NCBI GenBank assembly: GCA_030295235.1 | Contig: AP026143.1 | Span: forward strand, 682,001 to 746,000 | Length of the DNA stretch: 64,000 nucleotides | Reading direction: 5' to 3' | Origin: Fistulifera solaris | Taxonomy: Eukaryota | Shown: in pieces, positions 1-64,000 of the stretch | Numbering within the stretch: position 1 is the stretch's first letter | Layout of the letters: every line of letters begins with the position of its first letter | Notes under the pieces: generated by a model | Seen by the model: only the letters and a program-made list of their open reading frames with translations | What the model was told of the DNA's origin: nothing | Databases searched by the model: none | Program-made: the position numbers and the translations under genes

Positions 1-2014
1 CCTTTTATGAACTGCAGGGACGGTGGAAGCAAATCGAACAAAGGATGTCATCGTATACGCGGAAACGAGCCAATTCGTCTCTGCGAGTAAGGAGTAAAAG
101 GTCTTCGCAAGCTTTTGTAATTGCGTTGAAGGCGTATCCTCCGTTATAGCCTGTCCAAGAACGCCCAGCACTCGAATTCGCTCAAGCTCCAAGGGGGATA
201 TTTTACCTGTTACCAAACTCTCGCACAGTTCTATGACTCGACACAGTCGCACCACATCGGCCGTGGTTGGACGATTTTCTTTTTCTATGCTTTCACGAAT
301 TCGCCTCAGGATCAGGACACCCAAATCTGCGCACCGGCGTCCCCTGTGTTCTATTTGACTTCCACGTTGAAGAAAAAGATCGATAAGAGAATGGAGACCG
401 TTTGTCATCATTGAAGCTCTGATGACCGACTGATGAAACTGATTGGATTCCGCAGGTAACTGGGCATTATTGTCAGGAAGTGTGACAACGAGCCTTGTCA
501 AAGCTGCGACATCCCCAAATAGTAAAGTTTGATGCGTGTGGTGCTTTGACAGCTTTCTTTTTCGGTGCGTGGACTTGAGTATGGAATTGCGTGCAACCAC
601 GAGCAAAGACTTGACCTTGTCTCGTATTTGCGATTGAAGTAGACGGCTCAGACAGTTGGATATCCCAGACCTAAGCTCCGTAGATGTTCTTCCGTCCGTC
701 GAGAGCTTCACAAGGAGGGAAAGAAAGGAGCTACTTTGATCATAGTAGCAGTGTTCGATTGTAAACAATTGAATAATAGTAATCAAGAGTTCTCCTGTGA
801 ATGGATGCACGTCATTCAAAGACAGCCATCTTATGAGCAAATAGTGGAATGCAGTTCTTTCCATCTGCAAACATAAGTCGCAGACTATCAACCCGTCGAC
901 GATGGTGGTGATCGATTGTAACAAATGATTTTGAAAGTCGAATGATGCTGCACTCCACTCTCTGGGTAGAAGATCAAACATCAATTCCTCTATGAGCTTC
1001 AAAAAGTGTTCGATGTCTTGCTGGGATCGCTGCGCGTCGTTAGCAATGACTCGTTCCAGGACTTCGAGTATTGTCAGGGATCGCCCTTGAACGAAAGCAA
1101 GATCTAACGATTTGTGAATCTCCAGCGTTGACGTTACCATCAAAAGCTGGAGTACGGAAGCCAAACCGTCCTGCTGCCGCTTTGCCAGCCACGTGGATAC
1201 ACACTTTTCGGTCTTTGTGGTCACTTGGTCCACGCCCTGCTGCAAGGCTTTGTCTCCGATTTGAATCACCGCCATTTTCAATCCTCGTAAAAAATAAATA
1301 GTCTTGAGGAAACGCTCCGATAGCGATTCGTGCAAGTCACCTCCGAGAGTGAGAAGAACACCGAGACGCCCGACCAGAAACGTCAACACTTTAATGAAGA
1401 AGATCTGTTTTGTCACATCGGGTGCTGTTGGTAGCGACATGAATCCATCATTCATGAGATCCAACAAATACTTTGTTGCCATTTGTGACATTTCTGGAGG
1501 TAACGATCCCAGCACCTTCGCCAAATCGCAGATACCTTTCCACACGGGCGATAATAGGAAGGGCTTCCGTGTCACGTAATGGTTCAGGCGCAATAGTGAC
1601 CCGACGGCAAAGAGTGCAAGTTGTTGTTTCTGGTGAATCGCAGTTTCCGCTAAATCGCCATTATACGCAAAATTCACGTCAGAGCAGGCAGTCGCGGGGG
1701 TATTCGCAAGGATGGTTTGCAGAAGCTGGACGATTCGTTGGTTGTTGTCATTTTTCTCGAGCAAATATTGCAGGAAGCGAAAGACTGTAGCGAATCGCGT
1801 CAACATTTCGAGAGTTCCTCCCGACTGACTCAAACTAGGAAGAATATATTCAGTGACTTGTTGATAGGAAACCTCTACTTCTTCATCGGCAAGCATCATC
1901 GCCTTTCGAACTTCCGGACAAGGAACGGCTTTTCGAACGTAAGCATTCCTTTACGGAACGCTTATCGCTCCAGTCTCGACTTAAAGTTTTTATCAACGTC
2001 GAAACGTCGTGCAT
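1..2014 (-). CDS. Large helical protein, partial (3' end runs off the window), possibly FIRRM/C1orf112 (DUF4487)-like
   Basis: Manual minus-strand translation gives long open stretches, e.g. AYNGDLAETAIHQKQQLALFAVGSLLRLNHY and ...LLAETNWLVSAYTMTSFVRFASTVP. The latter resembles the C1orf112 C-terminal motif as I recall it. Candidate ATG at 2014, with a probable frameshift near 1900-1930. Confidence 0.5.
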
Positions 2015-2209
2015 TTTGTATCCTTTTGACTTGAATGACTCAGACGAAATCGCATAACGTCTAATTATACAAAGAGGTCTTGATGATTTATGTTGACCAA
2101 TAAGAGATGCTCATTGTCAAAGTTGTCGCGTTCGTCGCGTCGAAAAATGACACAACGTGCGACGAAAGGATGAGTGCCGGTACGATGTATGCGAACGAAC
2201 TATGTATAA

Positions 2210-2693
2210 TCTATCTATCTATTTATAATAGCGCGCTGTGTCCGTGTGTGTGTGTGTCACGTAACGTAACGTAACGCGCTCCCGGGTGTCCAAATCACGG
2301 GTTTGACGTTCCTTTTGTTCTTTGTGTTCTTTGCTTTGTTCTCATTCCACATTTCTTTTGTTCTTTATGTTCTTTTCTTTGTTCTCATTGGTTGTTCTAG
2401 AGTGACGTTTCCTTGGTTTTCGAATTTCGAATGCGACGTTTCTGAGTCTTCCGTTTTGCGTTGGTGCTCTTTTTACTTCCGTTTTGCGTTTGTGCTTTTT
2501 CCGCTTTCGTTTCGTTTTGCGTTTGTGCACTTTTTGATAGGCGCTGTGTCCGTGTGTGTGTCACGTAACGTAACGCTGGTCCCGGGTGTCCGAATCACGG
2601 GTGTGACGCTATCCCCGGGGATCGAGCCCCCGCTTGCGGGAAGGGCGAGAACGAAAAAAAGCCCTGCAGGGGCTAGACGCCGAAGGCGGCTAG
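2210..2693 (+). mobile_element. Non-autonomous Helitron, about 484 bp
   Basis: Inserted between A(2209) and T(2694). 5' end TCTATCTATCTATTTATAATAG. 3' end has hairpin CGCC-GAA-GGCG followed by CTAG. Internal ~70 bp duplication (2228-2302 and 2536-2602) with GT and GTAAC microsatellites and a T-rich interior. Confidence 0.8.
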
Positions 2694-2746
2694 TGATGTA
2701 TAAAGTCATGGAAACGATTTCAAAACTTCATTATTTATTGCTCCAA

Positions 2747-5700
2747 CTAAGTTGGCAAGGCTCGACCAAGAATCCCCAGGCTACTGTTGGAGCCGCGGAT
2801 TTCAGTCAAATCATCGTCTTCTAAGCTGCCCTTTCGCGAGCCGCAAAATAAAATAGCAGCAGACGCCAGAAGTAGCGGAAGCCATAAAAGTACTCCAAGT
2901 CCTTCCATAAAGTGGATATTGTAGCGCACAGGAAAGTTGTCTTCATAGACAAGGCCGTGTGAAGTACGCAATACTACCGACAAACTGTAAAACCCTGGTC
3001 CGTATCGAATGTAAATGCGCTCCGTGTAGACACCCGTTTGATTGTATTCGCCGCGCCACAATGCCCGCTTCGAAGAAGTACCATCACGAATCTCTACCTT
3101 GTACACACGACGATTCGGTTCGTTCTGAATGTTGGGTCGGTTGTCAAAGATTTCAAACGTGACCGGAACGTAGATGCCGAGAATATCCATGAAGCCGCGG
3201 CTAACGTCATGCACAAAAATACCTTGCGATGCCGAATAGCCGTGCGCATGCGCATTTTCTCGACCGCGCAATTCACCGTGAGTCCACGTATTCAATGCGT
3301 GCCATGGTGAGTTGGATTCGAGGGTTATGATTTTCCCGCTGGAAGTAGCAACGACAAGATCGAGCCGGCCCGTTCCGTGTACGTCGTCCGCTTGAACCAT
3401 GGCTGTCACCTGATCTCCAATAGCAACAGATTGTGTGCAGCCGGAACCACCTTCGATGATATACAACTGGTCACGAAACGGCTGCACGATATGCAAGCCC
3501 GGCGCCGAACCACCGGAAGGAGCGTGAGACCAATTCTTTGTCTTGGGTCTCCATTGGCCGCCATTGCGTCGAATGTACTTTTCAATGTGACTTTGATCCC
3601 CATGAAGATCTAATAACAGAGGCTGGGCTATTTTTCGATGGATGTCGCCAACAAACTCCTTTTCGCCCTCCTTGGTAAGTTTTTCTAGCTCCATTGGAAA
3701 ATGACTCAGACTTTCGCCCGTGGCAGCATTAAATGCTAAAACAAATCCCAAGCCCTCGATATCGATAGAAACCACCACATCGAGAATCCCATCACCGTTA
3801 ACATCTCCGAGTGAAAGTGGACTTGAGGCAGCTATCTCTTCGCCTTCGTTAAGCTGCAGAGCATCGATTATATTTCGATGCCATATTAACTTGGCTTGTG
3901 ATGAAAAGCAGGCAACATTTCCTCCTATATCTGTGACGAACACTTCCAAGTTCGTGTCCCCGGTTACATCTTCAACAAGAATTCTCGATTCAACAGGTCT
4001 GGGCATCTGAATTGGCCAGTTGTCACGCTTAAACATATGGCGTGCATCAAAAGCATAAACCATGCCCATACTCGTTCCAATAAGGACTTCCATTGAGTTA
4101 TCACCGTTAAGATCGGCAACGGTAGGAGTCCCGAGAGCAAAGGCACCCATTTTTGAATGATCCGACATTACCTGTATCTCATCCACAAGAGTGGCGTTTT
4201 CCGGAGCTGTGAAATCAGTGCTCAAATCCAAATGTGTTTGACCAGTCCAACGGGTAGAATCACCAAGCACGAATGCCATCAGGGCACTTGCAACATAGCT
4301 GCCCCGTCTCGCTTCTGTCTGATCTCCTAAATCCTCGTGTTCGAATCGCTTGTACGAAAAGAACCCCTCATGCTCGTCTTCATCAAAATAATACGAAACA
4401 GGAATGAATAAAACGTCGTCCATCTCTTTCTTGTCGGTGTAGGCTCTCGGGATTTCGACCAAAACTGGGTCGGCGAGGACATGCGGTGGTAGTCGAATAT
4501 AGTTACTGGCATCGTAATATTCATCATGTGCCGGGTCATGACCATAATAATCGTCATACGCGCCGTGATAGCGCCCGTAGTCAGGATCATCTACGTCCGC
4601 GGCGTATTCATCCGTCCCTGGCAACTCTTCGTTCCCTGCAGCATCATCGTCTCGAGTGAAAAAGGCATCGTCGATGGCACCACCCTGTCGTACTTCGTCT
4701 TCTGTATCGCTTCCACCTTTGTCTTTGTCGACGTCTGCCGCATGCTCGTCAAAATTCAAATCATGATGATCTACTTTGATTTGGTCCTCGTTGCCGTGTG
4801 CTTCCATATTCGCATTTCCATTTACTTTGTCAACAGCTACATTTGGATCAGGCACGTGATCAAGAAAGTGATTATCCGCCCCATCGACTTCCCATTCTTT
4901 CGGATGTCCATGGGCGCCTTGCCTTGACATGTACTTTCCTGCATCACCGGCGGCGTTCGTATCCAAATTGCCCTGACGATGACTTTCTTCCGTATCATGT
5001 GCGTCAGAATTCTCAGGATTTTCTCTATGTTGTTCTTCGTTGTCTAATCGATGTTGCTCTTCCAGTCGTCTCTCATTGTCTCCATGAATTCGTCTCCGCC
5101 GTCGACTTTCTTCTACATCCTCTTCTTTCTCCCGAACGTCGCTCTCCCCTTGATCATTTTGCGACTTCTGCTCACTTTTAATATTTTCAAACCGACGACT
5201 CCGTCGTTTCATCAAAGCATCAACTTGTTCTGACTCTTGATGAATCATATTTGCCGTTACTCCCCGTAACAAATCATCTTTGATCGGTCCACTTCCGCTA
5301 TAAAAATATTCAAAATAGGAATGATAGGGATCATGTGGTTTACTTCCTCCTCGTTTAGAAGGTGTTTGATCTGCTTCTCCTGCCGGTTCTTCCTCTATAG
5401 TCCGATGGAGTATTTCATCGATCCGACCTTGCATCCATTCGCGTCGTACAAAGAGACGAGGAATCTGTGTATGATGCAAATAGCGCTCGGGGTTTGCAAT
5501 TAAACCGGTCACTGTAATGCCTCCATCGTAATCTACCACAATCGCATCCGAAATCCCATCTCCATTGACATCGTGTACAATGGGTGACGTATGAAACGAA
5601 CTGCTTTCGAGTAAAAGAGGAAAGTCGGCCGATTGGATCAATGCTTCCGTAATGGTTTGACCGGGCGTTTCCAGTAATGCCGGTGTCAATACATCCAAAT

Positions 5701-6043
5701 GTTCGTATTGTGTCGTATAGATGACTTGTTTCCCTGGTGCGGGATAAATCGTATGCAGTACGGGAGGATGTCGAATTGCCAGGCCGTGCGGGGAATGGGG
5801 GCGTTGCGAATATCCCAACGTGAATTGCAGAGGACATTGTTCTTTGGAAATGCTTTTGTACGAAGTTATTTTATTGCTGACGTCTAATTGCTTCGAAAGA
5901 TTCGACCAATCGATGCGGTGCTCGATGTCTTGATCGTAAGGAGACGTTCGATAAGCAATGTAAGGTTTTGAAGACGGATTCGCGTTCACTGAAAGCGACG
6001 GAATGAGACAGAGAAGGAGAAAAAAGGTATTTATTCGTGTCAT
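2747..6043 (-). CDS. DEX1 (DEFECTIVE IN EXINE FORMATION 1)-like FG-GAP repeat membrane protein
   Basis: 1098 aa ORF with a signal peptide, several DxNGDG Ca-binding FG-GAP motifs (DVNGDG, DLNGDN, DVTGD, DVHGTG), an acidic low-complexity insert and a C-terminal TM helix. Confidence 0.85.
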   Translation of the reverse strand: MTRINTFFLLLCLIPSLSVNANPSSKPYIAYRTSPYDQDIEHRIDWSNLSKQLDVSNKITSYKSISKEQCPLQFTLGYSQRPHSPHGLAIRHPPVLHTIYPAPGKQVIYTTQYEHLDVLTPALLETPGQTITEALIQSADFPLLLESSSFHTSPIVHDVNGDGISDAIVVDYDGGITVTGLIANPERYLHHTQIPRLFVRREWMQGRIDEILHRTIEEEPAGEADQTPSKRGGSKPHDPYHSYFEYFYSGSGPIKDDLLRGVTANMIHQESEQVDALMKRRSRRFENIKSEQKSQNDQGESDVREKEEDVEESRRRRRIHGDNERRLEEQHRLDNEEQHRENPENSDAHDTEESHRQGNLDTNAAGDAGKYMSRQGAHGHPKEWEVDGADNHFLDHVPDPNVAVDKVNGNANMEAHGNEDQIKVDHHDLNFDEHAADVDKDKGGSDTEDEVRQGGAIDDAFFTRDDDAAGNEELPGTDEYAADVDDPDYGRYHGAYDDYYGHDPAHDEYYDASNYIRLPPHVLADPVLVEIPRAYTDKKEMDDVLFIPVSYYFDEDEHEGFFSYKRFEHEDLGDQTEARRGSYVASALMAFVLGDSTRWTGQTHLDLSTDFTAPENATLVDEIQVMSDHSKMGAFALGTPTVADLNGDNSMEVLIGTSMGMVYAFDARHMFKRDNWPIQMPRPVESRILVEDVTGDTNLEVFVTDIGGNVACFSSQAKLIWHRNIIDALQLNEGEEIAASSPLSLGDVNGDGILDVVVSIDIEGLGFVLAFNAATGESLSHFPMELEKLTKEGEKEFVGDIHRKIAQPLLLDLHGDQSHIEKYIRRNGGQWRPKTKNWSHAPSGGSAPGLHIVQPFRDQLYIIEGGSGCTQSVAIGDQVTAMVQADDVHGTGRLDLVVATSSGKIITLESNSPWHALNTWTHGELRGRENAHAHGYSASQGIFVHDVSRGFMDILGIYVPVTFEIFDNRPNIQNEPNRRVYKVEIRDGTSSKRALWRGEYNQTGVYTERIYIRYGPGFYSLSVVLRTSHGLVYEDNFPVRYNIHFMEGLGVLLWLPLLLASAAILFCGSRKGSLEDDDLTEIRGSNSSLGILGRALPT

Positions 6044-6244
6044 TGTAATTGCAATGACTTCTTCACGTCTTACTATTGCGGTGAAAAGGAATTTGTCATG
6101 AAGCTTACTCCGAAGAAGACATTTACAAGTATTGCTGCGATGTTGATCATCATCATCATCATCTAGACTATCTCACCCATTCGTCGCACAATGCATTTTA
6201 CCAGCCGCCTGCGGGGAGCTTACGGAGTACTTATTTATTTCGCG

Positions 6245-7219
6245 CTCATGACAGAAATCCAGTCGCGGATTGGTAGAACCAACTGTTTGGATCATAGTAA
6301 AAACATGAAGGTCAGGACTCGAAGACATTGTCGGCTGGAATCGCAATGCGCGAAATACCAAGGTGAGAGCATGATTAGCTTTGTATCTACTATTGTAATG
6401 AGACTACGTAGTATAATCAAACGCGAAAAAAGACACAAAAGAGCTCGCGCTGCAAGCATTGCAAGCTGCATGTACAAAAGGATTGATGCAGTCTCGTGAC
6501 AAAAATCCAGTCGCGGATTGCTAGAACCAACTGTTTGGATCATAGCAAAAACATGAAGGTCAGGACTCGAAGACATTGTCGGCTGGAATCGCAATGCGCG
6601 AAATACCAAGGTGAGAGCATGATTAGCTTTGTATCTACTATTGTAATGAGACTACGTAGTATAATCAAACGCGAAAAAAGACACAAAAGAGCTCGCGCTG
6701 CAAGCATTGCAAGCTGCATGTACAAAAGGATTGATGCAGTCTCGTGACAAAAATCCAGTCGCGGATTGCTAGAACCAACTGTTTGGATCATAGTAAAAAC
6801 ATGAAGGTCAGGACTCGAAGACATTGTCGGCTGGAATCGCAATGCGCGAAATACCAAGGTGAGAGCATGATTAGCTTTGTATCTACTATTGTAATGAGAC
6901 TACGTAGTATAATCAAACGCGAAAAAAGACACAAAAGAGCTCGCGCTGCAAGCATTGCAAGCTGCATGTACAAAAGGATTGATGCAGTCTCGTGACAAAA
7001 ATCCAGTCGCGGATTGCTAGAACCAACTGTTTGGATCATAGTAAAAACATGAAGGTCAGGACTCGAAGACATTGTCGGCTGGAATCGCAATGCGCGAAAT
7101 ACCAAGGTGAGAGCATGATTAGCTTTATATCTACTATTGTAGTGAGACTACGTAGTATAATCAAACGCGAAAAAAGACACAAAAGAGCTCGCGCTGCAAG
7201 CATTGCAAGCTGCATGTAC
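6245..7219. repeat. Tandem repeat family A, 248 bp unit x ~3.9, near-identical units
   Basis: Unit starts (ctcRtgac) at 6245, 6493, 6741 and 6989. The repeated ORFs in the ORF track reflect this periodicity. Confidence 0.97.
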
Positions 7220-7524
7220 TGCTCATCCAAGGGTTAAGGATTAACTCGCTTGTCTGTCTGTGGTACGTACGAACTCGGTGTGTCGTTTGAAAAGCAGCTG
7301 GCGTTCCGGACTGTGTATACAGAAAAGTGTACGAAATTCGGACAACACTTTGCTACCATACTCGGAAAACCACTGTTTCACGCACACACATCAAAAAAGC
7401 ATCGACAGCTTCGCTGCAGCCGTCCGATGCTAACAAATGGATGACAATGATACGAACGCAAACGGATTGCAAATAGAAACATTTTCCTTCGTAGACAATT
7501 CTCAACTCACAATCAACACTAACC

Positions 7525-8972
7525 ATGTCAAATCCCGAATGGGCCCTCGTGTGGCCGCGCAAACTGACGACGTCCGAAACGGAAACACTGCAACACAAAC
7601 TGCGTCCGCTCTTTGCGCATGGAGACGAAGAAGACATTCAGGATATTATTGATTACGCTATTACCGTCATTTCCAATCAAAAGGATATTCATTATATGGT
7701 AGAAGAAGTTGCGGGGATGGAATTGGAATTTTGTCCTCCCGAAGTGGCGCAGCAGATGGGGAAACATGTTTACGATTATTTGCAGGAGTTGCAACGGAAG
7801 GAAAGCGACAGTAACAACAAAAGTAATCCTACTTCTGCTCCCGAAAAGGCACACGTTGTTTCACTCCAAGTCGAATAAAGGCAATGCATTGACCATGTCG
7901 GGAGCCCTCGGGGCATCGCGAGAAGGAGGACGTGCCAAGAGCAATAACTCGACGCAGGGAGCCTTGACTGCGTCGCGCGATCGCAACGACAAAGACAAGA
8001 AACCTCCCAATCGCAATAAAGAAACAGACAAGCGAGGAGAACGACGAGATGATAAAGGACTCGCTTTTGATCGTCTGGTCGCGAAACGAAATGCGAACCG
8101 CCAAAGTAATGGCGAGGAACAGCGTGGTCCGAGAGGCCGAGGTGATGATCGAATGAGAAATAATGACGGCGGAGGAAGAAGAAATGGACCGCGGGACGGA
8201 CGAGGAGGGCGTGGCGGAGGAAGGAATGAGCGAGATTCCAGAGGACGCGGAGAAAGAGATCACCGAGGTGATCGAGAACACGGAGGGCGTGAACATAGAG
8301 ACCATGCAGGACGCGGTGAAAGACAACACGGAGGACGCGGCGAAAGACAACACGGAGGACGCAGTGAAAGAGATATGGAAGGTCGCGGAGGACGTGGTGG
8401 TAGAGGAGGAAGAGAATTCAGAGGAGGACGGAATGATGAATACGATGGTAGGGGGCATTCTGGTGCTCGTCGAAAACATGATGAAGAAGGCTATGAGGAT
8501 CCCGGCGTTAACAAACGAGTCCGAAGAGAAGAGCACAATTACTCGGAAAACTACAATGGTGGATATACCGAAAGCTACGATGAAAGTTTCGAACAAGCTC
8601 CTCACAGTGGGTACAAGCAGGCGCCTTGGCAAAGTCCGGCGTTTCGCGGCCGAGGACGCGGTCGAGGGGTCGGTTTGGTCGTGGTACTCCCGGTCGCGGA
8701 ACCTTTGGAAATGAACCCTATACGGAAAGCAGCGACGTTGATCCTGAGGCTGTTGCCGTCAATCCTTCTCCCATGGTCGCTGACACGTTTGGTCGAGGCT
8801 TTGCTGGTCGAAGTAGTTACCGAGGACGAGGACGCGGCTTTTATGCCCCCGCTTATGATCAGGTGAAAAACATGATGAAGGCTAAGACCTGGGTTCGCAA
8901 AAGGAGGGCGAAGATAATGCCAATGACGGAGAAAACGGCGGGAGCGGCGCTGGCGATTATCAGGCTGAATGA
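7525..8972 (+). CDS. RGG-rich RNA-binding protein with an N-terminal PWI/Nab2-like helical domain (frameshifted)
   Basis: N-terminal domain LQHKLRPLF..DIIDYAITVISNQKD, then long RGG/RGRG tracts and a terminal KTWVRK motif. Reading frame shifts near 7866, 8670 and 8900. Confidence 0.65.
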
Positions 8973-9446
8973 ATTTGTTAACGGTTTCAAAATAAAGAAA
9001 GATCTAACGCTGTGGAAACACAAAAGAAGAAATAAAAGGATGAAAAAGTGCACTGAAAATTTTGACTTTCATAATACAAACATAGAGCAAAGTGAGGCCG
9101 AGAGAATCGAGTAGACGCAAGCTTGAACAGACGCCAGCGATCGATGGATGCGACAGAAAGCACGATGTGAACCGAATCATTCGGTTGGTTTTTTGAGCCG
9201 TCAGGACATTGAATTTCTACTTCCTGGTATGTGGTGCTTTGTATTTTATGCGGCGACGACTGAATTATCCTTCAAACAAGAATATGTGACGCGGATGTAT
9301 CTTCTCGTTGCTGACCATTTCATGATACAAAACCGGTCTATTCGTGTAGACTAGAGAGTTCGGATGCCTTTCTTAGTCGTTCTAATCTGATAATTTAGGT
9401 TTTAGCCTAAAATTTACGATCGTTTGCATTATTCCATCGTAAAGAT

Positions 9447-10623
9447 CTATTCTTGCAATTCCACCACCATATTGAGTAAGAGCGGTAGTAAAACGGGGAT
9501 CATTTCCTGCACGCCCTTCGGGTTTCCAGGTAAATTCGCCACAACGGTGGAAGTACCCAAAATACCCGCAGTTCCCCTCGACAAACTTGCCAGCGGCTGC
9601 AGGCGCGAACACTCCGTCGTGACAAACGCCATGAGACCGGGCAATTCCGTATCGAGCACTCGCTTCGTAGCTTCTGGAGTGACATCGCGTGAACTGAACC
9701 CAGTTCCCCCCGTCGTTAAGATCAAATGCACTTGATCTTTCCAGCTGTTCAATTGCGCTAGAATGCGTTCCATGTCGTCTGGCACAATGGCGGTTGTCAC
9801 TTCACAAAGGCTATTGTTTTGCAATACTTCTTGCACCGCCTCGACCACGGCTGGCCCCGACAAATCACCCGTCACATAGGCACCTTGACTCGCACGATCA
9901 CTCACCGTCAGTACTGCCACATGCAATGGTTCGGGTAAGTACTGAAAGGGAATGGGTGGCGGAGTAAAAGGAGGAATGGTTCGATCTTCAGGTTGAGGTG
10001 CGGGAAATGATTGTTGCTTTAAGTGTTGCGATGGTGTCAGTTGAGGACCTTTAGTATCAATATCATCAACATCTTGACAACAAACATTCGACGCTAGCGG
10101 CATATCACGTTTTTCCAGTAGTGCCGTGTCGTGCTGGGCATGCAAAGCAGTACTAGCTTCATACTTCTGCATTTGTTCCTCTGTCGCTTTTCGTTGATGT
10201 CGTTTCTTCCATTCGTCATAGGGTATTCCGTAAACATGTTCGGCGGCTTCCGCGTAACCCATTTGATTCAATGCTTGTACTGTATCCGTCGACAAGTGGC
10301 GAGATGTGTCGTCAACCAATTGTCGTGCCGTCTTGACCATCCACTATGATTGTCGGAAGAGAATTAAGGAGCCGTGTGAAGGATAAGGAAAATAGTAACC
10401 CATGCATATTCTGCTAGTGAAACGACATCGTATGAGAACTTACTTTAGCTAAACAATTACGACAAAAGCCAGAAAGTGTCATGAGATCCAAGTTTTGTAC
10501 AGCATCGGAACGCTCTTGCAAATGGTGACAGAGACTTTGAAAGGCTCCGGCTTCCAATTCTTGTAGCACCGAAGAAGGAAGCTTCTGTGCGCAGTAAGAC
10601 GAAGTAGGCGAAGCAGAAGTCAT
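9447..10623 (-). CDS. DUF1244 - molybdopterin adenylyltransferase (MogA/Cnx1G/gephyrin G-domain) fusion; intron 10344-10443
   Basis: Exon 1 ELEAGAFQSLCHHLQERSDAVQNLDLMTLSGFCRNCLAK is joined through a 100 nt GTAAGT...CATAG intron to WMVKTA...VYGIPYDEWKKRHQ (DUF1244). The C-terminal part has MogA motifs VLTVSDR, DLSGP, TTGGTGFSSRDVTPEAT, LSRGTAG and NLPGNP. Confidence 0.85.
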
Positions 10624-10947
10624 CTCTGATACCGATATTGATAGAAGGAACGAAACAATAAGGAACTTATTACTTTGAATGAAGGAAAAAGAATTATGAA
10701 GCGTCGCATCTCGCCTCGTCGACCTGGTATAATAATGCTATATTGTTCGATGTAACGCCAAGCACCCCATTCCCAGATTTTCTGGGGACCTCACACTCCC
10801 ACATTTTCTGGTGGCTTGAAGATGCACACTACCAGATGTTCTGAACAGGTGAAAATACCCGACGCCCACATTTCCTGTGCGCACGTGTGACGAAAAACCA
10901 TTTTCTGGCGACCATAACAATCAGATTATACAATGAACAAGAAACAA

Positions 10948-11801
10948 TGTATGGAGGACTGTTTGGGGACTTGCCTCCTACGAAAGAGCAGCAACAGCAA
11001 CAGCAGCACAAAGCGGGCGATGTTAGTGAGACGCCCGCGAATGCTGCACCTCTGGACGGCCGCAACAACAACGAATCGAATGATATTGCTGCAAAAGAAG
11101 CTTTGTCGAAACTAAAGAAAGAGCCGCCCTCTTTGGTCGGTCATTTGGGTACTTCTGGTACAGCGGTAGCATTTATTCCGGCAGCAGCGCGTAGAAAGAA
11201 TCTCAAACGACCGGCTACGTCCTTGTCGAGCCTTACGAAGAGCATGAAAGAGAGCCATTCTACAACTGCTGTCGGTGCATCTCTGCCGAAAATCGCGACC
11301 GTATCAAATGCGAACGTCAAATCATCATTGTCGTGCCCGTCTGAAGTTTCACAGCGTCAACAAGACCACGAAATAGAGAAAACTGAATCCAACTTGCTGG
11401 ATTCAACGTCCGTTCCACTTTGCACGGAAGATACACTAGAGGATGATGACAATCAAAACGAAGACATGAAGGAAATCTACAACGCAACGACTGCTATTAC
11501 AGATCATCACACGCATCGATCGGATCGTTATGATCCTTTTCTACCGAATGATTTGTTGGAATACTGGGAACGAAAGGCGGCAGAGGAAACGTGGCGTGCG
11601 GAGGCACAAGCCGAACAACAACTGCGTCGCAATCGCGAACAAGCGGAGCAGCTGCGGCGACAACAACAAGAACGAGAAATGCACAAACCAGAGGAACCAC
11701 CCCGGGGTCGAGGACGAGGAGGACTTTCCAATTTACCGGCGTGGATGGTGGAACAACAACGGCGACAAGACGCGCTTGGATCGGCTTCGCATGGACAATG
11801 A
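10948..11801 (+). CDS. SPF45/DRT111 N-terminal-like protein (no RRM visible)
   Basis: Starts MYGGLFGDLPP, contains YDPFLPNDLLEY followed by a coiled coil, ends RGRGRGGLSNLPAWM. Confidence 0.6.
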
Positions 11802-12399
11802 ATAATGACCACAACAATTTTGTTTTGTGACTTTGGTCGCTTACGATCTTGGCGGTCTGCAAATGACGACAACTTTGTGTGGAAGCAGCGTTTCTGAAGT
11901 TCATTCGCTGCCTTGGTTCACCATTGCAAGGTACAATAATTGTAAAAATGGTCAGCCACCAGTCGGTTGTTGAAGCCATTAAATTGATAACTAATCTCTT
12001 TTCGGTTCTCGGTTACAATGCGAAAGCTCGGCTCGTTCTTGTATCATAAAGCAAGGAGAAGCCAACTTAATGACGGGCTTAAGGCAATCCATGTAGTAAC
12101 CGAACGATGTTCCAAAGCATTCATTAGACGCTTGATGCCTATTTGAAATCAGAAATAAAATGAATTTACTTTGTTTGGATAGCAGATGATAATTTGGGTG
12201 GTTGCGCTACCAGTAAAATAGGCGTTTAGGTAAAAAAGACTCGAGACTAAAGCGTCGTTTCTAAGATTGCTAAATCTAGAGTTATCGTCATCATAATAAA
12301 AACTGCATACATTCGATTCATACTTAGGACCACAATTACTAAAAAAAATAGAAATTCAGCTACTCCGTATTAGTTTTCCAAGCTTACCACGAAGCGTTT

Positions 12400-13070
12400 T
12401 TCGCTGCACGACATGGCTGGATATTAGCTCACCGTTTCAATTTTGTAGGTGATTAAGCGTCATGATGTTCATCTAACTTTGTAAATTAAACCAATTCGCA
12501 CAAAGAGTCAACGTGATTTGACAATCAAAGAGCCGAGCGCTGTAGATCACGCGATGCGTTTTCCGTCAGGGCAGTCACCACCAGCAACGTTCGATCAGAT
12601 GACGAATGTACCACAAGGTCTGCCGAGCCATGGTAAGCCTATTCAAGGAATAGAGATCATCACTTAAGGGCCCATTTGAGTAGACGCGGCCTCGACCATC
12701 CATCACAAACGTGTTTCTATTGTCAGAAAGAAACTGTTGGGGATTGCAATACTCGGGTCCAAATCCTTGACCGTACAAACAAATTATCAAGAACTGAAGT
12801 CCCTTGTAATCCTTTAGACCTTCAAGACTTCTGCCGACGTGCCTGTCCCAGTTCATATAGCTATGAGTACCGTTGTCGCCCAGCTCGAGAACCTTCAAGT
12901 CAGGGTTGGCAGACGTGGCTCGGATAATTTCTTCGATGACAAAATCCGGTATTTGCATATCGCCTTGGTAAAATTTTACTCAAAGTTCCTCAAAATGGCC
13001 AAGTTCGGCTACGCGCCGCCAGAAGGAAACTATAGCCGCAATGGGAAACTCGCCAAAGCATATTATTTTT
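12400..13070 (-). pseudogene. Degraded remnant of a diatom-expanded LRR-like hypothetical family (related to 31525-32861)
   Basis: Fragment IPDFVIEEIIRATSANPDLKVLEL...LYSLNR, broken by stops and frameshifts on both sides. Similar in style to VAQELVRILRTNAHLRVLQF at 32.4 kb. Confidence 0.5.
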
Positions 13071-13344
13071 AGTAGAAGCCTTTTGGTCACAATATTTAGC
13101 GTCCAAAATCGGTTTTTAACAGTGCCCCCGACGAAGAAAGAACATAAAGTTAAAGAAGATCAACATTTGCGGAAAAAGGCAGAACAGCAAGATCATTCGT
13201 GAGGAGTGAACTACTAAATGATCTGTCGTGTCGACTCAATACAGTCGATGTAGAATGTCGTCATCGACCGTCTCCAAAAATGACAACGTGCCAAATGATG
13301 AATTGAAGTCTCTCTAGCGCATACGCGCCGCCCCCATGCGGTAA

Positions 13345-14402
13345 CTACCGTCTCGTCCAGTCGTAAGATTTCCACTCTTCCATAAACTGTTGTGCGTATT
13401 CACGTTCTTTGTTGTCTTTTCCTCGAAAGCGTATAGGATCCATCTCCAACATTCCCGCTAACGTGTCAACCGCAAAGTCTTTCGGAAACCGTTCTTCCAC
13501 AATCTGTGCCATACTTGCACGCTTCCCGTATTCCAGATAGAAATACGGCATTTGCGCTGGAACGCTTCGGCGCAATCCTTTTGACTCGTATCGATACATT
13601 TCGTGTGCGTGCCCGACAATTCCGATGCTTGTTCTGCCAAGGCATTCCGAAAGAAAAGTGGTACATCGGACGCTACCTTGGATGGAATCACGGCCACCTC
13701 GAGCCGCGTTTGATGAAATTGTTGTGATGGAGGTACAAACTCGTAGCACACAATGCTCTTTTTCTTTGCGCTGTACATGTCACGAAGACTGGTTTGAAAC
13801 CGCTCGATCTCCTCCCAGACCTGATCATCGGCTGCTGCTAGCGACGAAACATGCTGAATCGGGACAAGATAGAAGTGCTCTCCAGGATAAAGTGACAGCT
13901 TGGATGGCGCCAACACCAGAGTAACGTGATTTCCGGACACGAGAAGACGATGACGATCAAAAGTAGGCGCCTCTAACCACCACCAGCACTTGGAAGTAAG
14001 TGATTGAATGCGGTCGTATCTTGCGGTTTGTCTGTGCTGTTTGGAGGATTCCTTTCCTTCTTTGAGAAGCGACTGCATTTGATCAAAGGCTTCGTCATCA
14101 TCGCCCGATGTATCTTGCAGTTTACGCTTGCGTTTCGTGTTGCGTAAAATATTACGAGCCTCCAAATCGGATTGAGACATTCCCGTGTCATCTTTATCTA
14201 ATAGTGCGGCGAAACCGGAGAGTTTGGTAGGAAGACTCGAAGAAACAGCAACACGTGATGGTTCGATCGATTTTCCGCTCTCTAAAATGAGTCGAAGCTC
14301 TTCTGCCGCCGATACATTTCGATCCTTGTCTGATGCTGCAGCTGGTACGCCCGCATTATCAGGCTTTCGTTTGGCTTTTCCTGTTTTGATACCTGAGAGC
14401 AT
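13345..14402 (-). CDS. CWF19L2: CWF19-like protein 2 (CwfJ C-terminal domains), splicing factor; frameshift near 13580
   Basis: HFYLVPIQHVSS, VWEEIERFQTSL, PLFFRNAL, then in the other frame KGLRRSVPAQMPYFY...FMEEWKSYDWT. Confidence 0.8.
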
Positions 14403-15618
14403 TTTGGTGCAGTGTGCTTATAATGAAACCTTTCCAATGCGAATGCCTGCGTGTTGCGTACAACAAGTAAAAGTGTCAATGTTATTTTCGTCGGTGACAA
14501 GACAAACCATCACGGACGATGGAAGGACGGGGAAGCGAAATTCAATGCAATGTGATGGCGTCAATCTCTAAAAACTCCAAAAATGCTGGTCGGAAATCGG
14601 AACGCGGAACACGGGCGACCATAGAAATTAGAGAACTAATTTTTTCGCAAAGTCGTGTTTGAGGTTGAGGCTCATAAAAATCCAAGAAAGTCCTCTTCTG
14701 CGGTCTGTACGTCTGTGTCAAGTCGTACTTCCTACGTCAGATTAATAAGCTCAAAATGTCTCCATTCCTTATCCCTAATGTCTTTCCTGTAGTATCAAGC
14801 TGAAGCCTACAATTTCAATTCATACTTTCCCCAATTTGTCCGACTGAAAGGCATAAAGCCCTGACAATAAGATGTCAATTGTCGATCCATAATACAGTAT
14901 CATAATGACCGATAACAGTCATCCGGTCATTGTGTCAAACTCCGTGACTACTGCGTTTTTTCTATCGGCAGTTAGCAACGCCGAAAATGACCGTCCTGTG
15001 AAGCGTTCTTCGTTCTCAAAGTCTTTTTGAATCACAGAGGGCGACGGACGAGCTTTCGACAATCGACAACGTCCCTTGGTGCGAGCCAGCCGGACTTGCA
15101 CCAAGAATACTTAGACCAAAGGTGAGATGCAGACGAGCCAGATGGACAAATATTTATGCGGCGAACTTGACCATTCAGTACCATTTAACTGTAGAAGAAA
15201 TTTCCTCGTCTATGTAGAGGACAAAAATGTCCGACGTGAATTGGCAAATCGCAGAAATATTTAAAGAGCCTTTGCTAATTGGCGAAAATGCACCCTCGGA
15301 TAGTACCTTCTCCTTCGAAACGTAGATACGTGTGGCCTTCCATCCAACGGATGTTTATGCTCAAGCCCACTGCATCTAAAAAAGTATCAACGATAGAGGA
15401 GCGGCGAGCGGCAGTTTGAATCGACAAAGCTCTCTCTTGGGTCCACATCATCAACGCATTGCACCCGTTCGCATTTCATCTCTATCGACTTCTGTGCATC
15501 AGCTTTGCCTTTTTATAAAACAGCGTCTTACGCTTCACTCAAAGTCAGCTTACGATCGATCCCTCTCGTTTTATAGTCGAAGGAGCCGTATTGTGGTTCG
15601 TTCAGCAACACACAAAGT

Positions 15619-16593
15619 ATGAGGCTATTGGGATACGGGCAACGAACCACAACGGAAGACCTAAAGAGTCGATTTCCGAAAGCAACAGAGTCAGAATGCC
15701 GACGGTTTCACAAAGCTTGTCCTCGTGACGCGGCGGATAAACTCAGTGCTTATCTTGAATGGCGTGAAAAGCATCAGTTGGACTGCTCGCAACACTCCGA
15801 GGACCTTAAAACAGCGGCAAAGCCAGCCTTGGATGATGGCTGGTGCGATGCCGTTAGAAAAGCTATACACGATGTAGACGGATCACAAGCTTCGTCAGAC
15901 AGCTCTTCCTCTACAGGCTCGGGCGTTTCGCCCTGTGATGCGTCTTTTCTGGAGGACTCTCCTACCGAAATAGCCGAGTCAACGCAAGTGTATTTGTTTC
16001 ATGAGAACCAACGCAGCGGCGAAAGCGACACAAGCAGTGACCCCGGCCCGGAATCGCCAGAGTTCGGCCTTACTATTCCTAGACAATGTATACATATTCC
16101 CAGATTCGCCGATGGACGAAACATTCGTGATCTGGATGGTCATAGGATTGTTATGCACTATCCTGGCCGTCTGGAAGTTCACAAAATGTCGAATGACTTT
16201 TATGCCGATGCCATGGCTCTCTTTATTGAGAGTAACCTCGATCGCAACAATGAAGAAAAAGTTACTTTATGTGTAGATGTGCGGCCGGGCCGAGGCTGGC
16301 CTAACCCTTCCGTATACCATTTACTGGGCTTAATTCGACAGGTGGCCAACGCATTACATGATCTCAATCCACAACGATTGCATCACTGTATTCTTTATCC
16401 CATCCCTCGTGCCGCCTTTTACATGTGGAAGATGATTCAAAATTTTCTTGATCCCTCACTGCGAGAGCTCATGGTCCTTATTCCAGGTTCAAGTCTAACC
16501 GCCCCACTGCCGGCCAGGGCGATGTATAAATACATGGACGAAGAGGCATTAGCGTGTCTCGAAAGATACCGGGACAGACTTCAAGATAAGTAA
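15619..16593 (+). CDS. CRAL-TRIO/Sec14-like lipid-binding protein
   Basis: N-terminal ECRRF..AADKLSAYLEWR; C-terminal NPQRLHHCILYPIPRAAFYMWKMIQNFLDPSLRE. Confidence 0.7.
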   Translation: MRLLGYGQRTTTEDLKSRFPKATESECRRFHKACPRDAADKLSAYLEWREKHQLDCSQHSEDLKTAAKPALDDGWCDAVRKAIHDVDGSQASSDSSSSTGSGVSPCDASFLEDSPTEIAESTQVYLFHENQRSGESDTSSDPGPESPEFGLTIPRQCIHIPRFADGRNIRDLDGHRIVMHYPGRLEVHKMSNDFYADAMALFIESNLDRNNEEKVTLCVDVRPGRGWPNPSVYHLLGLIRQVANALHDLNPQRLHHCILYPIPRAAFYMWKMIQNFLDPSLRELMVLIPGSSLTAPLPARAMYKYMDEEALACLERYRDRLQDK

Positions 16594-17130
16594 CGTAACA
16601 AAGGTTACATCTTATTGACCAAGTAAAGAAGACCATCTCTCGCTGCAGCTACCTGGAGAAATCCAGCATTCATACCAATAGTTTACTTTCTCTTATTGAA
16701 TCGAACAAGTCTACTAGCATTACTTTCGTAGCTCTTATTCAAGTCGACTAGAAATCAAGTCGCTAGCGATCAGCGATTAAAAGGTAGGAGTCATAGTCAT
16801 AGCTGTGTGACAACTGCAGAATGTTGATGCTGTCCCTATAAATTCCAAAAAAATGAGTGTGCTATTTGCGACACACATGTAGAAACGCCAGCCGACCGAG
16901 ACATGAACTACAAGTCTCGAAAAATCAACAACAAAATGACTAGACTAAAATACCTCTTTAAAGCACTTTCAATGTGCATGATAAGTTAGGTCGTTTTTAC
17001 GAGGCGCTCGCGACGAAAGCATGTGATAGAATGGCACATGCACTGCTTCAAGAAAAGGCTGACTTCAAATTAAAATCGATGTGCATCATAAGGTCATCAT
17101 ATCTTACCTGCCGTCCTCGTTGCAGCCCAT

Positions 17131-18186
17131 CTAACGAACTAGTTCAAACACTGCTTTCCCATCATAGGGATGGACTTTCACAAGGCTCCCTGAGTGCGGC
17201 CGTAGGTGCGCATTTTCAATCCAGGATCGAATCTCGCGAGCGATATCGGCAGGTTTCGTCCACTCATCAAAGTTCGCCTTGGGGTTGTTTGTTCGGTTCA
17301 TTGGAGTGTCAATGGTAGTAGGAAGGATACCTACTACAGAGAGTTCGTCTAGAGCTGGTAACTGTCGACGCACGGATCGTCCTGCTTTTCGAATGGACTT
17401 GTTATCCAAGCTTTTCCCTGTAGAGGCACCCAGCGTTCGAACAAGATGATGCGTCGCCGCTTTCGCTAGTCCGTAGCCTAACATTCCTGGAGTTGGAGAA
17501 AGGGCTGCTGTAGCCCCTATAGCGACCATGAGACTTCCGGGATTGAGATAGTGTTGAGCAGCGAAAGCGGCTGCTACACACGGATACAAATTCATATGCA
17601 TCATAGACTCGACGACAGATGCATATTCTAATGCACTTTTCTCCATTTCGTGCTGCCACTCGTCTGCGTCTGCAACATCCAAACTGTTCCTCATGGACGG
17701 CTGTTGAGAAGGCGGCGAAGGATCGCCTTGCCAACCGCCGTTCGCGCAAATAATAGCATCTAGTCCACCTTGCTTCTCACTTTCTAATGCTAAATGTATT
17801 CCCCGGGCCAAGTCCTTTGTCAATCGCTTTAAATCTCCATTCGGTTGTAGTGTAATAAATCCATTGAGTTCGTAACCAAAATCTGAAGGAAGCTCCAAAA
17901 CATCGGCTCCAATGACACTGATTCCGCGCTGCAGCAAATGACTAGCCACAGAAGACCCCAGTGCACCAGACGATCCCAAAACCAATACAGTTCGCGGCAA
18001 ATCATCGTCGTCGTCCTCTTCCAGAGTGCTGAAATACTGAGACGATGGATATGGCGAACACGGTGATAAAATTCTTGTCTTTTGGGCCTTTCGATACATA
18101 CGCAAAGTAGAATCATGAATAACTCTTCGCGTGGTAGCAATGTGATTCAGCGTGGATCGGGAGGATCGAATAGTGCGAATGATCAT
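17131..18186 (-). CDS. QDPR: Dihydropteridine reductase (SDR family) with an Arg/Ser-rich, mitochondrial-like presequence
   Basis: VLVLGSSGALG, ICANGGWQG, GATAALSPTPGMLGYGLAKAATHHL, ILPTTIDTPMNR, FDEWT. Confidence 0.88.
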   Translation of the reverse strand: MIIRTIRSSRSTLNHIATTRRVIHDSTLRMYRKAQKTRILSPCSPYPSSQYFSTLEEDDDDDLPRTVLVLGSSGALGSSVASHLLQRGISVIGADVLELPSDFGYELNGFITLQPNGDLKRLTKDLARGIHLALESEKQGGLDAIICANGGWQGDPSPPSQQPSMRNSLDVADADEWQHEMEKSALEYASVVESMMHMNLYPCVAAAFAAQHYLNPGSLMVAIGATAALSPTPGMLGYGLAKAATHHLVRTLGASTGKSLDNKSIRKAGRSVRRQLPALDELSVVGILPTTIDTPMNRTNNPKANFDEWTKPADIAREIRSWIENAHLRPHSGSLVKVHPYDGKAVFELVR

Positions 18187-18432
18187 TTCACTGGATGTAT
18201 CTTAAGCAGAAGCGATCCCAGCAAAGATGTCTTTTTTCAATCTCGCTCGCAGCGTTCTTAATCGCAAGAAGTATTTCGCAATCAAATACAGTGTTTCGTT
18301 GAATAACCAAGACTACGCTTGAAGAGCTCTGAAGCTAGAGCAGTAAGATCTTTGTCGATGAGTGAAAGCAATCAAAAGAATCGAATGCGAATGCAAAAGG
18401 TGCAGAACGACGAAGATTTTTTTCTGCGGCTC

Positions 18433-18920
18433 CATGAGTAAATGGTAAACCCTGGGGTGAAGATAAGTCTGTCCTCGCCCGTCGCCAGTGACCCCTGTTT
18501 TTCAACGTTTGACCGTCGTCAGACCCTTTCGCGCTGCTCAAAAAAATTGCAGCGAAATTTTCACCGCGTAGCATCGCGTCACAGTGCTGATCTTAGTTTG
18601 TCTACCTTAAAATGAAAGTATGGTCCGACTCTTGGCCGTGGAACTAAATTTCTTTATTATTTATAAAAAGACAGATTTGTGATGTCGGCCAAGACTCGGA
18701 CCATACTTTGAAAAATGATGTTGACATGCAAAGTTCGATCATTTTGTCGTGATAATTACACGGTGAATATTTTTCACAGCCCGATTTTCGACCAATGTCG
18801 CACCTGACAAAAATCAAAATGGGGGACACCAAGACCGACATGCGCACAAACGCGGTCTATCACGTAAATAACGGTTGAGAACAGACTTATTTTCACCCCA
18901 GGGTTTACCATTTACTCATG
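18433..18920. mobile_element. MITE with ~40 bp TIRs starting CATGAG (P-superfamily-like) and an internal 24 bp inverted repeat
   Basis: TIR CATGAGTAAATGGTAAACCCTGGGGTGAARATAAGTCTGT at both ends. Flanks GCGGCTC (18426-18432) and GCGACTC (18921-18927) form a 7 bp TSD with 1 mismatch. Inner IR 18615-18638 and 18686-18709 matches 23/24. Confidence 0.85.
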
Positions 18921-19421
18921 GCGACTCGACGCTCCACATCAGTACCATCACCGACGCATAACAGACAAGAATGGTTTTGGTCTTTGGTCGTCATATCTAC
19001 AAAAGGTGCTTCTGTCGTACTAGTATCGCATTATAGAAAGTTGTGTAGCCTTGTACATTTCTTTATATACAACCAGTTTTTCGAAAATCGGTATTCTTGT
19101 TCAGAGACAGTAGCTAAGTTGATGAGGTTCCTACCGACGACTAGCTGTTGCTGATTGCAAACAAGACAAGTGTTACTGTCGCTCGAAAGAGTTGTACGAA
19201 TATTTGACACCCCTCGTGGGCCCCACTGCTTTTGCAGTTCCTAGTTGATGCTGTCGTTGGCAAAAGAAGTGTTCTTGTTGGCGATGGCGACATTCAGTCC
19301 AGCCATGGTGCGCGCGCGAGGCTCTTGATTGTGTTCAGCAAAACATAAGTCTAGACGTGAAAACCAGGTCGCTATTGCACGCGTTATTAAAAAAACTTAG
19401 TCATGTGATGTCATGTCTATT

Positions 19422-20379
19422 CTACAGTTTACACTTTCCAGTTGCCCATCGCTCGTAGTTAAAACGCAATTTTACAACTTCTCCAAACATTTTCCCACAA
19501 ACGACAAGTACTCCACCAGGGGGACGACACGAGCTTCGACCCGTCTTTGTCCTCCCACAACACGGATACCTCTCGCACGCGAACGCCTCGTTGATTCGCT
19601 CGATAAAGCACTTCGACATCATGACTCCATCCAGGTAAGTGCAGGTTCGTGTACAATAACTGTGCTGCCGGTAAGGTCATGAGCTTGAAGCCACATTGGG
19701 TATCTTGAACGTTCAAATCGCCACAGACAGATCGCACTACCGAGCGAAATCCCAATCGGAAAAATAGCCGAAGTGCCGAAGGGGAATCGTGAGGTACGAA
19801 AACCATTAACAAGGAGAGGTTGATTGTAATCATTTCCATCTATTGTTGAGTTACTCGCCAATTCTTTTCCATGACGCGAAAAAATGCCTCTAAATCATCA
19901 ATTCTAGCACTTCCATCCGCATCTGCTGTCAGTATTATTCTCGGATTCGCCGGTTCCTCTTTGTGTTGTTGTCGAAGTGTGTGTTGTATGCCGTACGCCA
20001 GTGCCGCACCTTTTCCTTGGTTGGTTGGCAAGGAAACACAAACCGTGGGAATCTTCGTCGTTAGCGCATTCACGACACGAGCCGTATTATCCGACGACCC
20101 GTCGTCTACCACTAGGATCGATGTGCGATCCTGCCATCGCGATGAATTTGACAAATAGCGCGCGTACGATTCCAGTGTTTCTGTTATTCGAAATTCTTCA
20201 TTGTAGGCCGGAATCAAAACGGTCAGTGAAGGTACATTTTCGGACGCCGAGTTCGACCGTGTCGTTAAATACCATCGCGTACGGCTACTGCGTTTTTTTC
20301 TTGACAGAGTTCGTACAGTCCAGCTCTCTGCCGTTTGATGAAACAAAATTACAAAAGCTAGAACGAAGATTCGCATCAT
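19422..20379 (-). CDS. ALG5-like dolichyl-phosphate beta-glucosyltransferase (GT2); several frameshifts
   Basis: LTVLIPAYNEEFRI, VVDDGSSDNT, NQGKGAA, TADADG, DTQCGFKL, WSHDVE, WEDKDGSKL. Frame breaks near 19865, 19795 and 19520. Confidence 0.82.
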
Positions 20380-20484
20380 CGCTATAAGGTATCATTATTT
20401 GTATCTTCTCGAGAGAACGACTGTACGAATGTGGAAGGCGCCGATTGCTTTTGCGTCTTTTGCGTCCCAATAAATTTTGAGTTC

Positions 20485-22017
20485 TTCCAGAAATTCTGGA
20501 AACAGTGTTGATTATCTGGCCTGAGTAGAATCAGACAGAAAATCTGTGGTAGCCTTTCCAGAAAATCTGGAATCGGTGTTTGCATTCATACAAAAATTCT
20601 GTGGTCGATTAAGACTGCTAAAATCGGTGTTTGCGATCCTACGGATATTCAATGGTCGGTCCACAAATTATTGTATCGATGTTTGCGATCGTACAGTGAT
20701 TCTGTGGTTGGTCCAGAAATTCTGGACCAGTGGTGTGTCAGACAGAAAATCTGTGGTCGCCGTTCCAGAAAATCTGGAATCTCGTGTTTGCATTCATACA
20801 AAAATTCTGTGGTCGCTCTTGACTGCTGGAATCGGTGTTTGCGATCCTACGGACATTCAATGGTCGGTCCACAAATTATTGTATCGATGTTTGCGATCGT
20901 ACAGTGATTCTGTGGGTTGGTCCAGAAATTCTGGACCAGTGGTGCGTCAGACAGAAAATCTGTGGTCGCCGTTCCAGAAATTCTGGAATCTCGTGTTTGT
21001 ATTCATACAAAACTTCTGTGGTCGATTACGACTGCTAAAATCGGTGTTTGCGACCCTACGGACATTCAATGGTCGGTCCACAAATTATTGTAACGATGTT
21101 TGCGATCGTACAGTGATTCTGTGGTTGGTCCAGAGATTCTGGACCAGTGGTGCGTCAGACAGAAAATCTGTGGTCGCCGTTCCAGAAATTCTGGAATTGA
21201 TGTTTGCATTCATACAAAATTCTGTGGTTGCTCTTGACTGCTAAAATCGGTGTTTGCGATCCTACGGACATTCAATGGTCGGTCCACAAATTATTGTATC
21301 GATGTTTGCGAGCATACAGTGATTCTGTGGGTTGGTCCAGAAATTCTGGACCAGTGGTGTGTCAGACAGAAAATCTGTGGTCGCCGTTCCAGAAATTCTG
21401 GAATTGATGTTTGCATTCATACAAAATTCTGTGGTTGCTCTTGACTGCTAAAATTGGTGTTTGCGATCCTACGGACATTCAATGGTCGGTCCACAAATTA
21501 TTGTATCGATGTTTGCGATCGTACAGTGATTCTGTGGTTGGTCCAGAAATTCTGGACCAGTGGTGTGTCAGACAGAAAATCTGTGGTCGCCGTTCCAGAA
21601 ATTCTGGAATCGGTGTTTGCATTCATACAAAACTTCTGTGGTCGATTAAGACTGCTAAAATCGGTGTTTGCGATCCTACGGATATTCAATGGTCGGTCCA
21701 CAAATTATTGTATCGATGTTTGCGATCGTACAGTGATTCTGTGGTTGGTCCAGAAATTCTGGACCAGTGGTGTGTCAGACAGAAAATCTGTGGTCGCCGT
21801 TCCAGAAAATCTGGAATCTCGTGTTTGCATTCATACAAAAATTCTGTGGTCGCTCTTGACTGCTGGAATCGGTGTTTGCGATCCTACGGACATTCAATGG
21901 TCGGTCCACAAATTATTGTATCGATGTTTGCGATCGTACAGTGATTCTGTGGTTGGTCCAGAAATTCTGGACCAGTGGTGCGTCAGACAGAAAATCTGTG
22001 GACGTCGTTCCGGAAAT
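20485..22017. repeat. Tandem repeat family B, 206-209 bp unit x ~7.3, each unit made of four ~52 bp related monomers
   Basis: Marker cagacagaaaatctgtgg at 20532, 20739, 20948, 21156, 21363, 21569, 21776 and 21984. Palindromic cores GGTCCAGAAATTCTGGACC and TTCCAGAAATTCTGGAA. Confidence 0.97.
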
Positions 22018-22169
22018 GGAAATACGGACAACACTTTGACACGATAGTAAAAATTAGAAGCAAACAATGCATCGACGCGATGATCGATGTAAATGCGGCG
22101 CATAGAGTCTTTCAATCAACGTCAATTGAAATGATAATAGCAATATTCGCAAGTCCTCGGTTGAACTGA

Positions 22170-23707
22170 ATGAGCGAAGAAGCATTGACCGCGTCGGCCG
22201 TTTCCTTGGCGCTGTTTCTCGGCAGTTGTGTCGCCTTTACGTTTTGGAGGAGAAACGATCACAGAACAATGCTTTCCTCGAAAGAAGTGGTTCTAGCGTT
22301 GCGCAAACGTCTCTTTTCCAAGAGTTTGAGTCTATCGTACGAGAATTCGGACCCTTTGCTCATCGTCGAGGTAGATATTCGACAATTGCAAGTATCAGCA
22401 AGCAGCATGAGATTGCATCTCACCTGTCGTCACTTCATATCACGCAGGGCCGCGGATGTTATTTAATCGACGAACGCGGACACAAATACCTCGATACACG
22501 CAACAATGTGGCTCATGTCGGACATTCTCATCCTTATGTCGTCCAAGCGATTCAACGCCAAGTGGCTCTCCTCAATACCAACACGCGATATTTGCACCCG
22601 ACGATGACACGGCTAGCCAATCGACTCGTTCGTCTATTGCCAGATCCATTGGAAGTTGTCTTTTTCTGTAACTCGGGCAGTGAAGCGAATGATTTGGCGT
22701 TGCGATTGGCGCGGGCGTATGCCAAGGGCAGTGAAAATACCATTGTCATTGATCGTGCGTATCACGGTCATACGCTCGGGACGTTACAAGTGTCTCCTTA
22801 CAAATACGATCATGGCAGTGAGCATATTCAAACAAACCCATCCCACTATTACAAAGTACCGTGTCCTGACACGTATAGAGGTATACATCGGGATCCAGCC
22901 ACAGCAGGAACTATGTATGCCAAATACGTACAAGACGCGTGTCAACACTTTCAGTCGAAAGGCGAAACGGTCCGTGCGTGGATTGTGGAAGGCGGAATGA
23001 GCGTGGCGGGAGTCATATTGCCTCCCCAAGAATACCTTTCGAAGTGTGCGGAAGCGGTCCGTGCCGCCGGTGGTCTCTACATTGCCGATGAGGTACAAAC
23101 GGGGTTGGGTCGACTGGGGTCTTGCATGTGGGCGTTCCAACACAACGATTCCGGACTCATACCGGATATTGTGACATTGGGCAAACCGTTTGGAAATGGA
23201 ATGCCCTTGGCTGCCATAGTAACAACTCGGAAGGTTGTCAGTGCATTTGAGAAGTGTGGAATCGAATATTTCAATACATTTGGTGGCAACCCTGTTTGTG
23301 CGGCTGCCGGAGTCGCTGTACTGGATGTTTTGGAGAAAGAGAACCTTCAACAGAATGCATTGGAACTTGGAACGTATCTGAAACAGTAGTTCGAACTATT
23401 ACAGTCAACAATCGAGCTCATTGGAGATGTTCGCGGCTCGGGTTTATTCCTGGGAGTCGAGTTGGTCCGCGACAGGTTATCATTGGAACCAGCTACCGCA
23501 GAAGCTTCTTTCATTTGTTCGATTCTCAAATCAAAGTACCACATTCTAACAAGTATTGACGGAAAGTATGATAACGTGATTGTGATAAAGCCTCCTATGG
23601 TATTTTCGAAGAAGAACGCGGACGATCTCATCGCCTCTTTCCGGCAAGCTGTACTAGTAGATCTACCAAGTGTGGATCTCGCGCAAGCGAGTTTCACGCC
23701 TACGTAG
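22170..23707 (+). CDS. Class-III PLP aminotransferase/phospho-lyase (ETNPPL/PHYKPL, AGXT2-like); intron 22371-22447; in-frame TAG at 23387-23389
   Basis: YLDTRNNVAHVGH, NSGSEANDLALRLA, AYHGHT, IADEVQTGLGR, PDIVTLGKPFGNGMP, YFNTFGGNP. The same frame continues after the TAG with IGDVRGSGLFLGVELV...VIKPPMVF. Confidence 0.88.
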
Positions 23708-24097
23708 GGAAGTATAAAGCGTAAGGGGAACTGTTGCGCAGAACATCGTTCCAACAAGTTGTACTGGTAAACCTACCGACTGTGGATCTTACGCAGGCGA
23801 GTTTCATGCGGCAGAGCATGGCAGAGTTAGCCTAATCGACGTGGCTAACTCTTTTACTCCTTGACGACGAGTGTTGACGACGAGTGGAGATTCTTAACAC
23901 AAAAAGAATTCTGACGCATCGTTCTTGCAATCGGCAATTCGTGCGCGACTTGAAGCAGATCGAGGAATATCAAACAAGATTTCTATTTTGTAGGTCTGCG
24001 ATTTGCCAAATCCTTTAAAGTAGATACATTAACGCACAGCTGCATTTAAATTCGGCTTAGCTTCTCTTTAATTTCGAGTTCGACGCCGAAATCGGCC

Positions 24098-25477
24098 CTA
24101 TGCAAATGCAGTGACAAAGTCATCGCCCAATCTCTTTAATACGTCGGACCACTTGGTCATTCCCTCCAACATACGATCTGTATCGACACGACAAAACTGA
24201 TTCGATTGCACCAGCTTTTCAAAACTGTCCTTCACAGCGCCAATATCAGCAAACTCTGGAGCGTAATATTGCTCCCAATGAATACTTTCTTGCAAAAGCT
24301 CTTCCAAGTCTTCCACTGAGGGACAGATGAGTGGCATATTTGTAATGGTCATGTTCATAGTGGTCAAATTAGCCACAATATCGTGACGCATGACATTGTT
24401 CGTATCAAGGATACCTTTTTCCGCCGCCGCATAAACAATATTATCAAAGAAATACTCCAAACCACTTCTCGCATTGGCGTGAATTTCTCTTCCTTGCGTT
24501 CGATAGTACTCACACGAACGCGTCGCATGCGGCATCGCGTCACAAACAAACTGCTCCGTAATCTTTTGCGTCGGATGATGCATATTGAGCACGGTAACAG
24601 TGACATTCAAATCATACCACTGCGCCAAATCGTCCGGTAAGTAATGCGATCGGAGTCCGAACCGTTCGTGTTTTCGCAACAACCTGACTTCGTTCCATGA
24701 ATCCAATGCTTCTCCGCCTTCGTGCGGCCACAATTGTCGTTCTCGTAATTCATAATCGCGTTGTTTGCGGGCACTGATGAGCCATTCATGAAATCGACGG
24801 TACACCGCCACGACCGAAACGTCCCAGCGTTCTTGGAGAAAGGGCAGAAAATCCTGTTGCACGCGTTCGACGGCTTCGAGATCCCAAATGGCTTTGGAGT
24901 AGACTTCTTCAGACAATAATATATTCTTCCCGCGCCAGCGTTCATCATCAAGCAATCGTAAGAAGCGTTGATAACACGGATGTTTGGGTTTTTCGCGCAA
25001 TTTGTAAGGACAGTACAGTAAGACTTCTTGCAGTGCCCTTAAAAAGGTGTATCGTCCCAAGTATATGTAATTGTCGGCTTTGAATGTATGTTTTCGGAAC
25101 TTGTAAAAGAAGTCTTTTTGTAAAGTCGTGGAAGCTGTCTTTTCTGGACCGATATGAATGACAAGATGCGGTTTTGTTGCGTTGTTTGCGGATGAATGTG
25201 TTGGTGTATACAGATCCGAGGACGATGAGGATTCGTTAAAATCGCCTTCGGAAGGAAAGGAATCGTCATCCGACGGATAACTCGAAAAGTTGTTCAGTGT
25301 TTGTACAGGTATCACTTGAGAAACGGCTGCAATTGTTGAAATATCCGCCTGCGGTGGAAGTGATGAAGGAATTTCGATCCCATTGAAGACATTCCAAGTA
25401 ATGCTGGCTACCCAAAGAGCTGCTATTCCCACTAGAAGTCGGACTGTCAAGAATGCTTGTTTTATTCTTGGTTTCAT
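24098..25477 (-). CDS. Type II membrane protein with a sulfotransferase-like P-loop (diatom family)
   Basis: N-terminal TM anchor, Ser-rich stem, LVIHIGPEKTASTTLQ (5'-PSB-like loop), NILLSEE, VVAVYRRFHEWLIS. Confidence 0.65.
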   Translation of the reverse strand: MKPRIKQAFLTVRLLVGIAALWVASITWNVFNGIEIPSSLPPQADISTIAAVSQVIPVQTLNNFSSYPSDDDSFPSEGDFNESSSSSDLYTPTHSSANNATKPHLVIHIGPEKTASTTLQKDFFYKFRKHTFKADNYIYLGRYTFLRALQEVLLYCPYKLREKPKHPCYQRFLRLLDDERWRGKNILLSEEVYSKAIWDLEAVERVQQDFLPFLQERWDVSVVAVYRRFHEWLISARKQRDYELRERQLWPHEGGEALDSWNEVRLLRKHERFGLRSHYLPDDLAQWYDLNVTVTVLNMHHPTQKITEQFVCDAMPHATRSCEYYRTQGREIHANARSGLEYFFDNIVYAAAEKGILDTNNVMRHDIVANLTTMNMTITNMPLICPSVEDLEELLQESIHWEQYYAPEFADIGAVKDSFEKLVQSNQFCRVDTDRMLEGMTKWSDVLKRLGDDFVTAFA

Positions 25478-26111
25478 TGTTGTTATTTGTTGTAAATATG
25501 ATAGGTATAGAATGGAATTGACGGTCCTCGCAGTTGTTGCGGCCGTTGAAGTTTTTTTGTGTGATGCATAATGCGCGCAATGCGCAGCCTTCTAGCAATG
25601 CGAATGATGCGGGAGAAGCCGAGCAATAAGCAATGCCAATGCCGATGTCGTTTCTTGCTTTCATACTGTTTGTCGCAGTCTGTCGTTGAAGATGGCGTCT
25701 TTTTGCGTTTTGTGTTATCAAGGTCATTTTGTATGTACCAGGTGTAAGAACTAAGAACTCAAGAATGACTTGCTTCTACTTTAAGGTGAGAGTTACGACA
25801 CTTTCAACAACAAGTAACTACCCCCGGAGTAGTAACTAACAATCAGTACTCCGGGGGTACCAGTAAGGTTTATATCGGAAAGTGTAGCGACTCAATTGAA
25901 TCCCGTTGACGTTGAACATACGTCATCCGTCTGTCCCCCGCTCATCACTCATTTTCGTCGTGCGCGCACCTTTCGCTTGCATCATCCAATTTCGCGCCTT
26001 CCGATGCAAACAACCGACAATCTTTTTTGTGTTTTTCTCGATGATCAAGAGTTCGCAACACACACATTCGTGGTCTCTTATCATCTGAATTGCGCTTCTT
26101 TCCCCCACAAC

Positions 26112-26941
26112 ATGCGTATTTCCTTTGCTTCGACTCTTCTCTTGGCTTCTACTGCCAGCGCTTTCACACACATTCATTCGCGTCCTACCTTTTCCACTCG
26201 CATCATGGCAACGTCTCAAGACGAACTGAAAAAACTCGTTGGTTACAAAGCCGTCGATGATTATGTCAAAAGCGGCATGGTCGTTGGTTTGGGAACCGGC
26301 AGTACGGCGTATTATGCCGTCGAACGTGTCGGCGAAAAACTCAAATCCGGTGAATTGAAAGACATTCTCGCCATTCCGACTTCGGTCCGTACCAAAGAGC
26401 AAGCCGAATCACTCGGCATTCCTCTCGTCACGTTGGATACACATTCCAAATTAGATGTCGCCATTGATGGAGCCGATGAAGTCGATCCGGAACTGAATCT
26501 CACCAAAGGTGGTGGCGGTGCCTTGTTTCGTGAAAAGATTGTCGAAGTCTGTGCCGACAAGTTCATTGTCATTGTGGATGAATCCAAATTGTGCGACGGC
26601 TTGGGACCGGGATTTCCCATTCCGGTCGAAATTGTGCCCTTTGTCACGAACACACGATGCGCATGATTGGGAATTTGCCGTCCTGCAAAGGAAAGTGTAA
26701 GCCCGTCTTGCGTTTGGGCAGTGCGGCCAACAACAAAGTCGATGGAGACGAACCGGCCGTCACGGACAATGGAAATTACATTGTGGATTTGCACTTCGAA
26801 GAACCAATCAAAGATCCGACGACTATGGGAAAAGAAATTAAGAATGTTGTTGGTGTTGTAGAACATGGTTTGTTCTGTGGTATGTCGACGGCGGTCATTA
26901 TTGCGGGGTCGGATGGTATTTCGGTCAAGGAGGCCAAGTAA
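26112..26941 (+). CDS. rpiA: Plastid ribose-5-phosphate isomerase A; frameshift near 26643
   Basis: Bipartite signal MRISFASTLLLASTASA-FT; GLGTGST, DGADEVD, KGGGGALFREKIV; next frame VTDNGNYIVD, GVVEHGLF. Confidence 0.93.
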
Positions 26942-27027
26942 CTATAATATGCGCAATAAATGATAAATTTGATAAATAAAGCGACGTCGCTTTAGCACTA
27001 TCATACTTTAAACTAGTCTATAGTGGA

Positions 27028-28217
27028 TTACTTGGCGTTCTTGGTTGTCAACGCCATATTGCTCGTCCGTCTTCGTTGTAAAAGATGCAAGAGCAACCGA
27101 CTCGATTCATCGGGGATTCCCGGCAGACAGTGATGCAAACAATCTCCATCCGTACTCACTGCACCAATGCGCAGACCCGGTTGTTGGATGTACCAATGAT
27201 AGGTATCTAAAAACTCCAATTGCTGCGAAGGACCCAAGACTTGTTGCAAGGTATCTTCGACTAAAGCATTTTGAGCACGAAAATTCCACCAGTAAAACTC
27301 CTTTCGTTTCTCGTCCGCCATGTACCACGGCAAGGACTCTACATGCTGTTCCATTCTTGTTAACAAGAAAGATGAATTATTTTCGAAATAGAGGTAGGGA
27401 ACCGGAAATGTTTCACATTGCGGTATACCAGGTGCCGTCGTCCGCCAAATGAAGACACGATCGTCATTCTGCTCGAGCCATGTTCGAAACAATGGTAATA
27501 CTTGTTGCAATTGTGGAAAGAACACATCATCGGGATCATACCACGCTCCACGATTCACTACTAGGATATCGGGTTGATATTGATCAATCATTTGTTGTGC
27601 CCCTTCGAGTGCTAATTTGTTGCTGCGACTCCAAAAGATGGTAGTGTTTTGGCAGCATTTGAATTCTTCCAGCACTTTACGCTCCACGGTGGGTTCTGCA
27701 TTCAGCAAGTACTTCTTTTCAATCACAACCAGTGAGAAAGAAGCATTTCGGATACCATACGACTGTCATCACAGAAGAATAGGGGTACGTACCAACGAGC
27801 GAAAGATTTGCCAGGAAATTGAGTCACCAATGAATCCCAACGTCTTGTGTTCCAACACTTCACACAGTGTTGCGGGATCCCATTCGACTAACTGGCACGC
27901 GTCGTCCACATTCCATTGCGTGGGATAATATCCCTTTCCGTTGGTGTAACAGGTTTCTTCCCATGGCGTCGAACGATATCGCAATGGTTGAGTTTGATTG
28001 TACGTCCAGAATCCTTGCTGCACTTGTTCGCGTGAACAATAGGGCAGAACCGAAGGAGCAGCTACTGAAGTGGATGTCTCTTCCAAGTCAGATGTGGCAT
28101 ACAAAATGACTCGCCCTTTTGATCGATCAAACGATATTGTTTCGCCAGTAAAAAAGGAGACAGAATGCCAACCAGAACGGTGCCCGCAATCACTACGTAG
28201 GAAACAGGGCGCTTCAT
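27028..28217 (-). CDS. Trichome-birefringence-like/PC-esterase polysaccharide O-acyltransferase (frameshifted)
   Basis: N-terminal TM, GFIGDSISWQ (GDS motif), ILVVNRGAW, FIWRTTAPG, DCLHHCLPG (DxxH motif). Frame breaks near 28130 and 27770. Confidence 0.78.
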
Positions 28218-28719
28218 GATGAATCGTCTTGTCTTTGTGATCGATTAAAGTCGACTATCTAATAACAAGGAGACTCTCCTCATATATTATAATTTACAAA
28301 CAAAGTTTATGATTGTGTTGTATACTGGTTTTGCCTCAAAAGCCCAAAAGCGAAATAAAGCGAAAAGCGGAAGAGATGCGCGTGGGAGGTGGGAGGTGGG
28401 AATGACGTCCCTACATTTCGTTATATTGTAAATCCGCTTCTATGACCTTTCATGTAATAATTATTGTTGCTTAAGAGAAATCACACTCTGTGATAGTGTA
28501 GAGAGGAGTGTTTCGCGTTTCGCGGACTCGTGACTTGGGTTGGTGAGACACGAGCTTAAAATCGTTTCGTATCGCGTTTCAACGCGCAAAACGCTTTTGT
28601 TCTTTTATTCTTCTTCGTTTATTTGCGATGACCGCATGATGAGCAACCACCAACATGACGGGTTGACTCTTTCAGCTTCTAACGTATCGAAGAAAATATT
28701 TGATAATCGTCAATAACTC

Positions 28720-30384
28720 ATGAGACTCAACGAAGAGGAAGAAGAGGAAGAATTCGGGCTCGAGGAAGTCGGTGACGAAGAGGAATTGCTGTTAGTCGTT
28801 TCGCACAAGGAAGCCAAAGAGACACCCGTTCCTCGCAATTGTTTCAATCTATATACGGCTCTTCTCGTCTGGGTGATCAGTGCAGTTTTATTTTATCAAA
28901 TAGGCCAATGGAATTGTCAAAGAAGATCCGAGAATGTTGATCTGGCAATATTCTCCGAACAAGTTCAAGAAGAAACAACGATGCCAGACAATGTCACCAC
29001 CCTTTCTGACGACGACGAAGATGACCCACTCGATGATGAGCCACTCGATCAACCATTTTTACCGTTCGGCGATGACCGCAAAGACTATCGTCGTGTGTGT
29101 GCCCAGGTACATTCATCGGAATTGTGCTTGACACTTCGTTTTCCGTTTGATGTCGAACCACAAGACCCACAATTCGAATATCCGCACCCGTTCGAGGAAC
29201 GTATGTATGATTTGGACCCTGCCATGCACATTCTGGATGGTGCCGATTTGATTCAGTGTCGACAGGATACAGCAAATATGACAAGTTTGAAGGATAAAGT
29301 TCTCACGTGTCTCGAACGGTTTGCTCTTGCGCAAACCAATCCGACCAACACGGTGGTCGGTGTGTGGACCCGGACGGTGCTGACACCCACTCGAGGAGAA
29401 ACAGACTTTTATGGTGTACACTTGTTGGAAGAGCAAGGGCAACGGATCAATGACTTCTTTAAAAATCATGTGATACTCGTCTTGGGGGCTTCGCCCACTC
29501 CAGCCGTCACGGAATGTCTCTCCTCTTTGTTCGGACGCTGTTCCAACGGAGGAATCAAACCTGTTTCGAGTCTTTGTGAAAGTCACAATAATAGAATGTT
29601 GCAGGATCGAGATTTGGGCAATTTGTACACGTACGGAAGCCTACCCGAAAATAAAACATTTATCGGCGTCATGGGCTACTATCCAAACGATGACTATCAC
29701 GGACGCCACCATTCTCTCTCCGCCAAAGATATTCCCGAGCTCCTTCAAGGGCCCGACTTTCAGCGTCCCAATCCGCAAATCAAACGAAAGCTATCCTTCA
29801 TTATTGATCATCCGATTGCGCACGTGCAAAATGAGAACATGATCATGGAGGAATGGGACACCATCGCCGCAATTCAACAGGGATTTCCGCAACAAATCAT
29901 GAATATTTATTCTCCCGAGGGACGTACCATTTTGAGCGAGGCCGGTTGGGAGCCAGGACATGTCATTGCTTTTGACGGTATTCCTCAGTTTAATCCGTCC
30001 AAAACAGGAGCATTCGATTGGAGTTTAAAAACAATCATGAACGAGGAGAAATTCATTGCTAACAATGGATACGAAGGTTGGATGGAAGATTATGGTACCA
30101 AATGTCGCGGTCCGCTGCCACCGCAGTCCGCGCTCAAGAAAGTGAATGAGCTCGCTCGAGAGGGCTATCAAAACGCGGGTCTAGATCCGAATTTTTATGG
30201 CCGTATTTGGGAGTTCGCGAATCAATTTTGGTTCGCCGTGAAAGGATGGACGAAAGACAAGGGGTTGGATTGCACCCATGCCAAACAATATGGTACGGGA
30301 TTGTCGTGTGTTCACAAATACTTTTTGCAACTGATGATTGATGATCACTACCGGACGATTGAGGAACGGCGAGAAAGAAGTTGA
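28720..30384 (+). CDS. Type II membrane protein, possible divergent SGNH/PC-esterase-like enzyme
   Basis: 554 aa ORF with a single N-terminal TM, LVLGAS and a C-terminal GLDCTH motif. Confidence 0.6.
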   Translation: MRLNEEEEEEEFGLEEVGDEEELLLVVSHKEAKETPVPRNCFNLYTALLVWVISAVLFYQIGQWNCQRRSENVDLAIFSEQVQEETTMPDNVTTLSDDDEDDPLDDEPLDQPFLPFGDDRKDYRRVCAQVHSSELCLTLRFPFDVEPQDPQFEYPHPFEERMYDLDPAMHILDGADLIQCRQDTANMTSLKDKVLTCLERFALAQTNPTNTVVGVWTRTVLTPTRGETDFYGVHLLEEQGQRINDFFKNHVILVLGASPTPAVTECLSSLFGRCSNGGIKPVSSLCESHNNRMLQDRDLGNLYTYGSLPENKTFIGVMGYYPNDDYHGRHHSLSAKDIPELLQGPDFQRPNPQIKRKLSFIIDHPIAHVQNENMIMEEWDTIAAIQQGFPQQIMNIYSPEGRTILSEAGWEPGHVIAFDGIPQFNPSKTGAFDWSLKTIMNEEKFIANNGYEGWMEDYGTKCRGPLPPQSALKKVNELAREGYQNAGLDPNFYGRIWEFANQFWFAVKGWTKDKGLDCTHAKQYGTGLSCVHKYFLQLMIDDHYRTIEERRERS

Positions 30385-30624
30385 AGAAACTAGTTACGTA
30401 GTACTCCGTACTACGTACATCTCTATTTTGATAACGATTTTGCACAATCTTGGAGCAAATTTGTACCGACGTAGTGAACTGTGATGTGCGCCATCTTAGT
30501 TTTACAATGTAGTCCCTACATTTTCGACTTCTTGTTTGGCTTTAGACTAATTAGAGTGCTGGCTTGGAGAGCAAGCACGAAGTATAGTTGCTTCATCGTC
30601 CACCTAGGCGTTTTGTGCGCGAAG

Positions 30625-31415
30625 GTTTGATGATGACAGGACCGTTCACACAGATTTTCTGTATGACGAAGTACACTCTTTCCAGATTTTCTGGAATTTA
30701 CACAGCATTGCTGTACAATGAAATACACCGTCTCCAAGCTCCTGAGATTCTGGAACAAGCACAAAACATCTGTATGATTTTGGAACTAAAAACACTGAAT
30801 ATTTTCTGTACGGTAGGGTTTGATGATGAAATACACCTGGTCCAGAATTTCTGGATCATTCACACAGATTTTCTGTATGACGAATTACCCTTTTCCAGAA
30901 TTTCTTGAATTTACACAGCATTGCTGTACGATGAAATACATTGTCTCCAGAGATTCTGGAACGAGCGCAAAACATCTTTATGATTTTGAAAATAAAAACA
31001 CAGAAAATATTTTGCACGGTAGGGTTTGATGGTGAAATACACCAGGTCCAGAATTTCTGGACCAGTCACACAGATTTTCTGTAAGACGAAGTACAGTCTT
31101 TCCAGATTTTCTGGAATTTACTCAGCATTGCTGTACGATGAAATACACCGTCTCTAGAGAGAGATTCTGGAACAAGCACAAAACATCTGTATGATTTTGA
31201 AAATAAAAACACAGAAAATTAGGAATAAATATTTAGATAAATTGCCGCATTCTGTACGGTAGGGTTTGATGGTGAAATACACCAGGTCCAGAATTTCTGG
31301 ACCGTTCACACAGATTTTCTGTGTGACGAAGTACACTCTTCCAGATTTTCTGGAATTTACACAGCATTGCTATACGATGAAATACACCGTTTCCAGAGAT
31401 TCTGGAACGAGCACA
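30625..31415. repeat. Tandem repeat family B-related array (reverse orientation), ~206-240 bp unit x ~3.7
   Basis: cacacagattttctgt recurs near 30646, 30861, 31067 and 31307. Same GGTCCAGAATTTCTGGACC core and ~52 bp sub-periodicity (gatgaaatacacc). Confidence 0.9.
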
Positions 31416-31524
31416 ACCTTGAATACCCCGGAGTATTATTTTTTGCAACGCGCAAAAATGATTTTTATTGCAAACGCCCTTTCACAAATACTAATAACAT
31501 CATTCTTCAGAAACGAAATACAGA

Positions 31525-32861
31525 ATGAGCAACAAAGAAGACTTTCTGGAACTCATTCCGCAGGAAGTGGCACCCAGGCTTCATCGGATCGACCGAAAAT
31601 ATTATCATGAAAGCACCTGGCCGGTCTACCGGATGATTCGGTGTCCTTCGCATGTTCGTGATCTTTACCGAAGCGAACAAGATCATCCCACAGTTATTCA
31701 AACAGGAAACGGAACCATGATCTATGTTAGGCGTTATCTAATGGTGGATCATGGGAAAGACTATTTACTTATCATCGACTGGAAAGTAGATGAGACTGAT
31801 GTGTGCTGTCATATTATAGGACCTTCGAAAGAAGCTGTATTAGAAACCGCCACTATGATTTACAATTTACCGTCGACGAGTTTGGATTTCTTTCAAATTC
31901 ACACTCGCGATGCATTCCCAACAATCGACTTATTTCATTGGTTTTACGCGAACTATACATCAACCCATTTTTCATTTGCTTTCGATTCACGCCGCTCCGA
32001 GTATTTAGGCATCCGGCGAACTTCGGAACGTTGCGCCATGACATACCAAGGAAAGCTTCTTCCATCGCTTTTACCAGGTATCGCAACACTGCCAAATCTC
32101 CAGGAAGCATCTTTCTGCCATTGCTGGTATGCGATGCCGACCAAAGAGACGCTTCTGGCTCTCGCGCTACCGGCACGAAAAATAGCTCTTCGCATCAACG
32201 AAGCTACGTTCAAGAGAAGTGCGCTTGATTCCGTTCACATCATTGCAAAAGAGGTTGAAATTGTCTTCTCCACTCGTTCCATGTTTCCAAGCGAGCTCAC
32301 GGTTTCGTTTTTAAGACGAATGGGGCACTCGGGCCAGCTGGAACGAGTGTCATTCCAATACAGTCCAAAGGCCAGTCTACCTGACAACGTAAGCGTTTCC
32401 TTTCCGAAAATGTCGCACAGGAGTTAGTGAGAATCCTAAGGACTAATGCTCATCTGAGAGTTTTGCAGTTTCACAACATTACCTTGGAGGGGAAACACGC
32501 CAAGGAAGTTCTTGTCGCAATAAAACAGAATACGAAATTGTGGCGTGCCGAAACTGAATCATCTCAGAATCGAACGTTTTCATATAACAGAGATCCTATT
32601 GAATTTGCCGGGACCATTAATCGGTATTTGGCGGATTTCACTCGCTTCTTCCGCCTTGCAAAAGAACCTCCTGCTATTCGACAAGCCTTACTGGGAGAAG
32701 TGCTGAACGGAAAGTCGGTCAAGGATTTTCAGTTTATTGCGTCGTTTCTGGAACAGAATGTCGACACTTTGTGTGAGATCCTCCAAATTTTACCTGACAC
32801 TGTTGAGCCGGCGTTCAAGCGAGCGCGCAGAAACGAGGAAAACGTTGAAAGGGCTGTGTAA
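31525..32861 (+). CDS. Hypothetical protein of a diatom-expanded LRR-like family; frameshift near 32410
   Basis: Two abutting ORFs (300 aa and 144 aa). One added A in CCGAAAATG restores PKNVAQELVRIL. C-terminal FIASFLEQNVDTLCEIL. Confidence 0.6.
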
Positions 32862-33129
32862 TAATGCGGTATGTGATACATCTTGCTTGTGCGACCGCGC
32901 AGCGATCATCGTATCATACTGACTTGCAGCTTTAATGTTTGCTGTAAAGAGTATTAGAGGCGAACGGTGACGAAGAATAATCAAAGTGCAGAGTATTCGG
33001 TTGCGTTTCTGGATGCACGCGAGTGCTGCGATTCGTTCAACATTTGGGAATTTACATGTCTCGTTTATCAATAAGGGCGAAGGAAGAGTTAACTAAAAGT
33101 AAATAATTTCAATATTGTTGTTTTTTGCT

Positions 33130-34085
33130 ATATGACTGTTTATTTACTGTTACTGTTGCGTCAGATTGATGTTTTAGGCCAGCTTTGGCTGGCGCAGGCT
33201 CAGTCTTTTGCTGAGACTGTGTGGAAGAGAGCTTACACTTTTGTGGTCCATTTTTCACCTCTTTTGGGCGCCGCCCTTTGTCGGACGGGGGACGCGTATG
33301 CTTATGCAATCAAACAACCCCCATTTGGGGTCGGGTAGAGCGAGCCTTCTCGATGCTGGGACTTGGCCCTAACACGGGGCCGCCACCTCAAGGTATGCCT
33401 TCTCAGTCGACTTTTGTCGCCGGGGTCATCCTTCGGGTGGAATTTCTACCATGCTGCCTTAATATGGAGCTAACCTCTTCCAGCTGGTTTTCAGCCGGCC
33501 CTCCTTTGGCGGGGGTCGGCCGCCAATCTGGGGGACGCCACCGGGATAGGTATGGTCATCGCAATCGGTCGTATCGGTCCTCCTTGGAGGCCGTCGCCGT
33601 TGGTGCCATCCTCCTCTGTCGTGGAATTTCCATGGCAACTTTACGGAGTGATTGCATACCAGGTCGTCACCGTGGATTTCTGCTGGGAGGCTTTCCTCCC
33701 GCACGACACCATCTTTGGATGTCGAGAAAGCTTCTCTCCTCTTACTTCGCAACCTGCCACGCATACGCTGGTACCAACACTGAAGTTACCCTCAGGCCGC
33801 ACTTTGTCCATGGTATTTGCCATGGCGCTTTGAAAAAGAGAATCAAGGCGAGGAGCGGTGAAGGCCCCGAGGCGCAGCACATACACTCATTCCTTGAAAC
33901 AGAGAATTTGAGGCGAGGAGCGGTGAAGGCCTCAGGGCTCAGCACATCACTCGGCCTCTCTCCAGAGCAAGAGAAGGACGGAGGCTCAAGGCACACGCGA
34001 TTTCTCGTTGCTCCCATTGTGGCAGGAAGCTACTCCGCAGGGCCCGTGCACTACCCGTCGGTATGAGGCTTCCCTGCGGACGAAG
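33130..34085. other. GC-rich, hairpin-dense island (TE fragment or structured RNA) with a 65 bp-spaced direct repeat
   Basis: Abrupt GC increase relative to the flanks and multiple stem-loops. aggcgaggagcggtgaaggcc occurs at 33846 and 33911. No recognisable protein motif. Confidence 0.5.
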
Positions 34086-34753
34086 ATCATTATATTATCT
34101 GACTGCAATAAGCAAAATAGAAACAAGATGAGCGAGTGACAAGGTGCACTGCTCTGTTAGTGACAAATCGCACTTCGTGTGTGATTTGACACAAGGTGCA
34201 ATTTGTGAGAAGAAAGAAGGATGCATGCGACAGGTTGAATGTCAAGTAAGTCTTGCGGAGCGCCGTTTCTTTTCAGCCGTTTCCGTTTTCGAGACCAGTT
34301 TCGATCGCCAATTTAAATTTGCGTCTCCGACGAAAACGGGATTGATGAATTCAACAAAGCAAAACCGAAATACAAATCAAACAAGTAAATAATAATCATC
34401 AAGATCATTATGAATGAGCAAAGACGACAAACGCGAGAACGAAAAATAAGAACGTTGCGTACTACCGGAGTACGTAATAAGCATCGCATCGCATCGTGTT
34501 ATTTCGAGCTTTGCTCCGTTTACTATAGCGAAAACTGTAGTAGGTTACCTACATCGGTAAAATTCCTACGAAGCTAACGTGAAATCGTCGTAGACTTGCG
34601 ATGCGACGCATCTTTCTTCGTTGCTTCGCTTTGAGTCCAGTTGTTGTCAAATACTAATTATCAATGAAACGTTTCTACGTTGGTGATAAGCTGATAGTCA
34701 CTTTTGTTGCAAAGGGACCCAAGAGTTCACTCAATCTGTATGTTTTTTTTTCG

Positions 34754-34842
34754 CGGGGAACGAGCCCCCCGCTTCCGCTTGCGGGAAGGCCGAGAACGAA
34801 AGAAAAGCTCCCTGCAGGGCTAGCCTGCCCCGGGCGGCTTGC
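34754..34842 (+). mobile_element. Degenerate Helitron 3' terminus homologous to 2615-2693
   Basis: gagccccc..cgcttgcgggaaggccgagaacgaaa..ccctgcagggctag..ggcggct matches the 3' end of the Helitron at 2210-2693. Confidence 0.75.
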
Positions 34843-36156
34843 TACAATAATAGTTCTAAAGCTAGTTATGCTCTCACCTTGGAATTTTCGCGCAATTGCG
34901 ATTTCAGCCGGCAATGTCTTCGAGTCCTGACCTTCATGTTTTTACTATGATCCAAACTGTTGGTTTTCCCAATCCACGACTGGATTTCTGTCACGAGACT
35001 CCATCAATCCTTTTGTACATGCAGCTTGCAGCGCGAAGTTTGTGTCTTTTTTGGCGTTTGATTATAGTCTCATTACAATAATAGAGCTTAAGCTATTTAT
35101 GCTCTCACTTTGGAATTTTCGCGCAATTGCGATTTCAGCCGACAATGTCTTCGAGTCCTGACCTTCATGTTTTTACTATCATACAAACTGTTGGTTTTCC
35201 CAATCCACGACTGAATTTCTGTCACGAGACTGCATCAATCCTTTTGTACATGCAGCTTGCAGCGCGAAGTTAGTATCATTATTGGCGTTTGATTATAGTT
35301 TCATTACAAGAATAGATCTAAAGCTATTTATGCTCTCACTTTGGAATTTTCGCGCAATTGCGATTTCAGCCGGCAATGTCTTCGAGTCCTGAAGTTTTTA
35401 CTATGATCCAAACTGTTGGTTTTCCCAATCCACGACTGGATTTCTGTCACGAGACTGCATCAATCCTTTTGTACATGCAGCTTGCAGCGCGAAGTTTGTG
35501 TCATTTTTGGCGTTTGATTATAGTTTCATTACAAGAATAGATCTAAAGCTATTTATGCTCTCACTTTGGAATTTCGCGCAATTGCGATTTCAGCCGACAA
35601 TGTCTTCGAGTCCTGACCTTCATGTTTTTACTACTCCGGAGTATGATCCAACCAGTCGGTTTTCCCAATCCACGACTGAATTTCTGTCACGAGACTGCAT
35701 CAATCCTTTTGCACATGCAGCCTGCAGCGCGAAAGTTTCGTCTTTTTCGCGCTTGACTATACAGGTAGTTAGTTATGTTCCCGTTTTGAAGTTTCGCGCA
35801 ATTGCGATATCAGCCGACAATGTCTTCGAGTCCTGACCTTCATGTTTTTACTATCATCCAAACTGTTGGTTTTCCCAATCCACGACTGAATTTCTGTCAC
35901 GAGACTGCATCATTCCTTTTGCACATGCAGCCTGCAGCGCGAAGTTTGTGTCATTTTTGGCGTTTGATTATAGTCTCATTACAATAATAGATTAAAAGAT
36001 AATTATGCTTTCAATTTCGAATTTTCGAGCAATTGCGATTTCAGCCGGCAATGTCTCCGAGTCCTCACCTTCATGTTTTTACTATGATCCAACCAGTTGG
36101 TTGTACCAATCCACGACTGGATTTCGTCATGAGATTATTCCATCAATCCTTTGTAA
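34843..36156. repeat. Tandem repeat family A (reverse complement of 6245-7219), ~220-233 bp unit x ~5.6, more diverged
   Basis: gcaattgcgat marker recurs about every 220-233 bp from about 34891 to about 36029. Shares gtcttcgagtcctgaccttcatgtttttactatgatccaaac with the 6 kb array. Confidence 0.95.
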
Positions 36157-36272
36157 GGTACGCACGCGTTAATGAGCTTAGCGTAGCTTTCTACGGTGAA
36201 TGTGGTACAAAGGCCCTATTGGTCAGTGAGCATTCTCCACAAATTTCCCGCAGTGAAGTACGGTGAAAAAGT

Positions 36273-36437
36273 CTAGTTTTCAGAAATAGATTTGTGCTCG
36301 ATCCTAGCTTTCAGAAATGTACTCTATTTGTGGGTCTCCAGGAATTCGACAGAAAGGCCCTGGACATTTTTTATCGAGTCACGAAATGAGCCTAGTTTTC
36401 AGAAATGGATTTCAGTGCAATCGAGTTTTCAGAAATA
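36273..36437. promoter_or_regulatory. Four copies of AG(T/C)TTTCAGAAAT upstream of the methyltransferase gene
   Basis: Copies near 36273, 36304, 36392 and 36423, i.e. a 31 bp-spaced pair duplicated 119 bp apart. Confidence 0.45.
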
Positions 36438-36584
36438 TGCCTCTTTGTAAGCCTTTTACGTGCAGCCTGCAGCGCGACATCATTACAATAATTACAATAA
36501 ACTGCGGTTCGTCGTCTTTATTACGGATTATTGCACATTATTGTCAATTATTTGATGTTAATGTAAAAGAGTTGGAAGCTCGGA

Positions 36585-37508
36585 ATGAATATTGTGATGA
36601 AGAATGTTCGGGAGACTCCGAGAGAGTCGGAAGGGCAGCATGATGCAACGGATGCAATAACAGGCACTTCCGATCATCGCAAAGGAAATGTTTACGAAAC
36701 AACCGGTAGTCTCAACATGTATTTGGGCCTTCATTATCCACGTTCTGGAAACGACAAGAATATGGATCCGATTTTTCCACATGAGCATGCACCTTGGCAC
36801 GCGGTTGGATTTCCCCAGCGCGTGGCTCAAATTCTCGTCTCACTATTACCGAAGAACGAGGATTTTCCGAAACGAGCGCTTGATATAGGATGCGCTGTCG
36901 GCGGTTCATCGTTTGAGCTGGCCAAAGTGTTTCACAGAGTCGACGCTTTTGACTTTAGCGAGTCATTCGTCAACGCTGCCAAACGAATGCAAGCCAACGA
37001 GATGATTCGATTTAATGTACCGGTAGAAGCCGAACTGTCTGAAGAAGTAACAGCCATGCACGATGAGGATGTGACGGAGGAGGTACGACAGAGGGTTCAC
37101 TTTTTCACGGGGGACGCGTGCTCGCTACAGGATATGGTGGAAAAGGGTTTGTTATCCGGTCACGAAACCTATGATGGAGTTCTTTTGGCAAATTTGCTTT
37201 GTCGGTTACCAGATCCCATGGCCTGCCTCAACGATTTATCTCAAATTGTAAGAAAGGAAGGCGTGGTAGTTATTGTGACGCCGTATAGCTGGCTGTGTGA
37301 ATTCACGCCACGGGAAAGATGGCTCGGAGGCTTTACCGATCCTCATACGAACGAGTCTGTCTATTCCAAGAGTACTTTGCAAACGGTGATGGAAAGCGAC
37401 GGGTTTGAGAAAATTCATGAAGAACAGGTCCCTCTTATCATTCGCGAACATCAACGGAAGTATCAATACATTGTGAGCGAAGCTACTGGATGGCGGAAAG
37501 TGAAGTAA
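36585..37508 (+). CDS. Stand-alone SAM methyltransferase of the OvoA C-terminal (mercaptohistidine N-methyltransferase) type
   Basis: YET..LNMYLGLHY, RALDIGCAVGGSSFELA, DFSESFV, GDACSL, ANLLCRLPDP, TPYSWLCEFTPRERWLGG, IIREHQRKYQYIVSEATGWRK. Confidence 0.8.
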   Translation: MNIVMKNVRETPRESEGQHDATDAITGTSDHRKGNVYETTGSLNMYLGLHYPRSGNDKNMDPIFPHEHAPWHAVGFPQRVAQILVSLLPKNEDFPKRALDIGCAVGGSSFELAKVFHRVDAFDFSESFVNAAKRMQANEMIRFNVPVEAELSEEVTAMHDEDVTEEVRQRVHFFTGDACSLQDMVEKGLLSGHETYDGVLLANLLCRLPDPMACLNDLSQIVRKEGVVVIVTPYSWLCEFTPRERWLGGFTDPHTNESVYSKSTLQTVMESDGFEKIHEEQVPLIIREHQRKYQYIVSEATGWRKVK

Positions 37509-37990
37509 GGTGAACGCAAACATCCGATGTTGATTTTACCTCCTAGAGGAGTCTATGTTCCATAGTAGCTCATAGTTTCACCGAAGTTAGCCTGCTGCAA
37601 CGATTAAGGTATGGTCAGTATAGCAGGTCCGAGTGAAAAACATAGTTTGCGGTTTGACTAGGAAACGGAGGTGATTGCACATAACCTTGCAGCAGATCTG
37701 CCATGCACTCATCCTCATGTTGGAAAACATATTGTTTAGTAAGTCTAACTTAAGCGATTTATTGTTTTTAGACTAGTTATTGTGAAGGGGCGTCGATCCC
37801 TAGAACAACGTATTATCGTGAAGTATTAGGGTTAAAGCTAGAATCTTATAGAAGATCCTTTCGTCGTCAAAAGATTCGCAAAGCACAAACAAAAATTGCA
37901 GCCGCCGCTTATTGCAAAGCTTCTCTTTGGAAGTCATTACATCGCTTGTTGCCTTAAACTTTTGCTTATTTTCAATATAATTATTGAAGC

Positions 37991-38678
37991 ATGACCAAAA
38001 TTGCCACATTCACGACTTCAATGGGCACTTTCAAAGCCGAATTATACGACAAGGAGATGCCCATTACCGTCGGAAACTTTATTGATTTGGCCAACGGAGG
38101 CTTCTACGACGGCATTCACTTTCATCGTGTCATTCCGGAATTTATGAATCAGTTCGAATGCCCGTACGCCAAAGATCCGAACAGTAATCGCGCGGGGACG
38201 GGCGGTCCTCCTCCGCATTCTTCGTTTCAGTCCGCTGACGGAAAATCGTACAAGCGCAATGATGAAGGAGGGATTCCGGATGAAATCGGGCAGCCGCAGC
38301 ACCGTATCACGAATGCGCCGGGTACTTTGAGCATGGCGAACACGGGGCAGCCGGAATCGGGTGGCTCTCAGTTCTTTATTAACGTGGCTGGTATGTTGTG
38401 TCTTCGAGGTGTATTGCATGCGTCAGCAACGCAATGTCTTCCTCTCACTTTGTACCTGTCTTATTGCTTGCTTCCCCTTTTCATTCTCTTCTTCCTTCAC
38501 AACCACATTAACAGACAACAGCTTCTTGGATTGGTTCGATCGTTCGACCGAGTCCGCGCATCCCGTCTTTGGGAAAGTGATTGATAACTATCCGTTGGTT
38601 GTCAAGATCTCGCAAGTTCCGACGCGCAATGATAATCCAGTTCAACCGATCAAAATGATTTCGGTCCGTGTCGAGTAA
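37991..38678 (+). CDS. Cyclophilin-type peptidyl-prolyl isomerase; intron 38391-38514
   Basis: [33 protein letters not shown], then after a GTATG...ACAG intron FLDWFD...HPVFGKV. Confidence 0.93.
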
Positions 38679-38874
38679 AAGCAATGTAGAGACAAACGTT
38701 GATGAAGGAATGGAGACAAAAAGCTGGATGAAAGGAAAGATTTCAAACATAGGCTCGACGGTGTCGAACAATGAGGTGTTGCTAAAGTTCGTTTAGCCGT
38801 ATATTTTACATATTTTTAAAAAGCTACTGCTTCATTTTCTGCTCTAGTAACGTTTCGTTGCTTACTGATGAGCC

Positions 38875-39477
38875 TTAAAACCACACAAAGTAAATGACGA
38901 GCAAGGTAATCACCATGCCTGCCGCCACCAAATACGCATCCGTAATGTCTCTTCGCTCAATGATCCGCATAGTCGACTGTGTTATTCCCAAAGCATTCCC
39001 AATATCCACCACTACTTTACTAACACCCCGCAAGCGTTTTCGCTGTTCGACCAATTCTTGATAATTCGCATCCGCCTGTGAAATCAGTCCCAACACGGCA
39101 TAATTACTCGACTCCAACGACTGCGATTCTTCCGCTAGATTGGTTAAATCATTGTCTTGTGGATTTTTACGCCTCCTTCGCAACAATTCATCACGCTGTC
39201 TTTGATACTGAGAGGTCTGAAATTGTTGCTGTCCCTGTTGTTGCAATTGCGCCGCCTCTTGTCGAAGTTCCTGTATTTTGTGTTTCCAGATCGGCCGCTG
39301 CGCCGTCGTTTCTCGCAATAACAAATCATCCATCACATCCAATTGTCGATTCAATTCTTCCACGGTCAAATACAATTCGGTGGCAGTGCCGTTGCTGGAG
39401 TGCAAGAGAGCCAGTTGTTGCCGTGCGTCGTAGGCGAGTTTGCGGCATTTGGGGAACAATTCGCCAATCGAAGTCAT
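38875..39477 (-). CDS. Membrin/GOSR2 (Bos1)-like Qb-SNARE
   Basis: Helical N-terminal domain, SNARE coil (LVEQRKRLRGV..LGITQSTMRIIERR), C-terminal TM anchor. Confidence 0.85.
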   Translation of the reverse strand: MTSIGELFPKCRKLAYDARQQLALLHSSNGTATELYLTVEELNRQLDVMDDLLLRETTAQRPIWKHKIQELRQEAAQLQQQGQQQFQTSQYQRQRDELLRRRRKNPQDNDLTNLAEESQSLESSNYAVLGLISQADANYQELVEQRKRLRGVSKVVVDIGNALGITQSTMRIIERRDITDAYLVAAGMVITLLVIYFVWF

Positions 39478-39630
39478 GCTGAATTGTAAGAAGGAACTGT
39501 GTACCTCACAAATCTGGAGTAAAATCCTGCGAAGTGCTAAAAATAACAAAGACTTGTAAAGGAAATAATGGCTGTTTGTTGCTTCAATAAGTGATGAAAC
39601 GAAAATCAAACGCTTTGCGATGCGTTGACG

Positions 39631-40150
39631 ATGAAGAATGCGACGTTCCGAATGTCTACGTACACCTCACGTAGGCCCCGTAGGGAAATTTATCGACAGA
39701 GGGGGTACCCGGAGTTTGTGAAATTTCGATCACACCATATTTCGCGCCTGTTAGGCATACCAATGTCAACATTGCTTTACTCAACATCGTGTATGCGTGC
39801 CAATGAACAATTACCTGGTACTGACAGAAAATCGACTGCAATACGGAAAAAGCATGAAAGATGCAACGCTTCGAAAGTCTACGGGTGTTTCACGTAGCGC
39901 TCGTAGGGAAATTTATCGAAAGAGGGGAACCCGGATATTGTGTAGTTTTGATGACACCATTTTTCAGGTCTTTTGTGCATTAATGTCATAATAACAGTCA
40001 CCATCATCAAGACCTCGTTACCATAGACGACAAGTGTCATAAATGAGCAGTCAAAACGCAATTTGGATGAAGGACGTAACGCTTTGAATGTCTACGTGAT
40101 TTGGACGGAGCTGCCTTAGAAAATTTATCGACGTAGTGGTACCGGTACTG
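39631..40150. repeat. Degenerate tandem repeat family C, ~213-223 bp unit x ~2.5
   Basis: atgaa..gtctacg..tagRRaaatttatcga..ccgg recurs at 39631, 39854 and 40067. Confidence 0.75.
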
Positions 40151-40514
40151 AAGTAGGTTTATAGTATAGAGTGCAGTGTCACAGACTTTCTTCTATTTAG
40201 ATGATGCGCAAATAGTATAGACTAATGGAGTACAACGGACAACGACTTTCCCAATTGCCAAAATGCTTGGTTTTCAGCGACAAGAAAGTCAGCGACATCA
40301 ACAAAACACAAAAGAGAAAAAACCTATCGATGATGCTTCGGATGCGGAACAGTGTGTCTTTATTTGACCTGTAACTACAAGAAAAGCAAGAAAGTATCGA
40401 TTCAATTATTTCTTGGGTGAATTTTTATAGCTTAAGTGCAATCGAGAGTCTTATCGCTACGCGCACACAAATACAACTCAGGGTCGAAGCATTTCAACGT
40501 CCTTCCTCATCAAC

Positions 40515-42966
40515 ATGGAGAGCATCAAGCAAAGTCCTCACAGAGGACCCGCTAGCCTATACAAGGCTCTCTCTACACCTCGATCGCTATTGAGTCATCC
40601 TACGGCAGCTTCTTCACTTCTTTCGGGAAGTCACGGTCGACATCGGCGGCAACAACGAAATATTAAGAAACTGGACTTGCAACGAGCACGGCGGTACGGC
40701 ATGAAAGAAAATGCTCGTTTCAATCGCATCAAATTTACGCACGCTGGCACTGTGTTTATATACGATCCATTGAAGAACAAAGAAATCACTTCGTATCCAG
40801 CCGCGGCGGGGAAATACACCGGCTCTGCGTTTGAGAAGCCTATTCATTTGCCTCCTTATCCACTTCCCGCTCATGCGTATCATCAGTCGACGAATCGAAA
40901 AGCCTTTTTACATGAGAATCCTCGAGCCGTCACGTCGCATTCAGTCTTTTTGGTCGACATGTCTGGTTCCATGCGATGCGATGATGTCAATGGAGCACGA
41001 TGTCGTGCGGATGCCGTGTGGACGACGATCGCTCGTAATTATGTGCTGGATCCATTGAAGGAAGGAACACTTTCGTCGTCGGATGTGGTGAGCATTGTCG
41101 TGTTTCGGGACACAGCCGAAGTGTTGGTGGCACAAGCACCCGTAGATTATGTTTTGTTCAATCGGATATTGACATTTCGCGAGTACGAAACGGTGAGACC
41201 CGAAGGGCCCGGGAAATATTTACCCGCCCTGGACATGGCCGAATCGTTATTGGAATGGAACAAGCTGGGAAGTTGTGCTTTGAGTCTTTTGTTCTTTTCG
41301 GATGGCAAACCTTCGGATCGAGGAAATTTCGTGGCTCGTACCGGTCAGATTGCCGCGAAATACGGACATCGTCTTACCATGAGTTGCATAGGAATGGCCG
41401 AGCCCAGTGAAGATTTCGACACTTTACAAGCCATGGTGGAGGAAGCCCGTGACTTTGGTGTACAAGCTGTCTTCCAGCGTCCCACAATGCATTTGTCGGA
41501 GTTATCCGTGGCGATATCCAGTTTGGCTTCTTCGTTGTGTACCACCAAGACTTCAATGATCGATCGACGAACGGGCCGACGACAGATGGTTCGTACCGAT
41601 ATTGTTCATGAACGAAAAAGTTCCGTAAAGCAGGATTGGATACGACCAAACCATGAATGGAAAGTGTTTTCCAATCGCGATGTGATGAATTATGTGCTTC
41701 GCTTCTCGACGTGGGATACTCAAAGAGACGAGTTTGTTTGTAAGTGCGTCTTGAATAGACGATTTATATGCCGAGTTCGTTCTCTCACCTTTGATGGATG
41801 ACAATGGTAGGGCTGATGGACAGTCGTTGCGTTTTCTGTTACCAAACAGTGTCGGCTGGATATGAAGGTACGATTGAAACAATAGGTAAAAGTACGGTTC
41901 CAGGAGATCTTTGTCACAATTGTCAGGCTTGTTATATTTGTTCTCGCTGTAGGCGACCCCACGACCCAGCCGATTGTGCAACTTATCTTCAACACAAAAC
42001 GAACCGCAAGATGGTGGTACGGAAGGTACCATCGTTCTCGGTAGCCATGAAACATGCTGTTTTCGGACAAGGTGAAGAACGCATTGTTCATCAGTTTCGT
42101 TTCCTGGATGATGATGGCAACTTCGCTGGACCCAAGTGGGTCGCCATGAATCACGCTTCGCTTTAGAAGGCGATGATCTCTCACAGCAGTTATTGCGCTT
42201 AACGTATCACAGGGACTTTATGCGCACACAAGTCTTGGCTCAACGGTTTGCTACGGAGTTTAACCACGCGTTAGATTCCTTCCAATCCGAATCACGAAAC
42301 TGGCCGCGCTTTCGTTTCTTGGAACCACTGGTCGTAGAACTAGTTGAAGACGGGAGACATCTGGCGCACAAACAACGAGAAATCATGATTGAAGAGATGC
42401 TAGACGGAGAATATCTAAAATTCAATAACAATAATGGATTTGTCATGAGCAAAGGGAAAATGACACAAGTGCCGATGGATCCCATTCGAGAAGTCAGTGA
42501 GGATTTGGAAGACGATGGTGATGAGATAGTAGAGGTGACGAGAGATGGCAAACCTGTCGACTCGATTGTTCCGTCCCCAATGTGCGAGGAAATTATTAAC
42601 TGTGAACCTTCCACGACGACCACAAGCTCGGAAATGTGCATCGAAATTTCCAAAACGCCCGTAGTGCCGTATCGTGATTCCAGTATGGAAATGTGGATTG
42701 AAGATTTCCCGCAAGCCTTCAGTCATTTTTCGTACGAAAAGAGTGGAAAGCAGTACATCGTGGTTGATTTACAAGGAGTATTTCAGCAACATCCCGAAGG
42801 CACTTGTGAATTTATTTTAACGGATCCCGCCATTCACCGACGTGACGAACATTTGGAATCCATGGGACGGACGGATCGTGGACAAAAAGGCATGCGCGCC
42901 TTTTTGCAATCACATCGTTGCAATCGTGTGTGCCGCTTGCTGGGTCTCGTGATGAAAGAGGAGTAG
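40515..42966 (+). CDS. vWA - Cys-rich zinc finger - alpha-kinase protein; intron 41740-41810; frameshift near 42146
   Basis: vWA MIDAS FLVDMSGSM and FFSDG; CVFC..CHNCQACYICSRC..H..C; alpha-kinase FGQGEERIV, YLKFNNNNG, QAFSHFSY, VVDLQGV, LTDPAIH, HRCNRVC. Confidence 0.85.
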
Positions 42967-42999
42967 TGTGTAGCAATTAATCAGTTTATAGCCGCATTC

Positions 43000-43879
43000 T
43001 TACGCAGTAGGCCGTTCCCACTGTGTTTGCTTCGTCTCTGTGTGATAATAGTATTCTTTTCCGGACGCAGGATCCTGCACCGCTTGCCAGCCATTCGGTA
43101 GATTGGTCGTCGTTGTCGACTGAGCCGTCGTCGGCACTGAATTTCCCAAAAGAGGCGGATTCCACGATCGTTCCCCCGTGCTGATATTGTAATAATATGT
43201 CTTTCCTGTCGCTGGATCCTTCGCGGTCTTCCAGTCCGATTGCAACTTGCGATGCAATGCCGCAGCGACTTGTTCGAAGGGATTGTTCGGATCATCACGA
43301 ATGATGGGAGCCGCCGCTCGCTTGCTCTTTTTTCTTTTTGGAAGTGACAGGTTCTCCTTGTTGTTCTGTTTGTTCTTTGGCTGGAGCTGAAGAAGAATGA
43401 GGCACGGCAATACCGGCTCGTTGTTTTAAAGAATCCATTCCGTCCCAATAATATCCCGTCCCTCGATCCCGTGTCGTAAAGACATAATCAAATTTGGGGC
43501 CCTCAAATTGTTCCGCCGCAATATAGTAAGTCACATGATCGGATCGTTTCCGTTTTGCCGTCCAATCAATCGGTTTATCATCATTGCCTTTTTGTTTGAA
43601 GACGGTATAACCCGACTCTTGCAAGGACTTGTGTCCCGCTTTTTGACGTTCCTGTTCTTCTTGTTGACGTTCATCGTCCCAATTGCGAAACCCGGCCGCA
43701 CGATCGGCAGCTTTTAACGGTGCTTTGGGTGCGACGGAAGCTTTCTTCTTCTCGTTCGAGGCAAAGGCTTGCCACAAGGCCGCTCCGTCACTTCCCAAGA
43801 CGGGTTTCGCGACGAGTTCGTCGACGGAGGCAAAAGCGTCGTAGGCCGTTCGTTTATTGCTTGTTTTATTACTCGTCAT
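43000..43879 (-). CDS. Protein with two C-terminal WW domains and an FxGxKxxYVF...GTGYYxD motif; frameshift near 43330
   Basis: WKTAKDPATGKTYYYNISTGERSWNPP and LPNGWQAVQDPASGKEYYYHTETKQTQWERP; upstream frame FEGPKFDYVFTTRDRGTGYYWD. Confidence 0.8.
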
Positions 43880-44289
43880 GTGATTTACTTGCTTTTATAA
43901 TTCTACCTGTTATTGCATTGATTAAAGCAATAATGATTGAATGCAATAAAATACGCCGCTCCGAAGCTAAGCGATGCGATGATGCGGGGTTCTAATCTAA
44001 CAAAACGTGCGATTCACTCATATAAGGTTTAGGGATACTCTATGGCGTGCGGCCGTAAACCAACACTTTGGACTATAGTGATTTTTAAGGACTTTATTCA
44101 ACATGAATATTTCAACATCAAAGGGCCAAAAAGTGCATTGTAAATGCTTTCAAGTTAATTTATTGAAGCACGCGACCAATGAAGTAAACTTTTCTTGCGA
44201 AACGATGAGTGGATAACATCATTTTTCTGAAATGCAGTCATGGTTGTGTTAAACCAACACTTTGCGTCTATAGTGATGGAAGATTACGT

Positions 44290-44905
44290 GTTACAGAAAA
44301 TCGTGGATGGTCCAGAAATTCTGGACCAGGTGTATTTTATCATCAAATTGTGTAGGCTTCCAGTAGGTTTTTCTACGTCTGCGACATTTGATTCCACCCG
44401 CATTTAGGGCAAAATCAGAAAGTCTGGCTGTCGTTACTGTGAAAAGTACGGGTGAAGAACATGTCGCAAACGTATAAAACCTACTGGATCCTACACAAAA
44501 ATTAATTCGACTTTGAAGTCGAATTAACGGAAAATGCAGACGTTTCAGACAGTGTAAAATTCCTTTGGGATATTCGTGCTCCTTCCAGAAACTTTGGAGA
44601 CGGTGTACTTCATTCGTACAGCAATTTTGTGAAAGTTCCAGAAATTCTGAGAGTGGTGTGATTCGTCCTACAGAAAATCTGTGTATGGTCCAGAAATTGT
44701 GGACCAGGTGTATTGCATCATCAAATCATACGAAGATACTCTCTTTTCATTTCCATAGTCGTACAGATATTCTGTGCTCGTTTAAGAAACTCTGGAAACG
44801 GTGTATTTCATCGTACAGCATTTTGTGTATGTTCCAGAAATTCTGGAAACTATGTATTTTACCATACAGAAAATCTGTGTGAGTGGTCCAGAAATTCTGG
44901 ACCAC
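44290..44905. repeat. Diverged family B monomers interrupted by an inverted-repeat element
   Basis: ggtccagaaattctggacc at about 44309 and 44885 and a variant at about 44687; ~52 bp monomers from 44575 to 44905. Confidence 0.8.
44348..44498. mobile_element. Small MITE-like element with ~40 bp imperfect TIRs
   Basis: TTGTGTAGGCTTCCAGTAGGTTTTTCTACGTCTGCGACAT versus the reverse complement of ATGTCGCAAACGTATAAAACCTACTGGATCCTACACAA. No clear TSD. Confidence 0.65.
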
Positions 44906-45471
44906 TGATTCCGAACGATTTTATTTACAAAAATATTTCAACACTAACAAATGAATTGCATTGGAAATGTTTTGTATCTCAATGGTTTTGCAATAGAGAC
45001 CAATGAAGCCCACTTTTCTTGAGAAACGAACAGTACCGGTAAACCTTAATTGATTCGAGAATTCGTGACTGAAACGCTTTCGTTGTGTCTTAGAGGCTAC
45101 ACTTTGAGTCTATAGTAGTGGAAGATCCACAAAAGCGCGGCATCCGCTTTTTTCCCTCCATTCGAACGAGCGACGAAGCAAACTCAGCATTGGTGATTAA
45201 CTATTCATTCATTGCTTTTGATTGTCATCGTCACTCTTCTTACTGCCTCATTGGCTCATCTCAGTCGATAAGCAACTATCCGTTCTGTCACTGTACCTCT
45301 TACATGCTCAAAAAGTCATCTGGGGAGAGAATTGTACGGCAATGGTTTCCTACCAACGTGTTCTTTTTCTGGATTGCGTTCAGTCATCTTTCCTCGTTTT
45401 CCGTGGCAGCATATTTATTGACATCACAACGACAGAGCTTCTATTCGAATCCTTTATCATTACATAGCAAA

Positions 45472-48363
45472 ATGGACGACGAATTCGGGGACGCTTCCTT
45501 TTAGACGACTTTGATGTCGAACAAGTGATTCACACTAGTCATCAGAAGCCTTCAAAACACGAGGAAACTTCCCCTGGCAACAAACGGGAGCCTATCAATG
45601 TCAGTCCTTTCGAATCAAAAGACTCTGTCAGCGAAAATACTCCTCAGAACAACAACAAACGTCTTAAAGTTGAATCGTCATCCTTCGATGACGCTCCTTC
45701 GAATTCAACAACAAATCAAAATCTTCCTTTTTCCTCTACTTCATCCGGTCTACAAGCGACACTTCATAAATACTTTGGTTATTCGGAGTTCCGTCCCGGT
45801 CAAGAACAAGTCATTGAGGCCATTGTATCGCAAAAACAAGATGTCGCCATCTTTTGGGCGACCGGTGCGGGAAAATCACTTTGTTATCAAATCCCTCCGC
45901 TGCATTTGCAACAAGTCGCGATTGTGGTCAGTCCGCTCATTTCGTTGATGCAAGATCAAGTCGCACAACTCAATGCGCGATCCGAACAACCCTTGGCGGT
46001 CTTTTTTGGGGTCGGCACAAACGGATGCTTCACTCGAACGCAGGGCATTGCAAGGACACTTTCGTTTGATTTATGTGACGCCGGAAAAAATGAGTTCTTC
46101 GTTTCCGTCGCAGTTGGTTTCATCCGGATTGGCGCATCGCATTTGTTTGATTGCCGTAGATGAAGCGCATTGTGTTTCGGAATGGGGGCACGATTTTCGT
46201 CCGGATTATCGAATGTTGGGTGATACGCTGCGCACACGGAATCCTGCCTTGCGATCCATTCCGATTCTCTCGTTGACGGCCACAGCGACGAGTCGTGTGA
46301 AGACCGACATTGTCTCGTCCTTGCAACTTCGTGCTCCGCTGATCACGCAACGATCGGTCGATCGGTCGAATTTGCGCATTTCCATACAAAGTAAAACCAA
46401 AGATGTCGCGGGGATCTTCCGAGACTGGTGTCAGAAATGGAACAAGGCTACCGATACAGTGCCCAGCACGATCATTTACGTCGCAACACGCAATCAAGTG
46501 GATCAAATTGCTGCGTTGTTGCAACAAAACTTGAGTGCGTCGGTTCGAGTCGCCGCGTATCATGCCGGACTGTCGGCGCAGCAACGGCAGACCGCGCACA
46601 TGCAGTTCTTGACGGGTCAAGTGCCGATCATTGTGGCCACGGTGGCCTTTGGTATGGGCATTGACAAACCGGACATTCGAGAAATCATTCATTATGGTCC
46701 ACCCAAGACGGTCGAAGAGTATGCACAGCAGATTGGTCGTGCCGGTCGTGATGGTTTGTCCGCGCAGTGTACCTTGATTTATTCTCCGGCCGATTTCGAC
46801 AAGTATTTGGGAGACTTTTATTTGGGACAATTGACGGAAACGGCCAAGCAAGTCACACGAGAAAACATTCAAGCTTTTAAAGCCATGTGTCAGGATCATC
46901 GATCGTGTCGAAGAAAGGTGTTGGTGGAATATTTTCAACAGACACCCGAATTTGGAGATTGGTGTGGCACGTGCGACGTTTGTTTATCTCGTGACCAGTA
47001 TGAAGGTGATCAAGAACGTGATTTCGGTGTCCCGGCGCGAATTCTTCTGACAGCGGTCCAAGCACTGAAGCGACAAGGTCTTGGCAACACTATGGCGGTG
47101 GCGAATGGGCAAGCGGTAGAAAAGTATCGATACGCGATTCAATTTCCGGGAACGCCTGCGGCTGTGCAGAATCAAATTAAGGAACTGAAAGGAGATGAGT
47201 CCAAATATACGGTCAAATACTTGAAGGAATTGTTGCCGGGTTTGGTTCAATCTGGATACATTGCGGAATCAACCGAATCCAAACAATTATCAGGCTTTGC
47301 GAAAAGGTGGACCGTTTACGATATCACACCGCGTGGTCGCCAGGTGTTGCAAAATCGCAATACACCCATCTTACTTCCAGTCCCTCAATCGGTTCGTGAT
47401 CAAGAGAAACAAGAAGACGAACGACGGCAGAGAGTACTGAAGGAACTGTCCAACAGAGGCTTGAAGAAAGAAACGCTTCCCGAAAGCGAAGTCAATGCTG
47501 GAGACGGAACTGTGATTCGGGCCTATTCCAAATGGTACAGTTTCATTGAAGGCGCTCGACGGCATTCTGAACAACGCGCGACGGATCTGGAAGATTTATT
47601 GAAGTTGATCGACAACTGGCGGGCGGAAACAGCCATCAAGCTTCGGATCGCGCCGGCCTCTGTCCTAGCGGAACATTTGATGGTTTCGCTCGCCTATTCT
47701 GTTGCATCGTTACCACAGCATGTGACTTTGAATCGGGACATGGTCTTGGCGGCTGGTGTACGTACCATTACAGTAGACGACTTGGTGGCATCGTGTTTAC
47801 GTTGGCGAGAAAAGAGCCAGTTAGCGCAACCGTCTGAAGGTACTGTCGGTAACACAAAGTCTATGGTTCTAAGGACCATTCAATGTAAAAAATGGGAATT
47901 CGCAGTGTACAAACCTCAGAAGAAGACAGGCAAAGCAACCTGGGAAAACTATTTTGATCGATTCTATGCCGGGGAAAATCCTCTCGCGATTGCAATGGCC
48001 CCAGGAGATGGGAAAAAGCCTATTCAAGTACAAACAGTCGTTGCTCATATTTTAGAGGGTTGCTCGTTTGGTCGAGAAGTTGATCTGGAACGCCTTGCTG
48101 AATTCATGCCGCCACCGAACGAAAAGCAATGGGAAGAACTCCGCGCAGCTGAGCTTGCTACTGGTATGGATGTGTGCGCAGACCCCGAAACGAGCGGCCG
48201 AAACGGGGACAAGTTCACCATGACAGAATTTTTGAAGCCTATCGTAGGTGAGAAAACTGAAAACATGGATAGGGCAGTGTTCGGTCAGTGGTGTAACTAC
48301 CTGAAATGGTACTTGACACTCCGTCGAGCGGGCTATGAGCCAAAATTTGTGGACAGCATTTAG
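45472..48363 (+). CDS. RecQ-family (WRN-like) DNA helicase with HRDC and C-terminal HTH; frameshifts near 45500 and 46005
   Basis: FGYSEFRPGQ, ATGAGKSLCYQIP, VVSPLISLMQDQV, AVDEAHCVSEWGHDFRPDY, VATVAFGMGIDKPDIR, QQIGRAGRDG, CRR..CGTCDVC. Confidence 0.92.
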
Positions 48364-48944
48364 GCGCATGGTTAAATCACGCAGTCTATCAATCTATAAG
48401 AAAAAGAGTCGTCGAACGACAGAACCAAGCACGAACTTGGCGTGATTTGACTACTCGAAGTTTTGTAATTTATTGCTTGTGCACTTCGTTGCTTCCAAGT
48501 TTGTGAAAGTACTAGTAGGCCACTTCTCGCGTTTCAGGAACGCTCGTACCGAATCCTTTCGGGTGCCTTTGATTACGGAAAAATTAATACGGGGTACAAC
48601 TTATGAAAGAAACTACTCCGTAGTAAGCAATGCAATTTGGCCTCAATGGGATCTCTTTCGTTGCTAAAAATTATTGTCTTGCATAAGCTCGCATGACTGC
48701 TAAAATTTTCAGTCAGACGTATTTACCCGATTACCCGTAACCTTAATGCATGATGACGGCTGACTCATTCATCGCGTCACTTTTTAGAACAATAAACGAC
48801 AACGACCATGGTGAAAACAATCTGAATGAGAAGTTCTTGACAATGATTCGATTCATATTTATTGCAAATCTCTCTCGCAATTGCTGAGAAGGTCTGCTTT
48901 GACCCTGAATCCTGTTTCACATCGATACTGCTTTTGCAACAATT

Positions 48945-49708
48945 ATGACATTCTCTAAATTCGTCTCTTGGGCCATTTTGTTACTATCGATTCCATCTGT
49001 GTGGAGCTGGAATAATGAATACTCTTCTTCCATTTCCTCACATCAAAGAAGGCGGTTTTTTACACTCATTGGTACATCGGTTCCCTTTCTGACACAGCCT
49101 CCAGCGGACGCCGTCGATGAACTCTTTCGCAAAAACCCATTGACCAATCCTCTCTTGGAACAAATTCGCATTTGGGAACAAAATGAGGCAGATAATATCA
49201 AATACGGCGGAGAACTGGAGCGCGGAGAAGCGGGTAAATTGAATCCTGTCTTTTCCAAGATGTTGGTACCGATCTTGGAGATTTCCGACGATTTGGAACG
49301 CATCAATCGCCTCCTTGCATCGGATACTTCACGCGAGGCGCTGGAAGGCGTACAAAGTATCATTCGTCAAAAACGATACGAAAAGATTGAATTCAAAAGA
49401 TTTTCAACGCGTACGGCGACAACATCTATTACTCCGATCCCGATCGTGCCAACATGTATTTGGGAGGAGGTGCCACACCCAAGAACGAGCAAACGCTGGC
49501 CTATCTGCAACGCAACGAAATTTTGACGAATGTGGAAGATCTGCAAGCGGAAGTTGCATTTCTATTGAAGAACAGAGAAGAATCACCGGAAGATGCTATT
49601 AATTTGGCTAAGAACGCGTGCCAAGCGATGCGTCGATATCTTGAGGTTGTACCTCCGTCGGAACTGCAAGAAGCGAGAGAGTTACTAAAGCGTCAGGCAT
49701 CTGGATGA
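48945..49708 (+). CDS. Putative plastid thylakoid-lumen protein (signal peptide plus twin-Arg peptide); frameshift near 49400
   Basis: Signal peptide, QRRRFFTLIG...PADA cleavage-like site; next frame FNAYGDNIYYSDPDRANMYLGGGATP. Confidence 0.65.
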
Positions 49709-49813
49709 GCCAATAACGTTGACATTAAATTCGCTAATCCGCTTAACAAGTCTCTCAGAATCGTATTATGTAGCGTTATTCATTCGCGTTTACTTTCTGT
49801 CACTATATTTAGT

Positions 49814-50415
49814 TTAAGAAACAATTCGAATGATAGTACTTCGGATAATATCCAATATTTCGTCAATAGCAGCTTCAGGGAATCGTGATAAACTCGGAAT
49901 GAGAGCTACCGCTTCTTCTACCATGGTATCGGTAGCTACTAAATTCATCAACGCGGCGACTTCGGCGGGGTGCAGTTCCTGTTCTTCGCCGTCCTCTGTT
50001 TCTTTTCGAAAGGCGGAAAGTGCACTGCGTGATGCATCCATGCGATTGGTGAGAAATGAATATTGATAGAAAAACAAAATAGTGCGTATGTGCTTGTCGT
50101 CAAGCAAGAAAGCAAGACACATTTTCTCGCAATCAATTCACAGTCAACGCGAACTTACTCTTGTAGGTTGTCCAGCTCATCAACAACTTCTTGATGTTCC
50201 TTTTCCGGATTCGTCATGGAAGTGAAACGATTGACGTATCGTTGAACTTTGCGATAAACATCATTCAATTCTTCATCTCTAGAAACGGCATAACCGGCGG
50301 ATGCTTGAAGGATGACAGCGACTTGTGCATTACTGAGGATGTGAATGTCTTGAAATTCTTTGCCGAGCTGCAACTCGGCTACGTTTTCAATCGGTGCGGT
50401 CGCGTCTTCCACCAT
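49814..50415 (-). CDS. RPB4: RNA polymerase II subunit RPB4; intron 50025-50158
   Basis: ENVAELQLGKEF, LSNAQVAVIL, YVNRF; exon 2 LHPAEVAALMNL..VEEAVALIPSL. The GTAAGT...GCAG intron restores the frame. Confidence 0.85.
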
Positions 50416-50890
50416 TCTCCTTTTCTAATTGATTTAACTTATAATGGCAATTATTTCCTCCACAGCTCATAAAATGACGAGAGGAAAAGATGCGCGTTTG
50501 TGGCTGCCATGGTGATTATTGTTGCTTTTGAATGCATAGTCGCACTACCAGTAAAGTACACACCAGTAAGGTTAGGGTCACACCTACTATAGGCCAAAAT
50601 GTAGACGACCTTCGTCACGACTGCATTTCAGTCATGAATACCATTCTTCCTAGCCTTAGCCAAAGGAGGCTAAGAGGAAAATAATAGACAGTAATGATTT
50701 TTTACTGTGATCCATTTTCGGCATCATTTGTAATGTAAGCATTGACTATTTGCGTCGTAATCACATTCTTTCGCGTACCTAGCCCAGGCCCTATTCTAAT
50801 GACGTAATCCAACAACGTAAGCAAGGTGCCAACAGAGAAGCTTCCATGAGAAACTACATGCTAATAATATTATGAATATAAATTTACTGA

Positions 50891-52099
50891 CTACGCAGTG
50901 GAAGGCTCACGAATGTAAGCATCAATGTCAACAGGAGCCCAAACGTTCGTCCCTGCACCATCCTGAAGCTCAATTCGGTACGCATTGCCTTCGTCCCAGT
51001 GCTCCAAAACTTTTCCTTTTACAAATTCGCCCACATTGGCTTCAATCGTAGCACCCACCTCAAATCGCAAAGGACGATCGACTTTGCAAGCTAGAAAAAG
51101 CCTTCGCGATACATGTCGTGATCGAGATTCTTGCCGATGAACACAAAGCGCGATTCGCGCTTCTCATTCTTGCCCCAACAATACTCACTAAAGCCTCCGG
51201 TGAACATCATACCGACGCCTTGAAAGACGTACTTTTGATCCATCCCCTTGGCGGAAATTACGCCTTTGTAACGGTACAAGTTAGCACCGTCTGTGCGAAT
51301 TAATCGATCGACCCAGTTTTCGAGCATAACAAAGTTCACGTCTCCTTCTACTTTGACTCCGACAGACGAAACCGTCTTGTCGTGCTCATGCTCTCCGTCT
51401 TCACTCAAGAACTCGGAATCAAATTCAAGAACACGCTTTATTTCGGATGCTTGTCGATTGAGGACGTCCTTGGGAGAAATGACCGAGTTCTGCGTGCGTT
51501 GTATAGGGGCCGTGGGATTGATCTTCCGAAGCTCTACTTCAATCTTTTCCAGCTCGGCATCTGTTGACAAGTCGATCTTGTTCAACAAGATCTTGTCAGC
51601 AAACGCCACTTGCTCCACGGCTTCATTCTCGGCTCCTTCCGGCTTGTCCTCCGCGAGTCGTTCCAAGATGAACTTGCTGTCTATTACCGTGATGACCGAA
51701 TCGAGGCGATACTGTTGGCTATATTTTTTTCTAAAAAGAAAGTCGTCTCGATGATGACACCATTGAACTGGGTGACTCGCTCGTACAGAGATTGGAGGGC
51801 CTTGACGAGATCCCCGCGTACGGTACAATAAATGCACCCATTTATCACTTCAATGATTTCTTCGTCAGCGTTCTCACTGAGAGTCGTTTCATCGATACCG
51901 ACTTCACCAACTTCATTCTCAATGACAGCGAATTTCATTCCGTGTGCTGTGTCATTCAGTATATTATTGAGTAGAGTCGATTTGCCAGATCCGAGAAAGC
52001 CCGTAATGACAGTGACGGGAATGATCGGCGAGCCATTTTCGACGCTGCGTCGTTGTGATGTTCGTTTGTCTTTTGCTTCTTGTTGGAGCTGTAGCGCAT
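50891..52099 (-). pseudogene. Degenerate CobW/COG0523 paralog
   Basis: Highly similar to 53287-54533 but lacks GLADPAPVCQ (~30 bp deletion near 51740), has GCIYC instead of GCICC, and has frameshifts near 52050, 51730 and 51095. Confidence 0.7.
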
Positions 52100-52664
52100 G
52101 ACGAGCTGTGCGTCGAGTTTCTCTTAGACTTTAGTCGAACAGATAACGACAAGCAGCTACGTCTCAAAGCTCGCTTCGAATTGAAAACATCCGTATACTG
52201 TCAATATGGCAAGGATACAAATACTAGGTCCCTCTTTGTTAGTCTAGTTTCAATAAGAAATGAGATGACGATTTTAGAAGGGATGCATTTATTGCGGAGC
52301 TTCATTTTTTTTGCGCTTGCGCTGTCGCAAAGTTGTGTCTGAATTGTTAAGGTTGAGGCTCACTATATTTGACTTACTATAAGCCCAACTGTATACTACT
52401 TTTTCATGACTGCATTTCAGTCATGAATCGAAAATTTCCCTCACAGCATTCCGCTTTTAAAACCCAAAAGACGAACTTCTACGTGGAGTTCATGCTGCAA
52501 ATAAATATAACTCATAAAAGGAGAATGATCTTCTTACAAGTGTAAGATGCTGATTTGCTTATTCAAAAATACGTCCCACTAAAAATAGGACGCACGGGAT
52601 ATTTGCGATTTTTGGCGAAGGCCAAACGTCCCAAAAATGGGACGTACGAAAAACAAGGGATAAA

Positions 52665-52822
52665 GTGTCAACGTGTTGTCCGGAATTCGGTGTGACTGTA
52701 GATTGCAGTCACGAGCAGTGAACACCAATAATATTCCAGAATTTCTGGAACGGTGACCACAGATTTTCTGTCTGACGCACCACTGGTCCAGAATTTCTGG
52801 ACCAACCACACAGTGACTGTAC
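52665..52822 (-). repeat. Solo family B fragment including the sequence that flanks the 20-22 kb array
   Basis: 52733-52822 is the reverse complement of a family B half-unit. 52665-52682 reverse complement CGGACAACACGTTGACAC matches 22025-22042 CGGACAACACTTTGACAC. Confidence 0.8.
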
Positions 52823-53286
52823 TACTGTACGTATGATCGCAGTACGCGTATTTTTTTCTTGGCAGGCAACATTGCACCTGTTGTTTGTATTGTTCATTCA
52901 TGTTTAGTGTTCCAACATACCGCTTTTTGCTTTGTGGACTCTACGGAGGCATATGGAATTTGTTGGAATTGTTTCGAGCCCCAAATCAACTGAGATTAAG
53001 TTCGTTAAGGTGCTGTTGCTACCTGCAAATATTGTGCTCCGTTATTGTGCATGAACGCCATCATCGCTTTCCCCGGCGTGATTCTTTCGTGACAATGAAC
53101 AACAATCGACATCGAAATGACATCAATACGTAAAAATTTCATTAGTTTTGCAGCGCTTCGAACGTGATGTCGATCAATTTTTTTGTGAAAAACACAACAC
53201 TCACAAGCGACGCAATAAAAAAGGCAATCATACTCTTCTGATAAACTCTACTTCCTAATAATGAATGTGAACTACAACAAAGTCGC

Positions 53287-54533
53287 TTACGCAGTCAAAG
53301 GCTTGCGAATGTAAGCATCAATGTCGACAGGAGCCCAAACATTCGTCTTCTTGCCGTCTTGGAGCTCAATGCGGTACGCATTTCCTTCATCCCAGTGTCC
53401 CAGCACCTTGCCTTTCACGAACTTGCCCACGTTTGCTTCGACTGTAGCACCTACAGCGAAGCGCAGGGGGTGATCGACTTTGCAAGCTAGAAAGCCTTCG
53501 CGATACATGTCGTGATCGAGATTCTTGCCGATGAACACAAAGCGCGATTCGCGCTTTTCATTCTGCCCCAACAATACTCACTAAAGCCTCCGGTGAACAT
53601 CATGCCGACACCTTGAAAGACGAACTTCTGATCCATACCCTTGACAGAAATGACGCCCTTGTAGCGGTACAAGTTAGCACCGTCTCCACCGATCAAACGA
53701 TCGATCCAGCTTTCGAGCATGGTCATGTTGACGTCGCCTTCCACCTTGACTCCGACAGACGAAACAGTCTTGTCGTGTTCATGCTCTCCGTCTTCATTTA
53801 GGAACTCGGGGTCAAAATCGAGAACGCGTTTGAGCTCGAATGCTTGAAGGTTGAGGACGTCCTTGGGGGAGATGACCGAATGTTTCGTTCGCTGAATCGG
53901 AGCGGTAGGATTTATGGTACGGAGCTTGGCTTCAATCTTTTCCAGCTCGGCATCTGTCGACAAGTCGATCTTGTTCAATAAGATCTTGTCGGCGAACGCC
54001 ACTTGCTCGACGGCTTCGTTCTCGGCTCCCTCTGGCTTTTCTTCCGCGAGTCGTTCCAAGATGTACTTGCTGTCGACTACGGTAATCACTGAATCGAGGC
54101 GATATTTCTTACCAATGTCTTCGTCGACAAAGAATGTTTGGCAGACGGGGGCAGGATCTGCCAGTCCAGTCGTCTCGATGATAACACCATTGAATTGAGA
54201 GACACGTTCGTACAAAGACTTGAGGGCCTTGACGAGATCGCCGCGCACCGTGCAGCAGATACAACCATTCATGACTTCGATGATTTCCTCGTCGACATTC
54301 TCGCTCAGAGTCTTCTCATCCACGCCAACTTCACCGAATTCGTTCTCAATCACGGCAAATTTCATCCCGTGTGTTGTGTCATTCAAGATGGAATTCAGAA
54401 GGGTCGTTTTCCCGGAACCCAGGAACCCGGTGATGATTGTAACCGGGATAATGGGTGCTTTGCCGTTCTTCCACATGCCGTTGGTATGATTCACGTCTTT
54501 CTTTTGCTTCTTGTTAGGTTTGTTATCGACCAT
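53287..54533 (-). CDS. CobW/COG0523 (ZNG1-like) G3E GTPase metallochaperone with an extra C-terminal beta domain; frameshift near 53563
   Basis: TIITGFLGSGKTT, ENEFGEVGVD, GCICC, ETTGLADP, EQVAFAD, NKID, HEHD, YRYKG. The paralog has GGCAAGAAT where this copy has GGCAGAAT. Tail LRFAVGATVEANVG..WDEGNAYRIEL..VWAPVD. Confidence 0.92.
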
Positions 54534-55066
54534 GATGATTGTTTTGTGGGGGTTTATCAGGGAAAATTTGGTTGGTGAATGCAATGGTGAATGAGGCTTT
54601 TTATGAATCGAAGAGCCTATTACATAAAGCCTGATTGTTGATCAGGCTCTCCAAAAATAGCTTGAAAAGGCTGAAAGCATGGCCTCGTGCTGTAGTCAAC
54701 GACATTAGTATTGGTACCCAAGTATTATCGGCAATAGACTAGAGTAACCAGTGACGTGGTTTACTTGTACGAGTAGTTACTGGGCGTAGCTCTTTATTTG
54801 CTCCACCTGCCTTGCCGCCTACGGCTCACTTTGCTGATGTTTCCAGACCCGTTGAAAAGAGCCTATTCGTGACGAGAAAAATAGACTAACAATGGTTTGG
54901 CAAAGATCCAAGATCCACGATGAGTTTCCCACTTTTGGTGTCGATGGGGTTACGAGTTAGCTGAATGCTTTGTCCAGCTGTTTGAGTAGGCAACCCCTAA
55001 ATGGGAATAGCTTTCTTTTGTCATTGTCCAGTTTTCCAAGGCATACTGGTAGCGCTTTTCTTCTTT

Positions 55067-56717
55067 TCATCCTTTTGTAGCCGTCACCGCGTACAAAGGA
55101 TCTCCAATGATCTTATCGTTACGGTCACGGGCACTCAAATCAGTGGCTTGTATAGACTGAAATCCGCCCTGAGCAAAGTGCAAGTAACAAGCCACGGTAT
55201 AAGCATGATCCACATCATCGGCACCGGTCCAGATTGCCACGGCCTTTTGTAAAAACAGCCGATTCGAAAAAAGAATGTGGACTGTACCACCCGATTTGAG
55301 TACACGACCGATTTCGCGACACACTTGGAGTGGCTGTGTAAGATAATCGATGGACAACTGACACAAGACTGTATCGAAGGTGGCGTCCGTGTATGGGAGG
55401 GTTGGCTTTTGATTCAAATCCTGTACCGTATAATCTGTCAAAGAGGGGTTGGCTTTTAATTCTTGAGCATTCATCCCGAGGCCCACGACACGAACCGCCT
55501 TCGCAATTGTAGGATCCAAATGACTCGTCCAACTACTGCATAAATCCAATACATTTCCCTGGGCAACCGACGAAACATAGTTTGTCAACTTTTGCACGGC
55601 GGCTTCGTCAATATGTTCCACAAAGCGGGGATCTTGATAAAACTGCTCATCCGGATTCGAATCCAATCGCTGAAAGTCACTACTGGAAGAGAACGGATTA
55701 TCGACATTGATCCAGTCTTGTGGGATCGCTGCGGCAATTTCTCCTTTTTCTGGAAGCGAAATTCCCGTTTTCTTGTCCATGTAGGTGGCTTCACTGCTTT
55801 GTGGTAGTGAAAGTGACAGGGAGGCGAACAACGCACCGTTCAGAAACTGCTGTCGCGAGAGACCCAACCGTGCTTGTACCGGCTTTGTTGTTGTCCGATG
55901 CCACGCACAAGGACCCAGCTGATTCAAAATATTGAGATGATGCGAGGTTGGATATCCTCCGTGTTGTGCAAAGGCGTATTCGGGAAATATATCCGCGGCC
56001 TGTTGCACGAGTTGATCGCGGACGACACGTGCCAAGATGGAAGCCAAGGCGACGGTGTAGACACATTGATCCCCCCTGCGTCCACGGGCGTGACGGAATG
56101 ACCAACTGCGCTGGCGATCGCTTGCCATCGACAATACTGTAAAGAGACTTTTCTTTTAAAGCTTCATGAGTAGCCAGTGTTTGAATCGACTCCGTAAAGG
56201 CACTCATACATGCCGTATGCACACCCATTTCATCAATTTGTTGATTGTCACGAATGGCGTACGTCCAAGCGTACGTTTGTGGATTGTCGCAAACCTGTTG
56301 ATACACTTGTTGTCGTACTTCACTATTGACTACTTTACTATCCGCCACACCCGGCAGTGTCACGGGCTGCAACAAACATACACTCGCCGTAACAATCGGT
56401 CCGGCAATACATCCGCCTCCGGAATCGTCGCTGCCGATAATATACGAATAGGTCTTCCACAAATCCTGTTCGATTTGCAGCAACTCCTTGGGTCGTTGCG
56501 ATAATGGGCGCAGTTTCTGTCGATTCTGTCGTGATGAGGGATTCGCGAGTGCCGTTACTTCTTGTATAGTAGTGCTAGTTGTAGCATACAGAAGAAAGAG
56601 AGTCAACAGTTGTCTGTAGGATGTATGAGCGACGTCGCGGAGGCGAAGTGATGTGCTTCTGCGCTGGACGAGCGAGTCTGCTGTGGCTGCTGTTTTTCGA
56701 TCATGAGAGGCACGCAT
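55067..56717 (-). CDS. RNase HII domain fused to a type-11 SAM methyltransferase; frameshift in C6 run at 56071-56076
   Basis: IIGSDDSGGGCIAGP, VADSK, IVDG, QGD, ASILARVVRD, HGGYPT..H, GPCAWHR; then in the same frame RLDSNPDEQFYQDPRFVEHID, VLDLCSSWTSH, GLGMNAQEL, LSIDYLTQP, FSNRLF. Confidence 0.8.
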
Positions 56718-57344
56718 CAAAGGCGAACAGTGCCTTTTTAAAAAAAGAAAAAGAGGGTAATGTATTTCGGTGCAAGTATAAAGTTCGCTTTATTAGAATG
56801 ATCGAACGCAACAAAAGAAAGTTTTTGTCAATAAAAAAAAGAAAAAATGCAAACGTGGCGCCGTGGTCGGCATTTTTCCGGGACTGCAAAATTGGTCGAG
56901 TCGGGAGGTCAAGACTACTTTATACACGGTAGTAAACATTAAAAAAGAGACTTTAACGGATGTCATTGATAAAGATCGCTCCTGTTCAAGCATCAACATC
57001 TATAAAATTGATAACAAGAAAGATACTGTAGTCTCAGTCGACCGATCTAGACCTGCTCATTGGTTGTTGTGACTCATTTGAAATTAAAAATGCGGTCTAT
57101 TCTATTCGGGACTGAAAGCAGTCTTATAAAGTGGAAAATACTATTCACACTTATAGTGGGATCCCGCTGTGATATTTTAGCCAATCGTCGCTGCATGTTG
57201 TAGCAGACAGAAATCTTGCCTGTTGTATTCAGGTAAGAAAAAACTGACTTGAGGATAAGAAGCAACGCAATAACAATACCTGGTAAGCCAAACCTCGTCC
57301 TTCATTACCAGCAAGATGCTCTTTGACATTCGCCGCCACTGTAA

Positions 57345-58355
57345 ATGACAAAGCAATCAACATCGGATGACACTCAAAAGAAAAGCGCTGCTGAAATCTG
57401 TGAAAAGATAGTCATTTTGCTGTGCGGTTTGCCTGGAGCAGGAAAGAGCACTCTGGCGAAACAGTTTATTGACGAACATTGTGCGCCTTTTTCTTCTATC
57501 GCTTTGATTGAATACGATGATCTACAAGATTCGCTAATTATAAAAGGAGAAGAGTCCGACGAACAGCATATGCTTCAAGCATGGAAGGCCAGCCGGACGT
57601 TGGCGCTGCAAACACTTTGCGAACGACTCAAAGATTCGACTACAAAACTCCTTTTTCTGGACGATAATTTCTACTTACAAAGTATGCGCAAACAAACCTA
57701 TCAACTATGTCAGAATTATGTCACTGCAAGCAACAACAACAACAATCAGCAGCGAGTCATTCATTTCGGCTTGATTTGGATGGATACTCCGGTCGATGTA
57801 TGCCTCGAACGCAATCAACAACGACCACATCCACGAAGAGTACCAGAAACAGTCATTTATAATATGCAACACAAATGGGAAGCACCAAGTGAGAAAGGGT
57901 TTGCTTGGGAAAAGTCAATTTTGAGACTGGATGGATCCGACTCTCGCTCGACGCATCTGCAACTCTTACAGCACTATCTCATGTCGCAGCAATTCGTTTG
58001 GGTGTTACCCCGCGAAGATCCGGCCTTGGAAGAAGCTCGTGTAGCTGTTGCACGACAAGAAACGCAAGCGTCCAGAGCCCATCAACTGGATCAATATCTA
58101 CGGTGTTGTGTACAAATCGTGGCGCAACATCAAAAGCAGTGTGCCGGACCGGCCAATCAATGTCGTAAGCGCTTACTTGCGGAACTGAAACAAAATCCAG
58201 ATTGGACGCTTCTTGATCTAGAACAGGCCTTTGTTGCCCAGATGAAACAACTGACGGTTTCATCGTCTGTGGATTGGGACGCTCTTCAGTCAAATCTGGC
58301 TAAAACACTTTGGGCGAAGCATATCGAGTTGAATAGACATAATAACTTGAAGTAA
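57345..58355 (+). CDS. PSTK: L-seryl-tRNA(Sec) kinase
   Basis: LLCGLPGAGKSTLA (Walker A), LIEYDD, WKASR, LFLDDNFYLQSMRKQ, CLERNQQR, and C-terminal HQLDQYLR. Confidence 0.78.
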   Translation: MTKQSTSDDTQKKSAAEICEKIVILLCGLPGAGKSTLAKQFIDEHCAPFSSIALIEYDDLQDSLIIKGEESDEQHMLQAWKASRTLALQTLCERLKDSTTKLLFLDDNFYLQSMRKQTYQLCQNYVTASNNNNNQQRVIHFGLIWMDTPVDVCLERNQQRPHPRRVPETVIYNMQHKWEAPSEKGFAWEKSILRLDGSDSRSTHLQLLQHYLMSQQFVWVLPREDPALEEARVAVARQETQASRAHQLDQYLRCCVQIVAQHQKQCAGPANQCRKRLLAELKQNPDWTLLDLEQAFVAQMKQLTVSSSVDWDALQSNLAKTLWAKHIELNRHNNLK

Positions 58356-58693
58356 GTGTCTTTTTCTGTTAATACAATGGGAAGATGTTTATCGTAGCAT
58401 TAGTATTAAACACTGGCAGCTTGGTTGTCGTTAGCTTCGTTGTTCGTTTCGTGACATTTCTGCGACTCTAAGTACTTGGTTACTTAGTATTTCGTCTCCG
58501 TTGAGCCCTAAATACGAAATATTAGCTTGCATGTTACTGCCCTAAGTGACCATCCAACGGATGTCACAACGGATGTCTCGCGTTCCACAGATATTATTTT
58601 TTGAACTTCTGAAAACGCTGAACGCTTCGTCCGTCACAAATTGAAATTTGAATCTTCCCTTCGAAACGATCCAAAGACCTGCAAGAAATAATC

Positions 58694-59386
58694 ATGATGC
58701 AACTAACCTTTTTCCGCGTTTGGTTCCTGAGCGGACTAGCCACAGTGCTTCTGCCGCTAGTGGTGTTTTCCGTGGCCCGCCTTGCGAATACACAAACGCA
58801 AGAGGAAATGCAGCAAGAAGCCTTGAACGCCGAGTATTACGGTCCGTGCAAATGGTATCAATTCCGTTGCAAGCGCAACAATGGTTGGTATTATCAAGCC
58901 GAACAACACAATGAAGCCGATCGACGAGAAGAGAATGGGGCTCCTTGGTGGTGGTTCGGAAGGGAACGCCGACCGGAAGATCGGGCCAATCCAGCGCTTA
59001 TTTTTACGTACTCCTGGAGTGTGCTAGTCTTTGCGTTCATTTTGCATTACGGGTACAATTCCATTCGAGACAAACAGGAACACATTGCCATCACAGCACT
59101 TGCTGTATTTGCCAATTTGAGCTTTATTCTTATGGTATTGCTGCAAGGGATGGAAGGCGTCGTCGAAGTGGATGGGCCGCAATTGGAAGAAAATGGGTTT
59201 TGTGGGCAAGTTGGAGTTCTCATGTTCCTCACTTACTTCTTTTGGGTGATCTTTTCTCTTGTGTTTATGTGGACCATCCGTAAGAAGAAAAGAGACGAAA
59301 GCACAACTCTGATTGAGGTAGAACCGTACGACTACCGTGCATCGAGCGACGATCCAGAAGACCAGCCACAGAAATCCATTGCTTAA
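58694..59386 (+). CDS. Hypothetical multi-pass membrane protein
   Basis: 230 aa ORF with about 4 hydrophobic helices and a PWWWF motif. Confidence 0.65.
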   Translation: MMQLTFFRVWFLSGLATVLLPLVVFSVARLANTQTQEEMQQEALNAEYYGPCKWYQFRCKRNNGWYYQAEQHNEADRREENGAPWWWFGRERRPEDRANPALIFTYSWSVLVFAFILHYGYNSIRDKQEHIAITALAVFANLSFILMVLLQGMEGVVEVDGPQLEENGFCGQVGVLMFLTYFFWVIFSLVFMWTIRKKKRDESTTLIEVEPYDYRASSDDPEDQPQKSIA

Positions 59387-59454
59387 TAAAAGCACGTACC
59401 AAAGGGTGCGATGTATTTTTCTTTTGTACATGTTATTATTTTGACTTATGAAAA

Positions 59455-62400
59455 CTATTCTATATCCTCCTTGTCACTTCTATCTTTGTCTCCCTCTTTA
59501 GCAGAGTTCAACGATCGGAACGAGAACCGTCTCCTGCGTTTCTCTCGAAAATTAGAACTGTTTTGATTAGTGCGTCTTTCCAAATCATCCTTCTGATCGA
59601 GACGTTGTTTCAACCAGGCCACTTCCTCGCGCAATTTTGCCACTTCTTCTAAAGAGGAATCTAAGGCTGGTTTCTTTCGCAACTCATCCGTCAGTTCCCT
59701 TAATTCTTTTCGTAATGCCGTAAAATCTTGCGATCCGCTTTGATTTAATTGCCTCTCCCGCATCATGGTTTGCTCGGCGCTAAAACTGATAAGCTGCTCC
59801 ATCAATGATTCCATACGACCCATACGATCAGATGGATTGACGGACGTAGATGTAGGACCGAATTCATACCGCTGGGTACTCGGCGACGTGGAGAAACGTT
59901 CGGCTGACACTGCGTCAACTACATCATCCGTCACATTTTTCTGTCCTCGATGGCTGGCATCAGACTCGATCGAACCGGAGCTAGTGGTTGCAGGAATCTC
60001 CTCATTCGCCGTCGCGAAAGATGCTCCGAACGATTGAAAACTCGTACATGAACCTTCTGAAACGCTAGAAAAGCGGTTATTGCGTCGACCTGGGTTAAGG
60101 TTCAAGGGTATCATAACAGAGTCGCTTAATTCCATCTGTTCGCTAGTGTCGCCTTCGGTTTGAATACTGATATAAGGAGCCAACTTACTCAACATCGTTT
60201 CGTCCTGATCATTGACTTTATCGAAAGTAGCTCGAGCTGACGAAAAAGATCCCTTTTGATCCGAATTCCTCACTCCTCTCTGATTCGGTACTATCAGAAA
60301 GGCTTTGTAAATCAACGTCTTCGTTATCTTTTCTCTCGAGCGAGATCGCCCAAGCTCTGGCGTGAATTAGCCATTTCGCGCCGCCTTCTTCCGCAGAAGC
60401 ACGGAGACATGTTAAGTCGTTCATGTTCTCTCTCTCTCTTGCGACGGCTTCCTGTTGTTCTGAAAGAGGCAAACTGGAACAGGTTTCAAATAAATCATCG
60501 CTGACCCAAGGAAGATTATTCAGCACTTTAGGTAGCTGGTGTTCGCCAGCATTAGATGTCAGAGAGTCAGGACTAAAGCGGTAAATTCCGAAGACAGTGT
60601 ACCCCTCCTGAGATTGCTGACCGTGAAGCCCGATATCTGGATCACGCATGATCGAGTCGAAATTGCCGAGAACGCAGCACAAAGCATTGTGTAGCCGACC
60701 AAGTTGTTTGCGAAATTGGTATTCTGCGAGAATAGAAAAACATTCTACGACTTGCCCTTCGGTGTCCATTTTCGTGTAATGGTCAAAATCATTGGCGGTG
60801 TCCGTACGATGTTCCTTGTTTTCGACATCATTCTCGCCATCGCTTTCGTCGTCAATATTATCGTCTTCCTGTCTTTCCAGGTCTATTTGCGATTCTGTCT
60901 CTAGCTCGCTGATTGCTATATTCTCATCGTCGATCGAAGAGGGTGGCCTTGCCCTTCTCCTTATTTTACTCTGAAACCTCATTAGGTCCGGAGAAGAAAA
61001 CACTTTCCGAGGGGCCCTTAGGCCGCCGTAAAGAGCTTGGTTGGGCTTCTGCGTTTTGACTTTGATTGTGAAGGCGACGCCACTATGACCATGGTCAACG
61101 ACTTCAGAGGAAATATCCGGTTTTTCGTCGAGGAGCAGTTCCCAGCATAGATGTGGAGTTGAGAGGTCAGATTGTCCTTTTCTTAGTTTCAACAAAAGGA
61201 TTCGGGCATTTGTTATTATGGCGTAAGTAGCATCACCATCAGAGTCGGGGAGGACTTCTACATGCACTACGAACTCACATGGAATCGGTACTGACCACCT
61301 TCGTTGTCTCAGGGGATATCTCTTGATTAAAGCATCGGCATGCGAAAATGATGACTCGTAATGAATTAAGATATCCATAAAACCAAAAGTGTACGAAAGC
61401 CTGACCCTCAAAGCGGGTTGGAAACGCTTTTCCAGAATATTTACACTCCGGGCTATGTCGTGAACCGAGACAGAGATATGAACTATGGCATCGAGGACGC
61501 CAACAATAGGACGAGCCACAACACCAGTCATTCCAACAGCAAGCCCTGTTATAAGACCTGGTAAGCCGCGTTTGCGTAGTCCATCAATTGGCTCAAAGAA
61601 AAAGTGAAAAATTGCTCCACCAAATCCTCCCAAAATATCCTGAATAGGCCTAAACAATGTAGAACCGACTTCGTTGACTCCCCGTTTTTCCACTGCCGTT
61701 GAATATTAGTCGCCTCAACTATAACGCTTTCGCGGTGCCAGTCGCTGAAGTTTCTATCAAGTGACAAGTTCGCAGCGAACTGCGACGCAGTTGCAGACAC
61801 TTTTGTGCAAAAAGCAAAGAATCCGCTAGTGCTGTGCGAGAAGAAAGAGAGCGTTCCTTTAGCCACACCGACTCCAACACTAGAGGGGTCTGTTGGGGAT
61901 TGAAGAAATGCGGACGACGGTGCCAAAAACAAATCTTTGAATCCAGCAATGACAGAAGAAATCAACATGGTTGGGTTCCCTACGAAGTCTAGAGATCCGA
62001 TGATCTTGTAAATTTGCTTCATGGTCTCCTCATGGTAAAACTTCCGAATATTGCTGAGCATTTGCGATGGACTTTCAAAAAGGTGATAACTGGTTTTTTC
62101 TTGCAATCGAATGGGGGCGTCAGAAACATTTGGAAAAAGCGACGCTAGTAGTTTCGGTAAATTTTGGAGGCCTTTGTCTACGCGAAAAGGTGAGATAAAG
62201 CGGGAGCGTGGAAAAGACAAATTCTCCCTTACCTTGCTCAAATCTGTCTTCGCTGGATGTTTTGTGACTCCACTTCAGGAGCATATCGGATTTACCATGG
62301 TGGGCATTCTGATGAAATGCATCCTCGAAGTGTTTGTACAAGAATTCAGCAGGTCTTCGCGTTAGCTCCCACGTGTTACGTCTTCCTTTCACGTACGACA

Positions 62401-64000
62401 AATTGAACTTTATAGCACTTAACGAGAACACTTGGACGTATACTCTTTGCGATTCTTGAGACATATTAAACCCATTTCTCAACAACCAAAGAAGAGGAGG
62501 CTCGTTGATTTGATTACCGAAGGTGTCGCCAACATTCTCAACAATAGTTTCGAATGTATTTTTCGCTTGCAATGCATTGCGCAACTTCAGAGAGTAAAAT
62601 AAAATAAACAAATCGCAAACAAGCTGTTCTTCGATAGTCACATCGAATTCTGCTATAGACACGTCAATAAGTTCGAACGAAACGACTTCGACAGAGCGCA
62701 AATTGTCTTTCACCGCGAAAATCTGCGCTACCGGTCGGAAAAAAATCATTAGGTGTCGGTGCCAAGGCGATCGCTTCTCGTGCGTTGGCTGCCTGGTTAT
62801 CGATCTGCGCCCAGAACGCAGACAAACACAGGCGGCTTTTTGCAGCAGTGATCCAATATCTTGCATCGATATCCATGATGCTGAATGATAGTAATTCCAG
62901 GGACCTCTCAGAGTCAATAAGGGCAACTGATAGGCGTGGTATGTCAACTTTCATAAAGAAACTGACCGGCGATGCGCCAGTACACATGATCCTTTGTTTT
63001 GGCGTTAAGTACTTTGCACCATTTTCGTCTTCTGTCCAACAAAAGGCTAACTGAATACGTGGCCTGTAAATATCTCCGAATTTAGTCTCATCGGCCTGCT
63101 CAACTTCGGGGGGTTGTGGAATTATACCACCTCTTCCTTCGACAGGTGTGGCTTCTTCTGGGCTTAAAAGAGGAAACCAACGTTCATACACCGGCGAACC
63201 ATTTGCGCTTTCCTCTACGCAGGCTGCCACTAACTTAGCAACCGATAAGAAGACGACACCAAGTTCGGCTTTCCCCTGCAATTGTTGTTGTCTTCTTTCT
63301 CCCATAACGCTGAGTCGGATCCACCCATTATTTTCTTGAGGGTCCACGCGAATTCGGACATCGTTAACATTGTTCCTCGCTGGATTCTCGGACGTCTTTC
63401 TCGTAAAAGACTGCTCAGAGTCAAAATCGTTGAAAGGATTAAACCACACAGGGGCAACTCGTGCGTCAACTGTGTTGGTATAAGAAATTTCTTGTCCCCA
63501 GCACACTTTGACAAGCATGCCAGCGTATAACGCACTAGTTAAGTTGGATGCCTGGATCGGTCGAATCGTTAAGAAACCTCCTTCATTCAGAATTGTGGAA
63601 TACGTTCTTCTGGTAGCAATCTCAAAGCTCTCCCTTGATTTCCGAAACCCCGCGGCTCGTTTTTCAAGATTATACATGAGCTGAGTTGGTAAGCAGTGAC
63701 GCGGACTCAGACTCTTTGAGACAGGGTCGATAGCAGCTATCGCACTTGTCGCTGGTAAAGTAGAAGGATTGAGACGCACGCTGAGGTTCGAACCATCGAA
63801 AGTAAAAGTAAGACCATCATCATTGAAAGATGTTGTGCCATGGTCCAAGATCTTATTGAAGACAGCTTTATTTTCGTTCCTTCCAGATTGCCGCGACATA
63901 AAGTATCTCGATCTGTTCTGCTTTTGCTGTGTTGCGCTTTGAATTCCTGTCGTTGGTCTTTAATTCTATTTTCAACATCGTGTGTCAAGAGTGGCATTGT
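59455..64000 (-). CDS. VPS13: VPS13-family bridge-like lipid transfer protein, C-terminal part (5' end outside the window); multiple frameshifts
   Basis: QIDNQ, QIYKIIGSLDFVGNP, GVGVAKGTLSFFSH, FEPIDGLRKRGLPGLITGLAVGMTGVVARPIVGVLD (ATG2_C-like), then a PH-like region. Split over 5-6 consecutive overlapping ORFs. Confidence 0.88.

Follow-up and report, generated by a model that had tools for sequence, protein, structure and literature searches.

A DUF1244 domain fused to the molybdopterin adenylyltransferase (G) domain in Fistulifera solaris and other algae: a possible accessory module for reduced pterins

The 64,000-nt window analysed here, that is the whole stretch of Fistulifera solaris DNA under study, almost certainly carries on its minus strand a single nuclear gene in which a DUF1244 domain is truly fused to a G domain of the MogA/Cnx1G type. 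The enzymes of this type, Cnx1G and MogA, adenylylate molybdopterin (MPT) with Mg-ATP, and the resulting MPT-AMP is then used by the E domain for molybdate insertion. The supply of Moco limits nitrate reductase and, through it, how far diatoms and other marine algae can grow on nitrate, and the hand-over of the oxidation-sensitive, metal-free MPT to the insertase is poorly understood. That several algal lineages have a conserved cysteine-bearing domain joined to G provides a concrete, mutable handle on this hand-over step. The comparisons presented below tentatively point to DUF1244 as an accessory domain for reduced pterin intermediates.

The features of the gene are listed in Table 1. The original prediction had removed a 100 nt intron (10344-10443) and joined GFCRNCLAK to WMVKTA, and this gene model stands: the intron shows canonical GT..AG borders and exact phase, its 3' end is pyrimidine-rich, and its GC content amounts to 40% vs 49% in the exons. 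Retention of the intron would bring in a stop nine codons on in the exon-1 frame. The predicted spliced product of 358 aa is identical at 332 of 358 positions to an annotated F. solaris protein (P0002, 356 aa), with a single 2-residue gap and no break in P0002 at the position of the 10444/10343 junction. On other contigs, numerous short gene calls end right after ...GFCRNC[LM]AKV, which suggests that the position of the intron is conserved. The exons were scanned separately against Pfam, with cut-offs of 27 bits for DUF1244 and 26.6 bits for MoCF_biosynth. Both exceeded the DUF1244 cut-off, exon 1 with 36.1 bits over profile positions 1-19 and exon 2 with 43.4 bits over positions 30-66, and the unsplit P0002 matched as one stretch with 79 bits, in agreement with the initial reading of the N-terminal part as DUF1244. 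That a small DUF1244 gene and an adjacent MogA gene were falsely joined through an imagined intron has a negligible probability. Automatic calls on related contigs do often split at this place (P0001 begins at exon 2, and many calls of 60-100 aa stop just past exon 1), but the intron, with its canonical signals and exact phase, splits DUF1244 itself, neither exon is a whole domain, and the annotated orthologue as well as transcript-derived ORFs of other diatoms are uninterrupted at the junction.

Table 1. Features of the DUF1244-G gene in the window (all on the minus strand)
Feature	Position	Strand	Remarks
Exon 1	10623-10444	minus	ATG 10623-10621; 60 codons; N-terminal half of DUF1244; ends ...GFCRNCLAK
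Predicted intron	10443-10344	minus	100 nt; GTAAGT...CATAG; phase 0; inside DUF1244
Exon 2	10343-9447	minus	298 codons + stop (9447-9449); starts WMVKTA...; C-terminal half of DUF1244, linker, G domain
DUF1244 (SMc04008-like) homology region	10146..10563	minus	~residues 21-126; intron-interrupted; PF06844
CxxC of DUF1244, Cys54-Arg-Asn-Cys57	10453..10464	minus	Read from sequence
Linker motif S-N-V-C-C-Q-D (Cys148-Cys149)	10071..10091	minus	CC codons 10077-10082
G domain, MogA/Cnx1G-type	9465..9926	minus	Exon-2 residues 140-293; PF00994, TIGR00177

The DUF1244 module of the diatom protein is homologous to the SMc04008-like proteins 2o35 and 3fyb along the whole bacterial protein, with E values around 1e-15 (residues 21-126 of P0002 match 3fyb with E 7.6e-16 and 2o35 with E 1.1e-14). 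The CxxC is invariant in 26/26 full-length diatom orthologues and in 7/7 bacterial-type proteins, in which these two residues are the sole cysteines. The seven bacterial-type sequences have 40 invariant columns in common, and among those they share with the diatom proteins are GFCRNCL, W, YG and WK. In two models, an AF2 model of the single-copy form and a model of a tandem-copy form, the fold is all-helical and the CxxC is located at the start of a helix. The conserved segment preceding it has a pLDDT of 49-70 in the single-copy model vs 90-96 in the tandem one; as different alignments went into the two models, this favours a two-copy unit weakly. PMC2954204 reports that SCOP curators place SMc04008-like proteins among interlocked obligate oligomers, and tandem DUF1244 copies are common among the long forms listed. 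A search of the ESM Atlas with residues 1-150 returned bacterial DUF1244 clusters as the nearest ones, with scores of 0.77-0.79, which lie under the tool's threshold for more than a lead.

The diatom module also departs from its bacterial relatives. Bacterial DUF1244 proteins comprise about 100 aa and occur alone or C-terminal to another enzyme, whereas the diatom copy is N-terminal. Unlike the 2o35/3fyb family, it has an insertion of roughly at least 15 residues between the two Pfam-matched halves, and C-terminal to it comes a Cys-Cys motif absent from the bacterial proteins. The original view of DUF1244 as a small stand-alone protein proved too narrow, since fusions with FGase, FolX, the G domain and MoeA-containing proteins also exist. 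The literature searched gives no function for DUF1244, and the papers in it on the evolution of Mo-insertase domains do not name the domain.

The C-terminal part of the product is an intact MogA/Cnx1G domain, as first proposed, with a full-length alignment to Cnx1G, a shared fold and conserved motifs. Exon 2 covers positions 1-142 of the 144 of MoCF_biosynth (PF00994) with 83.8 bits, and the TIGR00177 domain model scores 99 bits against a cut-off of 85.35. The bacterial equivalog NF006932 (molybdopterin adenylyltransferase) is not reached (113.4 bits vs a cut-off of 158); this model was built for MogA of bacteria, and among solved structures plant Cnx1G is the best relative. Residues 140-293 of exon 2 align end to end with residues 6-159 of Arabidopsis Cnx1G (1o8q, E 7.7e-35), and Foldseek comparison of the AF2 model of the orthologue with 1uux, 1o8q and 1eav gave TM scores of 0.86-0.88 (target-normalised) at 44% identity. 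The LTVSDRA, VPD, TTGGTG..RDVTPEAT, LSR and NLPGNP columns are invariant or nearly so in the 26 orthologues. The VPD(D/E) and RDVTPEAT motifs align with those of Cnx1G, P246, D247, R277 and D278 being invariant in 26/26, and their aspartates presumably correspond to the catalytic Asp49 and Asp82 of E. coli MogA. By analogy with Cnx1G and MogA, from which the activity is assumed, the gene probably encodes the MPT adenylyltransferase of the organism, the G-domain half of its molybdenum insertase. Cnx1G, MogA and the G domain of gephyrin have this fold and these motif columns in common with it, and the reaction expected is MPT + ATP -> MPT-AMP. Unlike in Cnx1 and gephyrin, the diatom G domain has no fused E domain, and its extra N-terminal residues, about 195, are made up of DUF1244 and the Cys-Cys linker. 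We know of no characterised G domain with both of these additions.

The E domain (MoeA) is encoded elsewhere in the genome. Neither exon matches a MoeA family (MoeA_N, MoeA_C) in Pfam, and the 27 ORFs of at least 239 aa scanned in the 64,000-nt window include no MoeA and, beside the fusion gene itself, no Moco, nitrate-assimilation or pterin gene. The generalisation that eukaryotic G domains are typically fused to MoeA needs correcting for algae: PMC11733289 and PMC13262936 already report separate E and G domains there, with MoeA of Bacillariophyta devoid of a fused MogA, so that a diatom G domain standing apart from E is what one would expect.

The fusion, which the original prediction had proposed to look for in other diatoms and algae, is conserved far past this genome, and it takes at least four architectures. 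PF00994 and PF06844 were both found in 120/120 closest homologues among the matches listed; two transcript-derived ORFs marked 'type:complete' (P0085, P0116) contain both domains in a single reading frame, and among the 150 nearest representatives of G-domain clusters, 65 contain DUF1244. The long forms listed include DUF-G and DUFx2-G (24), MoeA-DUF-DUF-G (9) and DUF-G-DUF-MoeA (1), and in each of the at least four architectures DUF1244 lies directly N-terminal to G. The frequency of the fusion among homologues and representatives and the variety of its architectures indicate, at the level of sequence comparison, that the DUF1244-G pair is a genuine and selected one in eukaryotes. The S1 Table legend of PMC13262936 (2026) notes separate G domains with an unexplained N-terminal extension of about 150 residues in Micromonas commoda, Diacronema lutheri and Chrysochromulina tobinii; the paper assigns no domain to it and covers no diatom. 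In size and position the extension fits DUF1244 plus linker, and these modules may account for it in all three algae.

The second conserved element of the fusion is the linker. The additional CC pair first noticed in NVCCQD is present, and the motif [SDN]VC[CSA] recurs in 120/120 closest homologues among the matches listed. S145, V147, C148 and C149 are invariant in 26/26 diatom orthologues, and of the 201 proteins collected in which DUF1244 precedes G, 200 carry one or more linker cysteines, usually Cys-Cys. In the AF2 model the pair falls within a segment predicted to be disordered (142-171). The predicted disorder of the Cys-Cys linker speaks against a pterin role, as does the composition of the window, whose 27 scanned ORFs provide no Moco or nitrate-assimilation neighbour.

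The bacterial contexts of DUF1244 were sampled as the best-matching 80 of at least 592 loci, a non-random set, with about 8 kb taken on each side. The search for Moco genes at such loci, which the original prediction had suggested as a check, came out negative: MogA occurred at 0/80 and MoeA at 1/80 loci (L001) of this set, and a Moco-binding subunit of the xanthine-dehydrogenase type was confined to a cluster of three loci. The commonest bacterial partner was an FGase-family hydrolase, located upstream on the same strand at 31/80 of these best-matching loci, and FGase-DUF1244 fusions constituted 72 of the 120 long forms among the matches listed. The same 80 loci also contained GapR downstream (27/80), pyruvate kinase (21/80), a YbdK-type carboxylate-amine ligase (11/80) and PurD (4/80), the last also found in two PurD-DUF1244 fusions among the long forms listed. 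These commonest partners are not known as pterin enzymes, which counts against a pterin role, and a domain with so many partners is possibly promiscuous, which weakens the Rosetta-stone inference.

The Pseudomonadaceae loci present a different picture. In all six of them within the best-matching 80, the genes lie on one strand in the order SDR-(GTP cyclohydrolase I-FolB family, in 3/6)-DUF1244-HopJ. The SDRs score 333 and 303.6 bits, above the 249 required by the NCBIfam equivalog for dihydromonapterin reductase (FolM), and all six have the arginine of the TGxxxRxG motif, which PMC13259868 describes as specific to pteridine reductases. The FolX equivalog cut-off of 152 is likewise reached, by the FolB-family gene (199 bits) and by a FolB-DUF1244 fusion (P0316, 172.8 bits); five clusters of such fusions were found among the long forms listed. 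DUF1244 is thus co-oriented with and tightly spaced behind the pseudomonad folM-folE-folX genes for tetrahydromonapterin, and in some bacteria it is fused to FolX. Tetrahydromonapterin is another pterin, free of dithiolene and molybdenum, and DUF1244 is there separate or C-terminal. The literature searched yielded no role for DUF1244 in this pathway. The common thread of DUF1244 therefore appears to be pterins, not Moco or metals, with a mechanism that is presumed. The pterin-handling half of the accessory-factor proposal thereby gains independent support. One evolutionary event may lie behind both the Pseudomonadaceae operon and the FolX fusions, and one or a few behind the fusions in eukaryotes, a consideration that weighs against a pterin role.

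A role of DUF1244 as an accessory for reduced pterin intermediates is the reading we favour, although tentatively, from these sequence comparisons. The module would be helical and work as two copies, in the form of an interlocked dimer or of a tandem pseudo-dimer. Placed directly upstream of G, the eukaryotic DUF1244 would take up the oxidation-sensitive MPT, shield it or present it to the site of adenylylation; a chemistry common to the whole family would fall to the invariant CxxC, and the eukaryote-specific linker Cys-Cys might be adapted to the MPT dithiolene. A more specific form of this reading is possible, though we regard it as somewhat doubtful: DUF1244 might be a hitherto unrecognised pterin-binding chaperone or protection domain common to two unrelated pterin pathways, those of gammaproteobacterial tetrahydromonapterin (FolM, FolE, FolX) and of algal Moco (the G domain), with the eukaryotic Cys-Cys arm holding the MPT dithiolene, directly or via a metal, between MPT synthase and adenylylation. 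If true, this would fill a long-open gap, the shielding and hand-over of free MPT. Through FolX, FolM and FolE, DUF1244 is tied to pterin metabolism, a first lead on the function of this very highly conserved bacterial family, of which two structures have been solved. DUF1244 plus linker would explain the extension recently noted on algal G domains.

Several other roles of the domain have to be weighed. An unlikely one is metal handling, in which the CxxC, present twice in a dimer, would coordinate Cu(I), Zn or an Fe-S cluster together with the linker Cys-Cys and deliver or remove metal on the MPT dithiolene before molybdenum insertion. The invariance of CxxC in every bacterial and eukaryotic member examined and the extra linker cysteine, usually Cys-Cys, in 200/201 DUF-G proteins are compatible with it. 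The title of the closest solved structure, Cnx1G 1uux, links molybdenum and copper metabolism. At L001, the sole MoeA locus among the best 80 of at least 592, an upstream gene has DUF364 and DUF4213, in Pfam terms 'putative heavy-metal chelation'. On the other hand, a physiological role of copper in Moco synthesis is disputed, the substrates of FolX, FolM, the FGase family, PurD and YbdK-type ligases contain no dithiolene, bacterial proteins have just two cysteines per chain, and neither exon matches a metal-binding Pfam family (e.g., HMA/Atx1-like) at E up to 1.

An improbable alternative is a thiol-disulfide redox module, whose cycling CxxC would hold reduced pterins, or the dithiolene, in the reduced state, or would switch the fused enzyme according to the cellular redox state. 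Such chemistry would suit many enzyme partners, and the invariant CxxC sits at a helix start in both models. Pterins and MPT are described as redox-labile in PMC13259868 and PMC7687042. However, the models show an all-helical and not a thioredoxin fold, and no redox partner was found in the bacterial neighbourhoods (best 80 of at least 592 loci).

Assembly or anchoring has little to recommend it. Here, the DUF1244 dimer would cross-link G trimers into a lattice in place of E-domain dimerisation, or the Cys-Cys would be S-acylated and would tether the enzyme to the membrane or to nitrate reductase. The description of DUF1244 as an obligate interlocked oligomer (PMC2954204) agrees with the former, as do the accounts in PMC11733289 of gephyrin networking, in which G-domain trimerisation is coupled to E-domain dimerisation, and of diatoms without an E-G fusion; the location of Cys-Cys in a predicted disordered linker agrees with the latter. 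Nevertheless, 34 listed long forms have two DUF1244 per chain (24 DUFxn-G, nine MoeA-DUF-DUF-G, one DUF-G-DUF-MoeA), so the dimer would be satisfied internally and nothing would be cross-linked, 10/34 of these two-copy forms already possess a dimerising E domain, and the bacterial FolX and FGase fusions are left unexplained.

Similarly poor are the prospects of DUF1244 as a promiscuous small domain with no specific Moco role, its fusion fixed once in an algal ancestor and retained neutrally or for a generic benefit in stability or solubility. Such a history fits the range of partners seen in bacteria, at least five by fusion or adjacency. It also fits the BLAST comparison, in which the best scores of 30 eukaryotic copies against bacterial ones grouped by context (FGase, GCS2, PurD, FolM/FolX, other) lay within a few bits of each other, and no donor lineage stands out that could be named. 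The very high conservation points the other way (40 invariant columns in the seven bacterial-type proteins; C54, C57, C148 and C149 invariant in the 26 diatom ones), and so do the placement of DUF1244 directly N-terminal to G in four architectures and the near-universal linker cysteine (200/201).

The DUF1244-G fusion gene is real. The original prediction held that removal of a 100-nt intron joins DUF1244 in frame to an intact MogA domain, and Pfam scans run separately on the two exons bear this out. Exon 1 matches DUF1244 profile positions 1-19 (36.1 bits) and exon 2 positions 30-66 (43.4 bits; cut-off 27), and exon 2 further covers positions 1-142 of the 144-position MoCF_biosynth profile (83.8 bits; cut-off 26.6). 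The DUF1244 domain itself is therefore cut by the intron, and two independent genes are ruled out because the domain straddles it. With the intron retained, the exon-1 frame closes after 9 codons. The spliced protein of 358 aa aligns with P0002, the annotated Fistulifera solaris orthologue of 356 aa, at 332 identical positions with a single 2-residue gap, and P0002 runs unbroken across the exon 1/exon 2 junction. Of the database entries, P0001 is the nearest (97% identity), with a gene call that begins at exon 2; P0003 (88% identity) reads through an intron located at the same position. On other diatom-like contigs, numerous short gene calls terminate right after ...GFCRNC[LM]AKV, as one would expect were an intron at this position widespread. 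Two transcript-derived ORFs of other diatoms (P0085 and P0116, 'type:complete') carry both domains in one frame.

Fusion gene structure and other features of the window
Feature	Position	Strand	Remarks
Start codon, fusion gene	10623-10621	minus	from sequence
Exon 1	10623-10444	minus	60 codons; from sequence
Intron	10443-10344	minus	100 nt; GTAAGT at 5' end, pyrimidine-rich tract and CATAG at 3' end; from sequence
Exon 2	10343-9447	minus	stop codon 9449-9447; from sequence
Intergenic region	10624-10950		about 330 nt, between fusion-gene ATG and divergent ORF
Long RGG/RG- and acidic-repeat ORF	7703-8866	plus	low-complexity, no Pfam match
CobW/COG0523-type GTPase ORF	51091-51849	minus	metallochaperone family
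CobW/COG0523-type GTPase ORF	53487-54641	minus	metallochaperone family; neighbour of the preceding
Ordinary nuclear genes (examples)	42115-42966, 45949-48363, 22130-23389

In P0002, DUF1244 is recognised as a single stretch (79 bits), and residues 21-126 match the solved DUF1244 structures 3fyb and 2o35 (E about 1e-15) over the full length of these bacterial proteins. From one end to the other, the C-terminal 154 residues of the fusion protein can be aligned with Arabidopsis Cnx1G (E 7.7e-35). The AF2 model of P0002, with a mean pLDDT of 78.3, fits Cnx1G structures at a target-normalised TM of 0.86-0.88 and 44% identity. The domain model TIGR00177 passes its threshold (99 bits vs 85.35), and the bacterial NCBIfam MogA equivalog stays below its own (113.4 bits vs 158). 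Across 26 full-length orthologues the LTVSDRA, VPD, TTGGTG..RDVTPEAT, LSR and NLPGNP columns vary little or not at all, and we equate the two aspartates with Asp49 and Asp82, the catalytic residues of E. coli MogA. Judged by its sequence, the G domain shows all the features expected of a molybdopterin (MPT) adenylyltransferase.

The linker between the two domains holds a segment (residues 142-171) predicted to be disordered in the AF2 model of P0002. The further Cys pair noticed there at first reading, within S-N-V-C-C-Q-D, proved to be conserved: S145, V147, C148 and C149 do not vary in 26/26 orthologues, and all 120 closest homologues listed have a [SDN]VC[CSA] motif. At least one linker Cys is present in 200 of 201 proteins with DUF1244 upstream of a G domain, which are mostly diatom proteins and not independent; the sole exception, P0273, is a model with practically no linker. 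Bacterial stand-alone DUF1244 proteins, in contrast, have only the two CxxC cysteines.

The fusion is shared by relatives, a check suggested at first reading. Both Pfam domains occur in 120/120 best exon-2 homologues listed, with Fistulifera, Nitzschia, Mayamaea, Amphora and a Synedra-like strain among the named sources. A DUF1244 profile built from seven bacterial-type proteins and searched against longer proteins retrieved 1909 proteins at E <= 0.001 (8000 candidates scored). Architectures were tallied locally in the 120 listed; Pfam was also run on 25 proteins, of which 21 belong to these 120. Among the long forms of the family, FGase-DUF1244 is the most frequent (72), followed by DUF1244(xn)-G (24, including two-copy forms of the centric diatoms Thalassiosira, Skeletonema and Cyclotella), MoeA-DUF1244-DUF1244-G (9, including the green alga Cymbomonas tetramitiformis), FolB-DUF1244 (5), PurD-DUF1244 (2) and DUF1244-G-DUF1244-MoeA (1). 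In the remaining 7 no second domain was recognised locally; Pfam matches in two of these are a glyoxalase domain and a flavoprotein fragment. With only the G domain as query, an exhaustive search gave 5747 cluster representatives at E <= 0.001; among the best 150, DUF1244 is present in 65, MoeA without DUF1244 in 23 and neither in 62, several of the latter being N-terminally truncated calls with the linker motif still visible. All these homologue counts are phylogenetically non-independent. DUF1244 lies directly N-terminal to G in every eukaryotic architecture seen, and the short DUF1244-only eukaryote-like matches inspected look, from their sequences, like truncated fusion models. In the diatom orthologues P0074, P0075 and P0082, a partial extra DUF1244 (C-terminal half) precedes the complete copy; these may be truncated two-copy forms or single-copy/tandem intermediates.

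The check for Moco genes next to bacterial DUF1244, suggested at first reading, came out negative. In the 80 loci best matching an alpha-/gammaproteobacterial profile, which are not a random sample of the at least 592 loci in species-representative genomes, local tblastn over a median of 8 kb each side found MogA in none and MoeA in one. Judged by these loci, DUF1244 does not belong to a Moco operon in bacteria. The sole Moco-related context among the 80 is an Azospirillum locus (L001:6749-7981, L001:8484-9620) with a DUF2478-DUF4213-DUF364 fusion upstream, in which DUF4213 and DUF364 are described as 'putative heavy-metal chelation', and a convergent MoeA 172 nt away downstream of DUF1244. 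The neighbours, named from Pfam and NCBIfam, include an FGase-family (hydrolase) gene upstream on the same strand (31/80, 17 within 300 nt), GapR downstream (27/80), pyruvate kinase (21/80), a YbdK-type carboxylate-amine ligase (11/80, all upstream within 300 nt), PurD (4/80) and the FolB family (3/80). A recurrent arrangement in Alphaproteobacteria is pyruvate kinase on the opposite strand, then DUF1036, the FGase family, DUF1244 and GapR (e.g., L017:7155-7979, L033:8574-8843).

A link to pterins emerges in Pseudomonadaceae. All six of their loci among the 80 (L067, L070, L072, L075, L076, L078) have on a single strand an SDR, DUF1244 and a HopJ-family protein, with GTP cyclohydrolase I and a FolB-family protein between SDR and DUF1244 in 3/6 and an ABM-domain protein ahead of the SDR in 5/6; the gaps flanking DUF1244 span 2 to about 115 nt. 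The two SDRs scanned score 333 and 303.6 bits on the NCBI equivalog model of dihydromonapterin reductase FolM, above its cut-off of 249, and all six contain TGxxxRxG, whose Arg is described as pteridine-reductase-specific in PMC13259868. The FolX cut-off of 152 bits is reached by the FolB-family gene of L076 (199 bits) and by the FolB-DUF1244 fusion P0316 (172.8 bits). FolX is, by its NCBI model name, dihydroneopterin triphosphate 2'-epimerase, and FolX and FolM make tetrahydromonapterin (PMC3405516, citing Pribat et al. 2010). The Pseudomonadaceae operon, the FolX fusions and the G-domain fusions thus connect DUF1244 with pterin enzymes in two or more unrelated contexts. A single evolutionary event may lie behind both the operon and the FolX fusions. 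The HopJ-family (PF08888) gene follows DUF1244 by 2-11 nt on the same strand in 6/6 loci (e.g., L076:8291-8632), and it may be part of a folM-folE-folX-DUF1244 pterin operon rather than the effector its family name suggests.

Tentatively, and with slightly less than an even chance of being right, we propose an accessory role for DUF1244 towards reduced pterin intermediates. An algal G domain would have captured DUF1244, the linker Cys-Cys would have been added, and together they could receive, shield or present MPT. What weighs most against this pterin reading is the nature of the partners seen most often in bacteria: the FGase family, the YbdK-type ligase, PurD, and GapR and pyruvate kinase by synteny are not known as pterin enzymes. 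The core role of DUF1244 may therefore be more general, e.g., in redox processes or in regulation, or the domain may be a promiscuous one. The metal-or-pterin handling of the original prediction gains on its pterin side from the FolX/FolM contexts, and the check for bacterial Moco-gene neighbours gave it no support in the 80 loci. We prefer pterin to metal handling because the pterin ring is the only chemical feature common to the G-domain, FolX and FolM contexts, and the bacterial partners do not handle a dithiolene. A pure cross-linking role is less attractive than an intrinsic one, since 34 listed proteins have two DUF1244 copies per chain and 10 of these already possess a dimerising E domain.

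The SMc04008-like family (DUF1244) is classed by the curators of SCOP with globular oligomers whose non-compact subunits interlock (PMC2954204). The single-copy P0002 model predicts the most conserved stretch, just N-terminal to CxxC, poorly (10-residue block means 70 and 49); the corresponding stretches of P0253, a two-copy Skeletonema protein modelled on a different alignment, reach 90-96, with the entire DUF1244 pair confident. These models are at most consistent with a two-copy functional unit. The Cys-Cys linker is disordered in both.

The protein family is already in public databases, where the F. solaris orthologue is annotated plainly as molybdopterin adenylyltransferase. The literature searched yielded no function for DUF1244 or its other identifiers, and the portions of recent Mo-insertase domain-evolution papers covered there do not name it; the functional lead, including the FolX/FolM link, is apparently unpublished within that literature. 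Micromonas commoda, Diacronema lutheri and Chrysochromulina tobinii each have a separate G domain extended by ~150 residues at its N-terminus (PMC13262936); we infer this extension to be the same DUF1244 module. Bacillariophyta have MoeA without fused MogA in published phylogenies (PMC11733289), and some algae and protists keep E and G apart (PMC13262936), so the E domain is presumably encoded elsewhere; the Pfam scan of window ORFs did not find it in the 64 kb.

Among the scanned ORFs, the other genes of the window include none for Moco or nitrate assimilation and are ordinary nuclear ones (alpha-kinase, RecQ-type helicase, class-III aminotransferase, ribose-5-phosphate isomerase, KTI12 and others). 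The two CobW/COG0523-type ORFs are probably tandem paralogues. Opposite the RGG/RG-repeat ORF, the other strand has open frames of equal length. The ORF divergent from the fusion gene has its first ATG near 10947, a Gln-rich N-terminus and no Pfam match; its divergent arrangement with the fusion gene across about 330 nt suggests a shared bidirectional promoter region.
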